From the IMG/VR virus record IMGVR_UViG_3300021138_000001: a stretch of 64,000 nt of DNA; one strand, written 5' to 3'. Origin of the DNA: a virus (lineage: Duplodnaviria; Heunggongvirae; Uroviricota; Caudoviricetes). The notes beneath the pieces were generated by a model that was given only the letters and a program-made list of their open reading frames with translations, was not told the origin of the DNA and made no database searches. The position numbers and the translations under genes were made by a program. Below, in pieces: positions 1 to 64,000 of the stretch (its first letter is position 1; the number at the start of each line of letters is the position of its first letter).

Positions 1-1
1 G

Positions 2-1570
2 TCTATTCAACCAGAATGTGAAGGTGCAATTGATGATATTGTGAATGAAGCAATTGTTAAAGATGATAATCAAGAAATTGTAGATATTAATTTAGACAAT
101 TTAGACGTATCTACAAACATCAAAAATTTAATCATAGAAGAATGGAATAACGTAGCACTATTATTGAACATCAATAATTATGGCTATGAGGTATTCAGAC
201 GTTGGTATATTGATGGTAGACTATATTACCATGTAATGATTGATGAAACAAATCCTCGTGCTGGTATTCAGGAATTGAGATATATCGATCCTAGAACTAT
301 CAGAAAAATCAAAGCAATCAAAAGAGAACGTCGCGGCAATACGTTTGTCAATATTACCGCACAAGAATTTTATATGTATAATGAACGCGGTTTCCGTGGT
401 GCTACTGCTACCGGTATGGATAATCAAGGAATAAGAATTTCTAAGGACTCCATTGTTCAAGTTACATCTGGTCTTATGGATAAAGACAATCGTCTAGTTC
501 TAGGCTATCTTCACAAGGCAATTAAGCCACTAAACCAACTTCGTATGTTGGAAGACGCAACAGTAATTTATCGTATTTCTCGCGCACCAGAGCGTCGTAT
601 TTTCTATATTGACGTAGGCAACCTTCCAAAGATGAAGGCTGAACAATATGTTAAGGATATGATGACTCGTCATAAGAATCGTCTAGTATATGACGCCACA
701 ACAGGTGAAGTAAGAGACGACAGAAAGTTTATGACAATGCTTGAAGACTATTGGCTACCTCGTCGTGAAGGTGGTCGTGGTACAGAAATTTCAACATTAC
801 CATCTGGGCAAAATCTAGGCGAGCTTTCCGACGTTAATTACTTCCAAAAGAAACTTTATAAGTCTCTAAATGTTCCTATGTCAAGAATCGATTCAGATTC
901 TACTGGGTTTAATATGGGACGCGCAGCCGAAATTACTCAAGATGAACTAAAGTTCCAAAAGTATATCAACCGCCTTCATATCAGATTCTCTCAATTGTTT
1001 ATGTTAGCTTTAGAAAAGCAACTACTATTGAAGGCAATTATTACATCAGAAGATTGGGAAAATTTCAAGAATAAGATTCACTTCAATTTCAAGAAAGACA
1101 ATTATCATTCTGAATTGAAAGATGCTGAAATTCTTCGTGAAAGACTTAGTACACTTCAACTATTAGACCCATATGTAGGAATCTTCTATTCTCAAGAATG
1201 GATTAAGAAGAACATTCTAATGCAATCTGAAGAAGACATTTCTACTATGAAAAAGCAAATGGAATCTGAAGAAATATTTCCATTAAGTGCTCTTGCTCAA
1301 ATGCAAGCACAAGAAGATGAAGAGGCCCAAGCTGAAGCCGAAAGAAAACCACCAGAAAAAAAAGAAACTCCTAAAAAGAGCAACACTAAGTCGAAATCAA
1401 CTAAACCACCAGTAAAGCATAGTGTTGGGGGTAGAGCTACAAGTGGTGGTGATCCCGTAAGAACAGAGATTGTTAACGCAGGAAGTGGTCCATATACAAG
1501 AAATATGCCTGAAAAGTACTTCGACTGGAAGAAGCCTTTACTAAAGGCAAAAGCAAAAAATACTAAATAG
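2..1570 (+). CDS. gp20: Portal vertex protein, 5'-truncated by window edge
   Basis: Frame open from base 2; T4 gp20 motifs (RRWYIDGRLYYH, LEDATVIYRISRAPERRIFYIDVGNLPK, EDYWLPRREGGRGTEISTLP). Confidence 0.97.
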   Translation, partial: SIQPECEGAIDDIVNEAIVKDDNQEIVDINLDNLDVSTNIKNLIIEEWNNVALLLNINNYGYEVFRRWYIDGRLYYHVMIDETNPRAGIQELRYIDPRTIRKIKAIKRERRGNTFVNITAQEFYMYNERGFRGATATGMDNQGIRISKDSIVQVTSGLMDKDNRLVLGYLHKAIKPLNQLRMLEDATVIYRISRAPERRIFYIDVGNLPKMKAEQYVKDMMTRHKNRLVYDATTGEVRDDRKFMTMLEDYWLPRREGGRGTEISTLPSGQNLGELSDVNYFQKKLYKSLNVPMSRIDSDSTGFNMGRAAEITQDELKFQKYINRLHIRFSQLFMLALEKQLLLKAIITSEDWENFKNKIHFNFKKDNYHSELKDAEILRERLSTLQLLDPYVGIFYSQEWIKKNILMQSEEDISTMKKQMESEEIFPLSALAQMQAQEDEEAQAEAERKPPEKKETPKKSNTKSKSTKPPVKHSVGGRATSGGDPVRTEIVNAGSGPYTRNMPEKYFDWKKPLLKAKAKNTK

Positions 1571-1593
1571 ATTATAAAATTAGGAGTTTAATT

Positions 1594-1773
1594 ATGCCTT
1601 ATACGACAGACAATATTGTAGATTATATCATGGATAAGGATCATCTGAGTGTAAAAGCTGCTGTAGACGATATTATGGCAAGTAAGATTCAAGATGCTCT
1701 AGAACTCCGTAGAGAATATGTTGGCCAATCCATGTTTAATCCAAGTTCAGAGGAAACAGATGACTCAGAATAA
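1594..1773 (+). CDS. Small prohead core protein (gp67-like), 59 aa, below ORF-track cutoff
   Basis: AGGAG RBS then MPYTTDNIVDYIMDKDHLSVKAAVDDIMASKIQDALELRREYVGQSMF; sits after gp20 as in T4-like phages. Confidence 0.7.
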   Translation: MPYTTDNIVDYIMDKDHLSVKAAVDDIMASKIQDALELRREYVGQSMFNPSSEETDDSE

Positions 1774-2461
1774 TACTGATCTTCAAGAAGTAGAAGACCC
1801 AAAGGCAAAATATTATGAGCCAAAACCAGAAGGCGAAAAGGCTTTCTGGAAGACTCATATTGTAAAGAAGCATCTACACCCTGTAGCTGATGATGCGCAA
1901 TTTAATGGTTCTAATGTAGCCAAAGATAAGACAAGAAAAGCTGATAAGTCTGATCTTCCAGAAGAAAAAATGTCTTCTCCAGAAAAGAAGAAACGCGAAG
2001 AAGTTGTTAAGGCAATGAAGGATAAGACTGCTGAATTCAAAGCCAAGTATGGTGATCGCTGGAAGGACGTTATGTATGCTACAGCAACCAAACAAGCTAT
2101 GGGAGAAGAAGCACTAGATGAAGACTCTCAAGCCGCTTCTTCAGATAGCCCAAGTTCTGGTGGTGGTGGGCCAACAGCAGGTTCGATTGATCCAACATCA
2201 CATATTCAACATGGCCAACCTGTTCCTATGGCTAAAGGCAATTCTATTAAGGAGATGTTAGAGAAGATCGCACTACAAGCTGCAGAACTTCATGATTCTC
2301 TTGGTGAAAATCCAGAATTACAAGATTGGGCTAAGCAAAAGCTTGGCGAAAGCAGAGAATGTCTACAATCTGTTTACAAGCATATTAAGTCTGGCTCAAA
2401 GAACAATGAAGGCCAAAAAGATCCAATGGCCGGTCATCCTGATGCTGGAGGAAAAGTATAA
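1760..2461 (+). CDS. Prohead core/head-associated protein
   Basis: ATG 1760 preceded by GAGGA; charged protein between gp20 and gp21. Confidence 0.6.
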   Translation: MTQNNTDLQEVEDPKAKYYEPKPEGEKAFWKTHIVKKHLHPVADDAQFNGSNVAKDKTRKADKSDLPEEKMSSPEKKKREEVVKAMKDKTAEFKAKYGDRWKDVMYATATKQAMGEEALDEDSQAASSDSPSSGGGGPTAGSIDPTSHIQHGQPVPMAKGNSIKEMLEKIALQAAELHDSLGENPELQDWAKQKLGESRECLQSVYKHIKSGSKNNEGQKDPMAGHPDAGGKV

Positions 2462-2802
2462 TGGCAATTATTCAAAATAGATCATTAGGACATGCAGTAA
2501 CTTTAGATGTAGCCAATAGTACATATAGCTGCAATTCATTTGCCGTTCCAAACAGTTCAGTAGAAACAGTAACTGGACTTGCTGTTACTAAAATTCTTTG
2601 GACTGGTCCTTGGACAATTTCAATTGGTTCAAATCTAATCTTTCAAACTTCAAACAACGAAGGCGTTTGGGATTTAAATTCTATGGGCATTTCTCTTGGT
2701 GGGTATGCTGGCGCAAATCTTAATGTAAATACTACATCTACTACGGCAACATTAATTCTAAATGTTGCTAAGCAATCATCCACTATTGCATCTACTTGGT
2801 AA
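2461..2802 (+). CDS. Conserved head-module hypothetical protein
   Basis: TAATG overlap with upstream gene; beta-rich 113 aa; position in head operon. Confidence 0.6.
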   Translation: MAIIQNRSLGHAVTLDVANSTYSCNSFAVPNSSVETVTGLAVTKILWTGPWTISIGSNLIFQTSNNEGVWDLNSMGISLGGYAGANLNVNTTSTTATLILNVAKQSSTIASTW

Positions 2803-2812
2803 GGATAAAACG

Positions 2813-3472
2813 ATGAAGCTTATTTGCGAAACATTAGAAGACGTTTCAATCATCAAGGAAGCCAGAGAAGACGGCAAGAAGAATTTCTACATTGAGGGAC
2901 CATTCCTAATGGGGGATATTCCAAATAGAAATGGTAGAATTTATGAAAGCCGAATTCTAGCTAAAGAAGTTGCAAGATATACTAAGAATTACATTAAGGA
3001 AAATAGAGCATATGGCGAACTAGGCCATCCTGCTGGTCCAACAATTAATCTTGATCGTGTCTCACACATTATCACAAGCCTTCATCAAGAAGGTTCTAAT
3101 TTCATCGGTAAAGCTAAGATTACAGAAACCCCAATGGGAGACATCGTAAAGGGTCTTCTAGAATCTGGGGGTAAACTTGGCGTTTCTTCTCGTGGTATGG
3201 GTACAGTAACTAGAAGAAAAGATGGTATCATGGAAGTTGGAGAAGACTTCATGTTAGCAACCGCTGCTGATATTGTCGCTGATCCATCAGCACATATTGC
3301 CTATGTTGAATCTGTTGTTGAAGGTCTAGACTGGGTCTATGACGCAGCATCAGGAAACTGGAAAGCAATGAAAGAATTGGAAATTCAAAAAGAACATATC
3401 GCAAAGTCTTCAATGAAGAAAATTAATGAAGAAAAGATAAGACTTTTTGAGCGTTTCCTTCGTACACTATAA
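2813..3472 (+). CDS. gp21: Prohead core scaffold protease
   Basis: Start MKLICE after AAGGA; motifs NRNGRIY, GELGHP, KLGVSSRGMG, DIVADPS. Confidence 0.96.
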   Translation: MKLICETLEDVSIIKEAREDGKKNFYIEGPFLMGDIPNRNGRIYESRILAKEVARYTKNYIKENRAYGELGHPAGPTINLDRVSHIITSLHQEGSNFIGKAKITETPMGDIVKGLLESGGKLGVSSRGMGTVTRRKDGIMEVGEDFMLATAADIVADPSAHIAYVESVVEGLDWVYDAASGNWKAMKELEIQKEHIAKSSMKKINEEKIRLFERFLRTL

Positions 3473-3494
3473 TAAATCTTAAAAAAACAATTTA

Positions 3495-3502
3495 TATAAA
3501 TA
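3495..3502 (+). promoter_or_regulatory. T4-type late promoter TATAAATA
   Basis: Exact motif upstream of gp22. Confidence 0.85.
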
Positions 3503-3533
3503 ATTAATAATCTTTCCAAAAGGAGTAGTTAAA

Positions 3534-4691
3534 ATGGCAGGTAAGAAAAATATTAGTGCGGAAACTCTAGATGAAGTGACTGCATCAGACGGCATCAGCC
3601 ATACTGCTGATCCGTATGCATCTGGGGATTCATCACGTTCTGCTGACAAGAGTGCTGGAGAATCAAGCTATTCTTCTTCAACAAAGTCTGAAGTACTTAG
3701 CGCCATCATGAATCATATTGGTGGTTTAGATAAGGGCGCTCTAGGTAACATTTATAAGGGTCTTCAAGGCGCTTCTGGTTCAGCTACTCGTGCAGCCGAT
3801 AAGTCTGGTGGAGAAGGTTCACAATTGCGCATTTCAGTTTCAGACGCAGACCCAGTAACTGGCGCAAAACTAGCAAACGCTGGTGGTTCTGCTCCAACAA
3901 CACATAATACAACAACCGGTAAGGGTGAAAGGGGGCAAATTCGCCTTTCACCAACTTCAGTAGTTGCTAAGGAAGACGTAGAAGAAATTTTTGGTGGTGA
4001 TGAGCTATCAGAAGAACTAAAGGAAAAGGCAACTGTAGTATTCGAAGCGGCAATTAGTGCTCGCCTAGTTTCAGAAGTTGCTCGTCTAGAAGAAGAATTT
4101 GAAACACGTCTTGAAGAATCAGTAGAATCAATTCGTGGAGAAATTGTTGAAAATGTAGATAAGTATCTCTCTTATGCCGTTGAACAGTGGATTGAAGAGA
4201 ACCAAGTAGCTATTGATACCGGATTAAAGAACGAAATGGCAGAAGAATTTATGTCTGGCCTAAAGAGTCTATTTGAAGCAAATTATATCGACATCCCAGA
4301 AACTAAGGTCGATGTAGTTGCTGAAATGGTAGAAAAGATTGAAGAACTAGAGCTTCGTCTAAATGAAGAAATCGAAAAGAACATTTCTCTACAAGAAGAA
4401 ACAGAAGTTCTTCAAGTAGAAGAAATTTTTTCAACAGCGGTAGAAGGACTAGCAAAGACACAAGCTGAAAAGCTTCGTGATCTAGCAGAAGGTATTTCTT
4501 ACCAAACTGTAGAAGAATTTGAAAAGAAAATCAATATCATTAAAGAAACTTACTTCCCATCATCACAAAAGTCAACTTCAATTACTACACTAACAGAAGA
4601 AGTTGGATATGATGATGAAGAAGTATCAGATTCTGCAACCGGTCCAATGGCTGCTTATATTCAAGCCGTATCTAGACAAGTCAAAAACTAA
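3534..4691 (+). CDS. gp22: Prohead core scaffold protein
   Basis: Acidic coiled coil, VDKYLSYAVEQW and FMSGLKSLFE motifs; between gp21 and gp23. Confidence 0.93.
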   Translation: MAGKKNISAETLDEVTASDGISHTADPYASGDSSRSADKSAGESSYSSSTKSEVLSAIMNHIGGLDKGALGNIYKGLQGASGSATRAADKSGGEGSQLRISVSDADPVTGAKLANAGGSAPTTHNTTTGKGERGQIRLSPTSVVAKEDVEEIFGGDELSEELKEKATVVFEAAISARLVSEVARLEEEFETRLEESVESIRGEIVENVDKYLSYAVEQWIEENQVAIDTGLKNEMAEEFMSGLKSLFEANYIDIPETKVDVVAEMVEKIEELELRLNEEIEKNISLQEETEVLQVEEIFSTAVEGLAKTQAEKLRDLAEGISYQTVEEFEKKINIIKETYFPSSQKSTSITTLTEEVGYDDEEVSDSATGPMAAYIQAVSRQVKN

Positions 4692-4696
4692 ATTTC

Positions 4697-4704
4697 TATA
4701 AATA
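4697..4704 (+). promoter_or_regulatory. T4-type late promoter TATAAATA
   Basis: Exact motif upstream of gp23. Confidence 0.85.
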
Positions 4705-4736
4705 TAATTGACCCAATAAGGAAAAGGGAGAGAAAA

Positions 4737-6086
4737 ATGTATCTAAACGAGGAAATTCAAAAGAAGTGGAAGCCACTAATTGAGCACTCTGAGCTTGCTC
4801 CAATTACTGACTCACACAAGCGTTCTGTAACCGCTCAGCTTCTAGAAAATACAGAAGCTGCTATGGCTCAAGAAGGCGGATCATCTTTCGGTTCACTACT
4901 TGAAACAACTGGTGGTTCTCCAACATCACTAACCGGCGGTTCAGCTAACTACGATCCAGTACTTATCTCACTAGTACGTCGTGCTCTACCAAACCTAATC
5001 GCATATGACATCTGCGGCGTTCAGCCAATGACAGGTCCAACCGGCCTAATCTTTGCTCTACGTCCACAGTATGACTCACAGTCAGGTGCAAACGCATTCT
5101 ACTATGAAGCCAACACTGGACAATCAACATATGGCATGGGCGCTCTTAATGGCTCACAAGCTGTTGGTAACACCGCTGGTAACTGGGGTGGTATCTATGC
5201 TGTTAACACTTCAACTGTTGTTTCAGGCAGCAATACTACATATAACTTCGCTGGTGGTGCTAACACAGCCGTTGCCGAAGCTCTAGGTACTTCTGGTGGT
5301 GCTAACCTTGACTTCAATCAAATGGCCTTCTCAATCGATAAGGTCACTGTTTCTGCCAAGTCACGCGCTCTAAAGGCTGAGTATTCAATCGAACTAGCAC
5401 AAGACCTAAAGGCAATCCATGGTCTAGACGCCGAAACAGAACTTTCAACAATTCTATCTGCTGAAATTCTGTCAGAAATCAACCGCGAAATTGTTCGTAC
5501 AATCAACCTAACAGCTACAGCCGGTGCTGCTGATACTACATCAGCCGGTACTTTCGATCTAGACGTTGACTCAAACGGACGTTGGTCAGTTGAAAAGTTC
5601 AAGGGTCTAATGTTCCAAGTTGAACGCGAAGCTAACCTAATCGCCAAGAATACACGTCGTGGTAAGGGTAATATCCTAATCTGTTCTTCAGATGTGGCTT
5701 CTGCTCTACAAATGGCTGGCGTTCTAGATTACGCTCCTGCTCTAAACTCAAACAACCTACAAGTTGATGACACTGGCAATACCTTCGCCGGTATTCTAAA
5801 CGGACGCATTCGCGTTTATGTTGACCCATATGCTGGTGGTCATTATATGACTGTTGGTTATAAGGGTGCATCAGCATTCGACGCAGGTCTATTCTACTGC
5901 CCATACGTTCCACTACAAATGGTTCGTGCAGTTGGACAAGACTCATTCCAACCAAAGATTGGGTTCAAGACTCGTTACGGAGTTGTTGCTAACCCATTCT
6001 CACGTGGTGCAAACGGTTCAGACGGTACACTAGTACAAAATGTAAACGTTTATTACCGCCGCGTGTTGGTAAATAATATCCTATAA
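4737..6086 (+). CDS. gp23: Major capsid protein
   Basis: LVRRALPNLIAYDICGVQPMTGPTGLIFA, KSRALKAEYSIELAQDLKAIHGLDAE, YCPYVPLQM motifs. Confidence 0.99.
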   Translation: MYLNEEIQKKWKPLIEHSELAPITDSHKRSVTAQLLENTEAAMAQEGGSSFGSLLETTGGSPTSLTGGSANYDPVLISLVRRALPNLIAYDICGVQPMTGPTGLIFALRPQYDSQSGANAFYYEANTGQSTYGMGALNGSQAVGNTAGNWGGIYAVNTSTVVSGSNTTYNFAGGANTAVAEALGTSGGANLDFNQMAFSIDKVTVSAKSRALKAEYSIELAQDLKAIHGLDAETELSTILSAEILSEINREIVRTINLTATAGAADTTSAGTFDLDVDSNGRWSVEKFKGLMFQVEREANLIAKNTRRGKGNILICSSDVASALQMAGVLDYAPALNSNNLQVDDTGNTFAGILNGRIRVYVDPYAGGHYMTVGYKGASAFDAGLFYCPYVPLQMVRAVGQDSFQPKIGFKTRYGVVANPFSRGANGSDGTLVQNVNVYYRRVLVNNIL

Positions 6087-6117
6087 AATATATACTTTTA
6101 TAACTTTTATATAAATA

Positions 6118-6148
6118 GGGGTGGTAGGGAAACTTACCACCCTTTTTT
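6118..6148 (+). terminator. Rho-independent terminator after gp23
   Basis: GGGTGGTA/TACCACCC stem followed by T-run. Confidence 0.8.
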
Positions 6149-6198
6149 ATGGAGAATTATATATCTAAAATTAGAGCAACAAGCTGAATATAATATAG

Positions 6199-7593
6199 CT
6201 ATTCTAACACAAATGTTATTGTACCACAATTCCATATTTTTCCGATATTCAACAATTTTGTTATTTGTTTCTCTGACATATTCTGATCAAAGTCTTTTAG
6301 TTTGGATTTTGTAAATTGTGTTCTAGGTACTCGTTTTGAATAATGGTCAATTACATACCAATATGATGGTGGGTTTTCGTGTGATTTTTTGAACCCATTC
6401 TTTATATAAACATTTCCATCAGAATAGCTTCTATCGGCATATGACACAATGCTTCCTGAAAAGCTTTTTCTAAAATAAGATAAAAGTTTAGAAAAACCTC
6501 CAACGACATTAGTATTTAAAATAGTACAATATCTAACCAATTCCCAATCATATTTTTTGTTGAATCTTGGCTTATTAAATGTCATTACTGCAACCAGAGA
6601 ACCTTGATTATATAAGCCGAGATTAACAGAAGATTTTGAGTAGGACTGAATGTGGTTTTTATTTGCAAAGTCTTTGGCTATATGTGGAATTATCTCTTTA
6701 ATTTCACACTTCCTCGCAAAGATCTTTTCTTTTGTCCCCTGTAGTTTGTTGGAAATCATAGACTTAATTTTATCTTTCTGAAATTTCCAATCATCTTCCC
6801 ACACATGAAGAAGAAAGATACCTCTGTCAGCACACAAGTTAGTCTTATTAAAGTGTAGTAGTTTTTCTTTAAATTCTTCGGTATGATAATATAACCCATT
6901 ATATTCAATTGCAAACTTTAGTTCAGGAATTAATATATCTAATTCTTTACCAATATATCCCACACCATTAGAGACAATATTCAAGTCTGGTCTGATACTT
7001 TTCACATAATCTAATACTTCAAGTTCTCCTATAGAAATTTTCTTATGATTTCGTTCATATGAATTAGGATTTCTTGTTATAATACCATGTTTTTGCATAA
7101 ATTTAGATACAGTAGCCTTTGATGTTCCAAGAAGGTCTGCAATTTCTTGAAGTTTGTTTCCTTTGTCATATATGTCTTGAATATATTCTTTATTTCCTAA
7201 AAGCATCTTGGTAGTGTGTTCAGATTCATTTAACCTGATATGAGGAATATTGTGATACTTTATCCACTTAGTTACGGGCGCTATAGATATCCCAAGACTT
7301 TCTGCAATATTTTCAATTGATTTTCTTTGGATAATTCTTTGATCAAATAACCAATTTTTATCCGACAGTTTCAACAAACTATTTTCAGAAATTCTAGACT
7401 TTGCATTTTTCTTGTTGGCTTGTTGAGAAGCTTCCTTATGGCTCTTTCTTTCAATGCCATAATCAATCAACCATTTTCGCACAGTTGGGTTGGAAGTACA
7501 ATAGATTCTAGCCAATTCGGAAATAGATACCCCAGATTGGTTATATTGTTCTTGCAATTCTTCTTTATTTGGTGTTTCTTTTTTATGGCTCAT
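6199..7593 (-). mobile_element. Putative homing endonuclease (three HTH repeats, DUF559/Hef-like PD-(D/E)xK domain, C-terminal GNAT-like domain)
   Basis: Three repeats of type SISELA..Y..S..TVRKW; ELDILIPELKFAIEYNGLYYH; freestanding, antisense to gp23. Confidence 0.7.
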
Positions 7594-7673
7594 GCGATTT
7601 TATGTCTAAGTTTAATAAATACTAAATAGAATATAACTACAATCAAGATAAATAAAAATATCTAGATTAACTT

Positions 7674-7702
7674 GGGGAAGGCTTCGGCCTTCCCCTTTTT
7701 TT
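7674..7702. terminator. Strong hairpin terminator
   Basis: GGGGAAGGC-TTCG-GCCTTCCCC followed by T7. Confidence 0.85.
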
Positions 7703-7704
7703 GT

Positions 7705-8244
7705 TTAATCGTGGTCGTATTCGTTTACGTAATTCTCATCCTTAGTTAGAATAACTTGAACGTGATTACCAAAAACTTGTTCAAGAATTTCTGGATTTTT
7801 CTGGATGACAGTCTTAAAGGCTTCACATTTTTCTGTTACACCAGGATACTTTTCCTGGGTTGCTAGGTATTCCGCATATTTTTCTGGATTATGCTTTTCG
7901 TAATATTCCTTAGTCCAAGAACCCCAAAGTTCTGCCTTAACATATAGATCATCATCTTCATATTCATAAACATCCAGAACATCTTCAGGCTCAAACCCCT
8001 CTAGAATAAAGATAGGTTCATTTACGCTAAAGACACAGTCATCACCATCATTAAAATAAGGTGTATATTGGGTCCAAGCTACAGCCTGTACAGGAACTTC
8101 TTCAAAGAATGCCTTAGTAATATTCTTAAATTCTGACTGAAGCTTTTCTTGATATGACTTACGCATAATTTCAAGCTCAGCATTCATATCATTAATCTTA
8201 TTAGTAATATCTGTAAAGTTTATCATAATATATCTCCTAATCAA
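7705..8244 (-). CDS. Conserved phage hypothetical protein
   Basis: WTQYTPYFNDGD.CVF motif; 179-aa ORF in gene run. Confidence 0.6.
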   Translation of the reverse strand: MIRRYIMINFTDITNKINDMNAELEIMRKSYQEKLQSEFKNITKAFFEEVPVQAVAWTQYTPYFNDGDDCVFSVNEPIFILEGFEPEDVLDVYEYEDDDLYVKAELWGSWTKEYYEKHNPEKYAEYLATQEKYPGVTEKCEAFKTVIQKNPEILEQVFGNHVQVILTKDENYVNEYDHD

Positions 8245-8584
8245 TGTTTTCAGATTTAGTTCGTTTGTGGGTTCCGCTCATCCAAGGTTCAAGCGGCAAA
8301 TCTCTAAGCCAACGCTCCACGGTTGGAATAAAACCTAGATCATCTTGAATATGTTCTTCCGCTACATCGCGTACAGAAACATCTTTTCCTTGGGTGTTGG
8401 TAATATAAACACCAAATACTTGTTCAGCTAAATAACACCCTAAGCTAGAATGAAGAATTGCTCTATGTCTAACATCAGGCATCGCAACTTTAGACTGATC
8501 AATAAAGTTGTGGATTGGTAGATAATCCTCTGGAATTCCACCATGACGCTTGGCAGAAATCTTAGCATGGATCAGGGGTTTCAT
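8237..8584 (-). CDS. Conserved hypothetical protein (DUF6915-like, His-rich)
   Basis: HAKISAKRHGG...HNFID.SK...RHRAILH...AEEHIQDD pattern. Confidence 0.65.
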   Translation of the reverse strand: MKPLIHAKISAKRHGGIPEDYLPIHNFIDQSKVAMPDVRHRAILHSSLGCYLAEQVFGVYITNTQGKDVSVRDVAEEHIQDDLGFIPTVERWLRDLPLEPWMSGTHKRTKSENID

Positions 8585-8785
8585 TTAAAAATCATCCTTA
8601 ACATAAATTTCAACACTAGTATCAGGCTCAATGTTATTCATGATATTATGAAGAAGCCATTCACGACAAATCTTCATATGATCATCTCTTTGCCAAACAA
8701 TTTTATCATGAGATAGTTCAACACAATCATTAGCGATAAAATAAATTAACTGTTCAGCAGTAAGATCATTTGTATATTTGCTCAC
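8585..8785 (-). CDS. Hypothetical protein
   Basis: ORF abutting neighbours in operon. Confidence 0.55.
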   Translation of the reverse strand: MSKYTNDLTAEQLIYFIANDCVELSHDKIVWQRDDHMKICREWLLHNIMNNIEPDTSVEIYVKDDF

Positions 8786-9342
8786 GAAATAGCCTTCCTC
8801 AAATCATCGATAGAAATTGGTGTATAATTGATCTGTTCTACAGATACATTAAAATATCGTGGATCATTATCATACATGGTCATATAGCATCCACCCGGCA
8901 TATACACTTCTCTTTCAATTGTAATACGATTTGCGTGTAGATGTCCATGAACATTTACCTTAAATCGGTCAGAAACACAATCTGGATGAAGAGGCATATG
9001 AGTTAGAATGAATTGATCGACAAATACGCGATATGCTGAGACTTCATAGAAATACTTTAGATATTCCTTTGAACCAAAAATATCATGATTGCCCATAATC
9101 AGACGTTTCTCACCATTTAGACGAGACATAATAGGAAGAGACTTCTTATTAATTACGACATCGCCAAGATGGTATACCTTATCATTCTTCTTGACTACTG
9201 AATTCCAGCGGTCAACCATAGCTTCATCCATTTCTTCGGCATTAGCAAAAGGACGTAGTGGAGTACCATCTTCTCGCTTGAATACCGTGCAGCACTTATC
9301 ATGCCCAAAATGGGTGTCAGAAATAAAAAAAGTATTTGACAT
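8782..9342 (-). CDS. Calcineurin-like metallophosphoesterase
   Basis: SDTHFGH, HLGDV, GNHD, VHGHLH motifs. Confidence 0.9.
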   Translation of the reverse strand: MSNTFFISDTHFGHDKCCTVFKREDGTPLRPFANAEEMDEAMVDRWNSVVKKNDKVYHLGDVVINKKSLPIMSRLNGEKRLIMGNHDIFGSKEYLKYFYEVSAYRVFVDQFILTHMPLHPDCVSDRFKVNVHGHLHANRITIEREVYMPGGCYMTMYDNDPRYFNVSVEQINYTPISIDDLRKAIS

Positions 9343-9346
9343 TAAA

Positions 9347-9601
9347 TTAATCTTTATATTTTAGGGTTAACCGCTTAATTGTACGTTGTGGGATAATTTC
9401 TTCAAGTTCTACAATTTCTAGATTATCATCAATATATTCGATAATAGAATCAAGTTCTGTATCAATAGCTAAAATAAATTCTGCACCCATCATGTATGTA
9501 AACGAAGATATATTAATCAAACTCTGAAGATATTCTCCCCATTCATCATTTGATATATCTACATATTCCTGTATCTTTCGAAGTTTTTCAATCATGTCCA
9601 T
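9347..9601 (-). CDS. Hypothetical protein
   Basis: Acidic 84-aa ORF in operon. Confidence 0.55.
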   Translation of the reverse strand: MDMIEKLRKIQEYVDISNDEWGEYLQSLINISSFTYMMGAEFILAIDTELDSIIEYIDDNLEIVELEEIIPQRTIKRLTLKYKD

Positions 9602-10014
9602 AGCGATCTATAATATTTGCCAAAAAGCCTTAGTCCATTATCAATTTTAGCAGAATGAGCCTCATAAGCTTCTTGATCAAACCCATTACTAAAATATTGA
9701 TGTTCCCATTCAGCATCAACAATTTCACCAAATGCCCATGTCATTTCAGCCAAAACCCATTTCCAACGAGAATGCCAATTTGAATCTATAGCCCAATCGA
9801 ATTCTTTAGGTTCAGAATTGGTAGAACGGAGTTCTACTGGAACATCCTCATCATCAACTGCAGGTGAACCATGCTTAGCATTTACCATCTTTTGTAGAAG
9901 GGGGTGAATAATTAGAGCTAGTGTATGGTCAGCATTCCATAAATCTTGATCATCAATTTGAACATCGACTCTACGTCCAGCATTCTTTTGATATTTACCA
10001 ATCTTAACTTTCAT
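9592..10014 (-). CDS. Conserved T4-like hypothetical protein
   Basis: DLWNADHTLALIIHP...KHGSP..DEDVP..LR...GLRLFGKYY..LW pattern. Confidence 0.6.
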   Translation of the reverse strand: MKVKIGKYQKNAGRRVDVQIDDQDLWNADHTLALIIHPLLQKMVNAKHGSPAVDDEDVPVELRSTNSEPKEFDWAIDSNWHSRWKWVLAEMTWAFGEIVDAEWEHQYFSNGFDQEAYEAHSAKIDNGLRLFGKYYRSLWT

Positions 10015-10025
10015 AACAAAATCTC

Positions 10026-10442
10026 CTAGTTCAATTCCAATATAATACCAGCTTCATTAAACATGTCAAGAGTGATATTCCAATTAAATGTATCTACACG
10101 GTCTGGTCTATAGGTTACTACCCTAGATATTCCATTTTGGATGATTGACATCGCACATTGGTTGCACGGAAGTAGAGGGACATACAGCGTACATCCTTCA
10201 ACCGAATGCGGGGCATTATCTAGCGCATTTCTTTCAGCATGACAAACGAATAAATGTTTTGTTGGTCTATCTTCATACCGACTCTCTAGGTCTTGAACAC
10301 CGCGAGGGAATCCGTTATATCCCATAGAAACAACGCGCTTTTTGTTATCAACAATTACAGCACCAACTTTCGTCCGTGGATCATAAGACCACTGACTAAT
10401 GTGTTCGGCTAGATCAAGAAACCGCTTATCCCACTTATTCAT
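10026..10442 (-). CDS. dCMP deaminase
   Basis: KVGAVIV, GYNGFPRG, HAERNA, PCNQC zinc motifs. Confidence 0.92.
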   Translation of the reverse strand: MNKWDKRFLDLAEHISQWSYDPRTKVGAVIVDNKKRVVSMGYNGFPRGVQDLESRYEDRPTKHLFVCHAERNALDNAPHSVEGCTLYVPLLPCNQCAMSIIQNGISRVVTYRPDRVDTFNWNITLDMFNEAGIILELN

Positions 10443-10443
10443 A

Positions 10444-10806
10444 TCAGCCTTCTAGAATCTTTCGTTCTAGTTCTAAATCACGATTTTCTGCTAGTTCGTT
10501 GGTAAACTTTTCTGGATACCTAGCACGCAGTTTTGCATTGTTCTTAGCCAAAACGCTCTCAAGAGAGATTCCCCTGTGATGTAGGTAGATACCAACATAC
10601 CACATAACGTCACCAATTTCTTCATCTAGATTAACCAGATCAAGAGGCTTTCCATAAAACATATTCTTCTTAATAGGATCAAGAAGTTCGCCTGCCTCTG
10701 TAGAAATGCCGATTACGGCATGAACAATGTCTACAATACTAGGATCAACGAAATAATTTTCAGTCTTGGTGCGTTGGGTATCTAGGATATAGTCACTTGG
10801 ATTCAT
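10444..10806 (-). CDS. MazG-like nucleotide pyrophosphohydrolase
   Basis: EAGELLD..KK, EEIGDVMWY, N.AKLRARYP. Confidence 0.88.
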   Translation of the reverse strand: MNPSDYILDTQRTKTENYFVDPSIVDIVHAVIGISTEAGELLDPIKKNMFYGKPLDLVNLDEEIGDVMWYVGIYLHHRGISLESVLAKNNAKLRARYPEKFTNELAENRDLELERKILEG

Positions 10807-10821
10807 TATATATGTCCTTTA

Positions 10822-10995
10822 TTAAAAGTCGCTTGTGATTAGTACACTATTTGCCCAATCCATAAAATCAATTTCCAATGGATCTAAATTATTAGGATTG
10901 GTACGATATCTGATGAGAAGTTCGCACAGCTTTTCTTCGACCGCATGAATACCATCATTTTCTGTCGGAAAATTAAAAATCTTAACTTCATCCAT
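10822..10995 (-). CDS. Small hypothetical protein, 57 aa
   Basis: AGGAGG RBS then MDEVKIFNFPTEND...; below track cutoff. Confidence 0.55.
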   Translation of the reverse strand: MDEVKIFNFPTENDGIHAVEEKLCELLIRYRTNPNNLDPLEIDFMDWANSVLITSDF

Positions 10996-11057
10996 ATTAC
11001 ACCTCCTAATACAAAATGTATAGGTACTATATAGTGTTTTTATGAGAAAATCAAGCG

Positions 11058-11459
11058 TTATTTTGATATGGCTTTTAGGTGAACTTCGGTTATCTTACAA
11101 GAAACCCATGAATTATAATAGGTTTCATTTAACAATGCGTCTTCAGCAAAAATAAACTTGGTTTCATAATAGGCACATTCAGATCGGTTTTTACATAACC
11201 TAAGGATTTCTCGATGAAATCCTTCTTTACCATATTTTTGGATATCTGCTAATAAATATTTTGATGATCCAAAATAGGTTTTCCAATCAGACTCTTTTCT
11301 GATTTTTTTCTTTTTACCATTGACTTGTTTTGTTCCGGCCAGGGTAAAGTATTTCCTGCCAATATACTGTTTTCCAGTAGTGGTGTGGGTTATTCTATAA
11401 ACAAAACCGTATGCGCCATTTGGGTCTTCAAATTCAGACCCATTATAAAACCAAGTCAC
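11058..11459 (-). CDS. Stand-alone GIY-YIG (Seg-like) endonuclease
   Basis: GFVYRIT....GKQYIGRK, YFGSS, REIL..C, YYETK..F, YN motifs. Confidence 0.8.
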   Translation of the reverse strand: MTWFYNGSEFEDPNGAYGFVYRITHTTTGKQYIGRKYFTLAGTKQVNGKKKKIRKESDWKTYFGSSKYLLADIQKYGKEGFHREILRLCKNRSECAYYETKFIFAEDALLNETYYNSWVSCKITEVHLKAISK

Positions 11460-11605
11460 TCTTCGTAGTAATACTCGGAATCGGAATCATCTTCATCAAC
11501 GAATTCTATATCTGAACCACAGAATGGACAATAATCCACCGAAGGTCCAGTATCAGAAATGACTCTAAATTCTTCTTCGCAACTGTTACAGGTAATCCAT
11601 TTCAT
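11456..11605 (-). CDS. Small zinc-ribbon protein, 49 aa
   Basis: MKWITCNSCEEEF...CPFCGS; coupled by TAATG and GTGA overlaps. Confidence 0.7.
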   Translation of the reverse strand: MKWITCNSCEEEFRVISDTGPSVDYCPFCGSDIEFVDEDDSDSEYYYEE

Positions 11606-12774
11606 TATAGGCTAAATCCCTTAAATGTAGTTTCGTTCACATCTTTATTTATATCACCAATAATATAAGAAGTAATTTCACCTTCTGTAGCATATCTAAT
11701 TAATAAATCCATATTCTTCCCCCAACGACTTTTAGGCCATCCCAACGATAACTGTTTTTGAAACGTTGCATATGAACGACCATTTTCCATACAATATTTT
11801 TTTAAATCATTGCTATAGATAAATATGTTTAGTCCTTCTATATATAGAAGTTTTACTCCGGGTCTATTATAATGTTTTTTTCCTCTATTTGCTGCACCAA
11901 TTTTATTGGCAGTTTCTGTGCCTTTTACTATTACACCATATCTTGCGTTGTTTTTACCAGAAGAAGCTTCCCTAAGTTTGATCAAACTTATTTCGGAATG
12001 TTTATGCCCTTTAAACCAGCCGCCCGCAGCCGACTGTAATATATTTCGCTTAGTTCTTTGATCTTCCGCCCCACCACCATATATATCTTCATAAGATTTA
12101 CCTTTATGATTGGGCGGTCTATTATCTTCGCATATATTTGTAAGGATGCCCCCAATATCATAATCAATTCTACCATATTTTTTGATAAGAGTTCTTTCGA
12201 TGTCATATGCTAAAGATTCGTCTTCTATATTCTGGGCATAAAACTCAATAACAGGAGAATACCCGAGAGATTTTAATTTTCGTATTTTTGCGCTTTTTCT
12301 ATTATTTCCAGATCGAGATAACACAGATTCGCTGAAATGAGAAAGGGCTCTATCATCCTTACCCTTACCAATATAAAATACCTGATTATTTCTTGGATCA
12401 ATTAGACCGTATACATAGTATAACATTTCAGTCTCCTTTATTCTATTTATAAAGACTGTGTTTGCGGCATATGTAATATGCTCTTCAGTATGGTTTGTAC
12501 CATAACAAAAAATATTATATTTCCTTTGATCTAGGGTTGGAGTAACATCCACCAGTTTATTTCCAATATCAAGTACTGAGTGCTTGAATGCGTGAAGTAT
12601 GTTGTGACTGTCTTTTATAATGTAATAACCTAAAACAGGATTTATCTCACAGTTTTTGTGGCACAAAAAGGGTAGATCGCCTTCTCTAGGAGAAATAACT
12701 ATTTCTCGCAATTTCGTTGCTTTTAATGCTTTAGCGAAAGCAACACACTCTTCAATTTCGGGAATAAAGTACAT
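11605..12774 (-). mobile_element. GIY-YIG (LEM-3-like) homing endonuclease with NUMOD3; internal start at 12426; ends in a copy of the NrdB C-terminus
   Basis: YYVYGLIDPR...FYIGKG; TATAAATA at 12444-12451 and AAGGAG before ATG 12426; ends EITSYIIGDINKDVNETTFKGFSL. Confidence 0.85.
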
Positions 12775-13880
12775 TATAGGCTAAAACTCTTAAAAGTATT
12801 TTCGTCCACATCTTTGTTTATACCACCAATAATATATGAAGTAATTTGTCCTTGTTGTGGTGCGACTTGTACTTCTGCCCCCGATATCCACTTTTGAGTC
12901 CAAGGTAGAGGATTAGACCCCATAGACTTTCCATTAAGCCCAATAGCCCCCATACGCTTATGACCAATCCAATCGACATAATCGCAGAGAAGCTTTTCAT
13001 TAAGACCAATCATAGAGCCATCCTTGAACAAATATTTTGCCCAAGTCTTTTCTTGATCAATAACTGAATCAAAAATATCAACCACTTCATTGTGAGTTTC
13101 TTCCTTGATCTTAGCAAAGTCTGGATCTTCTTGAGGAAGAATCTTTAGAAGTTGTTGAGTAGCTGCAAGGTGGACATTCTCATCACGAGCAATAAGCTTA
13201 ATGATCTTAGCATTACCTTCCATTTTCTTGACTTCAGCAAATGCCCAAGAGCAAGCAAATGATACATAGAAACGAATGCCTTCAAGAGCATTAACTGCGT
13301 TAAGGCAGAGCCATAATGCTTTTTTATGATTAAAAGAACCACCATATTGCATAGCCGCATAATTATATGTTTCAATTACACTAGATATATTATTTTGAGC
13401 AATCAAATCATCGTAATACTTACTAATATCACCAGCACATTCTACAATCTCTGGGATATCAAGCATCTCATCAAACACTACTGATGGATCGGGGTACACG
13501 TTACGAATGATATGAGTATATGAACGAGAGTGAATAGTCTCTGAAAATGACCAAGTCTGAATCCAAGTCTCAAGTTCTGGAATAGAACAAATAGGAAGGA
13601 ATGCTAGAGAGGGCGCTCTACCTTGAACCGAGTCCAAAAGAATCTGCCTCTTTAGATTGGAGGTAAAGATATGCTTCTCATGTGTAGTTAAGCTCTTAAA
13701 ATCCTTACTATCTCGTGATAGTTCAATTTCTTCTGGACGCCAAAAAAATGATAATTGTCTTTCTGTTAGCTTTTCAAATGCTGGATATTTTACTGATTCG
13801 TATCGAGCAATGTTAACTGGCTCTCCGAAGAAAGCCAGTTGCTTAGTATGATCTACTTTATGTATATTAAATACTGACAT
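12774..13880 (-). CDS. nrdB: Ribonucleotide reductase class Ia beta subunit
   Basis: FFWRPEE, DSVQGR, ETIHSRSY, LEGIRFYVSFA, RDENVH motifs. Confidence 0.98.
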   Translation of the reverse strand: MSVFNIHKVDHTKQLAFFGEPVNIARYESVKYPAFEKLTERQLSFFWRPEEIELSRDSKDFKSLTTHEKHIFTSNLKRQILLDSVQGRAPSLAFLPICSIPELETWIQTWSFSETIHSRSYTHIIRNVYPDPSVVFDEMLDIPEIVECAGDISKYYDDLIAQNNISSVIETYNYAAMQYGGSFNHKKALWLCLNAVNALEGIRFYVSFACSWAFAEVKKMEGNAKIIKLIARDENVHLAATQQLLKILPQEDPDFAKIKEETHNEVVDIFDSVIDQEKTWAKYLFKDGSMIGLNEKLLCDYVDWIGHKRMGAIGLNGKSMGSNPLPWTQKWISGAEVQVAPQQGQITSYIIGGINKDVDENTFKSFSL

Positions 13881-14107
13881 TATTCCTCTACTATTCTAAA
13901 TGCTTTTCTAGACACTATTGTATCATAATTACGGCCCTTAAGTCTAATCAAAAGACCATCACCTATACCAGAATATTGATGAGCAGATTCTACTTCCCAT
14001 ACTATACCAATTTCGCTCCACCATTGCGGATCATTAAATGTAATTTTCGTTCCTGGTGTAATTATTAAATCTTGCATATCATATTTTCCATGTTTTAAAT
14101 AGTACAA
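13880..14107 (-). CDS. Hypothetical protein
   Basis: 75-aa ORF coupled between nrdA-c and nrdB. Confidence 0.55.
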   Translation of the reverse strand: MYYLKHGKYDMQDLIITPGTKITFNDPQWWSEIGIVWEVESAHQYSGIGDGLLIRLKGRNYDTIVSRKAFRIVEE

Positions 14108-15099
14108 CTATCACAATTTTCTTCGTCAGTGTCACCTTTCGCCAGTTCTTCTACCCTCATTTCACCAGCACCATCATTCGTATTATTATAATAAAGCGTC
14201 TTAATACCATACTTATATGCCATCAAAATATGCTTTAACATTTCCGATAATGGAATCTTTTCATCAGGATAGAACTTTGGATTATAAGAAGTATTAGTAG
14301 AAATAGATTGGTCAATCCACTTTTGTAATACAGCCATAATCTTTAGATATCCTTCTGGTGAAGATTGGTCCCACAGAAGTTCATACTTATTTTTAAGTTT
14401 GCGCACTTCGGGAACAACTTGCTTTAATACACCTTCACGAGAACTCTTAATCGACACTAAAGCACGCGGAGGTTCAATTCCATTTGTAGAATTAGACACT
14501 TGAGCAGAAGTTTCTGCTGGCATTAGAGCCATTAGAGTAGAGTTACGAATGCCGTATAGATCAGCTTCTTCACGAAGAAGATTCCAGTCCATGGACACAG
14601 GACGCGAAGTTAATTCATCAACCTCCTTCTTATATGTATCTATAGGAAATTGGCCATGCCCATACTTAGTTTCATACCACTTATCACAGGCTCCCTTTTC
14701 TTTGGCTAGATCAATAGAAGCTTTAATTAGATAATAAGACCAAGCTTCTGTATATTGGTCAATTAAATCTAGATTGGGATTAGTATAGGTCATATCGTTC
14801 TTAGCCATCCAATATGCTAGATTGATAATACCAATACCTAAAGGGCGACGATTCATTGTAGAAAGTTGTGCAGCAAGAACAGGGTAACTCTGATAATCAA
14901 GTAGAGCATCAAGAGCGCGTACTGCTAGAGTACAGGGCTTTTCAAAATCAGATGTCTTTTTAATTTTACCCCAATTTATCGCACTCAAAGTGCATAAGCT
15001 AATCTCAGATTTACAATCCGATTCAAATATATCAGTCACATATACATGATCTGAATCATCATGATCAATATTATCAACAATTTCGTATTTAAAATTCAT
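14095..15099 (-). CDS. nrdA: Ribonucleotide reductase alpha subunit, C-terminal fragment (nrdA-c)
   Basis: EISLCTLSAINW (Cys462 equivalent), RRPLGIG, MPAETS, KTLYY, terminal CDSC; own AAGGA RBS. Confidence 0.95.
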   Translation of the reverse strand: MNFKYEIVDNIDHDDSDHVYVTDIFESDCKSEISLCTLSAINWGKIKKTSDFEKPCTLAVRALDALLDYQSYPVLAAQLSTMNRRPLGIGIINLAYWMAKNDMTYTNPNLDLIDQYTEAWSYYLIKASIDLAKEKGACDKWYETKYGHGQFPIDTYKKEVDELTSRPVSMDWNLLREEADLYGIRNSTLMALMPAETSAQVSNSTNGIEPPRALVSIKSSREGVLKQVVPEVRKLKNKYELLWDQSSPEGYLKIMAVLQKWIDQSISTNTSYNPKFYPDEKIPLSEMLKHILMAYKYGIKTLYYNNTNDGAGEMRVEELAKGDTDEENCDSCTI

Positions 15100-15691
15100 T
15101 ATATTTCCTTATATGTTTAGTGAAATTTCCTAAATCCCATTCTTTGTGACAACACACACAACATATTTTTTTACCCTGTAAATGAGATGTTCCATTTGGT
15201 GCTTTTTTGAGATTATATTTGCCTCGTTTTTTATTTAATTTAGATTTTCTCATTTTTTCTTTAGTTTTATCAGAAATGTGAATAACTCCACGCAAACCTT
15301 TATTCCAAGGAGTCTTTCCTTTCTTACTTAATGAAAGTTTTTTTCTATGTTCTATTGTTTGAGGTCTTTTAGGTATACCTTTTTGTGTTTTGCTAATTTT
15401 ATTTTTATGTTCTTCACTTAATCCCATTTTAGATGGGTTGTTTAGTTTCATTCTATTAGATGTATTTAAAGGGTGTTCTTTTGATTGCCAATAATGATCA
15501 TTATGCTCAATTTTATTTTTTTGTGCTTTAGAAAGGGTTTCTCTTACTTCTAACGATCTAATTTTTCCTTTATTGCTTTTAGATATTTTATCTGCGGTGG
15601 AAGAGCCTTTAACAATTCGTCCTAAAGAGGGCGAGATTTTATTTACAACGGCTTTGCTATTATTCCAAACTTCCCAATCATCTTTATACAT
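15089..15691 (-). mobile_element. NUMOD3-repeat protein (homing-endonuclease-like, no recognisable catalytic domain) inserted in nrdA
   Basis: Repeats SEEHKNKISKTQKG, TIEHRKKLSLSKKGKTPWNKG; C-terminal CxxC...GNFTKH. Confidence 0.7.
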
Positions 15692-15707
15692 TAGTTTAGT
15701 ATTAATA

Positions 15708-16703
15708 TCAGATTCGTATTTTTTTGCTTTTAATTGGGGTATTGGGATTTGATTTTTTCCATTCTAAATACTTTTTATATTCTTCTTTAGTCAGTTTCAT
15801 TACTTTAACTATTGGACTACCGTCTTTCAGATCATTTAATGGCTTAGTTGGAAGGGTAATTTCGGCGCAAAGATTTGATTGGCGAATTGGTGCGACTTCA
15901 GATAAAAATGAACCGTGATCATTACAATGATCCACATTCATTAGATATACACGTCCAGTATCCTTCCGTTCTTGAACAAATGATGAGAACATGTCAATTG
16001 CGGGTACTTGCTTTTTTCGCAGCTTTGGGTTGCGTTCTGCGCGCTCATATAATTCTCTAAATTTATTTGAGTCTACAAAGAATGCTTCATAGAGTTCTGG
16101 TACGTCATGGGGACTAAAGAGTGTGATATTTCCACCATTAATAAGTCGCTCATACATCACCTTATTGAATTGTACACCATAATCTAGATGTCGAATCCGG
16201 TTATCTTCAGTACCTTTATTATTTTTTAGGACTAAAAGTTCCTCCGCTTCCAAGTGCCAGATTGGGTAATATAATGTAGCCGCTCCTCCACGGACCCCCC
16301 CTTGAGAATTGTGAGTAAGAACCATTTCTGATTCTGGAGAATTTGCAGCAAAAAAAGTGTGTGTGTCTTCTACAGTAATATCAATATAATTAATTGAAGT
16401 ATTTCCTTTAGATACACTAATAATTTTAGTATGATTATTATCTGTTAAGATTTTATCAGAAAAAAGTAAATTATCTGGCAATACTGTAAATTGCATATTG
16501 TCTTTTTCAATCATTATTGGGTGATTTTTTGAACAATTTAATTCAGTTTTATTGTCAAAAATAAGAGTTCTTTGATCATCTATGCAAACTTCAGTTTCCC
16601 AAATGTCAGTTACAGTTTTAAAAACAACATTTTTGTTGGCATCTAAAGTTTTAATTTTCATACCAACTACCAAATCTTTTAGTTGAATTTTTTTAGTTTT
16701 CAA
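15708..16703 (-). CDS. nrdA: nrdA middle fragment (nrdA-b) preceded by 132-aa intein C-fragment
   Basis: TTG start after AAGGA; CSKNHP (block B), DITVEDTHTFFA (block F), THN|SQGGVRGGAATLYYPIW; QSNLCAEI (Cys439/Glu441 equivalents). Confidence 0.93.
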   Translation of the reverse strand: MKTKKIQLKDLVVGMKIKTLDANKNVVFKTVTDIWETEVCIDDQRTLIFDNKTELNCSKNHPIMIEKDNMQFTVLPDNLLFSDKILTDNNHTKIISVSKGNTSINYIDITVEDTHTFFAANSPESEMVLTHNSQGGVRGGAATLYYPIWHLEAEELLVLKNNKGTEDNRIRHLDYGVQFNKVMYERLINGGNITLFSPHDVPELYEAFFVDSNKFRELYERAERNPKLRKKQVPAIDMFSSFVQERKDTGRVYLMNVDHCNDHGSFLSEVAPIRQSNLCAEITLPTKPLNDLKDGSPIVKVMKLTKEEYKKYLEWKKSNPNTPIKSKKIRI

Positions 16704-17526
16704 TTTTATATTCCTTGATTTGCGGCTTATCCCAATTATGATATTGTATCATATGTTTACTAAAATTACCAAGATTATATTTTTTATTGTTATTACAATC
16801 AAAAGGACAAGCTCTATATTTATTTTTATCATTCATCGCACAATCAACACCATACTTTTCTATGTTTGTTTTTTTGCTTTTAAAATTTCTGTCTGTCCAA
16901 TCTTTTTCTTCCATAACTTTTTTATGTGTTTCTTTTGTTTTTTTATCAAACATCATATTTGTTACCCCATGTTTATCAAACATAACTTCTGATAATTTTT
17001 TTGGGTTTTTAAATGGGTTGTCTGTACCATATATTGTTTCTATAGAATTTTGTCTTGGAGTTTTTACTATATCTAAATCTAATGTATGGTGTTTTCCATA
17101 TTTTTTTATATTTGTTTTATATATTTTATCTTTTATTATTTTTGATCCTGATCCCCTTGAACCATATTTTTCTATTAATTTTGTATTTACTTTTTCTTGC
17201 ACTTTATCAAATTCAAAAGGAAATGGTCCTTCTATATTTAATGGAACCATATTATTATTCCATCTATTTAAATATTTTTTATTGTTTGGTATGTTTAATT
17301 TTTTAAGAACTTTGGTTTCCCATAATAATGCTGAATTCTTATCTTTAAAAACTTTTCTAATTTCTATTAGATTTGGTTCTCCATGTTTTTCAATAAACAA
17401 TTTTACATATTTTGAAGATGACATATAGGTACTGCCAATGTCTTCTAATTTTGCTTTTTTTGAATACCTAACTCCATAATAATATTTGTCTTGTTGTGTC
17501 CATCCTAGTAAATAAGTATAATACAT
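16693..17526 (-). mobile_element. GIY-YIG-variant homing endonuclease inserted inside the nrdA intein
   Basis: YYTYLLGW...YYYGVRY, YMSSS, WETKVL, YLN; TATAAATA at 17545-17552 and AAGGAG RBS. Confidence 0.85.
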
Positions 17527-17575
17527 ATTTTTCTCCTTTATACTTATTTATAGTTTTCTCTAACGCCACCCTGGC

Positions 17576-18481
17576 TTATTCCTCAATAACTTCGACCCAG
17601 GTTTCTGGAGTAAGACAACACGATTTAACAGCACTTTGAAAATGTTTATAAAAAGGTATAACTCCAGTATGACTAGCGTCACCATTACGAATGGGACTGC
17701 CAATAGCCCTAATACGACCAGCACCAATACCAATCCCAGCCTTTTGACTAACATACTTAACGACTGCTGCAGATGTTGCATTGATGGAATCGAGTGAGTC
17801 ATCAGTTTCGATAAGGACACATGAGCTAAACTGCCTTTGAGGCGTGCGAACTCCAGCCATAATAGGAGTAGGAAGGCTAATATCAAAAGTGCTAATGGCA
17901 TCATAAAATTCCTTTACCCATTTAAACCGATCTGTTGTGTATTTTGAAAATAGAGTCATTGCGATAAGAATGAATGACATTTGTGGTGTTTCATAGAACT
18001 TGCCCGTTACGCGGTTCTTAACAAGATACTTACCGCGAAGTTGTTCCATTGCCGCATAAGTCAGCAATTCGTCCCGAGAATGATCAATCAATGTGTCAGC
18101 AAACTTCCATTCGTCTGCAGTATATGCATCGAGTAGCTGACGATCATAATAACCTTCCTTTACTACATGTACGACATGAGTATATAGATTATCAGGAGTA
18201 AACCTACCATAAACTTCCTTACGAAGATTATAATTGATTAGGCGTCCCGCAACATATTGATAGTTTGGATGTTCTTCAGAAATCAATTCGGCAGTAGCCT
18301 TAATTAGAGTTTCTTGAATATCGGTTGACTTAATATTATTATAAAACTGAATCTGTGATTTAATTTCAATTTCAGATACAGATACTCCAGATAGACCTTC
18401 ACATGCTTGTTCAACTACCTTATGGAACTTGTTTAGATTTAACGGTTCTTTTGTTCCGTTGCGCTTAGTTACATTAATCAT
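17576..18481 (-). CDS. nrdA: nrdA N-terminal fragment (nrdA-a, ATP cone) ending in 13-aa intein N-fragment
   Basis: VTKRNG ATP cone, PTPIMAGVRT, SSCVLI, FQSAVKSC|CLTPETWVEVIEE-stop. Confidence 0.95.
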   Translation of the reverse strand: MINVTKRNGTKEPLNLNKFHKVVEQACEGLSGVSVSEIEIKSQIQFYNNIKSTDIQETLIKATAELISEEHPNYQYVAGRLINYNLRKEVYGRFTPDNLYTHVVHVVKEGYYDRQLLDAYTADEWKFADTLIDHSRDELLTYAAMEQLRGKYLVKNRVTGKFYETPQMSFILIAMTLFSKYTTDRFKWVKEFYDAISTFDISLPTPIMAGVRTPQRQFSSCVLIETDDSLDSINATSAAVVKYVSQKAGIGIGAGRIRAIGSPIRNGDASHTGVIPFYKHFQSAVKSCCLTPETWVEVIEE

Positions 18482-19152
18482 ACTTCATCCTTGGTGTTAA
18501 AATAATCTGTTAGTGCTGGGAAACTATTTAGGACTACTTCCTTACACTGTTCTGCAATACTGCGATGTTCTAGCTGAGTAGCCTTATCAGTACGAATTTC
18601 GATATAATGCACCCACGAACGAAGTGTGCCCGCCATATAAAGAGTAGACCCGGTCATGCCCTCTGGTAGAATTGCGCGAGCCTGTTCCTTAGCAATACCC
18701 TTGTTAAGTGCCCACTCATATGTCTCTTGGATTTGTGCAAGTAAACTAGCTTGGCGCATACGAAAATCTTCCGCAAGACGACGAGATTTTTCATCATCAC
18801 CCATAACAATTGAATTTTGACGATTCTTATTATCTTGTGTGCGGGCTTCCCGAAATTCAAAATTATCAGCTACCGCATATCGTTGAGAAAATTCTTGGAA
18901 TGAAAATGACCGGTGACGCAGAATTTGACGAGCAATATCACGAGTAGTTTTAATTTCCATCGTAAGACTTACCATCTCCAATGGTGACCAATGGGCATTG
19001 TTAATAAGATACTTGACTAGCTTAGGGGCAGTTTCTGTATTCATTTGATTAGCCGGATTAGATACTCGGGCAGCATATGCCACTAGATCGTTCGCATCCT
19101 TTACACCTTCAATTGTTGGTTGTGTAATACCAATTAGCTTCACATCAGACAT
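18478..19152 (-). CDS. thyX: FAD-dependent thymidylate synthase
   Basis: HWSPLE, RQILRHRSFSFQEFSQRY, QARAILP; likely start MSDVKL. Confidence 0.97.
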   Translation of the reverse strand: MSDVKLIGITQPTIEGVKDANDLVAYAARVSNPANQMNTETAPKLVKYLINNAHWSPLEMVSLTMEIKTTRDIARQILRHRSFSFQEFSQRYAVADNFEFREARTQDNKNRQNSIVMGDDEKSRRLAEDFRMRQASLLAQIQETYEWALNKGIAKEQARAILPEGMTGSTLYMAGTLRSWVHYIEIRTDKATQLEHRSIAEQCKEVVLNSFPALTDYFNTKDEV

Positions 19153-19169
19153 TTTTACCTCAAACAATA

Positions 19170-20189
19170 TTATTGTGTTTTTTTCCACTCATTAAATTTT
19201 AATGTTGCAGTCATACCAGTATATATATGCGAATCAATAATGTCAACAATTTGTTTCTGAGTCATCCCACCCAAAACCATATCATTAATATCCTTATATT
19301 TCATATCAGAAGGCCAAATACATACTCCATAACCACTATTGATAGCTTGTCGAATACGCTTCACAATATCAACATTTCTAGGCTCATTATCGTATACATA
19401 TACAGCATTTTCGTTCAAAAACTCCTTATTATTCATATCTGCTCCAGCCATAGCAATAGCATTAGGAACAAACATTGAATCGATTGGACCTTCTAGAATA
19501 TAATAACGCCTAGTTTGATCCACAGTATCCAGACCAAAAGTCTTCAAACGATCTTCAAGCATGATGGTGATATACCGAGCTTTATCATTAGGATCAAAAC
19601 TACGACCCTGATAACCAAACATGCGCCCATCCTTATCTAGGAATGGAATGACAAGTCTTGGGGTACCTTTCTCTGGATTAAGCTTATTGGGGATCATCGT
19701 GTTGGTCCACTTAGCATAATTAGAACAATAGAATAGTTTAGAATGATATTCATTAGGAATCATTCTATTCAACACATATTGTTTTGCGGGATGATCCCAC
19801 TCAAGTTGGGAAATCTTCTTAAGTTTAAGAAGGGGTGATCCAACCTTTAGAAATTCTGGGTACTTAAAAACCTTTGGCTTTTCTACTTCAACTTTTTGTT
19901 TTTTATCATTGTCACCATAAGTTTCTAGAACATATTGCTTATAAAGCACAGGATCTAGTTCTCGTAGGAATGAACTAATGTTCCTACTAGCGCCACAATT
20001 AAAGCACTTAAAGATAATTGAATCTTGTTTTTGAAAAAAGTTTCCCCTAGTTTTTGAAGAATCTTTCTTGCTATCTCCGCAAATAGGACATCTAAAATTT
20101 GCTATATAAGGATTATAGGACTTAATCTTAAATCGTTCTAACCTAGTGGAAACCAAATTGGCAAACTTGATATCTACCCAAGAGGACAT
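19170..20189 (-). CDS. gp61: DNA primase
   Basis: Zn finger RCPICGDS...KCFNCG; GYQGRS; LEGPIDSMF; YDNEPRN. Confidence 0.95.
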   Translation of the reverse strand: MSSWVDIKFANLVSTRLERFKIKSYNPYIANFRCPICGDSKKDSSKTRGNFFQKQDSIIFKCFNCGASRNISSFLRELDPVLYKQYVLETYGDNDKKQKVEVEKPKVFKYPEFLKVGSPLLKLKKISQLEWDHPAKQYVLNRMIPNEYHSKLFYCSNYAKWTNTMIPNKLNPEKGTPRLVIPFLDKDGRMFGYQGRSFDPNDKARYITIMLEDRLKTFGLDTVDQTRRYYILEGPIDSMFVPNAIAMAGADMNNKEFLNENAVYVYDNEPRNVDIVKRIRQAINSGYGVCIWPSDMKYKDINDMVLGGMTQKQIVDIIDSHIYTGMTATLKFNEWKKTQ

Positions 20190-20255
20190 TATAATCTCCT
20201 ATAAATCATTAAACCTATATGAGGATTATATATTATTTTTAAGGCGTGTAAAGAA

Positions 20256-20684
20256 CTATTTTATCAAAACATGCGGCAGCACGGATTTTGAAGCGAGATA
20301 TAGGTCTAAGATAAAGCCCAAAGCTATCGCACCTCCAACAACAAGAAGTCTCCAATTTTCAATTTTATTGGTCTTTTTTGTAATGGTGTTTAATTGATCA
20401 CAAATTCTTTTTTCTATAGCTTCCATATCTTTTGTGATTTTGTCTTGCATTTTTGTATGTTGTGTGGCAGCTTCTTCTCTACGCTTTTCTAATTCTACAT
20501 AAATATCTCTTAGCGTAATTTCTTGTTGATTAATCTTAGTTTCATGTACTGCGAGCAACTGTTTAATAGAATTAGACACATCTGTCAATTTTTCTATCGT
20601 CGTATCAAGTCGATCAAAAAGGCCCGTCATTTGAGATAACTGTTTCTCCAATACTGCAACACGAGTTTCTACATTTTCGGCCAT
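20256..20684 (-). CDS. Coiled-coil protein with C-terminal membrane anchor
   Basis: Heptad pattern, hydrophobic C-terminus; next to lysis genes. Confidence 0.55.
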   Translation of the reverse strand: MAENVETRVAVLEKQLSQMTGLFDRLDTTIEKLTDVSNSIKQLLAVHETKINQQEITLRDIYVELEKRREEAATQHTKMQDKITKDMEAIEKRICDQLNTITKKTNKIENWRLLVVGGAIALGFILDLYLASKSVLPHVLIK

Positions 20685-20685
20685 G

Positions 20686-21225
20686 TTAAAATGCTCCTTT
20701 GACTTCTGGTTTTTTGGCGTTTAGTTTATCAACCGCTGTTTTATTTTCAGAAATCCAATTTTGTAGTGCAGTTAATTGGGTGGCGTTTTTGGTACAGATT
20801 GCGTAATTGTTGACGATGGTTGTAAGGGCTTCATTGTCTTTAATGCCTGAGGGGGTTGCATCAGAGCTTCTGGTGGCGTCGGCATCACCGTTTGTGGCAC
20901 TAGTGTCGTGGAGATACACCCACCCATTAGAAAGCTCAAACTGATTAGGCACAGCGTTTTCTGCAACGTTAACATACTGTATTTCCTTTTCATGAATAGT
21001 ATTTATTTTATCAACATATTTTACTACAACTTTATTACTAATGTTGGTATTTATATCTTTGAGTGTCAATGCTTGCTTTTCAAAACCACCCATAAGATTA
21101 GCAATTTTTAGCTTATATGAAGTAGATGCTGCATCATAACCCTTTACATAACAAAAGATGCTCGCTGATAATAGTAATACACCAATAATAGCAACTCTAT
21201 AGGGTAGGGGTATCAAATTTAACAT
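20686..21225 (-). CDS. Inner-membrane spanin (Rz-like)
   Basis: N-terminal TM segment, helical periplasmic region, nested lipoprotein ORF, follows holin. Confidence 0.8.
   Translation of the reverse strand: MLNLIPLPYRVAIIGVLLLSASIFCYVKGYDAASTSYKLKIANLMGGFEKQALTLKDINTNISNKVVVKYVDKINTIHEKEIQYVNVAENAVPNQFELSNGWVYLHDTSATNGDADATRSSDATPSGIKDNEALTTIVNNYAICTKNATQLTALQNWISENKTAVDKLNAKKPEVKGAF
20772..20993 (-). CDS. Outer-membrane spanin (Rz1-like lipoprotein) embedded in i-spanin
   Basis: Signal peptide with lipobox LMGG|C, Pro-rich mature part, alternate frame inside Rz. Confidence 0.75.
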   Translation of the reverse strand: MKRKYSMLTLQKTLCLISLSFLMGGCISTTLVPQTVMPTPPEALMQPPQALKTMKPLQPSSTITQSVPKTPPN

Positions 21226-21236
21226 TGAGAACTATC

Positions 21237-21464
21237 CTAAGTTTTTGGTGCGAATTTTTCAGCGCCAGTAATACCCAAACCAGAAATGATTATATACATA
21301 ATAGAATGTATGATTTCTGAATCAATAACTGCCTTGTAAAATACGTGCGCAAAAAACCCTACAGCATATAGTATTACGAAAAATAGCGTAAACCATCTTT
21401 TTGATGATGGAGTTCCCTCACAATCATTCATAATACCTTTTAGATAATTTAATACTCCATTCAT
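21237..21464 (-). CDS. Holin (two TM segments)
   Basis: PSSKRW...two hydrophobic helices, between endolysin and spanin. Confidence 0.75.
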   Translation of the reverse strand: MNGVLNYLKGIMNDCEGTPSSKRWFTLFFVILYAVGFFAHVFYKAVIDSEIIHSIMYIIISGLGITGAEKFAPKT

Positions 21465-21476
21465 ACCAATTCCCCT

Positions 21477-22094
21477 CTATGATCCAAGCAATACTATATA
21501 TTTATGAGTTAACGTTTCTCTATCAACAAGACCAAGGGTACCACCATTAATTTTTTGAGTTACTTGAGTAATTGTTATATTGTCTGTACCACGATCACAA
21601 ATTGACCAAATATGATTTTTATCAAAAAACCATAAAGCAGAATCAAAGGCAAATTCGTCGGCTATTAAATCTGGATTACTCATGATATCTTGGCGATTGC
21701 AATAATTAGCAAACTCTTGATACATATCTTTTCCGGTTAATTGGATAGCACCGCGCCCTCGATATTTGTATCCATCACCAGAATTTTCATCACCATTACC
21801 CATACGATTAGCATAAACTTTATTTGCAATTTTTTCTGGGTCGTATTCATAAGAAAGAGCTAAACTATGAGTCGGATAATATTTCTTGAATATATCACAT
21901 AAAGCATCGGCGGAATAATTTAGATTTTCTGAAAAACTTTTAAACCCACCAGTTTCATGATATGTTTGCGCAAAGAAATGTGCTGCTCTATTATTAGAAA
22001 GTTTATAGAAAGCAGCAGCAGCCTTAAGCGTATTGGAACCCCATACACCATCCGCAGTAATACCAATTTTTCTTTGTAAATCAGCAATATTCAT
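21477..22094 (-). CDS. Endolysin, glycoside hydrolase family 19
   Basis: AHFFAQTYHETGGF, ENLNYS, YRGRGAIQLTG, INGGTLG. Confidence 0.93.
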   Translation of the reverse strand: MNIADLQRKIGITADGVWGSNTLKAAAAFYKLSNNRAAHFFAQTYHETGGFKSFSENLNYSADALCDIFKKYYPTHSLALSYEYDPEKIANKVYANRMGNGDENSGDGYKYRGRGAIQLTGKDMYQEFANYCNRQDIMSNPDLIADEFAFDSALWFFDKNHIWSICDRGTDNITITQVTQKINGGTLGLVDRETLTHKYIVLLGS

Positions 22095-22104
22095 TCTGAG
22101 TAAA

Positions 22105-22317
22105 CTATTTTATATTAATACTGCCAGAAACTCTTCTAAATTGTTTATTGGCATCTTTGACATAATTTGCTTCGTCTTTAGCACCCTGCTTTTGATATGT
22201 GCCCTGAAGTTTCTTTGCTACTGGAACGGTTTTATCTAAATTGTCACCAGCACCAGAAACCCCAGATGTTGCTGTAGCTGGAGCACCATCTTCCATAAAA
22301 AGTTTGAAATTGATCAT
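22105..22317 (-). CDS. Small protein with capsid-targeting-like N-terminus
   Basis: MINFKLFMED resembles T4 internal-protein targeting sequence MKTYQEFIAE. Confidence 0.55.
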   Translation of the reverse strand: MINFKLFMEDGAPATATSGVSGAGDNLDKTVPVAKKLQGTYQKQGAKDEANYVKDANKQFRRVSGSINIK

Positions 22318-22709
22318 TAGATGTTCCTTAATGCGTCTTCTATATTTTTGTCAGATATAATTTCTTTATTTGATATATTTTTTGGGATAAATCCAATATT
22401 ATTTATAAAACTTGGCATGTAACCAAGAAATTCTAAGAAAGGTTTTAAATATTCATAAAATTCGGGAAGTTTAAAAAAAAGTATTCGGCCGGCGTGAACT
22501 GGGCCGAATACATTACATAAAACTACAATATGATTTAATATAAGACGCTCTTTAAGTTCTCCAGTTTCCTGATACTTATTAAATAGCCTTTTAATATATT
22601 TAATACGCTTTAAGTCATCATAAAATTCCAGAGTATCAAAACACTGGGGGTTATCATAATACTTGGCGCAATATAATAAAAAATTCGTTTCATCAAGTTT
22701 TTCAAACAT
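22317..22709 (-). CDS. Conserved T4-like hypothetical protein
   Basis: YDNPQC...EFYDDLKRIKYIKRLF.KY...ELKERLILNH pattern. Confidence 0.65.
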   Translation of the reverse strand: MFEKLDETNFLLYCAKYYDNPQCFDTLEFYDDLKRIKYIKRLFNKYQETGELKERLILNHIVVLCNVFGPVHAGRILFFKLPEFYEYLKPFLEFLGYMPSFINNIGFIPKNISNKEIISDKNIEDALRNI

Positions 22710-22711
22710 TA

Positions 22712-22969
22712 TTAAGTCAATCTAATTTGTATCGTCCCGGCAGAAGTGTAGTATAACGATTTAATTGCTACGTTAGCGGTACTGGCGGCGGCATCATTAG
22801 CATAAGGGCCTGGAATAGCTCCACCGACACCGCGCACTAAAGATAAAAAAGACACAGAATTAGATGTTGGTGTACCAGATAAGTTTCTGGTTACCACAAA
22901 CAGATCCGTATTTGATAACGAATTTGTTGATGGTAACGCAGAAACTTTAATGTCAGTATTTACAGTCAT
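22712..22969 (-). CDS. Small virion/tail-associated protein
   Basis: IKVSALP N-terminus typical of fibre-like proteins. Confidence 0.45.
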   Translation of the reverse strand: MTVNTDIKVSALPSTNSLSNTDLFVVTRNLSGTPTSNSVSFLSLVRGVGGAIPGPYANDAAASTANVAIKSLYYTSAGTIQIRLT

Positions 22970-22971
22970 AA

Positions 22972-24093
22972 TTATGAATTAGGGAATTGAGTATTATCAG
23001 CAGAATTTTCTGAAGCCATGTGAACACAAACTAATGTTTCATAATTAATACGACCAGCGCGACCACCAAGAGTATTAACAGTTACCGATCCGCCAGTTGA
23101 TGATACTAGGTTAGCTGTAGTAAATGTCGCACCAGTACCAAGAGAAGCACCACCAGTTGAGTTAGCAATTGTAATAGCTACTGAGTTGTTTGCTGCTGTA
23201 TTTGAGAATAGACCAACATTAGTAATGGTAAAGGTTAATGAACCACCGGTAGCATTTGTTGAAACTGAAGCAGTAGCATTTGTAATACCATTAGCAACTG
23301 TTACAACGTCTGTGTTATTATATCCAGTAGCTGTACCAGTATAGTTAATTGCTACGCCGCTATTAGCAACATGTTTTTCGCGGTTAAATGCTACTACTAC
23401 GTTTGTATTAACATCAAAAATACCACCTTTAGTAATTGCAACAGAAGAAATATTGCCTGTTGCATTTGATGTTATAGTTAGAAGACCTAATGATGAACCA
23501 TTTGAAAGAGTGATAGTTTCGCCATTAGCAATATTAGAACCACCACCATCAGACACCGCTGTTACTGGACCCTCACCTACAGTACGCTTTACCCATCCTT
23601 GGTGATATCCGCGTGATGTTACAGAAGTTTCAGTATGATCTACACCGAATACGCCAACAGCTTCGTTATTAACAAATGCTGATACTGTTGTATTTCCATA
23701 CATTTCAATACCAGAAAGTCTTTGATCTACTGTTGCTGTAAATCCAGTTACTGTAGTATTACCTGTAGCTGAACCATAAGAGGTATTTGTAATAGCAAAT
23801 CCTAGTACACCAGCAACAGTATTTGAGCTAAATGAACCAGGAGTAATCTTTGATACCGCTTGAATAAAGCCACTAGTATTTGTAAATAGTGCAAATGTTG
23901 CGTTTGAATATGTTGCAGAGGTTCCAGCATTTACTACTAGAATATCTGTGTTATTATATGATGCCCCACTTGGAAATACAATTTTGGATGCTGGACCAAC
24001 GTGATTATATTTTACAGCATATATTGGTGCTGCTTCTACACCCTTATACTTTGGTGCATTATTTGCTTGGTCTAAATTACCCCATAGTGCCAT
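22972..24093 (-). CDS. Virion structural protein (MALWG type)
   Basis: MALWG start; Thr/Asn/Gly-rich beta repeats; GRAGR..YETLV C-terminus. Confidence 0.65.
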   Translation of the reverse strand: MALWGNLDQANNAPKYKGVEAAPIYAVKYNHVGPASKIVFPSGASYNNTDILVVNAGTSATYSNATFALFTNTSGFIQAVSKITPGSFSSNTVAGVLGFAITNTSYGSATGNTTVTGFTATVDQRLSGIEMYGNTTVSAFVNNEAVGVFGVDHTETSVTSRGYHQGWVKRTVGEGPVTAVSDGGGSNIANGETITLSNGSSLGLLTITSNATGNISSVAITKGGIFDVNTNVVVAFNREKHVANSGVAINYTGTATGYNNTDVVTVANGITNATASVSTNATGGSLTFTITNVGLFSNTAANNSVAITIANSTGGASLGTGATFTTANLVSSTGGSVTVNTLGGRAGRINYETLVCVHMASENSADNTQFPNS

Positions 24094-24116
24094 GATAAGT
24101 CTCCTTGTTGTTTTTA

Positions 24117-24263
24117 TTATTTATCATTAGAGAACTTTCTATTTTCTATTTTATAGATAGGAACATACTGCACTCTAACATTTACAGTTTGCCCTTTTTT
24201 TAATTCTTTTACTGGCTGACCGCTATTATCAACGAGAACGATCTTTTTAGATATAGTATCCAT
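24117..24263 (-). CDS. Small hypothetical protein, 48 aa
   Basis: TAATG overlap with upstream gene; MDTISKKIVLVDNSG... Confidence 0.45.
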   Translation of the reverse strand: MDTISKKIVLVDNSGQPVKELKKGQTVNVRVQYVPIYKIENRKFSNDK

Positions 24264-26305
24264 TATTTATTTCTATTCTTAAATTCGTTCTCTTTAGCAA
24301 TCTGGCGAAGGTTTAACTTTTGTTCCATGATATCACGAATTGCACTTTCTACCGCTGGCATACGCATAGCCGCTGAAGCTGGGGTTACTACTCGTGTTTC
24401 TTCTGTCATGGTTTCCTCATTACGTAATTTAGCTAAATCGGCTGAGTCAATTTTGTTTGGATTTCCAGCAATGCTTGCAATCTTTTGTTGTCCAGGAGAA
24501 AGTTTCTTACCGCCAGCACCATATCTTTTTGAATATTCGTTATAACTAGCTGAACCAGTAGAAATCTTTTCATCTACTCGTTCTACTTCTTCTTTGACGG
24601 AATGTACCTTTCCGTTAATAACTCTGTTGTGACGAATATTGTGATGTGCAGTATCCGTAGCCTCTTCACGACCTTCTTTACCAGAACCATGATAAGATAC
24701 GGGACCTTCGCCTAAATGCTTATTGTTATGGTAATGATGTACTGAATGTTCTTGCCATTCTGGATTATAACGAACTTCTGTATGATATCCGTCTTTACCC
24801 TCATGCTTTGAAATCAAACGAGTGCCAGTAATTGGAGAAGCCTTTGCTTCTGATACGGCTTCTACTTCTTCTTTGGTAAGCTTGTTAGTAGCCATTCTAA
24901 TTCCTTTATGACGACGCCCAATCTTTTGATCTGAGTCCTTGGAATACTTAGCCATATTTGATGCATCACCAGCAGACTTTCTGATATAGGAACCCATAGT
25001 TACCTTTGATAGTTCGTCTACTTGTTCTACTTCTTCCTTTTTAAGTTTACCCGACATATAATCAGCCACAGTATCTAGTTGGTCGGCTCCGTTAGTAATC
25101 TTTGATTGAACCCAGGCTGGGAGTTGTGTTTTATCTTTTATTTTTTTATTTAAAGTTTTAATAGCACGATCTGCTGTTGACATTTGGTTCTTTGCCATCG
25201 ATCCTTCTTCGTCGGCATCTCCGTCAGAAAGATGTTCTAGATTATACTCATATCCTTCATGTACTTCATCTCTATGATGAGATTCCCAATGAGAAGCGGC
25301 TTGTTTTCTTACATGAGTGGGGAACATTTGATGCCATGGTGTTCCGTCACCATGTTCCTTTGCGTAGCTCTGTGCGGCTTTATCGGCGTGGTAACCCCAT
25401 AGAGTCTTTGCCTTTGCTGCATCATACTTACCAGCTTTAGCTTTTCTACGAAGATTTTTAGTAATTGGTTCATGTGATGACTTATGGAGGGTTGGATGAT
25501 TATCAGCATGATAGATTAGTTCATGTGCTTCGTGCGAAAGTTCTTCGTTCACTTTTGTTTGTGAAGTTTCATTTGGTGGACGCTTCTTTCCATTAGGATA
25601 ATATCTCTTTATATATGCATCATAACTAGATTGGCCAGTATTTTTTGCTTCGTTTACATATTTTTCAGCAGCAGCCTTTGCGTCATCGTGTGATGCATGT
25701 AAAGTAGTTTCCTTATCACCATGATAATATACTGAGTGAGGAAGCCAATCGCCGCCATGATGGGCTGTAGCTTTTTTACCACCTTTTTCAAATACAACGG
25801 GCTTTGGCTTCTTAGCTTCGTCTAGTTCAGTTTCTTCGCTTGTAGTCTTAGGTTCATCTTTAACCTTCTTAAGAGCAGGAGGACCACCCATTGTTTCGTA
25901 ATCAGCCTTGCGTTGATATGCTGGCTTGTCAAAATCCTTATCCCCAGGCTTACGCATCCAAGGCTTTAGGTCTTCTTCGACTTCATTTTCTTCTTTAGAC
26001 AACTTAGTTGCCGCAGTAAAAATACCAACACCTCTTTTATTTACAATGTTACTCAGTTTTCTTGAATGTTTGCTGGACAACTTTTCTGTATTTGATCCTT
26101 GGTCATAACCAGTGTCATATAGATGTGTAGCAGCCTTTTTTACATAATTACCCAGTGTCTTCTTAGACAATTCTGAAAGGTTCATATCACGAACAATTCC
26201 ATGCTCGAACATTACGTCGGCAGAAACCATATTGCCAGATTCATCTAGCTTTTCTGTAGAATTAATAGTTTGGCCTTCACCAAATTTTTCGTGAAATACT
26301 TTCAT
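24263..26305 (-). CDS. Modular head-cargo/internal protein (candidate gp21-processed polyprotein)
   Basis: Late promoter at 26338-26345; short modules separated by L/V-x-E and EE motifs; internal repeat ELSK.T.G.Y..K.A. Confidence 0.55.
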   Translation of the reverse strand: MKVFHEKFGEGQTINSTEKLDESGNMVSADVMFEHGIVRDMNLSELSKKTLGNYVKKAATHLYDTGYDQGSNTEKLSSKHSRKLSNIVNKRGVGIFTAATKLSKEENEVEEDLKPWMRKPGDKDFDKPAYQRKADYETMGGPPALKKVKDEPKTTSEETELDEAKKPKPVVFEKGGKKATAHHGGDWLPHSVYYHGDKETTLHASHDDAKAAAEKYVNEAKNTGQSSYDAYIKRYYPNGKKRPPNETSQTKVNEELSHEAHELIYHADNHPTLHKSSHEPITKNLRRKAKAGKYDAAKAKTLWGYHADKAAQSYAKEHGDGTPWHQMFPTHVRKQAASHWESHHRDEVHEGYEYNLEHLSDGDADEEGSMAKNQMSTADRAIKTLNKKIKDKTQLPAWVQSKITNGADQLDTVADYMSGKLKKEEVEQVDELSKVTMGSYIRKSAGDASNMAKYSKDSDQKIGRRHKGIRMATNKLTKEEVEAVSEAKASPITGTRLISKHEGKDGYHTEVRYNPEWQEHSVHHYHNNKHLGEGPVSYHGSGKEGREEATDTAHHNIRHNRVINGKVHSVKEEVERVDEKISTGSASYNEYSKRYGAGGKKLSPGQQKIASIAGNPNKIDSADLAKLRNEETMTEETRVVTPASAAMRMPAVESAIRDIMEQKLNLRQIAKENEFKNRNK

Positions 26306-26337
26306 TTTGTCTTCTCCAATAGAATAATTGTTCTTAT

Positions 26338-26345
26338 TATTTATA
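26338..26345 (-). promoter_or_regulatory. T4-type late promoter TATAAATA
   Basis: Exact motif on minus strand. Confidence 0.8.
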
Positions 26346-26347
26346 AA

Positions 26348-26788
26348 TTAATGTTTTGCAATAGATGACTTTAGCATCCAACCAAGTTTCTTATGAGCAT
26401 CAATTCGATCCTGTAAGAAGTTACATAGACCCAATTCTTTTGCGTTTTCGCTTTCGTAATATGCAACTGTTAATGAATCGATTACTGTATTGTTGTCTTT
26501 AAGAAGTCTTTCAACACAAGTTAAAGCGGGAACAACAGTAAGTTCGTCTTCAATATTTGTCAGTTCTTTATATCTACCTAAAGCAGCAGGTGCATATTCT
26601 CCAATAGAACGAATGTGTTCTGCAATAGGATCTACTGCTTCCCACAAATCATTATAGATTTTTTCAAAAAATCCGTGATATTCATAAAAGTCTGGACCTT
26701 CAATATTCCAGTGATAGTTGTGGCTTTTTAGATACATAGCAAATGTATCAGCTAGAACTACTTTCATTTTGTCGCCTAGAATTGACAT
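26348..26788 (-). CDS. dps: Dps ferritin-like DNA-protection protein
   Basis: YLKSHNYHWNIEGPDF..YH..FE.IY......D.IAEHIR motifs. Confidence 0.93.
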   Translation of the reverse strand: MSILGDKMKVVLADTFAMYLKSHNYHWNIEGPDFYEYHGFFEKIYNDLWEAVDPIAEHIRSIGEYAPAALGRYKELTNIEDELTVVPALTCVERLLKDNNTVIDSLTVAYYESENAKELGLCNFLQDRIDAHKKLGWMLKSSIAKH

Positions 26789-28140
26789 TATCTACATCTC
26801 CATCTTTTTAAGGACATCGCCTTGCGAGTAGGACGACCCATATCATCTTTCATTGGACCTTCCATACCAGACATACGAGCACAGAATGATTTACGTCTCT
26901 TAGCAGCCTTTGATCCTGGTTCTGCATTACCAGTAACAGCCGTTTTTAATTTTGATCCTGGATGTTTCGCTCTATAATGAGCTACACCCTTTCTCGTCAT
27001 TCCAGCACCTTTTTCTGTAGGACGGAAATCGCCTTTAGAATCTGCACCACGTTCCTCAAGATTTTCTAATTCTTCAGCTTGATGCTTAAAGTATTGGACT
27101 TCTTTTTCTCGCTTTTCAGCACCGGCTTTTGTTGGATATGTTCCAAGATTCTTTCCTGAACTCTTTGAAACCAACCGATACTCATTTCCTACTCTGACGA
27201 TATGTTCATTAAATCTAATTTCTTCTGTCTGAGAATCCTTTAAATCTTCTTGAGAAGGAGCGCCCTTTGATCCTGGCTTACGCATATGTTCTCCAGAACC
27301 ATGCTTAATTCTTTCTTGTTTGGCATGAATATTATCCCAAAGTCCGCGGTTTTCTTCTAGATCAGTTTCTTCTACTGTAGATACCTGCGGTACAGTCTTC
27401 ATTTTTTTCTTAGGCATCGTTACTGGAGGGACAGATGCATTCGTATCAGTATAAGCAGAAGGCTTACTATCTGCAGGACCAACACTTGGTTCACCAAACA
27501 TTCCCGCTTCATTAACTTCTGGTACACTCTTCTTCAATTTCTTTTTTTCTGGGGGCAATTCTCCGGGAGGACCAGCACCAGGAACTTGAACTGGAGTTGG
27601 TACGGAAGACCCCGGATCGTATCCAAATTCTTCTCTAAACTTCTTTAACTTAATGGATTTGCGTCTTCTTAATTGAAGATCAATATCTTTATCAGGCCTT
27701 TCCAGATCAATATCTCTACCAATATCTACTGGGCCTTTGCCGTCTACCATATCCCCTCTTTGGAAGAGAGTTGGTACAACATGTTCGTATGGGTTTTGTG
27801 CCATATCAGCAGGAAGATTGTCTGAATCTGTTGTAACCTTTTTGGTTTTATATTGTTTTGCGATCTCTCTGCCTTCTTGATCTTCTCTTTTTGATGCTTG
27901 GATTTGTTTATTTTTTACGACATCCAAATTTTTCTGTCTTTGATCAAAAGATTTATTTGTGCGCTTAGTCATAATTTCTTGCGGTGTTTCTACGCCCGTA
28001 GAATGAAGAGCAATTTGTTCAGCAAGTTTTCCTGTACTAGCATTTATTACAATTTGATCGGCCACTTCTCCAGTAGCAGTTAGTTTTCCACCTTTAGAAA
28101 ATTCTAACTTTGCTTTAATTACGTCTAATAAACTGCCCAT
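26788..28140 (-). CDS. Modular late protein with C-terminal DUF6321-like domain
   Basis: GMTRKGVAHYR..HPGSKLKTAVTG...RRKSFCARM; modules split by EE; late promoter 28165-28172. Confidence 0.6.
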   Translation of the reverse strand: MGSLLDVIKAKLEFSKGGKLTATGEVADQIVINASTGKLAEQIALHSTGVETPQEIMTKRTNKSFDQRQKNLDVVKNKQIQASKREDQEGREIAKQYKTKKVTTDSDNLPADMAQNPYEHVVPTLFQRGDMVDGKGPVDIGRDIDLERPDKDIDLQLRRRKSIKLKKFREEFGYDPGSSVPTPVQVPGAGPPGELPPEKKKLKKSVPEVNEAGMFGEPSVGPADSKPSAYTDTNASVPPVTMPKKKMKTVPQVSTVEETDLEENRGLWDNIHAKQERIKHGSGEHMRKPGSKGAPSQEDLKDSQTEEIRFNEHIVRVGNEYRLVSKSSGKNLGTYPTKAGAEKREKEVQYFKHQAEELENLEERGADSKGDFRPTEKGAGMTRKGVAHYRAKHPGSKLKTAVTGNAEPGSKAAKRRKSFCARMSGMEGPMKDDMGRPTRKAMSLKRWRCR

Positions 28141-28164
28141 ATGATTCCTCGATTAGTTTTCTTA

Positions 28165-28172
28165 TATTTATA
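28165..28172 (-). promoter_or_regulatory. T4-type late promoter TATAAATA
   Basis: Exact motif on minus strand. Confidence 0.8.
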
Positions 28173-28178
28173 TTAATA

Positions 28179-28394
28179 TTAAAGATGTGATTTTTTGAAG
28201 AATTTTGCATGAAATGCAGCATGTATCTGTTTGATTTGATTAGTTCTCTTATCAGAATCTTCTATATTAGCATTTAGATAACGAAGAGTTTCGTCTCCAG
28301 ACGCACTCGCATCTCCAGTGACATGACCAAGACCTCGTATGTGGCCATGGCCAACATGAGTTGTTTCATCAAGGAAATTTTTAAAAGTTTTCAT
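28179..28394 (-). CDS. Small internal head protein candidate
   Basis: Start MKTFKNFLDE (capsid-targeting-like), GGAG RBS, late promoter 28420-28427. Confidence 0.65.
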   Translation of the reverse strand: MKTFKNFLDETTHVGHGHIRGLGHVTGDASASGDETLRYLNANIEDSDKRTNQIKQIHAAFHAKFFKKSHL

Positions 28395-28462
28395 AATTAT
28401 CTCCAATATACATTCTTTATATTTATAAAGAATAACCCCCACACTTTCGTATGGGGGTTTTA

Positions 28463-29011
28463 TTAAATCCAATTTGGAGTAGAACGGTTTGTCCACTTGT
28501 GCAGACTTGACTTACCATTTTTATAATAATTTTTATAATTTACAACAGGATCGTCAGAAATTACATATTGTTCGTCCATACAAGAAGGCATTGGAGTCAT
28601 ATCCCAATCTGTCAAATTTTTAGGTGGAGATTGTAAAAGGTATCCAAGTTTTTCTATAGTAGCATGTTTCTTGTTGTATCGATGTGTATATTCGTCTCCG
28701 AGAGCAAACATATGTTCCACAAGCCAATTATAATTTGATACGCTTTGGCGACACCAAATTGCTGATGGGTGGTTGATATGTGTAGCATTATATAGAATTT
28801 CATTGCGACCATCAGTAAGAACCCAGACTTGTTTCTTACGCATTTTACCAGTTTCTATATTACGCAAAGATACTACTACCGGAGCACCATCTAGAACCCG
28901 ATGAGCAGTAGATAGGAGTTGTGCTGACTCCAGAATCATCTTTACAACATGGCGGTCTACCATCCATTGAGCCGCTTGGATTGGGTCTTCTGAGAGATAA
29001 AAAATATTCAC
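28463..29011 (-). CDS. Pyrimidine-dimer DNA glycosylase family protein
   Basis: MNIFYL..DP...A....DRHVVKMILESAQLLSTAH, HINHPS..W motifs. Confidence 0.8.
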   Translation of the reverse strand: MNIFYLSEDPIQAAQWMVDRHVVKMILESAQLLSTAHRVLDGAPVVVSLRNIETGKMRKKQVWVLTDGRNEILYNATHINHPSAIWCRQSVSNYNWLVEHMFALGDEYTHRYNKKHATIEKLGYLLQSPPKNLTDWDMTPMPSCMDEQYVISDDPVVNYKNYYKNGKSSLHKWTNRSTPNWI

Positions 29012-29424
29012 AGGAAATTATGTCCTTCATCAGTGCTAAAACAAACATGTTTGATATTGAAAGTAGCAATAGCTTTCATACAGCCTTGACAAGGTTTAGC
29101 CAAACCCCGACGTAGATTGGAAGTATGAATATGTTTTTCTGACGTATCATATCGAACACGAGTTACATATAGCTTACTTTTAGCCAGTTGGTCAATTGAA
29201 ATATGCCTAAGAGCATTTTTGATTGCATCAACTTCAGCGTGAAGAAAAATAGCTTCTTCGTGCTTAGAAAAGCGTCGTTGGAATGGGTGTGATTTTTTTT
29301 GATTGATGCCTATAGAAATAACATCATTTTTATAAACAATAGCGGCAGCAAGCCGCGCTTGCGAGACAGGTTCGACCGATTCAGCGATCTTGTCGAGCAT
29401 TTTTAGAATTGTTTCCGTTTTCAT
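29008..29424 (-). CDS. Zinc-dependent cytidine/deoxycytidylate deaminase family protein
   Basis: HAEVDAI and PCQGC motifs; likely start MKTETI. Confidence 0.8.
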   Translation of the reverse strand: MKTETILKMLDKIAESVEPVSQARLAAAIVYKNDVISIGINQKKSHPFQRRFSKHEEAIFLHAEVDAIKNALRHISIDQLAKSKLYVTRVRYDTSEKHIHTSNLRRGLAKPCQGCMKAIATFNIKHVCFSTDEGHNFL

Positions 29425-29560
29425 TTCGGGTAAGAATCCATCCACTTGTTGGCTCAAAATAAGAAATCTTAGTATATGCTGAAGGCGATTTAATTGCAAA
29501 CTTTTTTACGTCTTCATAGGTACTAAATGTCTTTGGTAGCTTCATTAAAGATTTCCTCAT
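29381..29560 (-). CDS. Small hypothetical protein, 59 aa
   Basis: ORF MRKSLMKLPKTFSTYED... between tRNA-Leu and deaminase. Confidence 0.4.
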   Translation of the reverse strand: MRKSLMKLPKTFSTYEDVKKFAIKSPSAYTKISYFEPTSGWILTRNENGNNSKNARQDR

Positions 29561-29573
29561 ATTAAAAGTGAAT

Positions 29574-29658
29574 TGGTAGGGACGGTCGGAATCGAACCGA
29601 CACGGAATACTCCAACAGATTTTAAGTCTGGTGCGTCTACCAGTTTCGCCACGTCCCC
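29574..29658 (-). tRNA. tRNA-Leu (UAA)
   Basis: Cloverleaf, CT-TAA-AA loop, long variable arm, GTTCGATTC, CCA. Confidence 0.95.
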
Positions 29659-29665
29659 ATAAAAA

Positions 29666-29740
29666 TGGCCGGTCTACTAGGAATCGAACCTAGACTAAGG
29701 GTTTAGAAGACCCCTGTGATATCCATTTCACCATAGACCG
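29666..29740 (-). tRNA. tRNA-Arg (UCU)
   Basis: CT-TCT-AA loop, GTTCGATTC, CCA. Confidence 0.93.
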
Positions 29741-29745
29741 ATATA

Positions 29746-30225
29746 TTATCGTCCTAGAAATTTTTTGTACAACACACCCTCTAAGGCATATGCTTCGATT
29801 TCCCAAGGCTGTTCATTATACCATTCAGCATCATTAGTGTGTCTGTATCGAGTACCTTTCCAGCTTATCAAATCTTTTCCAGAAACAAGTTCTCTTAGTT
29901 CACCTTTAAGATACTGTTTGATATGAACCATCTCATGAGCCAATGATAATAAACAATCTTCTGGGTGGCAAGGATTTAATTCTATTAAAAATTCCTTGGG
30001 TCGTATATAATCATCTACCCAGGTACAAAGTCCAGCATAATTAAGTGTCGTATCAAATTCAATTTCTATTGATAACTTATTTATCATTCTTTTTGAAAGC
30101 AACTCACTCGCATAAAAGTGAGTTGCATCCGCAACTAGTTTCCTCGGTTTTCCCGAGGATTGTAGATTTCTAATTCTAATTTGCAAATCATTGTACTCCG
30201 TTTTGTGTCGTACTTTCAACATCAT
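29746..30225 (-). CDS. Zincin-like metallopeptidase domain protein
   Basis: LAHEMVHIKQ and PWEIEAY motifs. Confidence 0.7.
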   Translation of the reverse strand: MMLKVRHKTEYNDLQIRIRNLQSSGKPRKLVADATHFYASELLSKRMINKLSIEIEFDTTLNYAGLCTWVDDYIRPKEFLIELNPCHPEDCLLSLAHEMVHIKQYLKGELRELVSGKDLISWKGTRYRHTNDAEWYNEQPWEIEAYALEGVLYKKFLGR

Positions 30226-31489
30226 ATAGTTTCATTTTCGATCTGTCAACCCCAATTAAAAAAACCTTATTGGTGCTAAGATCGTTATAGCGGTTCTTAA
30301 GCTGTTTAATCATTAGCTGATTAAGTTTTTCAAGTTCTTCTGTTGAAATGATGGCGAACATGAAATCTGCCGTTGCGGGCAGACCGAATGATTCGGAAGT
30401 ATTTGTTAGATCGACATCAGAACTATTAAACCCATCACGATTAGTTTGGGTTGCAGTTATAATGGGAACATTACATTCTACGGCTAGACCACGAAGCTCT
30501 TCGGCAATAGCCTTAATGAATGTGTAGCTGTTTACTGAATTGCCCATCTTCATTCTAGATGAGGTACATATGTTTAGATAATCAATATAAATGATATCTG
30601 GTACAAATTTGCGCTTTAGCTTTAGTTCTTGAATTAGGTGTCTGAAGTTTGCAGAACCCGCTGATGATGTTGGATATTCCTTAATAATGAGCTTACCCTT
30701 GTAGCGTTCCTTGATACGACTAATCTTACGCTCATAAACATCCTTTGTCATGATCTTTAGATCATCTACTGTTGAGTTTAGTAGATTTGCATCAATACGT
30801 TCTGCGATGCGTTCTTCAGCCATTTCCATCGTGATATAAAGAACATTGTAACCAGCAGCAAGGTTTGCAGCCGCTGCGTGACACATGAATAGGGTCTTAC
30901 CCACACCAGTACCAGCTAGAGCGACATTTAGAGTCTTTCGTGGAATACCTCCGCGAGTAATCTTGTTAAAATAATCTAAATCGAAGGCAATCTTTTGTTC
31001 TTTCTGATGATAGAAATCATATCGAGCAGATGCGTCGTCTAGAAAGTCGTGACCAACAGAGGTATCAAAAGATACTGCTAGAGCTTCAGATAGAAGTTGA
31101 GGAATTGCACCCTTAGACTTATCCTTAACTTTGTTATCTAAAATATTAATAGCCTCAAAGATAGCATTTTGAATGGCACGTTCTTGACAATATGTTTCAG
31201 TTTGATCTAAAAGCCATTCCATATCAGTATTAGAGTCTGCTGAAAGACTTACTAAAGTTTCTGAAATTTCATTATATACTTCTGCAGATAGGCCGGACAG
31301 ATGCTCAACATCTATAGAGACTGCTTCTTTAGTAGGGATAGAATTATATTTACCAATATAATCATCAATTGTTTTATAAATTACTGCATTGCTAGGCTTA
31401 GAAAAGTACTCCGTTTTAATAAACGGAAGTACCTTTCTTGCATATGTTTCGTTTGATACTAGATGGGCTAGAATCTTTTGTTCAATCAA
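30188..31489 (-). CDS. gp41: Replicative DnaB-like helicase
   Basis: Walker A AGTGVGKT, ITMEMAE, IYIDYLN, SESFGLPATAD. Confidence 0.96.
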   Translation of the reverse strand: MIEQKILAHLVSNETYARKVLPFIKTEYFSKPSNAVIYKTIDDYIGKYNSIPTKEAVSIDVEHLSGLSAEVYNEISETLVSLSADSNTDMEWLLDQTETYCQERAIQNAIFEAINILDNKVKDKSKGAIPQLLSEALAVSFDTSVGHDFLDDASARYDFYHQKEQKIAFDLDYFNKITRGGIPRKTLNVALAGTGVGKTLFMCHAAAANLAAGYNVLYITMEMAEERIAERIDANLLNSTVDDLKIMTKDVYERKISRIKERYKGKLIIKEYPTSSAGSANFRHLIQELKLKRKFVPDIIYIDYLNICTSSRMKMGNSVNSYTFIKAIAEELRGLAVECNVPIITATQTNRDGFNSSDVDLTNTSESFGLPATADFMFAIISTEELEKLNQLMIKQLKNRYNDLSTNKVFLIGVDRSKMKLYDVESTTQNGVQ

Positions 31490-32532
31490 TAGGTTTCTCC
31501 GTCTTCACCTTGCATAATCGATCCATGACCCATTTGATATTGATCTCGGATATAGTCTTGGAATTTAACAGAATTTAAGATCGGTGTCCAGAACGCAGAA
31601 TTGTTTGTATCTTTCTCCCGGACTTTTTGATCAGATACTTCACCTGTCTCGGGATCGACCTTGGCGTACCATCCGGGTGATGGCTTATGCACGAACTTGC
31701 CTTCCATAGCAACGTCGAGAAGACCAGACCACTTAGAAATCCCGCCATCATGAGATACTGTGATTGGGATTTTTGATTTTTCTTTGACATATCTCGACTT
31801 TTCCACATTAATAATGAAATTATATCCAGTAACTTCCTTACCGTCTTTTTCTTGTTGGCGACCAATAATGAAGATATTATCGGCTGAATAATAACTGCCC
31901 GTACCACCAGACACAACAGGCTTAGCATACATTTCCAATGTCATATAGGTATGATTTACCACAATCATAGGAATATCCTTCATGGTCAGGTGAGGGGTAA
32001 CCATACGAAATAGAGACTTGATTTGCTTGGCACGAGACATATCAGCAACAGCCTTTTGTTCTAGAGCATCTTCAACTTCCTTTTTGGAAGCCAGATTACC
32101 AATAGAATCAATAATAATAATGACACGATCCTTGCGGTCAAGCTCATTAATTTGTTGCATGACATCAAACTTTAGCTTTTCGATATCTGTAATTGGAGTA
32201 TGAAGCACCCGTTCCATATCAATTCCAAAGGAATCAAAATAAGATTTTGGAGTACCAAATTCTGAATCATAAAACAATAAGACAGAATCTGCATACTTGT
32301 CCATATAGGACTTTGCCATTAGAAGCGAGAATGCTGTCTTGAAATGTTTTGAGGGACCAGCAAACATTGTAAGACCTGGGGTTAGCCCGCCATCTAATGT
32401 TCCTGATAATGCAACGTTCATCATTGGAACAGGAGTTGTTATCATATCCTTCTTATTAAAGAACTTAGATTCAGATAACACATCACTCTCTTGAACTGTA
32501 GAGTTTTTCTTTAGTTTATGTAATAGGCTCAT
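31486..32532 (-). CDS. uvsX: RecA-like recombinase
   Basis: GPSKHFKT, YDSEFG, IDSIGNLASKKE motifs. Confidence 0.96.
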   Translation of the reverse strand: MSLLHKLKKNSTVQESDVLSESKFFNKKDMITTPVPMMNVALSGTLDGGLTPGLTMFAGPSKHFKTAFSLLMAKSYMDKYADSVLLFYDSEFGTPKSYFDSFGIDMERVLHTPITDIEKLKFDVMQQINELDRKDRVIIIIDSIGNLASKKEVEDALEQKAVADMSRAKQIKSLFRMVTPHLTMKDIPMIVVNHTYMTLEMYAKPVVSGGTGSYYSADNIFIIGRQQEKDGKEVTGYNFIINVEKSRYVKEKSKIPITVSHDGGISKWSGLLDVAMEGKFVHKPSPGWYAKVDPETGEVSDQKVREKDTNNSAFWTPILNSVKFQDYIRDQYQMGHGSIMQGEDGETY

Positions 32533-32546
32533 GTTACCTCGTTATG

Positions 32547-35033
32547 TTAAATTAAAAATTTTGCCAAGGTTGATCGTCTCTCAACCTCATATCCAATACT
32601 ATCGAGAATAATTTTAAGTGGTTCGACGAATGACTTTTCGAATTGAACATCATAATCGATATATTTTTTTAAGTCAAGTTCTTTAGGAAGAACGTTGGTA
32701 ATAGAAATAACATTCTCCCGAATTGTATTTGGTAGGCGCATATAACAGAACTTAATCTTTTCGCCATCACGAACTAGTTCGTATTTATTGTCTAGATTGG
32801 CATTTCTTATAGCATTATTGTACACCAGCGCACCACGAACATGTATTGGAGTACCCTTCTTATAGATAGTATCTTTGTCTGAATATTCTGTAATACCATT
32901 ACATCCACGAGGAAATGCAATATCTTCAAAGGAAAGAGTTGTAAATTCTTCTCTAAATTGTGCGATGAATTCGATAACATCATCTTCTGTCCCATTCATA
33001 ATAATCTTAAGTGCTTGCTTAATTTTATCCCGACAGGCTGCTGGAGTTGAAGACTTTACCGCCTCGATACCCATCATTTTAAGCTTGGGTTCACTATAAC
33101 GAACCCTTTCATTATCATGAACATTTAGAATATAACGCTTCTTTGCTGTCCAAATACCCTTGTCAGCAAGTGCTTCTCTCTTCATTTTTAAGAATGGAGT
33201 ATATGCATTTGTATATGCCACAAGAGAATCGAAGCTGGATGCAATCTTTGGTGTAATGATTTGCTCACAAACTTTGTCCATGTAATCAATCAGATTCTCT
33301 TGAGTTTTTGCAACAAGGTCTTCCATATTAAGATATACAGAGTCAGTATCGATTGCAATGACTCTGTCTTTATTTTCACCACAAAGTTTGTTCACAAATA
33401 CATTTACGTTCTGTTCAATCCAACGAATAGCAAGCTGCCCTGTAGTAGTAACGGCTTCAGCAAATTCGATTTCAAACCAACGGAAATACTTATTACCCAA
33501 AGCACCATAAAGAGAATTTAGAAGAATCTTTCTAGCCATTTGCAGATTATTATACTTAGAAATTTTATTCTTAAGTTCGTTGCTAGGATTCTTTTCATAT
33601 TCTCTCTGAGCATCCAACATAAGCTTTTTATATTGCTTACGTTCTGCCATCATACGAACAATTAGCCTTGGAAATACTCCCTCGACAGATCGATCCCATA
33701 AACAACCGTTTGCAGTAAGAGCATAATTCTTTTCTTTTAAGAACTCCTGAATTTTAGGATTATTCAGAGCACCACCCAAAAGGTCTTCTATAGAAAATTT
33801 CTGCTCAATCTTACCACGATATGTTTCTGGAGAAATATTATACTGCACAATAAGTGAAGGATATAGTCCCTCAACGTCAAAGGATGCTACATATCTATGT
33901 AATCCAAGAATAGGATCTTTCACATATGCACCAACAAACTTTTCTGACTTTTGCTTTTCTGTTTCTCTAGAAACAACAATGTTGCTTTCTAATAGGTTAT
34001 TATGAATAACCGTATCCCAGAGTCGAATTGGAGAAAATACATCAGCAAAATTAATCTTCGCATCATAAGCAACCGTGATAGCCAAACTAATAAGATTCAT
34101 CTTATCGTCAATGCGCTGAACTAGAAGTACGTCATGAATATTATAATCCATGAACTTTTGGAAGTCTCTACGATAAAGATCTTGTAGACCCGCATATTCG
34201 GAATAGTCTAGCTTCTTCTCACCGAGTTCTACGAACGCGATGTGATCTAATTTATAGGATTCTTGATTTGAATATGTAAATTTCTTATAAAGATTTAGAT
34301 AGTCAAGAACACATATGCCTCGAATAATATAAGTCTTTTTAGTTTCACCAAAGGTTTGAATATCGCGCTCTTCTATTCTTCCCCAAGGGGAAAGCTTATC
34401 GACATACTTTTGACCAATAATTTTGGCAATACGATTGATAATATACGGAATATCAAATAGTTCAACGTTCCACCCGCTGACGATATCGAGGTCCATTTGG
34501 CCCCAAACTTCAACGAATTTTTTAAGCAGTTCCTCTTCAGAATTGAACTTAAGATAAATTACACCCTTTGGTGCAACATAATCACCACAACCAAATGCCA
34601 CAATAATATCGCGCATTTTGATTGTGATTGCAGTAATTGGTTTGTTTGCCAGATAAACATCAGGAAATCCCTCATCCGCACCGACTTCGATGTCCAGTAT
34701 GCCAATGTTCAGTTTATCGGGGTCATAATCAATTGTTCCCGGATAATAATCATTAAGAAATGTATACCCGAACTTATGAATACTAAATCCGAAAATTTCA
34801 AAATTAGAAACATCTTCATAACTATGAATAAAATTGCGCGCTTCTGTTACGGTATCAAATTCAATCTTATCCACAGATTGCCCATAAATTGATCGATATT
34901 CTGGCTCATCCCTTTTTGAAGGGACAAACAAATATGGTTTATAAACAATTCTCCGACTTACCCTTTTACCGTTCTCTCTACCACGAAGATAGATGATATT
35001 GTTTTGTAGGTAAGCATCTGTATAAAACTTCAT
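32547..35033 (-). CDS. gp43: Family B DNA polymerase, uninterrupted
   Basis: ExoI LDIEV, DVEGLYPS, KILLNSLYGALG, IDTDS motifs. Confidence 0.98.
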   Translation of the reverse strand: MKFYTDAYLQNNIIYLRGRENGKRVSRRIVYKPYLFVPSKRDEPEYRSIYGQSVDKIEFDTVTEARNFIHSYEDVSNFEIFGFSIHKFGYTFLNDYYPGTIDYDPDKLNIGILDIEVGADEGFPDVYLANKPITAITIKMRDIIVAFGCGDYVAPKGVIYLKFNSEEELLKKFVEVWGQMDLDIVSGWNVELFDIPYIINRIAKIIGQKYVDKLSPWGRIEERDIQTFGETKKTYIIRGICVLDYLNLYKKFTYSNQESYKLDHIAFVELGEKKLDYSEYAGLQDLYRRDFQKFMDYNIHDVLLVQRIDDKMNLISLAITVAYDAKINFADVFSPIRLWDTVIHNNLLESNIVVSRETEKQKSEKFVGAYVKDPILGLHRYVASFDVEGLYPSLIVQYNISPETYRGKIEQKFSIEDLLGGALNNPKIQEFLKEKNYALTANGCLWDRSVEGVFPRLIVRMMAERKQYKKLMLDAQREYEKNPSNELKNKISKYNNLQMARKILLNSLYGALGNKYFRWFEIEFAEAVTTTGQLAIRWIEQNVNVFVNKLCGENKDRVIAIDTDSVYLNMEDLVAKTQENLIDYMDKVCEQIITPKIASSFDSLVAYTNAYTPFLKMKREALADKGIWTAKKRYILNVHDNERVRYSEPKLKMMGIEAVKSSTPAACRDKIKQALKIIMNGTEDDVIEFIAQFREEFTTLSFEDIAFPRGCNGITEYSDKDTIYKKGTPIHVRGALVYNNAIRNANLDNKYELVRDGEKIKFCYMRLPNTIRENVISITNVLPKELDLKKYIDYDVQFEKSFVEPLKIILDSIGYEVERRSTLAKFLI

Positions 35034-35099
35034 AACTTCCTCACATCGTTACAGACAAATAATAATATATAATAAAGATTGTAAAAAGTCAATATGAAA

Positions 35100-35123
35100 A
35101 TGGGAGGAATTTCTTCCTCCCAT
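35100..35123 (-). terminator. Hairpin terminator after hsp20 operon
   Basis: ATGGGAGGAA/TTCCTCCCAT stem followed by T-run on minus strand. Confidence 0.75.
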
Positions 35124-35126
35124 TCT

Positions 35127-35222
35127 TTAGTGCATAATTGATACTAAGTAGGTAATCGACAATACAGCCAAATATACCCAAGTAATCTTGGTAACAAGGT
35201 TTGATACTTTACAACTAGACAT
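35127..35222 (-). CDS. 31-aa membrane micropeptide coupled to hsp20
   Basis: TAATG overlap; MSSCKVSNLVTKITWVYLAVLSITYLVSIMH. Confidence 0.4.
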   Translation of the reverse strand: MSSCKVSNLVTKITWVYLAVLSITYLVSIMH

Positions 35223-35716
35223 TACTTTTTCTTTCCTTCTGATAGAAATTCCTTTGTAGATTCCGGGTATGAATTTACATCATTAACATGAATCTTCTTA
35301 GGCTTCTTAGATTCTGGAGTAATGGCTTCCAACCAAATCTTTAACATACCATTAAACAGGTCTGCGTTCTTGATTTCGATGTTATCTGCTAAAGTAAATT
35401 GTCGCGTAAACGCACGATCTGAAATACCTCTATGAAGATAATTTTCGGCTGGTTCTGAGGTTTCGGTATTTCCCTTAATAACTAATTTATTATCCTCTAG
35501 GGTAAGTTCAATATCTTGCTTACCAAATCCGGCAATAGCCATCTCGACAACATATGTGTTGTCATCAATTTTCTTGATATTATACGGAGGATATTTGCTT
35601 ACGACTTCTGCAGTTTGTGCAGCCATATCGTTGAACTTTTTAAACATTTGATCTGCGCCGACAAAATACTTGTCGAATTTAGACAGATCACTAAAAGTAT
35701 GATCGAATTTATACAT
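35222..35716 (-). CDS. Small heat-shock protein (Hsp20/IbpA-like)
   Basis: YPPYNIKK, EMAIAGF, YLHRGIS.RAFTRQF.L, A...NGML; AAGGAG RBS. Confidence 0.95.
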   Translation of the reverse strand: MYKFDHTFSDLSKFDKYFVGADQMFKKFNDMAAQTAEVVSKYPPYNIKKIDDNTYVVEMAIAGFGKQDIELTLEDNKLVIKGNTETSEPAENYLHRGISDRAFTRQFTLADNIEIKNADLFNGMLKIWLEAITPESKKPKKIHVNDVNSYPESTKEFLSEGKKK

Positions 35717-35722
35717 ATTAAT

Positions 35723-35739
35723 TCTCCTTTTAAGCGAGA
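35723..35739 (-). promoter_or_regulatory. ROSE-like RNA thermometer hairpin over hsp20 RBS
   Basis: UCUC-G-CU pairs with AG-GAGA leaving a bulged G opposite the SD. Confidence 0.55.
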
Positions 35740-35779
35740 GTTTTAGAAATGCTAACCCATTAGGCATTAGCTGCTTTAT

Positions 35780-36196
35780 TTATGGCAAATATGGATATGC
35801 CACTTTATTATATATGCGAATTCTCAAATCTGAAGAGCTAAATCTATGATCTCTTCTATGAAAATATACAGGAACTAATCCCTTTCCTGTATAGTACTTA
35901 TTCTCATAATCTGAGCCAAGAATTCTAATATCAATACCTTTAGTTACTAAAATATTATAAAGATCTTCTTCTCTATCATATGGAATAATTTGGTCTACAA
36001 ATCTACACGCATCTAATTGCAAGTATCTTTCGTATGTAGTTTGTATTGGTTTATTTTTATCTGGTCTATCAAGCGTCGGATCGGTGTGTAGTCCAACAAT
36101 AAGATGGTCGCACTGGCTTTTAGCATCCTCTAACATTAATACATGACCAGCATGTAGAAGATCGAAAGCACCAGCGCAAAAGCCAATGCGAACCAT
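35780..36196 (-). CDS. HIGH-motif cytidylyltransferase/nucleotidyltransferase (TagD/RfaE-like)
   Basis: GAFDLLHAGH, LIVGL..DP, RILGSDY, FSSSDLR. Confidence 0.88.
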   Translation of the reverse strand: MVRIGFCAGAFDLLHAGHVLMLEDAKSQCDHLIVGLHTDPTLDRPDKNKPIQTTYERYLQLDACRFVDQIIPYDREEDLYNILVTKGIDIRILGSDYENKYYTGKGLVPVYFHRRDHRFSSSDLRIRIYNKVAYPYLP

Positions 36197-36198
36197 TA

Positions 36199-36762
36199 TT
36201 AGAACTTAGCCTTTAGGTAAGCACCAAGCACGTTGCTTGTTGAATCGCCACTATTATGATAATAGGCAAGACCAACACCATACTTCTTAGTTAGTGCGTA
36301 TTCAGCAGATACTTCTTCACGAGTTACTCGATTGCCAATACCACCATTACCATTAAAACGCTGACGATAGCCAAGAGTTACGGTTAGGGGTTTAATTGGT
36401 GTCTTAGAAGTTACTTGACCTTCTAGACCATAGAACTGTGAAGCCTTACCTAGACCTTCAACTGTGCCATATTCGACCCGTGGCTTTAAAGTTAGAAAGC
36501 CTACTGGAACGACTGCGCCAACCTTAGAGATTAGCTGCCCAGAAACAGCCCCCTTGCCATTGGCTTGGGTTAGATTAGCCTCTACTGAATATCGGAAAGT
36601 GTCACCAAAAACAAAATTGTTGAACTCGGTCTTCACAGTATCTGACTTAGCTGACTTAGCAGCAGTAGTTGCATTTTCATTGTACTCAACCTTGAAATCA
36701 CCAGCATGAGCAGCAGTTGCAGTCAGAGCTAGAGTACCTAGAGTTACTAGTAGTGTCTTCAT
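36199..36762 (-). CDS. Outer-membrane beta-barrel protein with signal peptide
   Basis: Signal MKTLLVTLGTLALTATAAHA, alternating beta strands, terminal YLKAKF. Confidence 0.75.
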   Translation of the reverse strand: MKTLLVTLGTLALTATAAHAGDFKVEYNENATTAAKSAKSDTVKTEFNNFVFGDTFRYSVEANLTQANGKGAVSGQLISKVGAVVPVGFLTLKPRVEYGTVEGLGKASQFYGLEGQVTSKTPIKPLTVTLGYRQRFNGNGGIGNRVTREEVSAEYALTKKYGVGLAYYHNSGDSTSNVLGAYLKAKF

Positions 36763-36823
36763 ATTATAAGTCTCCATTATTTCTCTTAGCTTAACGGGTA
36801 AGAGATTGCCGTATAAAAATGAA

Positions 36824-37012
36824 CTATAATTTTGTCCATTTTGATTTGAATATTTTTTTACATACCAGTCTATGTATAAATGGTACATTATTTATGAATT
36901 GTATGTTAATTTTACCATCACCAAAGAAATCCATATTCCATTTATACTTTATAGGATTTAGGATTCTTAAAGAACCGGTATCACCGGGAACACTCCACTC
37001 AGAATCACCCAT
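36824..37012 (-). CDS. Hypothetical protein
   Basis: 62-aa ORF between regA and OMP gene. Confidence 0.5.
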   Translation of the reverse strand: MGDSEWSVPGDTGSLRILNPIKYKWNMDFFGDGKINIQFINNVPFIHRLVCKKIFKSKWTKL

Positions 37013-37027
37013 AATATATTTTAGCCT

Positions 37028-37423
37028 TTATTTTTGTCCAATATTATATTTAGATTGTAGATTCCAAGAATTCTTATCTTTAAATGAGACAACTTTAATT
37101 TGGCTTATTGTTGCAATTGGTTCTTGCGACTTGTTTGGGTTTACTAAAACAACAAGATTCCATTCAGCAAGAAGATTAGCAATCGTATTTCTACGAGCCT
37201 TATCGTTATCAGAAAAGTCAGTACTCTTTCCATCTAAAGCAAAAAGTTCTTTGAAGTGCGTTATATAATATCTTCCCTGCTTATGTAAGATATGGCATGA
37301 CTGATATAGAGTATTATCTCTACGAGAAGCAACGCCAATACGAGAAAGGGTTTCCTTAACCTTTAGAAAGTCATCCTTATCTTTTAAGGTTACTTCTATC
37401 ATAGAAGTAATCAAATTACTCAT
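37028..37423 (-). CDS. regA: Translational repressor RegA
   Basis: DDFLKVKETLSRIG.A....LYQSCHILHKQGRYYI.HFKELF. Confidence 0.96.
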   Translation of the reverse strand: MSNLITSMIEVTLKDKDDFLKVKETLSRIGVASRRDNTLYQSCHILHKQGRYYITHFKELFALDGKSTDFSDNDKARRNTIANLLAEWNLVVLVNPNKSQEPIATISQIKVVSFKDKNSWNLQSKYNIGQK

Positions 37424-37811
37424 TTATGCCACCTTGTTCTTGTCTTTTTCTTATAACTGCAAGTTGAGCATCAGATAAAATAGAAATAGCCTGTTTAGCC
37501 TTTTCATTATTATATCCATAATAAGATTTCACCAATTCTAAATCATCTTCTGATACTTTCTTGACCCATTTGGCAAATCGCTTTTTGGGTCTGATAGTAT
37601 TTAGAAGATAATAGAATTGAAGTTTTCCACCCAACGCTGGATACATATTCATATCATTAGCATAAAACAAGGTGTCTGTAAAGTAAGACAATCCTTTATT
37701 TACAATCCACGCATTATATTCCTTTTCTATACGAGATGGATCGTCAGAGTCTCTGATTAAATCCACCTTGGTATTAGAAATCGCATTGACGAAATCAAAC
37801 GGATTTGCCAT
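37416..37811 (-). CDS. gp62: Clamp loader small subunit
   Basis: PFDFVNAI, YNAWIVNKGLSYF.D, IRPKKRF.KW.K. Confidence 0.93.
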   Translation of the reverse strand: MANPFDFVNAISNTKVDLIRDSDDPSRIEKEYNAWIVNKGLSYFTDTLFYANDMNMYPALGGKLQFYYLLNTIRPKKRFAKWVKKVSEDDLELVKSYYGYNNEKAKQAISILSDAQLAVIRKRQEQGGINE

Positions 37812-38542
37812 TACTTAAATTCGCAATCTGCCATAATTTCTGTTAGACATGCCATTAGATTAATTTCTTGGTCCGCAACAAAAGCAGCCTTATATTGATA
37901 CTGCCCAATATAAAGAACTAGTTGTGGAATAGAATCCTTAGCCATAAATTCAGAAGAAGCGTCATATAGCTTTCGGAAAAGTTCTGTAGAATCTTGGTCT
38001 GAGTTTTCAGCAACCCACTTACGAACCATTGGAAAGTTCTTATCTTTTAGAAATACAATAAGAGCCTTAAAGGATTCTTCACCCAAATTAACAAGAATGC
38101 CCGAGTCAATCTTTCCTGTGGCTGAGTAACGTTGAAGTTCATTCAGAACTCTACGCCAATCTGGAAAATACTTCATAATAATTGCCGCAACAGCTTCATT
38201 ATCAAAAGCCACAGTTTCTCGGTTCAGAATTATCTTTGTGCGCTTCATAAACTGAGCGGCAAGTTTTGGCATATCTGACTTTGAAATTTTAAAATTGATT
38301 ACTGAACACCGAGAGTGTAGGGGCTCGATAATACGATTAAAGAAGTTACATGTCAAGATAAATCCGCAATTGATGGAATATTCTTCCATAAAATTACGAA
38401 GTGCTGGCTGAGTTGAGTTGCAGTTATGAACAACTACTCCGGTCCCCGTAATAAAAGTATGATTTTTCTTTACCGTAACATCAACAACATTTCTATAACC
38501 AATCGGTATAATACTTTTCACATTTGAAACATCATAATTCAT
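37811..38542 (-). CDS. gp44: Clamp loader large subunit C-terminal part with 40-aa intein C-fragment
   Basis: VVDVTVKKNHTFITGTGVVVHN|CNSTQPALRNFMEE; FILTCN, PLHSRC, FPDWRRVLNELQRY. Confidence 0.93.
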   Translation of the reverse strand: MNYDVSNVKSIIPIGYRNVVDVTVKKNHTFITGTGVVVHNCNSTQPALRNFMEEYSINCGFILTCNFFNRIIEPLHSRCSVINFKISKSDMPKLAAQFMKRTKIILNRETVAFDNEAVAAIIMKYFPDWRRVLNELQRYSATGKIDSGILVNLGEESFKALIVFLKDKNFPMVRKWVAENSDQDSTELFRKLYDASSEFMAKDSIPQLVLYIGQYQYKAAFVADQEINLMACLTEIMADCEFK

Positions 38543-39386
38543 AATTAATATCGCCGTCCTTTTTTGTGGTAGTTTCACGCCATTTCGATATTCTTTGTTT
38601 CTTTTTTTCTTCAGATTCTTTTAATCTATATAATTTTTGGCTGTCTGATATTTTTTTCTTAACTTCTGGTGTATTAGTATTGGGTGTGTTTTTAACTAAG
38701 CCTTTTAACCAACCATCTGGTATAATGTCATTTGATCCAAACATCTTACCCATTTTAGTTAAAGGATTATGATAACAAACTTTACCCTTTTTACTATCTG
38801 ATATCTTCGTATTAGGTCCTCTTTTTTTTGAAAGTCTATTTTTAGGATATGGTTTAGGAACCCATTGTGAACATAGTTGAATTCTATCATTTAACAACTT
38901 TAAAATTCTTTTATATGATCTATTTCTATTCATTAAAATTTTAATATATTTCTCAAGAATAGGTATTTTAGATGGATGTAGTTTAAAATTTTTATTTCTA
39001 ACGTTTTTAATTAAATTTTGTAAAGTTTTGGTTCTTTTTACTTTTTCACGAATTTTACCTATTTTCATAGGATTTTCATCAAATTTTTTAAAAGCAGGCG
39101 CACAATGTGCATTCAAGAAATGTGGGTTTTTGTGTACTTTTACTTTACTCAAAAACTTATATTCATGTAAAATTGCATCATCTATATTATCAAAAACCCT
39201 ACATATTTTTATTATATCGGGGTTACCATTATTTTTTACAAATTCTTTAACTATAGTAGAAGATGTGAAATATTCAACCCAAATATCACCAACATATGAT
39301 TTTTTAGATATTCTGACACCATAATACCAAATTTTATATTTAGACCAACCTATAGCATAAGTATAAGGTTTATAGATTTTATTCAT
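38532..39386 (-). mobile_element. GIY-YIG-variant homing endonuclease between gp44 split-intein halves
   Basis: PYTYAIGW...WYYGVR, YFTSS, HEYKFL, FLN; late promoter 39409-39416; GGAG RBS before ATG 39386. Confidence 0.85.
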
Positions 39387-39433
39387 GATCGACTCCATAT
39401 TACAAATCTATTTATAAGATGAAGCCGATTATT

Positions 39434-40066
39434 TTAATCCTTTTCGATAATTATTTTAAATTCGTCTAAACCTTCACTTATTGTTCTAGTAACGATATTA
39501 CCTTCCTTATCTTGACAGATTAGTGGATGATCTTCTGTACATCGGATTGTTTTTCCACATTCAAGCACAATTTCATAGACCATTTTATTTGTTCTATTCG
39601 CTATTTCTGCAGTATCTTCTTCAAAAATGTGTGTTTCGGTATTAAAAGAAATCACATTATATTCTAGGCCGTCTTTCATATCGCCAAGACGCACGAGTTC
39701 GCCGTTTGAAAGTTTAATAAATTCGTTCTCATCTAGACAGTTTAGATAATCTGCTTCGTCAAGAATTACATATTTACGGCCACCAGAAAAAGAAACTGAT
39801 GATGCGAAGTTTTGAATTTCGGTACGTAAGGTATCGATGTTACCATTCATCGATCCGTTGATTACGATATAATCACAACCAAGTTCTTCTAGCATAGCTC
39901 GCGCTACTGTAGTCTTACCTACACCAGCAGAACCACATAGAATTAGATTTGGAATATTCTTATTGTCTACAAATTGCTGAAACATATTCTTCAAATCCTC
40001 TGGAAGAATAGTCTCAGCAATTGTCTTTGGGCGATATTTTTCACACCACAAAAATTCATCATTCAT
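39434..40066 (-). CDS. gp44: Clamp loader large subunit N-terminal part with ~101-aa intein N-fragment
   Basis: WCEKYRP, GSAGVGKTT, ILDEADYLN|CLDENEF...IRCTEDHPL. Confidence 0.94.
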   Translation of the reverse strand: MNDEFLWCEKYRPKTIAETILPEDLKNMFQQFVDNKNIPNLILCGSAGVGKTTVARAMLEELGCDYIVINGSMNGNIDTLRTEIQNFASSVSFSGGRKYVILDEADYLNCLDENEFIKLSNGELVRLGDMKDGLEYNVISFNTETHIFEEDTAEIANRTNKMVYEIVLECGKTIRCTEDHPLICQDKEGNIVTRTISEGLDEFKIIIEKD

Positions 40067-40098
40067 AATATAAATTACTCCACTAAAACATTATACAA

Positions 40099-41268
40099 TT
40101 AGGAAAGCATTTCGGGAGTCACTACGACTTCTCCAACCTTTCCATACTTATCATGGTATGTTATACCAGATGCTTGCCGTTCTGACAACCAACCTCCGCG
40201 TGCAGCATATGCATCAGATGCAGCTAGAGTTGGATGTTGAATAACTTTGGCACCAGGATATTCCTTGACATCTTCATGATGATAATGACCACAATGAATA
40301 TATGTCTTAGTAGCTGCACCCCATTCTTTACGGAACTTAGCAGCAAATAGAAGAGGTAAACCTTCCTTCTTCTTTTTATGGCCGTGTGAGAACCCAATAA
40401 GAGTTTCGCCATGAGTATAGATATAATATGGTGTTTCGCTATCGTTAATAGTTAGTCTAGGTTCATCGCGGTAAAGTTTCTTGAATAGCTTACGTAGCCA
40501 AACAGAACCACCCATATCATGGTTTCCTTCAGCAAGAACAAGATGAACTTCTTCGTGCTTCATCAGAGCAATATCGACAACTCGGCATAGAACATCAATA
40601 GTAGCTTCAACTACTTGGGAATAATTACCAGCATTATCAACAATATGACCAGAAGTCGGAGTTACTGGCGCTAGACCATCAAAATGTAAGAAGTCTCCTA
40701 GCTGATTAATAACACAGACCTTTGCTGCAGGAGACATCGAAATCATTTGTTCAAAACAACCAATAAGAACATTGGTTGCAATTTCAATATTCCAATCAGC
40801 ACCAGCTTCCTTATACCAAGCTAACATACCCATATGATAGTCGGTGAAAGTATAAAGATTGCACAGAGAAGAAGTTGTGTATAGGGGCTTTTTGATTGCT
40901 GGTGTGCGAGGACGTTCCTTCGCTAGAGCATTTTCGATGGCATCAATCAGAATCTTGAACTTAGCTTGTTCATCTGGCTTTGATTGAATCCACTGTTGGG
41001 CTACTGAACCATCGTCACGATAGTTAGTAGAAACCTTGGTTACGAAGAATCCGTCTGGAACGGTCTTGTCCATATTATATTCTGGAGCGTAACCACGAAG
41101 TGCGGCTCGTTCCTTAAGTCTACGAATTGAGGCGCGGATTGCATCCCTGCCCATTTTCATTTCTTGTTCAGCTTTATGAAAGCTCCCTAAACGATTTACA
41201 GCTTCGATATAGGTTTTTTGAGATTCATTTGCATATTCGGATAATTCTGGATCGACAATGTATGACAT
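40099..41268 (-). CDS. Metallophosphoesterase-fold protein with N-terminal helical domain
   Basis: TDYHMG, LGDFLH.D, EGNHD, HGH, GHYHH motifs. Confidence 0.75.
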   Translation of the reverse strand: MSYIVDPELSEYANESQKTYIEAVNRLGSFHKAEQEMKMGRDAIRASIRRLKERAALRGYAPEYNMDKTVPDGFFVTKVSTNYRDDGSVAQQWIQSKPDEQAKFKILIDAIENALAKERPRTPAIKKPLYTTSSLCNLYTFTDYHMGMLAWYKEAGADWNIEIATNVLIGCFEQMISMSPAAKVCVINQLGDFLHFDGLAPVTPTSGHIVDNAGNYSQVVEATIDVLCRVVDIALMKHEEVHLVLAEGNHDMGGSVWLRKLFKKLYRDEPRLTINDSETPYYIYTHGETLIGFSHGHKKKKEGLPLLFAAKFRKEWGAATKTYIHCGHYHHEDVKEYPGAKVIQHPTLAASDAYAARGGWLSERQASGITYHDKYGKVGEVVVTPEMLS

Positions 41269-41299
41269 TTTATATTCACCTTATGTTATATGTGTGTAG

Positions 41300-41328
41300 A
41301 GTATACACCGTATTTAGGTAAAAATCAA
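41300..41328 (-). promoter_or_regulatory. Sigma70-type early promoter
   Basis: TTGATT-17-TATACT upstream of 41268 ORF. Confidence 0.6.
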
Positions 41329-41334
41329 GAAAAA

Positions 41335-41409
41335 TGGTCCGGGTGGCTGGGATTGAACCAACGACCCCTCGCTCCCAAAGCGAGTGCTCTACCTCTGAGC
41401 TACACCCGG
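41335..41409 (-). tRNA. tRNA-Pro (UGG)
   Basis: TT-TGG-GA loop, 7-bp acceptor stem, CCA. Confidence 0.95.
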
Positions 41410-41416
41410 ATAATAT

Positions 41417-41446
41417 TGGAGTTCCTGATGGGATTCGAACCCACAC
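41417..41446 (-). pseudogene. tRNA 3'-half remnant (T-arm, acceptor strand, CCA)
   Basis: GTGGGTTCGAATCCCATCAGGAACTCCA with no upstream D or anticodon arm. Confidence 0.6.
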
Positions 41447-41464
41447 ATATCTCATTATATTAGA

Positions 41465-41539
41465 TGGAGGCTTGACCGAGAATCAAACTCGGATAGAAGG
41501 TTTTGCAGACCTTTGCATAAATCATTCTGCCATCAAGCC
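41465..41539 (-). tRNA. tRNA-Cys (GCA)
   Basis: CT-GCA-AA loop, GGCTTGA/TCAAGCC stem, CCA. Confidence 0.9.
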
Positions 41540-41636
41540 GTATAATTCATTGAATTTTTCTATATTTTCTTGTAACTCTTTTAAAGTTATAAAACTTTTT
41601 GTGTTCTTTTTTTGATTATTGGTATGTCTTACCAAT

Positions 41637-42239
41637 TTACAATTTGCATTTTTTCTTATGAATTGTCATTGGACCTTTAGTTGTAATTAATCCACAATTA
41701 CATTTTATTTTTTTATTATTAATGCTATTTATGCTTAAAGACGAAGCTTTACCAGCAATTCCAGTCTGAAATCCAGATGTTTTTAGTTCTCCAGTTTTTC
41801 TACCGCCATTACCGGTCTTATTATATTTTAATAAATTTGTTATAGCAACTTTACCACCAAGATGACCATAAAAACTTCTTTCTTCTTTAGAAAATGTACT
41901 AAATTTAGATATTCTTTTGTTTTTTTCATATGTCCAATTTAGTCCATGTTGATTAATATAACCAAATCCACCTTGGCCACCAACACACATATTATAAGTA
42001 TCTTCTCTTAAACAAAATTCTTCAGAAACTAATTCTTTTTCTTTAATATTCATTTCTTCTTCATTATCAAAAATGAATAAAAATTCTTTTACAAAATTTT
42101 CAATACCATATTTTTTAATAGCACGTTTAAGATGTTTCCCAGAACCCATATAATTGTCATTTATATTTTTAGTTTGGTGTTTACCAATATAAATCTTGTT
42201 ATCTAATATATTAGTAATTTTATATATAGTGTAAAACAA
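41637..42239 (-). mobile_element. Seg-like GIY-YIG homing endonuclease in tRNA cluster
   Basis: YTIYKITN.L..KIYIGKHQT, YMGSG, E..L, YN motifs; TTG start. Confidence 0.88.
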
Positions 42240-42246
42240 AGTTATT

Positions 42247-42300
42247 CCCCGAAGTTATATAGCAAGTTTTATTGACATTACTATTTATATAACTTCGGGG
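42247..42300 (-). promoter_or_regulatory. 15-bp perfect inverted repeat covering a late promoter and the endonuclease RBS
   Basis: CCCCGAAGTTATATA (42247-61) and TATATAACTTCGGGG (42286-300); TATAAATA at 42282-89. Confidence 0.85.
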
Positions 42301-42306
42301 CGCGTG

Positions 42307-42392
42307 CGGAAAGCTGAAGTGTCGATCTCCATACCGGTCAAGGTACCACTAGTTTTCAAGACTAGGTCAGCCGCCGGGCTGATTAACTTTCC
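42307..42392 (-). tRNA. tRNA-Ser (UGA), CCA not encoded
   Basis: CT-TGA-AA loop, long variable arm, GGAAAGT/GCTTTCC acceptor stem, ATCG T-loop. Confidence 0.85.
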
Positions 42393-42399
42393 TTAATAT

Positions 42400-42864
42400 T
42401 TATTTGTGTTGATCTAAATCTATATGATGTACATCAACATGACTATCGCCCCTAAGATGTGCCGCCATAACTGCATGGTGACCATCTACCACATACCGTT
42501 TGCCTTTGTGAGTAGCAACTCGAATGTGACTAGGATTCTTTTCTGCAATCTTATCCTTTACTCTATCAGGATTATCCGTCCTATTAAAGGGTTGTGTTGC
42601 ATGTAAAGATTTAACTTCCATCCTTTCTGGCTTATAATGTGTCTGGTGCCCAGAATTATAAAACGGAGCAACTCTATCTAATTTTCTTTCGACAGAATCA
42701 ACAGATTTTCTATTATAAGATGAAAGGGGAACATGTTTTCCCTTTTCGGCTTTTAACCATTTGCCGTAATTGGTTCTCTTACCATAACGCCTTGCAACTC
42801 TATGTGCAAGTTTTTCTGGATCAACTTTACGATCTTCGTTTAAAAAGCCTAAAAATGATAACAT
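42400..42864 (-). CDS. ParB/Srx-like domain protein with capsid-targeting-like N-terminus
   Basis: MLSFLGFLNED start; RYVVDGHHAVMAA; late promoter 42886-42893. Confidence 0.65.
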   Translation of the reverse strand: MLSFLGFLNEDRKVDPEKLAHRVARRYGKRTNYGKWLKAEKGKHVPLSSYNRKSVDSVERKLDRVAPFYNSGHQTHYKPERMEVKSLHATQPFNRTDNPDRVKDKIAEKNPSHIRVATHKGKRYVVDGHHAVMAAHLRGDSHVDVHHIDLDQHK

Positions 42865-42901
42865 TATTTTCTCCAAATAAAAATATATTTATAGAAAATG
42901 A

Positions 42902-42977
42902 TGGCTGGATAGACAGGGCTCGAACCTGTGACATTCTGGTTAACAGCCAGACGCTCTACCAACTGAGCTACTATCCA
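42902..42977 (-). tRNA. tRNA-Asn (GUU)
   Basis: CT-GTT-AA loop, canonical arms, CCA. Confidence 0.95.
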
Positions 42978-42987
42978 TCATAATATA

Positions 42988-43653
42988 TTATTTAGTCTTT
43001 GCTTCAGTAGCAACCCAATACGTTAGTGGTAATCCAGAGTATTTATCAATTGTCGCAAACTTTACTACACCATCACCAACAGTAACACGATAATTATCCT
43101 TAATAAACTTAAAATTTTCTGGCTTAAAGAAAATTTTAAAATTCTTATCTGTCTCACCAACGTCCATACTAAACATATCAGCAGACGGCGTTTTTGGGTT
43201 TACCGCACGAACTGATAGTGTGCCTTCATCACCAATAAAAGAAATCATTGGCATCTGAAGAATAGAACCAGCTTCCTTTAGCTTAGAAAGTTGTTCATTA
43301 GTTAAGTCAAATTCTACTACAATATCATCAAATACAATCTCAGACCTAAGAGGATAAGCAATCATCGACTCTGAAGCATAAACATAATTAATGCGTTGCT
43401 TACCAGAACTAATGGTAACAAAATCTTCTTGGAAATCAAAGTCTGGATCATCAAACAGCGAAATTGTACCCAAGAACCTTGATAGATCATATATACAGAA
43501 CTTTTCTGAAAATCTATCTCGAATCTCTGCCGTCGCAAGGATTGTCTTAGCGGTGTTGGTAGTACTAAGAACATTCCCTGGACGAACAAAGATAGAGGTA
43601 TTGATAGTTGAAAAATTCTTTAAGATTTGTAGAGTACGTTCACTCAATTTCAT
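42988..43653 (-). CDS. gp45: Sliding clamp
   Basis: MKLSERTLQILKNFSTIN.SI, F.IYDL.RFL motifs; next to gp44/62. Confidence 0.95.
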   Translation of the reverse strand: MKLSERTLQILKNFSTINTSIFVRPGNVLSTTNTAKTILATAEIRDRFSEKFCIYDLSRFLGTISLFDDPDFDFQEDFVTISSGKQRINYVYASESMIAYPLRSEIVFDDIVVEFDLTNEQLSKLKEAGSILQMPMISFIGDEGTLSVRAVNPKTPSADMFSMDVGETDKNFKIFFKPENFKFIKDNYRVTVGDGVVKFATIDKYSGLPLTYWVATEAKTK

Positions 43654-43687
43654 AATATATCCTCTAGGTCGTTAAATCATAGATCAT

Positions 43688-43716
43688 AATATAGCTTATA
43701 TTTTATTATATGTCAA
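43688..43716 (-). promoter_or_regulatory. Sigma70-type early promoter upstream of gp45
   Basis: TTGACA-17-TATATT. Confidence 0.7.
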
Positions 43717-43736
43717 TCACTTATAAAAAGTGTATT

Positions 43737-44887
43737 TTAGCGTTTCTTACCTAGTTTACTTGGATCGACAGTTGCGGCAGCACCAACAGAAGCCAGATCA
43801 GCGAGAGAACCACCGAAGATGTAAGAACCAACATGTTGTAGCTGAACCCAAGGAGCCAACCAAACCTTAATACCAGCCTTACGAGCCTTTTGGCAGAACC
43901 AATAATCTTCTGATAGATAACGCTTAGATTCTGGATCGATTTCAGCTTGGAAGAATTGAAGAATTTCACGCGAACCATCAAAGGCTGCAGTACGAACATG
44001 GTCTGGGCGATATGAATACTCAGGATAGGTTTCAGCAAACTTCAGAACGGCTGACTTCTTAATCATCATGAAACCAGTGCCAGATTCTAGAACTTCAACC
44101 GGCTCGCCGAGAGGAATTTCTGTAACACCGCCAACTGGATTGAAGACATAATCACCAACAAACTTTTCTAGAACATTTGCGTCTTCGTCAGCAATACCCA
44201 TATCGACAGCAGCCTTTACCTTTTCCCAAGAAATACACTTCTTTGGATATGGACCACACAAGATATCGTATTCACTATCTTCGCTCATCAATGCAAGGAA
44301 AGTGATAATATCTTGGGCATTAAATCCAATATCGGAGTCAATAAAGATCATATGAGTACAATCTGACCGTATGAATTCGTCCATGCAATAGTTGCGTGCG
44401 CGAGTAATTAGAGACTCGTTAAAGAGATAATAAAATCGTAGTTCGATTCCATAATGTACGGCTGCTGCTGCTAGATCATTAGTTGATCGACAGAACATAC
44501 CAGCACACTGACCCATTTATGTTCATTTGATTTCGTTAGAATCAAACCGTTTTTAAACTGCTTTATGTTTCCATAAAGATCAGACTATATCTTCACCCAT
44601 TATTGGGGCTATGCATTTCAGATCACTTGATCTTACTCCCTGTTGGGATAGTCGTTGAACCTTCACCGTATTGGCGCTTGGCTGCTGATTGTCCAATCCT
44701 ATAACTTTTTATAGCATTCATATCTTTTATGATATTGTAGCATATAGGCTCTAAGGAGTTTCCAGCAATTAACATAGTTATCTATACTTAATTACTCAAG
44801 TAAGAGGCAGTATTATTTACCATACATAGGTGCTGCAACAAAAAGCTTGCGCTTTCTTAGCTCGTTTATATCAATTTTTATTTCCAT
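43737..44887 (-). CDS. GT-A fold glycosyltransferase-like protein; two exons (44819-44887 and 43737-44513)
   Basis: Spliced reading MEIKIDINELRKRKLFVAAPMYG|GQCAGMF; ESLITRARN, FIDSD (DxD), GTGFMMI, SEDYWFC. Confidence 0.85.
44514..44818 (-). ncRNA. Group I self-splicing intron, 305 nt, no internal ORF
   Basis: P AATTGCTGGAAA, Q AATCAGCAG, R GTTCAACGACTA, S AAGATATAGTCT in order; 5' exon ends in U, intron ends in G; removal restores frame. Confidence 0.92.
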
Positions 44888-44914
44888 TTTAAATCCTTTC
44901 AATTTTTTCCATTT

Positions 44915-45641
44915 TTAGGTTTTATTCACACTTCTATAGAAATTTACTCTTCCGGTTTTATATCCCAAATTTAAATGTTGATCAACATTTTTTTGTTTAA
45001 TTCTAAAATTTTTATTATTAAAATTCATCCAAACAGTTTCTTTTGCAACATTTATTTCTAAACAAGCGTCTTTGTGTTTTTGTTTTTTTATAGGATCATT
45101 AAATTGTTCTTTTGTTTTATTTCTAAGATGTTCTCTATTTGATCCATCTACCATTCTTTTTTTGTTTATAATACGTAAATTATTTTTTTCTTGTTCTGTT
45201 ATATGTCTACCGTATCTTTTTTTACGTTCTTCCACAGAAACAATATCTTTAATTGATATTCCTTTATTATGGGGTGTTTGTCCAGGCTTAAATCTTCCAG
45301 AGTTTATGTCTTCCGATTTTACAATTTTTCCAGTAGTGTTTCTACCGTTTAGATATTTCTTATTGTTTTCTGCATTTATTTTTTTTTAAAACGGTTTGTT
45401 CCCAAATAAATGCAGAATTACAATCTTTAAATATTTTTCTTATTTGAATAATATTTGGAGAACCATGTTTTTCTGTATATTTTTTTACAATTTTACTCGA
45501 AGTAAAATATGTTATCCAAAGATCATTTGGGTGACATCCTTTGGCATAACGAACACCGTAATACCATTTATTTTCAGAAGACCATCCGATTAAATATGTA
45601 TAGGGTGTTCTATCCGTTGATGTGTGTTTATAAATAACCAT
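44915..45641 (-). pseudogene. Frameshifted GIY-YIG-variant homing endonuclease
   Basis: PYTYLIGW...WYYGVRY N-terminus; frame breaks in A9 run (45379-45387); one A fewer continues KKINAENNKKYLN into the 44915-45235 ORF; late promoter 45705-45712. Confidence 0.8.
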
Positions 45642-45717
45642 GCTGATTCTCCTAAACAGAATTAGAGTAGGTGGGATTCTTGGGTGTCTCCGCGACCTAC
45701 ATTCTATTTATAAAGAA

Positions 45718-46032
45718 TTATTTTTCACCTTTGGGTTGATTATATTCTGAGTCATGTACATATAGTTGCATGATGGCGTAATGAATAACTTTCATCATAT
45801 CTTTTCGCCAATCTACAGGGGTTCCCTTATGACCATAACGCTGAGCATACTTCAAAACATTTCCAACACAAAATCCGGTACCATGACCACCGTCAATAAT
45901 AAATTCTGTAGCTTGAAATTTATTTTGGGAATAATGCTGATTGTAGGTGTCATCAATATACTCCGTAATTTCGCGGAGAAGTTTTCCCTCGTTGTATTTA
46001 TATTCTAATTTAGTAATGTCGCGAACCAACAT
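45718..46032 (-). CDS. Conserved phage protein (DUF3310-like)
   Basis: QHYS, GFCVGNVLKYAQRYG.K...D..KVIHYA pattern. Confidence 0.7.
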   Translation of the reverse strand: MLVRDITKLEYKYNEGKLLREITEYIDDTYNQHYSQNKFQATEFIIDGGHGTGFCVGNVLKYAQRYGHKGTPVDWRKDMMKVIHYAIMQLYVHDSEYNQPKGEK

Positions 46033-46277
46033 TAAACATGTTCACCAATTGCAGTTAGATATAGGTCTAGGATAGCCTGTTCTTCTTGACGCTTTGCGCG
46101 ATCTTGCTTACGTAGACGAACAATTTTACGAACAACCTTACCATCAAAACCTTCACCCTTTAGTTCGGCATAGATTTCCTTACGGTCTACCTTTAGAGCG
46201 TCAAGATCTTCTTCTATGTTTTCAATACGCACAATAAAATCCTTTAGACGATTGGCAGAAACTGGAGTCTCATTCAT
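46032..46277 (-). CDS. gapR: GapR-like (DUF2312) nucleoid-associated DNA-binding protein
   Basis: RLKDFIVRIE.IEE......D.KEIYAE.KGEGFD.KVVRKIVRLRKQD...R.EE.AILDLY. Confidence 0.9.
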   Translation of the reverse strand: MNETPVSANRLKDFIVRIENIEEDLDALKVDRKEIYAELKGEGFDGKVVRKIVRLRKQDRAKRQEEQAILDLYLTAIGEHV

Positions 46278-46525
46278 TATATATTTCCTTTTTCAATTAT
46301 GTTGTTAAACCAAACTTCAACTTCAACAATACCACAATCTTCCCACATCTCATGATCTTGCTTTAAAGTTTCTATAGATGGGTATACGGTATTGCCGTAG
46401 TGATTTGAACCCAATTCACATTCCCAATCGATTTTGCACATATAACCGATCACCTTAGGTTCATTTACTGATCTATCACGACCCATAGGCCAAGATATTA
46501 ATTTTTCCTTAGAATCTTTTTCCAA
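46277..46525 (-). CDS. Hypothetical protein
   Basis: 82-aa ORF in operon. Confidence 0.55.
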   Translation of the reverse strand: MEKDSKEKLISWPMGRDRSVNEPKVIGYMCKIDWECELGSNHYGNTVYPSIETLKQDHEMWEDCGIVEVEVWFNNIIEKGNI

Positions 46526-46653
46526 TGTCTTTCAGCCTTATCTTTCTGCATAAAATCCGCAGCACCAATAAACGTTTGTCCAAATTCTATATGATCATAT
46601 TCAATATATTATATATAATTTGAGTTTGATGTCAATAAAATAGGAAATTTATT

Positions 46654-47352
46654 ATGTTAATTTATCTATATGTAAAACAATGCTCTCATTGTAATCTAAA
46701 ATATTTTGGTAAAACTACTAATAATAACCCGAAAAAATATCGCGGTTCAGGAAAATATTGGTCGCGCCACATTAAATCATATAATTCAACAGTTAAAACT
46801 ATTAATATTTGGAAATTTGATGATATTGATATATGCAATGCCTTTGCATTAAATTTTTCAAAAGAAAATAATATAGTCGAATCTGAAGAATGGGCAAATT
46901 TAATATTAGAAAATGGTATTGATGGATTTCCTCCCGGAATAGAATTTTCTAAAAAACATAAAAATAATATAAAATTAAATCATCGTGATGTTTCTGAAGA
47001 AAAAAACCCTATGTATGGAAAAAATCATACTGAAAAATCTAAACGATTAATGAGACAAAAAAGAAAAATATACTTTGAAAATGGAAATAAAGGATCAATG
47101 TATAAAAAACATCATACAGAACATACAAAAAATATTATAAGTAAAACTAGCAAAAATAGATTTGTAAATGGATCAAAAAGTTTAGAAAAAATATTAATTA
47201 CAAAATCTACTGGAACTTGGATTACTCCTTGGGGAACATTTTCTTCGGCTAATCAAGCTTCAAAATCCCCAAAGGCAAAATACTCAGCAAGTCATATTTT
47301 AAAACTGTGCAGAAACAACACTCAAGGTTATAGTTATTTACCTAAAATTTGA
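46654..47352 (+). mobile_element. GIY-YIG homing endonuclease with NUMOD3, opposite to flanking genes
   Basis: IYLYVK......LKYFGKT, YRGSG, WANL..E, NPMYGKNHTE motifs. Confidence 0.85.
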
Positions 47353-47859
47353 TAAGTTATATTTTATTCCTGTTTTTTTATTACATTTTTTTAATGACAT
47401 TTCTAATTCTAATTTAGAAACATAATCTTTCCAAGATTCACCATTAATGTGAGTCATTTCATGAAGGAAACATCGTGCAGTCATACCCTCAAATCTTAGA
47501 GTCTGTGCTGAGCCATTTGGATTGTTAAATCTAACTTTAATCCAAAGGGGGCGCTTCACCTTAACAAGCAATCCCGGATATGACAAACATCCCTCTTCAA
47601 GAGTTATCATTTCGTCTGATACATGAAGAATTTTTGGATTAATTACACAATAAATTGGCGAAGATTGCAATACAAAAATCTTGTATGGGTACCCAACTTG
47701 ATTTGCAGCCAATCCCAATCCACGATTTTCCCGCATAGCATCAACCATTTTATATGAAAAATTTATAATGTCAAATTGTGGATTTTTGAAATCAAATTTT
47801 TCACATGGTTGATGTAGTATAGGGTCATTGTAAGGGACTAATTTTAGTTTGTCAATCAT
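47338..47859 (-). CDS. def: Peptide deformylase
   Basis: GLGLAANQVG, EGCLSYP, HEMTH motifs. Confidence 0.93.
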   Translation of the reverse strand: MIDKLKLVPYNDPILHQPCEKFDFKNPQFDIINFSYKMVDAMRENRGLGLAANQVGYPYKIFVLQSSPIYCVINPKILHVSDEMITLEEGCLSYPGLLVKVKRPLWIKVRFNNPNGSAQTLRFEGMTARCFLHEMTHINGESWKDYVSKLELEMSLKKCNKKTGIKYNLSNFR

Positions 47860-48220
47860 TATAAATCACTTCTACGATATATGGTTTGTTTACTTTTTTC
47901 ATATTAAAAATCATATTTTGGGTTCCTTTGGATTTACCATCCCAAAATATAATGGCAAAATCACAAATCTTAGCCATTTCAGCGTTTCGTATAGACCCAG
48001 CAGCTTTTTTATACTGGTCCCAATCTGCTGGCATATATATGATAGGAACGCCTATAAGAGAAGCCCAATATTCTCCAATTTTATCTGGTCCTGAAGCTCT
48101 TCCAGAAATTAAATGAGTGACTTTATTGTTAGGACACTCCTTCAACAAAATTGAACTTATTCTTTTTGTAATAAGGTCATAATCATCAATGCTTCTTGAG
48201 CCAGCGACAATCAATTTCAT
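47852..48220 (-). CDS. SLOG family (DUF2493/YspA-like) protein
   Basis: IVAGSR, SGRASGPD..GE.WA, AG.IRN.EMA, WDG.S.GT. Confidence 0.85.
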   Translation of the reverse strand: MKLIVAGSRSIDDYDLITKRISSILLKECPNNKVTHLISGRASGPDKIGEYWASLIGVPIIYMPADWDQYKKAAGSIRNAEMAKICDFAIIFWDGKSKGTQNMIFNMKKVNKPYIVEVIYND

Positions 48221-48507
48221 TCTTCATCTTCATCCTCGTAATCGTCCATATATTCTAGAGGATTGAATCCGCTAATATTTTCACCCAAAAGAGACACTAA
48301 CCAAGTAATTTTAGATTGGTCATCTGAAACAAGAGTAATATCATCTTGTTTCAATACTCCACTAATCTCAGAATGTTTTCCAAGCACTTCACCCAGATAA
48401 ACTCTCTTATTGTAAGCTTTGTCTACAGCTTTATCATCTGCTACAAACAAACCTTCTACTGATCCCATACGACCGCAGTCCCAATAAAATTGGTACAAAT
48501 TCTTCAT
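48217..48507 (-). CDS. Conserved phage hypothetical protein
   Basis: WDCGRMGSVEGLFVA...GEVLGKHSEI pattern. Confidence 0.6.
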   Translation of the reverse strand: MKNLYQFYWDCGRMGSVEGLFVADDKAVDKAYNKRVYLGEVLGKHSEISGVLKQDDITLVSDDQSKITWLVSLLGENISGFNPLEYMDDYEDEDEE

Positions 48508-48689
48508 AATACAATCCTATTTTTATAATCCATAATAACATCTCCGAAATTTTGCCCATAAACATGAACATCTTTCATATTAATAGCAATATCTTTACGC
48601 AATTCTTCAAGCTTTTCTTTGGCTTGTTCCACGGTACTATAAATTCCTTGTGGATAATTATAAAATACAATATACATATCGTATGTCAT
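48504..48689 (-). CDS. Hypothetical protein
   Basis: ATGA overlaps on both sides. Confidence 0.5.
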   Translation of the reverse strand: MTYDMYIVFYNYPQGIYSTVEQAKEKLEELRKDIAINMKDVHVYGQNFGDVIMDYKNRIVL

Positions 48690-50410
48690 GCAGCAATCCT
48701 ACTAAAATTTTTATGCTTTTCAAATTTAATAATGTTTGTGAATTTATCAATCATAGAATCTCCTTTATGACTTATAACAAAAACATTCGAGTCTGATGTT
48801 ATTGAACTGATAATCTTTAGTAATTCTTCAGTTCCAGTAGCATCCAATGGGCCATCAAATGTTTCGTCTAAAATCAAAAGGTTTGATGAATTTGCATTTC
48901 TTAGTTTTGCAACAGACCTCCAAGAGAAAAGAATAGCAAGATCAATCCTTGCTTTTTCTCCCTCGGAGAATGACTCATATGAGAATTCATCTCTATGCCG
49001 CGATCTTACCACTTCATTGAAGTTCTCGTCAAGCTCAAAAGAGCAAGAAAGTTCCATAGCAGCAAGATATTTATTGATGAGCTTATTGATGATAGGAATA
49101 TATTGTTTTATAATTTTTGCTTTAATACCACCATCCTTAAGTAGGATAGCGATAGTATCCAACATAGACTTCTTCTTAAGAAGCTCTTCATGAGATGAAA
49201 TATAAGAAGTTAATTCAGATTTTAATATTTCTAATCTATTTTTATCATCTGAATTTTCTTTATGTTCTATCTCTAGTCGAACAATTTCCTGGGCGATTTT
49301 GTCTTTAAAATCATTGGTTTGACTAATTTTAATATTTAGTTCTGTAATTTGAACATTCAATTCTGAAATCTTAAGAGTGATCTCTGTCATTTCAGTCATA
49401 CGTTCATTCAATTCTTTATATTTTTCAGTTAACGTATTCAAAGCGTCTTCAATTTCCTTAGCCTGAACATTCTTCTTTTCTACTGTATCATGTTTAAATT
49501 GTTCATTAATACTTTGTTTGCACGTAGGACAGTTATCATTTTCATCATAAAAATGAACTTCATTATTAATATTTTTTAACTTATCCGAGAATTGTGTTTC
49601 TAATGAAGAAAGGTTTTTTAGTTTTTTGGAAATACTATCTGATTCACTCAATTTATATTCTGTAGTAAGTTTTATAATTTCTGATTGTAAGTCTTGAATG
49701 TCTATAGTCCAAGACTTAATATTCATGTCAAAATCAAAAATCTTTTGTTTATTAGTTTCTATTTGCTTGTCATTGTTTGCTTCAATGTTTTTGATATATT
49801 CTTTTTGAAGCCGAATCTTTTCTTGAACTAATTCTGTAGAACTTTTAATATCTTTGATTTCTGTCTTATTATCAGAAACCTTTTGTTTTAGAATAGTATT
49901 CATGGCGGAAAAGATTTGTAGATCAAGGAGGTCTTCAATAACTTCTCTTCTGGCAGCAGCAGTAAGTTGCATGAATGGGATATAAGAACGAGAACCCAAA
50001 GTTACAATTTGGGTAAATGATTTATGGTTCATCTTCAGAATGTGTTTTTCAAGATATTCTTGATAATCTGTATTAGCAGCATCTTGGTTTAATAGATTTC
50101 CGTCTTGGAAAATTTCAAACACATTTGGTTTCATACCACGACGAACCAAATACTCCTTGTTTCCAATAGAAAACTCTAGCTCAACTAACATTTGCTTTTG
50201 ATTAATCGAATTAATAAGTTGTGGCTTATTAATTTTACGAAAAGCTTTTCCATATAGAGCAACTGATATAGCTTCAATAAAAGTAGATTTTCCTGCACCA
50301 TTTTCGCCGATAATCAACGTTGATGGTGAAGAAATAAGATTGACTTCTGTGAAGAGATTGCCTGTACTCAACAGATTTTTCCATCTAACAGTCTTAAAAA
50401 TTATTGCCAT
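48686..50410 (-). CDS. gp46: Recombination endonuclease, SMC-like ATPase subunit
   Basis: GENGAGKST, CPTC zinc hook, SFSEGEKARIDLA, LILDE. Confidence 0.97.
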   Translation of the reverse strand: MAIIFKTVRWKNLLSTGNLFTEVNLISSPSTLIIGENGAGKSTFIEAISVALYGKAFRKINKPQLINSINQKQMLVELEFSIGNKEYLVRRGMKPNVFEIFQDGNLLNQDAANTDYQEYLEKHILKMNHKSFTQIVTLGSRSYIPFMQLTAAARREVIEDLLDLQIFSAMNTILKQKVSDNKTEIKDIKSSTELVQEKIRLQKEYIKNIEANNDKQIETNKQKIFDFDMNIKSWTIDIQDLQSEIIKLTTEYKLSESDSISKKLKNLSSLETQFSDKLKNINNEVHFYDENDNCPTCKQSINEQFKHDTVEKKNVQAKEIEDALNTLTEKYKELNERMTEMTEITLKISELNVQITELNIKISQTNDFKDKIAQEIVRLEIEHKENSDDKNRLEILKSELTSYISSHEELLKKKSMLDTIAILLKDGGIKAKIIKQYIPIINKLINKYLAAMELSCSFELDENFNEVVRSRHRDEFSYESFSEGEKARIDLAILFSWRSVAKLRNANSSNLLILDETFDGPLDATGTEELLKIISSITSDSNVFVISHKGDSMIDKFTNIIKFEKHKNFSRIAA

Positions 50411-50420
50411 AATATTTTCT

Positions 50421-51479
50421 TTACAGATTGTTTGCTTCTGAATATAACTCGCCCAAAAATTTCACAACCTCTTTCTTATCTACATCAGATTCAATATGTT
50501 CCACATACTTCTGGAGAATAGAAAGAGTGTCTTCTGCGCCTTCAGTAATATCTGTGTCGTTTTCAATATCAAGATCGATATTATCTTCGATAATTTGAAT
50601 ACCAAGAAGGTCGAGTTTTTCTAGGCGATCAATAAATTGATCGAACATGTACGGGTTTGCTTTATTATGGACCATTATCTTAATGTATGTTTCTCGATAT
50701 TGTTCTAAAACAGAATCACTAACTTTTGACATATCACCATTAATGTCGTCATAATTTATCTTATTGAACATCTTATATGGGTTTGGAATAAATGTCAAGT
50801 CTCTTGTTTCGGTGTCAAAAACATGAAATCCTTTTTGATCACCATAATCTGACCATGTAATTTCATATGGACAGCCAAGATAGTTAATGTTTCCTCTAGA
50901 TGATTTATGATGGTAATGTCCAGAACAGACCACATCAAACTTTTCAAAAATATTCGTATCCATTCCATGATCGATAATATTCCCCTTGTACATCTCAAAC
51001 CCAGATAATTCTAGATGACCCAGCAAAACTTGAGCCGAAGTGGTCTTAATAATATCTAGTGCATCTTGCATATTATCTTGGCACATCCAAGGCATCAAAA
51101 CGATGTTACAGCCATCAAATTCAATTTCAGTTGGCTTAGAATAAACTTTTATATTTTTATAATTTTTTAATAATAAATCAGGAGAATTAATTTCATTAGT
51201 ATTTTTAAAATATGTACAATGGTTTCCTACAATTAAATGCAAAAATAAATTACTATTTTCAATTTTATCAAACCAGTATTTTTTACACAAGTATAAAGAA
51301 TGTAAATTTATAATTTTTCTTCTATCGAAGGTATCTCCCAAATCTACTATAGTTTCTATATTGTTATCTTTAAGATATGGCAAAAACACATTTTCATAAA
51401 ATTTTGAAAAATATTCATGAAAATGTATAGAATCATTTCTAACACCAAAGTGTTGATCAGTAATAAGTGCAATTTTCAT
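50421..51479 (-). CDS. gp47: Recombination endonuclease, nuclease subunit
   Basis: ITDQHFG, DLGDTFD, VGNH, SGHYH motifs. Confidence 0.96.
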   Translation of the reverse strand: MKIALITDQHFGVRNDSIHFHEYFSKFYENVFLPYLKDNNIETIVDLGDTFDRRKIINLHSLYLCKKYWFDKIENSNLFLHLIVGNHCTYFKNTNEINSPDLLLKNYKNIKVYSKPTEIEFDGCNIVLMPWMCQDNMQDALDIIKTTSAQVLLGHLELSGFEMYKGNIIDHGMDTNIFEKFDVVCSGHYHHKSSRGNINYLGCPYEITWSDYGDQKGFHVFDTETRDLTFIPNPYKMFNKINYDDINGDMSKVSDSVLEQYRETYIKIMVHNKANPYMFDQFIDRLEKLDLLGIQIIEDNIDLDIENDTDITEGAEDTLSILQKYVEHIESDVDKKEVVKFLGELYSEANNL

Positions 51480-51481
51480 TT

Positions 51482-51643
51482 TTACCTATCTAGTTCTAAT
51501 TGAAACTTGGCAATTTCTTTATTGGCTTCTTCAACGATATTCTTGAGCATAGTATAATAATTATATCTAATATGCTTTGGAGTTGACTTATTGTTTAGAT
51601 TGGAAATCCAATCTTGAATTAATGGGGGTAAAGTATTAAACAT
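51482..51643 (-). CDS. Small hypothetical protein, 53 aa
   Basis: GAGG RBS, MFNTLPPLIQDW...; between gp55 and gp47. Confidence 0.5.
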   Translation of the reverse strand: MFNTLPPLIQDWISNLNNKSTPKHIRYNYYTMLKNIVEEANKEIAKFQLELDR

Positions 51644-52199
51644 CTGATTCCTCAATTTTCATAAATTTTTCTAAAGCTTTCTTCTGCTTATTGTCATCTT
51701 TCTTCTTTTGCACAGAAGCCTCATAAGAACCAATAACATGAATTGCTGCTTCGTTATACCCACTTCCACTTATATTTCTATCATCAGAATCTTGAAACAC
51801 ATGTTGATCATTAGAGAGAATTGCATTTTCTAATGACTTATACTTGATATATTGTTGTTTCTTTTCTTTTTGAATTCGTTGAACAAACGAATGCCAACAA
51901 ATTTGTGTGAAATATGCAAATGGGTTGTCATACTTTTCAGGATTGAAACTTTTTATATTAGCTATACAAGTTTCAATTCCGTCCGATATCATCTCATCTT
52001 TATATGAATAAAGTCCAAAACTTTTATGATTGGATAGTTTATTTGCTATGTCATATATGCATGTTCCGATGTAATTAGGAATTCTTGGTTGTTGATTTCC
52101 TTCTTCCTCGGCTTTAACACACATGGCTTTATATTCTACCATTGCTTTATAAAAGTCTTTATTGTTTACATAATGAATTGGCTTCTTTTTTTCTACCAT
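51636..52199 (-). CDS. gp55: Late-transcription sigma factor
   Basis: HYVNNKDF, YSYKDEMISDGIE, NPFAYFTQI...F..RI.KEKKQ. Confidence 0.97.
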   Translation of the reverse strand: MVEKKKPIHYVNNKDFYKAMVEYKAMCVKAEEEGNQQPRIPNYIGTCIYDIANKLSNHKSFGLYSYKDEMISDGIETCIANIKSFNPEKYDNPFAYFTQICWHSFVQRIQKEKKQQYIKYKSLENAILSNDQHVFQDSDDRNISGSGYNEAAIHVIGSYEASVQKKKDDNKQKKALEKFMKIEESDV

Positions 52200-52233
52200 T
52201 AAAAATACCTATGTTAGAACCATACTAAATTAT

Positions 52234-52262
52234 ATTATAATATGGTTCTGGATTAATGTAAA
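52234..52262 (-). promoter_or_regulatory. Sigma70-type promoter upstream of gp55
   Basis: TTTACA-17-TATAAT. Confidence 0.65.
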
Positions 52263-52289
52263 GTTTTTTTTCAAACTGATTTTTTTATC

Positions 52290-52318
52290 TTGACAGGGTT
52301 TTTTATCTTGAGTATAAT
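52290..52318 (+). promoter_or_regulatory. Perfect consensus sigma70 promoter with no downstream sense gene
   Basis: TTGACA-17-TATAAT exact. Confidence 0.7.
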
Positions 52319-52341
52319 AATTATAAGGAAAATATATAAAC

Positions 52342-52722
52342 CTAATTAATATCTGTATTAGCTAGCAACAATCGTTCCTTGACTGCTGATATAAGATCTT
52401 GAAGTTCTTGAGGAGATTTAGCTGTATCAGTTATCTTAGTAGCTGTGTCTATATGAGATAGATGTTTTTCATAATATCCAAGAAGTTGTTTACTAGGTAA
52501 AGTGTAATATAAAACATGAAATTTATCAAAGTATACTTCTTTCTCATCAGAAAAATCATCCCATTTAAAAATTCCAATATATGGAGTTGGGGAATCTTCA
52601 TCATCAATTATATCAACTCTAACAGGATTTGAAAGTAGAATTCCTGATTCTGTTTCTTCAAATAAGATGCCTAAAAAAACATCACCTGTAGTAATTCTAA
52701 CTAGAATGGGTTTATCAATCAT
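52342..52722 (-). CDS. Conserved hypothetical protein (Sm-like fold possible)
   Basis: Between uvsW and gp55 as in many T4-like phages. Confidence 0.55.
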   Translation of the reverse strand: MIDKPILVRITTGDVFLGILFEETESGILLSNPVRVDIIDDEDSPTPYIGIFKWDDFSDEKEVYFDKFHVLYYTLPSKQLLGYYEKHLSHIDTATKITDTAKSPQELQDLISAVKERLLLANTDIN

Positions 52723-54164
52723 AATTTTAAACTCACATTATAAATTTTATTAGGAAATTCTTCTTCAGAATATAATTTTATTCTTTCCTTGAAATGTTGT
52801 AGTGTATAATTTTGATTACTTTTCCAGGATAAATCATCTGCAATATCATATAATGTAGCTGTATCTACATTTGAATTTTTTCTTAGAACCCGTCCAATGG
52901 ATTGTAGGTTTTTAATGCGGGATTTACTGGGAGAAGAAAATATAAGATTCTTGAGACTCGTTATATTTATACCCGTAGAATATACGCCTGAAGAAGCAAC
53001 GATAATTGCATTTGTTTCGGTCTCTACAATTTTTCTAATACGTTCTCTATCATCACCCTGTACTTTGCCCGAAACATAATATACGTTACGACTAGAGGCA
53101 GCATCCTTAATCATTTTGTATAATACTTCTCCGTGTTTTTCTACATACTGAAAAAGTACTAATGTGTTACCATCTAAGGATAATGCTAAATTTTTTAAGA
53201 ATTTATTTCTTGCTTCATTCGTAACAATGAAATCAATTTCTTCTTGATATTTCTTTTTTGAAATGTCTTTCCTAATATAATCTGGGTATGAAAGCACGAT
53301 GCTTTTGATGTTGAATGTGGATAAATGTTTTTGTTCGATTAATTCTGATGTGGTAACAACTTTTTTTACAGCACCAAATAATCCTTGAAGAACTAAAGCA
53401 TGAGTTTGTGTTCCATCCAAAGTTCCTGTCAATCCAAATCTATATTTACAATCAACCATTTTTCCCATGATACTAACTAAAGATTTGGCTTTGAATAAAT
53501 GAGCCTCATCACCAATCACAACATCAAATTGATCAAACCAAGATTTGGGCATTTTAAAAATAGATTGCCATGTAGAAATTGTTACTAGTTCTTCAGTGTT
53601 TTTTGTTACACCGGCAGTGATTAAATGGCATTTTTTTGTGTATCCATATTCAACAAAGTCTGAAGCCATTTGAGTGACCAGAGAAATTGTTGGCACAATC
53701 AAAAGTGTTTTTGCTTCATAATATCTTATGATCAAATAAATGATTAAAGATTTGCCGGAAGCAGTTGGTGACAATAAAAGTGTTCTACATTTTCTTATAG
53801 AATGAACAAACGATTCTAATTGATAATCTCGGACTTCATAAGGCAGGTTTAACGACTTGGTAAAATCGGAAGCTTCTTTTAATGAAAATTCTGTATCCGA
53901 AAAATCTCCATCATAAAAAATTTCATACCCTCTTTCCTTGGCATAATTTTCAATGTATGGAATCAATCCAGCATATATCAAGCCGGTCATAACATTCAAA
54001 AGACGAATTTTTCCATCCCATACCTTATTTCTATAGGCTGGTGAGAATTTTGCACCAGGAACAGCAAATGTAAAATGATCACTGATTTCGTGTAAGATAG
54101 ATGCCTCGGCACGAATTTTTACATACGATTCATCATATTTTTGAATTGTTAAATTATCACTCAT
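52719..54164 (-). CDS. uvsW: UvsW-like SF2 DNA helicase
   Basis: SPTASGKS, DEAH, TGT, QSIGRVLR motifs. Confidence 0.95.
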   Translation of the reverse strand: MSDNLTIQKYDESYVKIRAEASILHEISDHFTFAVPGAKFSPAYRNKVWDGKIRLLNVMTGLIYAGLIPYIENYAKERGYEIFYDGDFSDTEFSLKEASDFTKSLNLPYEVRDYQLESFVHSIRKCRTLLLSPTASGKSLIIYLIIRYYEAKTLLIVPTISLVTQMASDFVEYGYTKKCHLITAGVTKNTEELVTISTWQSIFKMPKSWFDQFDVVIGDEAHLFKAKSLVSIMGKMVDCKYRFGLTGTLDGTQTHALVLQGLFGAVKKVVTTSELIEQKHLSTFNIKSIVLSYPDYIRKDISKKKYQEEIDFIVTNEARNKFLKNLALSLDGNTLVLFQYVEKHGEVLYKMIKDAASSRNVYYVSGKVQGDDRERIRKIVETETNAIIVASSGVYSTGINITSLKNLIFSSPSKSRIKNLQSIGRVLRKNSNVDTATLYDIADDLSWKSNQNYTLQHFKERIKLYSEEEFPNKIYNVSLKL

Positions 54165-54613
54165 TATGCTCCGACCTGGAACTTAGACCATTCCACAGCC
54201 GCCTTAATATTAAATCCGCGATTAACAAAGGACTTGATAATTGAATCTAAAAGTGCTACCTTTTCTTTTTGGGCCGCGACTCTTAGGATTTTGCCTATGA
54301 TTAGTTTATCCGATTCTAGATATCTAGGTACTTCGGTTTTTAGAATTCTTTTTCTACCAACTTCTTGAAATTCCTCAACCCAACCCATTTCGCGTAGCGT
54401 ATCATCATCGATTGCGCCGCTGTAAAAATCATGTCGAATAGATGATATTTGTTTTAAGTCTGATTCCATTTGAATCAATTTCATTTTTTCATTGACATAA
54501 AATTTATAATATTTATTATGTAATTTGGAAATATTGAGTGCTTCGGAACCAAGTTCAGTCCGATCAATTTCGGAATCCTTATCCCATTGTTCAAAAATTT
54601 CATCAATAGTCAT
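54164..54613 (-). CDS. uvsY: Recombination mediator UvsY
   Basis: W.KDS.ID...L..E...I.KLH.KY...RGF.IK.A.EW.KF..G. Confidence 0.9.
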   Translation of the reverse strand: MTIDEIFEQWDKDSEIDRTELGSEALNISKLHNKYYKFYVNEKMKLIQMESDLKQISSIRHDFYSGAIDDDTLREMGWVEEFQEVGRKRILKTEVPRYLESDKLIIGKILRVAAQKEKVALLDSIIKSFVNRGFNIKAAVEWSKFQVGA

Positions 54614-54642
54614 AATATAAACCTTTATCGATTTGTAAAAAC

Positions 54643-55167
54643 TTATTGTAACATAGTATAAGTATACTGTCTATAACTAAATTCTACATCAGCCGTAATA
54701 TATTCAACATCTTCTAAAGTATAATCTAATTTAAATCCTGAAAGGTGTGTTGGATATAAATCAAAAAAATCAAATCTGATATTTGGTTTTAGGCTGGAAT
54801 CTAAAATAATTATTGATCCATCAACTTGTGGCCCTAAACCGTTGGTTGGCACATTATTTGCTATTTTTGCATATTGGTCAAAATTTGTAGGTTTTCCTAG
54901 ACCTTCGATCCAATCGAATATTTCTCTATAATTAACTAAATCAGCATCAATTTTAAATGTGGCTCTAATTTTTGCAAATTTCATATGTTCGCCTGGAACT
55001 ACGATAGTTTGAAACGGATTTTTAAAACCACTGGTTTCACCTGTCGTTACTCCTGGAAAATTGAATGCCTGGACATAGTCAACGAAAGTTGGTAACTTCT
55101 TGACTTGAAACTTGAAATTTAACGGCGATAAAAAGGCTTTGTTCGTCATATTTTTTCCCATTGACAT
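54643..55167 (-). CDS. gp3: Tail completion/sheath stabiliser protein
   Basis: LSP.NFKF, D.DL.NY.EIFDWI, F.DLYPT.LSG; late promoter 55179-55186. Confidence 0.85.
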   Translation of the reverse strand: MSMGKNMTNKAFLSPLNFKFQVKKLPTFVDYVQAFNFPGVTTGETSGFKNPFQTIVVPGEHMKFAKIRATFKIDADLVNYREIFDWIEGLGKPTNFDQYAKIANNVPTNGLGPQVDGSIIILDSSLKPNIRFDFFDLYPTHLSGFKLDYTLEDVEYITADVEFSYRQYTYTMLQ

Positions 55168-55219
55168 ATGTTTAGATATATTTATAATGAAATTCTAAAC
55201 ACAACTAGGAGATTTTTTT

Positions 55220-55393
55220 ATGGATCGTTCAACATTTTTGGTTGACTATTATCACAATACAACTAGAATCACAATTCAGGGATCTTCTCAGATCAATCTT
55301 AGGACAGCTAGTAGCGATTTTGCAGTTCAACAATATCTACAGAATAAGCATCCCAATGAACAAATTAGGATTATGAATCTACGGTGGATTTAA
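55220..55393 (+). CDS. Small hypothetical protein, 57 aa
   Basis: AGGAG RBS, MDRSTFLVDYY... Confidence 0.5.
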   Translation: MDRSTFLVDYYHNTTRITIQGSSQINLRTASSDFAVQQYLQNKHPNEQIRIMNLRWI

Positions 55394-55394
55394 T

Positions 55395-55550
55395 ATGGCT
55401 ATGTCTAGTGTGGAAATGCAAGCATTAACCGTTCTAAAAAATGAATTGGCTTATATTGGCAACCGTAATATGTATAATGAAGAATATTATGATTATGCTA
55501 AAATTTATCTGCAAAAAAGAATTGAAGAAATTCAAAAAAAAGATAAATAA
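55395..55550 (+). CDS. Small hypothetical protein, 51 aa
   Basis: Follows previous ORF by 1 nt. Confidence 0.45.
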   Translation: MAMSSVEMQALTVLKNELAYIGNRNMYNEEYYDYAKIYLQKRIEEIQKKDK

Positions 55551-55559
55551 TTTTTATAT

Positions 55560-55651
55560 GGACTGGCATCTGGTGGTGGCGAGGGCCTTATACCCCCTTT
55601 GGTCGGCAGATTACCGATTTGCTGAGAGTTCGATTCTCTCCCGGTCTACCA
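55560..55651 (+). tRNA. tRNA with UAU anticodon (Ile by anticodon), long variable arm
   Basis: GGACTGG/CCGGTCT acceptor stem, CT-TAT-AC loop, GAGAG-TTCGATT-CTCTC T-arm, CCA. Confidence 0.8.
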
Positions 55652-55693
55652 AAATTCGCGCTGATAACACACTCGGCGAACCACTCTCAATAA

Positions 55694-55770
55694 GAACCCT
55701 TGGCACAACAGGTTAGCGCGTCTGACTTTTAATCAGAAGGTTCTGGGTTCGAGTCCCAGAGGGTTCACCA
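55694..55770 (+). tRNA. tRNA-Lys (UUU)
   Basis: CT-TTT-AA loop, GAACCCT/AGGGTTC stem, CCA. Confidence 0.93.
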
Positions 55771-55795
55771 TTTTTATAATTAAAAGGATAATATA

Positions 55796-55987
55796 ATGGC
55801 TAAAGTGTCTGATAAACTTAAGAAAGTGAATGATAGTTTTAATGTTTATATGTATGACAATGGTTTCATGCTTGAAATCAGTGGTCGTGATAAGGATGAG
55901 GATTATGTAACTTCAAAGCTGATTGTTTCTACTGTAGAAGAATTGGTACATCTAGTTAAAGAAGTATGTTATATGACGCGGGATTAA
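55796..55987 (+). CDS. Hypothetical protein
   Basis: AAGGA RBS, 63 aa. Confidence 0.55.
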   Translation: MAKVSDKLKKVNDSFNVYMYDNGFMLEISGRDKDEDYVTSKLIVSTVEELVHLVKEVCYMTRD

Positions 55988-56016
55988 TATAAATATCTCT
56001 AAACAGGAGATCATTT

Positions 56017-56913
56017 ATGTGTATTCTAATCGGAAAATATTTCAAAGGCGTTGGTTGGGTAGTCGCTAAAAATAGAGATCAAGACTATACGCCAACTGTT
56101 TATTTTCCAGATGAACCAGGAAAGTTTGATGACAATGTTTTAGTTCAGTATGATGAACAAACTGGATATAGTGAAGGCATGAATAAATATGGTATGGGGA
56201 TCATTACCACATCTTCTACTGAATCGCTTATGGCCGAGACGGACGACAAAGACGGACTAACTATTCATAAAGCTTTAAAATGTAAGACACCACAAGAAGC
56301 TGCTGATTATCTTGTTAATCATAAACTTGATGGTTATGTAGCAGTATTTAATAAAGATACAATGATATTTATTGAATCTGATAAAAATGACAGGGGTGAA
56401 TATCATCATGTTATGAAAGAAATACCTTTAACCGAAACTATCGTGAGGACTAATCATGGTGTTTGGTTAAAGACTTCTGGATACCAACCTGGAATTGATC
56501 CAGTCCAAACCAGAAATTGGAAAAGTAGTGTATGTAGATTAAAATTGGCAGAAAAAATTGCTAAGGAAGCTAATGATCCAATGGACTTGATTGATGGTCT
56601 TGCTTCTAAGAATAATGATAATTTACAAATGAATAATTTTAGAGTACAAACTAAACCAAGAGAAATGCGAACAGTTTCTCAGATTATGGTTGTACCATCT
56701 AAAAAAACAATATATGTTAGACCTGTAGATTGTCGGATCATTTTAGACCCTGCTAAAGAAAATATTAAAGTAAACGTATTGAGCAATAAAATTTTGTTAA
56801 AAACGTATCCTTCTTTAAAAGCAAAACCTATAAAAACTATTGACAAAAAAGATGGTAGTGTTATTATCACTACCGAGTGTAAAAAAATTAAGAATTTTAT
56901 AAGTTTTATATAA
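56017..56913 (+). CDS. N-terminal nucleophile (Ntn) hydrolase family protein
   Basis: Cys2, AKNRD, EGMN..G, RTNH motifs; late promoter 55988-55995. Confidence 0.75.
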   Translation: MCILIGKYFKGVGWVVAKNRDQDYTPTVYFPDEPGKFDDNVLVQYDEQTGYSEGMNKYGMGIITTSSTESLMAETDDKDGLTIHKALKCKTPQEAADYLVNHKLDGYVAVFNKDTMIFIESDKNDRGEYHHVMKEIPLTETIVRTNHGVWLKTSGYQPGIDPVQTRNWKSSVCRLKLAEKIAKEANDPMDLIDGLASKNNDNLQMNNFRVQTKPREMRTVSQIMVVPSKKTIYVRPVDCRIILDPAKENIKVNVLSNKILLKTYPSLKAKPIKTIDKKDGSVIITTECKKIKNFISFI

Positions 56914-56927
56914 ATAAAACTCAATAC

Positions 56928-57003
56928 GCCGCAATAGCTCAGTTGGTAGAGTGTCACCTTTGTAACGTGAATGTCCGGGGTTCGATTCCTCGTTGCGGCA
57001 CCA
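56928..57003 (+). tRNA. tRNA-Thr (UGU)
   Basis: TT-TGT-AA loop, canonical arms, CCA; late promoter 56909-56916 upstream. Confidence 0.93.
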
Positions 57004-57009
57004 GTATTT

Positions 57010-57084
57010 GTTGTGATAGCATAATGGCAGTGCGTCTCCCTCATAAGGAGAAGGGTTCTAGTTCGAGTCTAGATTACAACACCA
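57010..57084 (+). tRNA. tRNA with CAU anticodon (Met elongator or Ile2)
   Basis: CT-CAT-AA loop, paired 1-72, CCA. Confidence 0.88.
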
Positions 57085-57090
57085 GTGTTT

Positions 57091-57166
57091 GGGGAATTAG
57101 CTCATTTGGTAGAGCGTCTGATTTGCATTCAGAAGGCGAGCGGTTCGAATCCGCTATTCTCCACCA
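57091..57166 (+). tRNA. tRNA-Ala (UGC)
   Basis: TT-TGC-AT loop, G3-U70 pair, CCA. Confidence 0.95.
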
Positions 57167-57169
57167 AGT

Positions 57170-57245
57170 TGCGGGTTGGCGCAGGCAGTAGCGCGCTAGG
57201 CTCATAACCTAGAGGTCAGTGGTGCGACTCCACTATCCGCTCCCA
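57170..57245 (+). tRNA. tRNA-Met (CAU), initiator-like
   Basis: CT-CAT-AA loop, mismatched 1-72 pair, TGCGACT T-loop, CCA. Confidence 0.8.
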
Positions 57246-57248
57246 TCT

Positions 57249-57294
57249 ACAGTTTCTTACTTCTGTAAAGAGTAAGTGGTGGAGCGCCAACTGT
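57249..57294 (+). ncRNA. Candidate structured ncRNA between tRNAs
   Basis: ACAGT/ACTGT closing stem around CTTACT/AGTAAG and TGGTG/CGCCA hairpins. Confidence 0.4.
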
Positions 57295-57315
57295 TAATTG
57301 GCCCTATTATTATTT

Positions 57316-57400
57316 GCCCCTGTGGTGGAACTGGTAGACGCGCCGGATTCAAAATCCGGTACCGCAAGGTGTGTCGGTTCGATTCCGACCGGGGGCACCA
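57316..57400 (+). tRNA. tRNA-Leu (CAA)
   Basis: TT-CAA-AA loop, long variable arm, CCA. Confidence 0.95.
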
Positions 57401-57405
57401 TTAAT

Positions 57406-57481
57406 GCCTAGATAGCTCAGTTGGTAGAGCAAGGGACTGAAAATCCCTGTGTCGGCGGTTCAATTCCGTCTCTAGGCACCA
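57406..57481 (+). tRNA. tRNA-Phe (GAA)
   Basis: CT-GAA-AA loop, canonical arms, CCA. Confidence 0.96.
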
Positions 57482-57816
57482 GTATCTAGTTTTGTTACTA
57501 ATGTATGCAATTCGGCGTGCATTTCTTTTAGTTCTTGTAATTCCTTTAAAATAGTATTATGGTCTTCTTCGGCACGAATTTCTGATTTGTTACTTAGAAT
57601 ATTCTGGCCAACCATGATGACAGATAATAATACTAATTGGAGAAAAGTTTGCGCAATCCAAGAAATAATTGCATAAATTCCCATTTGAAGTGAAGCAGGA
57701 AGACTAATTAAAGCTATAACGGTAAATAAATAAGCGCACCACATAGTGCTTACACCATTTGTTATAATAATAGCAAATTTTGTATTGTATTTATTGGCAA
57801 TATCTATAAGATTCAT
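57472..57816 (-). CDS. DUF1003-like membrane protein
   Basis: TM segments, QLVLLSVIMVGQN..S...E.RAEEDH; GGAG RBS. Confidence 0.75.
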   Translation of the reverse strand: MNLIDIANKYNTKFAIIITNGVSTMWCAYLFTVIALISLPASLQMGIYAIISWIAQTFLQLVLLSVIMVGQNILSNKSEIRAEEDHNTILKELQELKEMHAELHTLVTKLDTGA

Positions 57817-57845
57817 TCGTGATCTCCTGTTTTAATTATATTTAT

Positions 57846-57929
57846 GCCTGGGTAAAGTTACAAGTTGTAGCAGGGGGGTCTGTAAAACCCCTCCTTTGGG
57901 GAGTCGGGCGGTACGGCACCCAGGCACCA
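57846..57929 (+). tRNA. Non-canonical tRNA-Tyr (GUA), 8/4 fold
   Basis: 8-bp GCCTGGGT/ACCCAGGC acceptor stem, 6-bp D-stem, CT-GTA-AA loop, 4-bp T-stem with GGCGGTA loop, ACCA end. Confidence 0.75.
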
Positions 57930-57991
57930 ATATAATTAGCCTCATTTTTTAATTAATTTTATTTAAAGCTTGATATTAAGGAAATTGTAAT

Positions 57992-58459
57992 ATGAACATG
58001 CTTAAGAATAATTCTTGGGAAGAAGCAAGAAAAGCAATTATTAATTCAAGCGAAAAATCCTCTATTTATTGTGGTGCTGATTCTATTAGATTTAAGAAAG
58101 ATGGTAAGTGGTACGCTAGGTACTCGACTGTAATCATTCTTCATTTAGATTCTAAGCATGGATGTAAGTTATTCCACAATTCAATAGTTATGGATGACTA
58201 TGGTAACATGAAACAAAGACTAGTAAATGAAAGTTTTTATGCTATTGAAGCAGCTATGGAAATCCTAGATGTGCTTGGTAATAGAAATCTTGAAATTCAC
58301 TTAGATTTGAATCCTAATCCAAAGCATAAATCTAATGTTGCAGTTAAAGAAGCTTTAGGATATGTAAAAGGTTCAACAGGTATTGAAGCTAAGATTAAGC
58401 CATATAGCTTTGCCGCCTCACATGCTGCTGACCATTTGGTTAGAAATAAGCTTCAATAA
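57992..58459 (+). CDS. RNase H-like YkuK (DUF458) family protein
   Basis: IYCGADS, Y.TVIILH, RL.NE...AIE.A, EIHLD.N motifs. Confidence 0.8.
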   Translation: MNMLKNNSWEEARKAIINSSEKSSIYCGADSIRFKKDGKWYARYSTVIILHLDSKHGCKLFHNSIVMDDYGNMKQRLVNESFYAIEAAMEILDVLGNRNLEIHLDLNPNPKHKSNVAVKEALGYVKGSTGIEAKIKPYSFAASHAADHLVRNKLQ

Positions 58460-58477
58460 TTATAAATAGAATATGTG

Positions 58478-58552
58478 AGCGGACTTCGTACAATGGTAGT
58501 ACCTCAGTCTCCAAAACTGAAGACGTGGGTTCGATCCCACCTTCGACTACCA
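58478..58552 (+). pseudogene. Degenerate tRNA-Trp (CCA)
   Basis: Intact D-arm and CT-CCA-AA anticodon arm, but 6-nt T-loop and poorly paired acceptor stem; late promoter 58461-58468. Confidence 0.6.
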
Positions 58553-58557
58553 AATAT

Positions 58558-58645
58558 GGCAAGTAAAGCAGGTGGGACCTGTCCTCGTTTGCTAAACGAA
58601 GGGAACCAGAAATGGTTTGGGGATCGGGACCTCTTCTTGCCGCCA
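58558..58645 (+). tRNA. tRNA-Ser (GCU)
   Basis: TT-GCT-AA loop, long variable arm, G73, CCA, ATCG T-loop. Confidence 0.85.
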
Positions 58646-58704
58646 GAATTATATAAGTAGCAATGTCAATAAGACTTCTTATATAATTCAGAGGAATATA
58701 AAAT

Positions 58705-59076
58705 ATGAAGAAATTATTTTTTGCTATAACAGTATTATGTTTGGCAGCATGTACTCCAAACAATAATAATACTCAAGGTTCTGATGGATATGTATTTTCC
58801 CAAAAACAGTTTTCTAAAAATCCAGTAACTATTAATGTGATTACATATAATTCTTTTAATGATTTGCGTGGTGCTCTTGGTAAGATAAATTATAAGGATA
58901 AAGTCAATACTTCTTCTGTTGTGGCTTTTAGTGTTTTATCGCCGCCAAATTATGACACATGTACAATTCATATGATAGACCCTATGATATCTTACCAGCC
59001 CGAATTTATAGGCCACGAATTTTTACATTGTCTGTATGGTCAATGGCATGTTAATAATAATAGTAATGGACAATAA
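58705..59076 (+). CDS. Lipoprotein with HExxH motif
   Basis: Lipobox LAAC; GHEFLHC. Confidence 0.7.
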   Translation: MKKLFFAITVLCLAACTPNNNNTQGSDGYVFSQKQFSKNPVTINVITYNSFNDLRGALGKINYKDKVNTSSVVAFSVLSPPNYDTCTIHMIDPMISYQPEFIGHEFLHCLYGQWHVNNNSNGQ

Positions 59077-59078
59077 TT

Positions 59079-59339
59079 ATGTATGATAAAGCTTTAATGT
59101 ATTCTAAAGAATATTGCCCTTATTGTTCTCAAGCAGAACTGCTCTTAAGGAAGCGGAATATTCCATATGAAAAATTAGTTATTGGTATTGGTTCTGGAAA
59201 TATCACTAAGGCCGATCTTCTAGAAAAAGTTCCGAATGCCAAAACTGTTCCTCAGATTTTCCTTTACAAAGACGACAAAGAGATTTATATTGGTGGCTTC
59301 ACTGACTTGAAGGATTTTTTTGAAAATGCAACTAACTGA
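59079..59339 (+). CDS. Glutaredoxin
   Basis: CPYC, TVPQIF, IGGF motifs. Confidence 0.93.
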   Translation: MYDKALMYSKEYCPYCSQAELLLRKRNIPYEKLVIGIGSGNITKADLLEKVPNAKTVPQIFLYKDDKEIYIGGFTDLKDFFENATN

Positions 59340-59565
59340 ACAGCTTAATAATGGAATAGTTGAAATTACCTTTACCAAGGTAGATGGGTCTGAACGCATT
59401 ATGAAATGTACCCTCCAAAAGGAATATATTGATGCTAATTATGAAGTTCCCGAGAAAAAGACTGATCGAGTTAACCTTCCTAAAGAAGGTATTCTAGTTG
59501 TATTTGATACTGAAAATAATGGTTGGCGATCAATTCGTTCAGAATCAATCATTAGTTGGCATTAA
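59320..59565 (+). CDS. Conserved T4-like protein (WYL/SH3-like)
   Basis: ITFTKVDGSER.MKCTL...VVFD.E..GWRS.R pattern. Confidence 0.7.
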   Translation: MKMQLTEQLNNGIVEITFTKVDGSERIMKCTLQKEYIDANYEVPEKKTDRVNLPKEGILVVFDTENNGWRSIRSESIISWH

Positions 59566-59567
59566 TA

Positions 59568-59726
59568 ATGAAACAAGAACTTTCTGGTTGGGATAGAACC
59601 AAAGCTATAATTGCTAAGTGGATCATGGTTAATATTGCAATGAGGATTAGTCCTCTTGCAGTATTATCTTTGTGTCTAGAAATATCCAGAGGATATCAAG
59701 AATCAATTGAGGCACAAGAAGATTAA
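59568..59726 (+). CDS. Small hypothetical protein, 52 aa
   Basis: Coupled ORF MKQELSGWDRTK... Confidence 0.45.
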   Translation: MKQELSGWDRTKAIIAKWIMVNIAMRISPLAVLSLCLEISRGYQESIEAQED

Positions 59727-59896
59727 TGACTAATTATGATGATTGGTATGAACAAAGTCGAGAAGACCGTCATACAAAATTGGCCAATGCTGGATTTTTA
59801 AAACTTCCATTTTCTCTTCAAAAGTATCTTGGTAATCATGAGTATATTCATAAAGAGGATATTAGAGAACTTAAAAAACTATTAGAAAGTGTATAA
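59726..59896 (+). CDS. Small hypothetical protein, 56 aa
   Basis: TAATG overlap, MTNYDDWYEQ... Confidence 0.5.
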   Translation: MTNYDDWYEQSREDRHTKLANAGFLKLPFSLQKYLGNHEYIHKEDIRELKKLLESV

Positions 59897-59898
59897 TA

Positions 59899-60849
59899 AT
59901 GGGTCATTATGTAGTAACTGGTGCATGTGGATATATTGGTTCTGTTCTTAGTAAGAAACTTAAGGAACATGGTCATAAAGTAACGACTGTTGATCTAAAG
60001 GCAACCTATCCACTTTATACGGATGATCATTGGGCTAATACCTGTTTTAGTTCAGAATTATTTTTAAAGAATATTATTGAAAAACGTGTAGATGGTATTT
60101 TTCATTTAGCAGCACATAGTTTACTTGGTCCATCTGTAGCAGATCCACTCCCATACTTTATAAATAATGCAGGACGAACCGCAGAAATGGTTCATACCCT
60201 TGTCAGCAACGGTTGGCAAGGTAAGTTTGTTTTCTCAAGCACTGCTGCTACCTATGGCGCACAAAAACATATGGTCATTGAAGACTCTCCAAGAATGCCA
60301 ATAAATCCATATGGTATTTCAAAACTTCATGCTGAAGATATTCTTGAACAAGCATATGATGCATATGGCTTTTCGTCTGTAATTTTCAGATTCTTTAATG
60401 TGTCTGGTGCAGATGGTGATGTTGGTCAAGATCGAAACGAACCGCATATTCTAACACAAATGTCCAAGGCTGCTAAGGCTGGTACAACATTTAAGCTATA
60501 TGGTGATGATTATCATACTAAAGACGGAACTTGTGTTCGTGATTATGTGCATGTTCTAGATGTCGTTAATGCGCATCTTCTCGCCTTAGATTTGTTAGAT
60601 GAATATCAAGGAACTTTTGTATTTAACCTTGGAAAGTCTCATGGAACATCAAATCTAGAATTGGTAGAAGCCTTCCGAAATATCACTGGAATAGACCTTG
60701 ATTATGAAATCGTAGATCGCCGTCCAGGTGATCCAGACTTTCTAGTCGCCGATTCATCCAGATTTACACAATATACTGGGTATATGTTCCCAGAAAGCAA
60801 TTTACAAAATATTATTTCTAGTCAATGGGAGTGGTTTAATTATGAGTGA
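59899..60849 (+). CDS. galE: UDP-glucose 4-epimerase-like extended SDR
   Basis: TGACGYIGS, FSSTAATYG, YGISK, RFFNVSGA, DGTCVRDYVHV. Confidence 0.92.
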   Translation: MGHYVVTGACGYIGSVLSKKLKEHGHKVTTVDLKATYPLYTDDHWANTCFSSELFLKNIIEKRVDGIFHLAAHSLLGPSVADPLPYFINNAGRTAEMVHTLVSNGWQGKFVFSSTAATYGAQKHMVIEDSPRMPINPYGISKLHAEDILEQAYDAYGFSSVIFRFFNVSGADGDVGQDRNEPHILTQMSKAAKAGTTFKLYGDDYHTKDGTCVRDYVHVLDVVNAHLLALDLLDEYQGTFVFNLGKSHGTSNLELVEAFRNITGIDLDYEIVDRRPGDPDFLVADSSRFTQYTGYMFPESNLQNIISSQWEWFNYE

Positions 60850-61840
60850 GTATACGCCGTTCGAACGGAATGAACTTAATAAGAATTCGCAAGGCGGAAC
60901 TGAAGTTATGGTCGAGGGTATGCTTTCCCGAGTAGACCCAGAGCTTTTACAAAATTTTCAAATTATTCCATCACGAGTTCGTAATCTTCGTGATGATAAG
61001 ATTCGTATTATGTGGCTTCATGATCTACCTTGGGACCCAGAAACAAATCATCTAAAGGATGAATCTTCTCGTTCCAGGTTCCACAAGATTGTATATTGCG
61101 GCCATTGGCAAATGACTCAATATCAGAACTTCCTTGGTATTCCTCATGACCAAAAAACTTCTGTAATCGAAACTGCAATCGTACCTTTTGATTATGTAGA
61201 AAAGTCTAAGAATGAAATTCGACTGGTTTATACATCTACTCCACAGCGTGGTCTAGAAATTTTAATTCCAGTATTTGAAGCTCTTGCAGAAAAGTATGAT
61301 AATATTGTTCTAGATGTATTTTCTTCATTTAAGATTTATGGGTGGGAAGATGCAGATAAACAATATGAGCCGCTATATGAACGTTGTCGTCAGCACCCAA
61401 AGATTAATTATCATGGATTTGTTCCTAATGATGTAGTTCGGCAAACTGTTCAGAGGGCTCATATTCTAGCATATCCTTCGATCTGGCTTGAGTGTAACTC
61501 TAAGTCTTTAATTGAAGCTATGTCTGCTGGTGCAATGTGTGTTCATCCAAATTATGGGGGTCTTGTCGATACTGCTGGTGGTCTTACCACAATGTATAAT
61601 TGGGACCTAGATAAGAATATTCATGCCAATATTTTTTATCAGGCTCTAGATCAAGCAGTATCAGTAATTCATCAAGATCAAGTTCAGAACTATCTTCGAT
61701 TTGTAAAACAATATGCTGATGGGCGTTACAATTGGAACAAGATTTCTAATCAATGGACAGGAATGTTGAATGGTCTTCTTCAACAATATGAAGGTCAAGA
61801 CCTAAGCGCAAAGCAAATTCTAACATTTAGAACGACATGA
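60842..61840 (+). CDS. Glycosyltransferase, GT-B fold (family 4-like)
   Basis: GGTE, YTSTPQRGL, YPS.W.E......EAMSAG. Confidence 0.88.
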   Translation: MSEYTPFERNELNKNSQGGTEVMVEGMLSRVDPELLQNFQIIPSRVRNLRDDKIRIMWLHDLPWDPETNHLKDESSRSRFHKIVYCGHWQMTQYQNFLGIPHDQKTSVIETAIVPFDYVEKSKNEIRLVYTSTPQRGLEILIPVFEALAEKYDNIVLDVFSSFKIYGWEDADKQYEPLYERCRQHPKINYHGFVPNDVVRQTVQRAHILAYPSIWLECNSKSLIEAMSAGAMCVHPNYGGLVDTAGGLTTMYNWDLDKNIHANIFYQALDQAVSVIHQDQVQNYLRFVKQYADGRYNWNKISNQWTGMLNGLLQQYEGQDLSAKQILTFRTT

Positions 61841-62823
61841 TTTTAACAAAAGCACCATTGCGGGTTTCGTTCTACGGGGGCGGCACGGACCTTGCTTCTC
61901 ATTATAGAGAGCATGGTGGCGCAGTACTATCTGCTGCAATAAACAAGTATATGTACATTGCGATAAACAAGACACCTATTGATCATGTTAAATTGATGTA
62001 TTCTGAAATTGAAACTGTTCAAGATTATAAAAATCTAAAACATGATATTGTAAGAAATGCTATTGAATATTATAGCGATAAACACAAAACCGGATTAGAA
62101 ATTGCGTCATTTGCTGATGTCCCAACAGTAGGAACTGGATTGGGATCATCGTCAACATTTTCTGTAGCACTTATTCAAAATCTTATGGAATTGAATATTA
62201 AATCGTTTATGCCCAGACATCAAAAGATTGCTGAGTGGGCTTGTGATCTAGAGATTGATAAGTGTGGCTCTCCTATCGGAAAGCAGGACCAATATGCTGC
62301 GGCATATGGCGGAATGAATTTGTTTGAATTTAAGCCTGATGAATCTGTTATAGACACGCCGACAGTTAGTCATTATGCCATGACTGAAAATCTATTACTT
62401 TTCTATACTGGAAGAAAGCGTTCTGCTAATTTAATTTTAGAAAAACAAAATGCAGAACCAAAACACGACATTCTTTCTAAAATGACTGATCAAGCAATCT
62501 TAGGTTTTCGTTATTTAAATTCAAAACAATATGATGATTTTGGTATGATGCTTGATGAAGCATGGAATCTAAAGAAACAATTAACCGATGGTATTTCTGA
62601 TCCTGAATTGGATGAGATTTATAAATCCTCTATGTCTGCTGGTGCATATGGTGGCAAGATTCTTGGTGCTGGTGGAGGAGGATATTTTCTTTTTTATGTA
62701 CCACTAAACAAACAAGCCCATGTCATAAAAGAAATGAATGATAAAGGATTATCCTTACAAGGTTTTAATTTCTCACGTACTGGAGTGGAGACTGTTTATA
62801 ATGACTATAACAACAACTTTTAA
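61837..62823 (+). CDS. hddA: D-glycero-alpha-D-manno-heptose-7-phosphate kinase (GHMP)
   Basis: KAPLRVSFYGGGTD, GTGLGSSS, GKQDQYAAAYGG, GKILGAGGGG. Confidence 0.9.
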   Translation: MILTKAPLRVSFYGGGTDLASHYREHGGAVLSAAINKYMYIAINKTPIDHVKLMYSEIETVQDYKNLKHDIVRNAIEYYSDKHKTGLEIASFADVPTVGTGLGSSSTFSVALIQNLMELNIKSFMPRHQKIAEWACDLEIDKCGSPIGKQDQYAAAYGGMNLFEFKPDESVIDTPTVSHYAMTENLLLFYTGRKRSANLILEKQNAEPKHDILSKMTDQAILGFRYLNSKQYDDFGMMLDEAWNLKKQLTDGISDPELDEIYKSSMSAGAYGGKILGAGGGGYFLFYVPLNKQAHVIKEMNDKGLSLQGFNFSRTGVETVYNDYNNNF

Positions 62824-63397
62824 AGAATATACTAACGATTTAAATCATGCTATGTGGTCAGTTGATACTACATGTCTAGATGCTGCTGCTAGACTTATTG
62901 AAAAAACCATACAGACAGATAATACCATTTATGTCTGTGGTAATGGTGGTTCGGCAGCTATCGCAAATCATTTGGTGTGTGACTGTATGAAAGGTATTTC
63001 TACCAGTACCCAATTAGAACCAAGAATCGTATCCCTTGTTTCTAATGTGCCATTAATGACTGCTATAGCTAATGACATGTCTTATAATTCAATTTTTTCA
63101 TATCAAGCCAAGAAACTTATGAAAAAGGGTGATATTTTAATTACAATTTCTTCATCTGGCAATTCTCCTAATATTCGAGAGGCTCTTGAGTTTTGTCATA
63201 TATCAGGATTTGAAAGTATTGCTATGTGTGGTTTTGATGGTGGAGCATCATTGAAGGCAACAATTCCTCTTCATGTCAAATCAAAAAATTATGGAATCGT
63301 GGAAGATTGTCACCAAAGCCTTATGCACATGATTGCACAATATTTGCGCAAATCCAATCTGAACCCACATATTGATCCAAACACCCTTATTTACTAG
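62801..63397 (+). CDS. gmhA: Sedoheptulose-7-phosphate isomerase
   Basis: CGNGGSAA.A.H, TAIAND, ISSSGNSPNI, YGIVED.H motifs. Confidence 0.93.
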   Translation: MTITTTFKEYTNDLNHAMWSVDTTCLDAAARLIEKTIQTDNTIYVCGNGGSAAIANHLVCDCMKGISTSTQLEPRIVSLVSNVPLMTAIANDMSYNSIFSYQAKKLMKKGDILITISSSGNSPNIREALEFCHISGFESIAMCGFDGGASLKATIPLHVKSKNYGIVEDCHQSLMHMIAQYLRKSNLNPHIDPNTLIY

Positions 63398-63400
63398 CTA

Positions 63401-63428
63401 TTGACATGGCCTCCAATTATGGTAATAT
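63401..63428 (+). promoter_or_regulatory. Sigma70-type early promoter
   Basis: TTGACA-16-TAATAT with TG extended -10. Confidence 0.65.
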
Positions 63429-63455
63429 GTGTCATCATAAATTTGGAGAAACCCT

Positions 63456-64000
63456 ATGGCTACCGTAGATAAAAATGCAAAGAAGGCTGCTCAACGCGCC
63501 AAAATCAATCACAACATCGACAAACATATTGGGGCAGAACCCAAGGCTTCGGATATTAAGACTGTATTGGATATCCGAATGGCTTATAACTGGTATAATT
63601 ATTCGTGTGATCAAAAGGATTTTGTATCCTGGGTTCTTGATTATATGAAGACATCTGGTAATTATAAGCCAGAACAAATTTCTGCATATAAGACTCTGCC
63701 TGATTGGAGAACTAGCACTACTGCTGGTGCAATTTCTCGTATGCTTAAGAATGGGGTAAACATTCCCGAAGAGTCTATTGTATGGCTCAACAAGAAGATT
63801 TCGGATGCACTTAAGTTTGTGCAAACGAATAAAAAGTCTTCCGTGGCAACCAAGAATGATTCGACTCTTGCTGAAAAGGATTCAGACAAGCTTGATAATA
63901 TTATTGGTGATATCGAACAAGAATTTGATAACTTTTATAAGAATGGTTATCAATCTGAGTTTAGTATGTTTGATTATCTAAAGACAAATTCTATTAAGTC
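63456..64000 (+). CDS. Hypothetical protein, 3'-truncated
   Basis: GGAG RBS; frame MATVDKNAKKAAQRAK...AYNWYNY open to window end. Confidence 0.65.
   Translation, partial: MATVDKNAKKAAQRAKINHNIDKHIGAEPKASDIKTVLDIRMAYNWYNYSCDQKDFVSWVLDYMKTSGNYKPEQISAYKTLPDWRTSTTAGAISRMLKNGVNIPEESIVWLNKKISDALKFVQTNKKSSVATKNDSTLAEKDSDKLDNIIGDIEQEFDNFYKNGYQSEFSMFDYLKTNSIK

Follow-up and report, generated by a model that had tools for sequence, protein, structure and literature searches.

The 84 bases at positions 57846 to 57929 of the window, by which we mean the whole stretch of 64,000 nucleotides of phage DNA that was analysed, are a real, oddly shaped tRNA-Tyr gene. It is probably a functional elongator tRNA-Tyr gene (anticodon GUA, reading UAU and UAC) from a phage lineage in which the acceptor/T branch and the elbow of tRNA-Tyr are rebuilt. 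As judged by alignment, it can be assigned to a large, widespread and under-annotated group of phage tRNA-Tyr genes, frequently the sole tRNA-Tyr of the phage concerned. Its architecture is of a known class, in which it would represent a new isoacceptor type, combined with a variant of the elbow.

The gene and its parts are located as follows:

57846-57929, + strand: tRNA-Tyr gene, 84 bases, cloverleaf with GUA anticodon, read directly from the sequence
57846-57853, + strand: 5' strand of the acceptor stem, of which G1 to G7 pair perfectly with 57919-57925
57854-57856, + strand: AAA linker from the acceptor stem to the D arm, read from the sequence
57857-57871, + strand: D arm with a 5-bp stem GUUAC/GUAGC and the loop AAGUU (A18 G19)
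57872-57873, + strand: equivalent of A26 plus one extra G, from the sequence and the family parse
57874-57892, + strand: anticodon arm with a 6-bp stem GGGGGU/ACCCCU and the loop CUGUAAA (57880-57886)
57893-57902, + strand: short class-II variable arm of 10 nt (CC UUUG GG GA)
57903-57917, + strand: T arm with the 4-bp stem GUCG/CGGC (57903-57906 with 57914-57917)
57918 and 57919-57925, + strand: invariant A, then the 3' strand of the acceptor stem (CCCAGGC), from the sequence and the family alignment

U8 (57853) faces the A at 57918, with which it could form an eighth acceptor pair. The anticodon occupies 57882-57884 in a 7-nt loop that keeps U33 and A37, the variable arm can form two to three pairs, the T loop (57907-57913) reads GGCGGUA (G54 G55 C56 G57 G58 U59 A60), and the gene ends with the discriminator A73 (57926) and an encoded CCA (57927-57929). 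Position 49.65 is A.A, and of the canonical residues G18G19 and U54-U55-C56-R57-A58 just G19 and C56 are retained. A sequence-only reading had flagged the GUA anticodon, A73, encoded CCA, 4-bp T stem and GGCGGUA loop, and all of these were found as described. It had also proposed a 6-bp D stem with a 3-nt loop. The required sixth pair, A17-U21, is possible in the window copy, but the relatives lack it and have 5 bp and a loop of 5 to 6 nt. The extra G after A26 is likewise confined to the window copy and can pair with C at 57893, which would give a 7-bp anticodon stem. The minimum-energy fold of the 84 bases is the cloverleaf listed above. Its energy was marginal relative to shuffled sequences (z = -1.97; 4 of 200 shuffles as good), so that thermodynamics alone is not decisive and the weight comes from homology.

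Similarity searches with the element itself yielded little. No exact or near-exact match to a 22-mer of the anticodon arm or to the T arm plus ACCA was found among viral contigs, megablast of the 3-kb neighbourhood against cultured phages returned nothing, and the sole blastn match of the element was insignificant and lay in the anticodon arm of canonical Streptomyces phage tRNA-Tyr genes. A pattern made of the loops only (CTGTAAA, gap, GGCGGTA, gap, ACCA) occurred in 49 IMG/VR stretches, near the rough chance expectation; 13 of the 49 matches were full cloverleaves within tRNA arrays, and widening the T-loop pattern to GGCRGYA gave many more matches to tRNA-Tyr(GUA). Two of the new sequences, L263 and L264, could be aligned with the window nearly without gaps, as could a site in the cultured Rhodobacter phage RcXuper that carries no annotation; the 5-bp D hairpin of this set is described as rich in G+C. 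An HMM was trained on these three and on Roseobacter phage DSS3P8, the other cultured phage in which the type was found, with the window left out. The single nhmmer match of this model in the 64 kb was the site described here (E = 6.9e-12). Another model, R3, gave 90.6 bits at the site, a score to be read in view of the fact that R3 was trained partly on that site.

The layout shared by these genes consists of N8, AAA, a 5-bp D stem enclosing N-R-G-Y-U, A, a 6-bp anticodon stem, a variable arm of 10 to 14 nt, a 4-bp T stem, an invariant A, seven acceptor nucleotides and ACCA. With both loops left free, this pattern had at least 120 matches in IMG/VR. Among the matches listed, 30 distinct members including the window were parsed position by position, and a model-fitted alignment (A8) comprised about 37 distinct sequences, mostly from uncultured phage contigs. 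The window fits the same layout expression as the other 29 parsed members, bar the extra G after A26, and is the most divergent member of the family; it has this G, a possible 3-nt D loop and G54.G58. Among the sequences searched, the family occurs in phages and not in cells: a scan of cellular genome contigs gave one true match among those listed, on a contig that looks phage-like and is identical to L096. It was therefore rejected that the exact type is of cellular origin, the more so as the Tyr matches examined in 101 genomes of the family of G002, a Frigidibacter genome (presumably Rhodobacteraceae), were of the 7/5 type, i.e. with seven acceptor and five T-stem pairs.

Standard tRNA finders are silent at the site, in agreement with the earlier suggestion that it would be missed by such scans. 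ARAGORN listed 12 tRNAs in the window, of which seven lie between 55694 and 57481 and none falls at 57846-57929. Rfam searches at E values up to 10 gave no match there either, neither to the canonical tRNA model RF00005 (family score threshold used, 29 bits) nor to the tRNA-Sec model RF01852. Within the family, ARAGORN reports just those genes whose loops are the most ordinary (L306, L357 and DSS3P8) and misses RcXuper, L310, L329, L333, L300, L303, L354, L263, L264 and the window copy, while the Rfam tRNA model found none of seven members tested. Two of the tested members, both with canonical T loops, matched the tRNA-Sec model with 39.3 and 36.4 bits, below its cut-off of 47 bits. That relatives with ordinary T loops score just below the tRNA-Sec threshold recalls the discovery of allo-tRNAs, which were first found as false positives for tRNA-Sec (PMC5389517).

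The fold was evaluated by covariation. In the 37-sequence alignment 97.7% of the cells are paired, and compensatory changes occur in 20 of the 25 pairs; none of 500 shuffles did as well, and pairing dropped to 40-50% when the partners were slid against each other. Covariation across homologues thus supports the cloverleaf. Applied independently to this alignment, RNAalifold gave stems of 7 bp for the acceptor, 5 bp for the D arm, 6 bp for the anticodon arm and 4 bp for the T arm, plus a stem in the variable arm. Acceptor pairs 1 to 7 are 97% paired across the family, with compensatory changes; the AAA linker is present in 29 of the 30 parsed members; the D loops have the form N-R18-G19-Y-U; the 6-bp anticodon stem covaries; and the two pairs of the variable-arm stem are kept in 98.6% of the cells. 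The comparison shows the T stem of the family to have 4 bp: it is fully paired in the 37 sequences, with compensatory changes in three of the four pairs, and the would-be fifth pair, 49.65, is G.A in 15, A.A in 13 and C.A in two of the 30 parsed members and never Watson-Crick.

The base after the T stem is A in all members, and it faces U8 in 31 and G8 in six of the 37 sequences. The acceptor and T stems together form 12 layers, as in normal tRNAs, and are most simply read as an 8/4 branch in which U-A or G.A makes up the eighth layer, with U8-A as a likely eighth acceptor pair. Of the 8-bp acceptor stem and 4-bp T stem proposed at the outset, the latter is firm, whereas the eighth acceptor pair shows no Watson-Crick swap and is left open by RNAalifold. 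A plain 7/5 fold was first favoured on the basis of tRNA-Tyr genes with GGCGGUA loops; it was dropped because closer relatives share the linker, the D hairpin and the 4-bp T stem. No homologue with a normal 7/5 fold was seen in the aligned family, all 37 having four T pairs. The description as a non-canonical tRNA-Tyr with a shortened T stem and an acceptor branch similar to that of tRNA-Sec and allo-tRNAs is thus supported.

The unusual T loop was considered together with the D loop it is expected to contact. Positions 18 and 55 covary without exception among the 30 parsed members (G18 with U55 in 23, A18 with G55 in six; one could not be parsed). The elbow of the window combines A18 (loop AAGUU) with G55 (GGCGGUA), while that of RcXuper combines the D loop GGGUU with the T loop UUCGAGU. 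G19 and C56 are invariant across the family, and position 54.58 occurs as U.A, A.A, A.U, G.G or C.A, the window having G.G. Many members retain a canonical T loop. The covariation of 18 and 55 marks the odd T loop as a compensated elbow variant rather than a product of decay, and such compensated versions argue for selection on a tRNA-like L shape. The GGCGGUA loop is therefore not confined to this RNA, but belongs to a set of variants that the D loop compensates. With guanines at 54 and 55, neither m5U54 nor Psi55 can be formed, since TrmA and TruB substrates require a uridine. We know of no solved precedent for a T loop with G54.G58, and a literature search returned no paper describing an A18/G55 swap. 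Kinship with tmRNA or alpha-tmRNA was considered and rejected; the only trace was a weak resemblance of the T arm in L109 (20 bits).

Altered elbows are also present in other phage tRNAs. The same T loops occur in Thr, Gln, Gly, His, Asn and Ile tRNAs of phages with the GGCRGYA type, so the loop is not specific to Tyr. Combined with AG in place of GG in the D loop it was observed in L087, L100, L117, L120, L263 and L264, the isoacceptors being Thr(UGU), Gln(CUG), Gly(GCC), His(GUG), Asn(GUU) and Ile(GAU) (e.g. L117 1629-1702 and L263 3726-3800). Whole phage tRNA sets appear to share an altered elbow. A further loop with G55, UGCGACU, is found in a tRNA-Met(CAU) with a 1-72 mismatch at 57170-57245 (+) of the window, in L001 (2566-2641) and in L131 (378-459), and also in the tRNA-Tyr that Enterococcus phages related to EF24C as a group carry, a gene annotated in some records only.

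The architecture was compared with that of known tRNA types. tRNAs with 8/4 and 9/3 branches, including phage tRNA-Ser and tRNA-His, have been described; allo-tRNAs with such branches work on E. coli ribosomes and have long D stems with tetraloops, longer anticodon stems and long variable arms (Mukai 2017, PMC5389517). An 8/4 tRNA-Tyr is mentioned neither in the main text of that paper nor in a 2020 review of non-canonical tRNAs. The present family resembles the published 8/4 tRNAs in its 12-layer branch with a likely 8+4 split, its 6-bp anticodon stem and variable arm, its long D stem with a very short loop (5-6 bp and 3-5 nt in the window copy) and its presence in phage tRNA clusters, those of alphaproteobacterial phages included. 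It differs from them in having a GUA anticodon, an invariant A73 and Tyr-type instead of Ser-type marks, a linker of three bases (AAA) instead of two, a short variable arm, and an eighth 'pair' that is U-A or G.A and never covaries. tRNA-Sec (RF01852) has in common with it the eight-layer acceptor stem, the long D stem with a tiny loop, the 6-bp anticodon stem and a variable arm, but its branch has 13 layers (8/5 or 9/4), its anticodon is UCA, its discriminator is G73 and its variable arm is long. The tRNA-Tyr of Rhodobacteraceae shares the compact D arm (5 bp and a 5-nt loop) followed by A26, yet is 7/5, with a linker of two bases, an anticodon stem of 5 bp, G18G19 and UUCGA. In L409, a genome of the family of G002, an (8/4) tRNA-Ser(GCU) is located at 1501-1587 (-); its discriminator is G73, its linker consists of two bases (AA), its D stem has 5 bp, and it agrees with the proteobacterial (8/4) tRNA-Ser (Mukai 2017, PMC5389517).

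A second group of phage tRNA-Tyr genes, most of them with a 7/5 fold, has a GGCRGYA T loop (GGCGGUA, GGCAGUA, GGCGGCA or GGCAGCA), e.g. L091 (662-746), L096 (4193-4277) and L109 (10029-10113). Their cloverleaf is also supported by covariation (93.6% of the cells paired; double changes in 18 of 24 pairs; 0 of 500 shuffles as good). They resemble the window copy in the T-loop family, the lack of GG in the D loop, GUA, A73, CCA and the short variable arm, and those tested are likewise missed by ARAGORN and Rfam; the 7/5 genes differ in that the T stem has 5 bp, the D stem has 4 bp and a loop of 9 to 10 nt, and a G7.A66 mismatch is usual. This mismatch at the junction of acceptor and T stems recurs in L091, L096, L128, L270, L261, L278 and L272, whose stems otherwise differ, and lies one layer from the N8.A of the 8/4 family.

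The phage to which the window belongs is T4-like, has a G+C content of about 35% and encodes UvsW, a tail tube protein similar to gp19 and an operon for heptose sugars. The tRNA-Tyr gene stands alone, with a convergent ORF between it and the tRNA array. Its upstream neighbour is an ORF of 114 aa and its downstream neighbour a DUF458 (RNase H-like) gene. No convincing promoter for the tRNA gene itself was found in the window; a sigma-70-like match at 57835-57863 (-) (TTGTAA, 17 nt, TATAAT; 10/12) overlaps the 5' part of the gene and would serve the divergent 114-aa DUF1003-like ORF. In L001, the closest of the retrieved relatives by its neighbouring DUF458 protein (81% identity), both the element and the adjacent 114-aa ORF are missing, so that the gene is either dispensable or recently gained. 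A metagenome scan with the 114-aa ORF gave 80 loci of a widespread DUF1003-like family, none of them with the element.

Other family members are 1 to 9 nt from neighbouring tRNAs in arrays, where this was measured. The following three are located in arrays in which ARAGORN reports 22 (L303), 30 (L354) and 17 (L264) tRNAs and no other tRNA-Tyr:

L303, 8184-8268: family member between tRNA-Thr (8103-8178) and tRNA-Ile (8270-8345)
L354, 7517-7601: family member between tRNA-Thr (7437-7511) and tRNA-Ile (7608-7683)
L264, 1281-1364: family member in the tRNA array

RcXuper has a canonical tRNA-Tyr immediately next to its copy of the 8/4 type, a hint that these types are not simply redundant.

Several further observations concern the tRNA regions. 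A nucleotidyltransferase gene is located just upstream of the Tyr tRNA genes in RcXuper, DSS3P8 and RpAliso (L282 2814-3803, L283 9957-10970 and L284 2345-3346) and is annotated as tRNA nucleotidyltransferase in RpAliso; the tRNA regions of the same three phages contain a DUF458 RNase H-like gene, as does that of the window. A tRNA-like gene of 92 nt at 55560-55651 (+) of the window has an anticodon loop of the UAU type, a long variable arm and a normal T arm, UUCGAUU; it is missed by ARAGORN, matches the Rfam tRNA-Sec model weakly (24.5 bits) and looks 7/5 by eye; UAU is among the commonest anticodons of allo-tRNAs (Mukai 2017, PMC5389517). A tRNA-Trp(CCA)-like gene at 58475-58552 (+) matches the Rfam tRNA model in its D, anticodon and T arms (41 bits, model positions 10-63). 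Its acceptor strands are unpaired, whereas the L001 copy (3471-3547) has a good 7-bp stem; ARAGORN misses both, and the window copy may be decaying. L001 further contains a tRNA-Phe (2887-2996) that matches the copy of the window up to the anticodon loop and then diverges, which indicates a broken or interrupted gene, and an unannotated tRNA-Val(UAC) at 3665-3738 with the T loop AGCGUUA and the D loop AAUAGCA. The tRNA array of the phage contig L300 contains a full-length GOLLD RNA at 1177-1643 (-) (187.5 bits, above the Rfam threshold), within which a tRNA-Arg is located (1505-1580). At 9024-9097 (+) L354 has a tRNA with a CUA (amber) anticodon, labelled tRNA-Pyl by ARAGORN, which is a possible suppressor tRNA.

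With respect to function, G1-C72, A73, the GUA anticodon and a class-II variable arm are shared by the window copy and each of the 37 distinct aligned relatives, as in bacterial class-II tRNA-Tyr. The marks by which bacterial TyrRS recognizes its substrate are G1-C72, A73, G34-U35 and the class-II arm. The role as an elongator is deduced from the three arrays of 17 to 30 ARAGORN tRNAs in which this type is the sole tRNA-Tyr found. In the proposed mechanism the 12-layer stack of acceptor and T stems would be kept and divided anew into seven Watson-Crick pairs, U8 or G8 over A, and four T pairs, while the loop of the compact D hairpin would still offer R18-G19 to the T loop. In the window copy A18-G55 would take the place of G18-Psi55 and G.G that of U.A at 54.58, with G19-C56 kept. 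The RNA would be released by RNase P together with 3' processing enzymes, aminoacylated by the TyrRS of the host, given the retained identity marks, and used on the ribosome during infection; its likely purpose would be to sustain Tyr decoding when the host tRNA-Tyr is limiting or attacked.

Three other readings were weighed against that of an elongator. The odd shape might be a resistance device rather than drift, driven by host immunity: a putative counter-defence tRNA-Tyr would decode Tyr codons, and its rebuilt branch, short variable arm and altered elbow would mainly evade nucleases, either tRNA-Tyr nucleases of the Septu/retron-Eco7 PtuAB type or enzymes directed at the elbow or T loop. 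The restriction of the type to phages among the sequences searched, the 7/5 fold of the best Tyr matches in the 101 genomes, the pairing of an 8/4 copy with a canonical tRNA-Tyr in RcXuper and the exclusion of m5U54 and Psi55 by G54 and G55 are in line with this. So is the fact that tRNA-Tyr is a known target: Septu and retron-Eco7 PtuAB cleave its variable arm, a phage tRNA-Tyr rescues infection, and the tRNA-Tyr of T5 is reported to be resistant through its variable loop (PMC13096335, PMC11555353). However, Septu is reported to cut the tRNA-Tyr of T6 too, the ordinary anticodon loop would not evade anticodon nucleases, and the canonical T loop of many members means that the elbow change is not the defining trait of the family. 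Overall we consider this account unlikely, and nuclease resistance of the window tRNA, which the sequence-only reading had raised, is speculative.

For the window copy in particular some caution seems warranted, as it lies off the array, has no clear promoter, is missing from L001 and is the most divergent of the family. The gene might accordingly be decaying or have a non-translational role, as a pseudogene, a decoy, a processing signal or the partner RNA of the phage's own Ro60-like protein; the acceptor stem is broken in at least one other tRNA-like gene of the window (58475-58552), and some allo-tRNAs are inactive in translation (Mukai 2017, PMC5389517). Yet all stems are intact, U33, A37, A73 and CCA are retained, and the mutual compensation of A18 and G55 is not expected from decay, which makes this reading improbable. 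Charging with a non-Tyr amino acid (Ser or Leu, as in allo-tRNAs), which would recode UAY codons, has very little to recommend it. A73 is also the Leu discriminator in E. coli, but Ser-type allo-tRNAs have G73 or U73, the variable arm has only two to three pairs, and G34 and U35 are the main TyrRS marks. The architecture is allo-tRNA-like, and many allo-tRNAs have non-Ser anticodons (PMC5389517); as the type is the sole tRNA-Tyr found in several large phage sets, however, every Tyr codon would be mistranslated. The presence of a sole tRNA-Tyr in three arrays and the conserved bacterial Tyr identity marks thus run contrary to both non-Tyr charging and a non-translational role, as had been suggested for this RNA, and the elongator tRNA-Tyr is the reading we prefer.

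Phage tRNA sets inform on codon adaptation, host range and counter-defence, and a whole class of tRNA-Tyr escapes ARAGORN and Rfam. Since the class is missed by ARAGORN and the Rfam tRNA model, three arrays of 17 to 30 called tRNAs wrongly seem to be devoid of tRNA-Tyr. The 8/4 phage tRNA-Tyr genes offer ready-made scaffolds for the design of orthogonal tRNAs. The exception-free swap at 18 and 55, together with the variants at 54.58, amounts to a natural experiment on change of the elbow with the gene kept. Finally, with tRNA-Tyr being a specific target of Septu and retron-Eco7, a phage-specific, altered tRNA-Tyr is an obvious candidate for a participant in the arms race between phages and their hosts.
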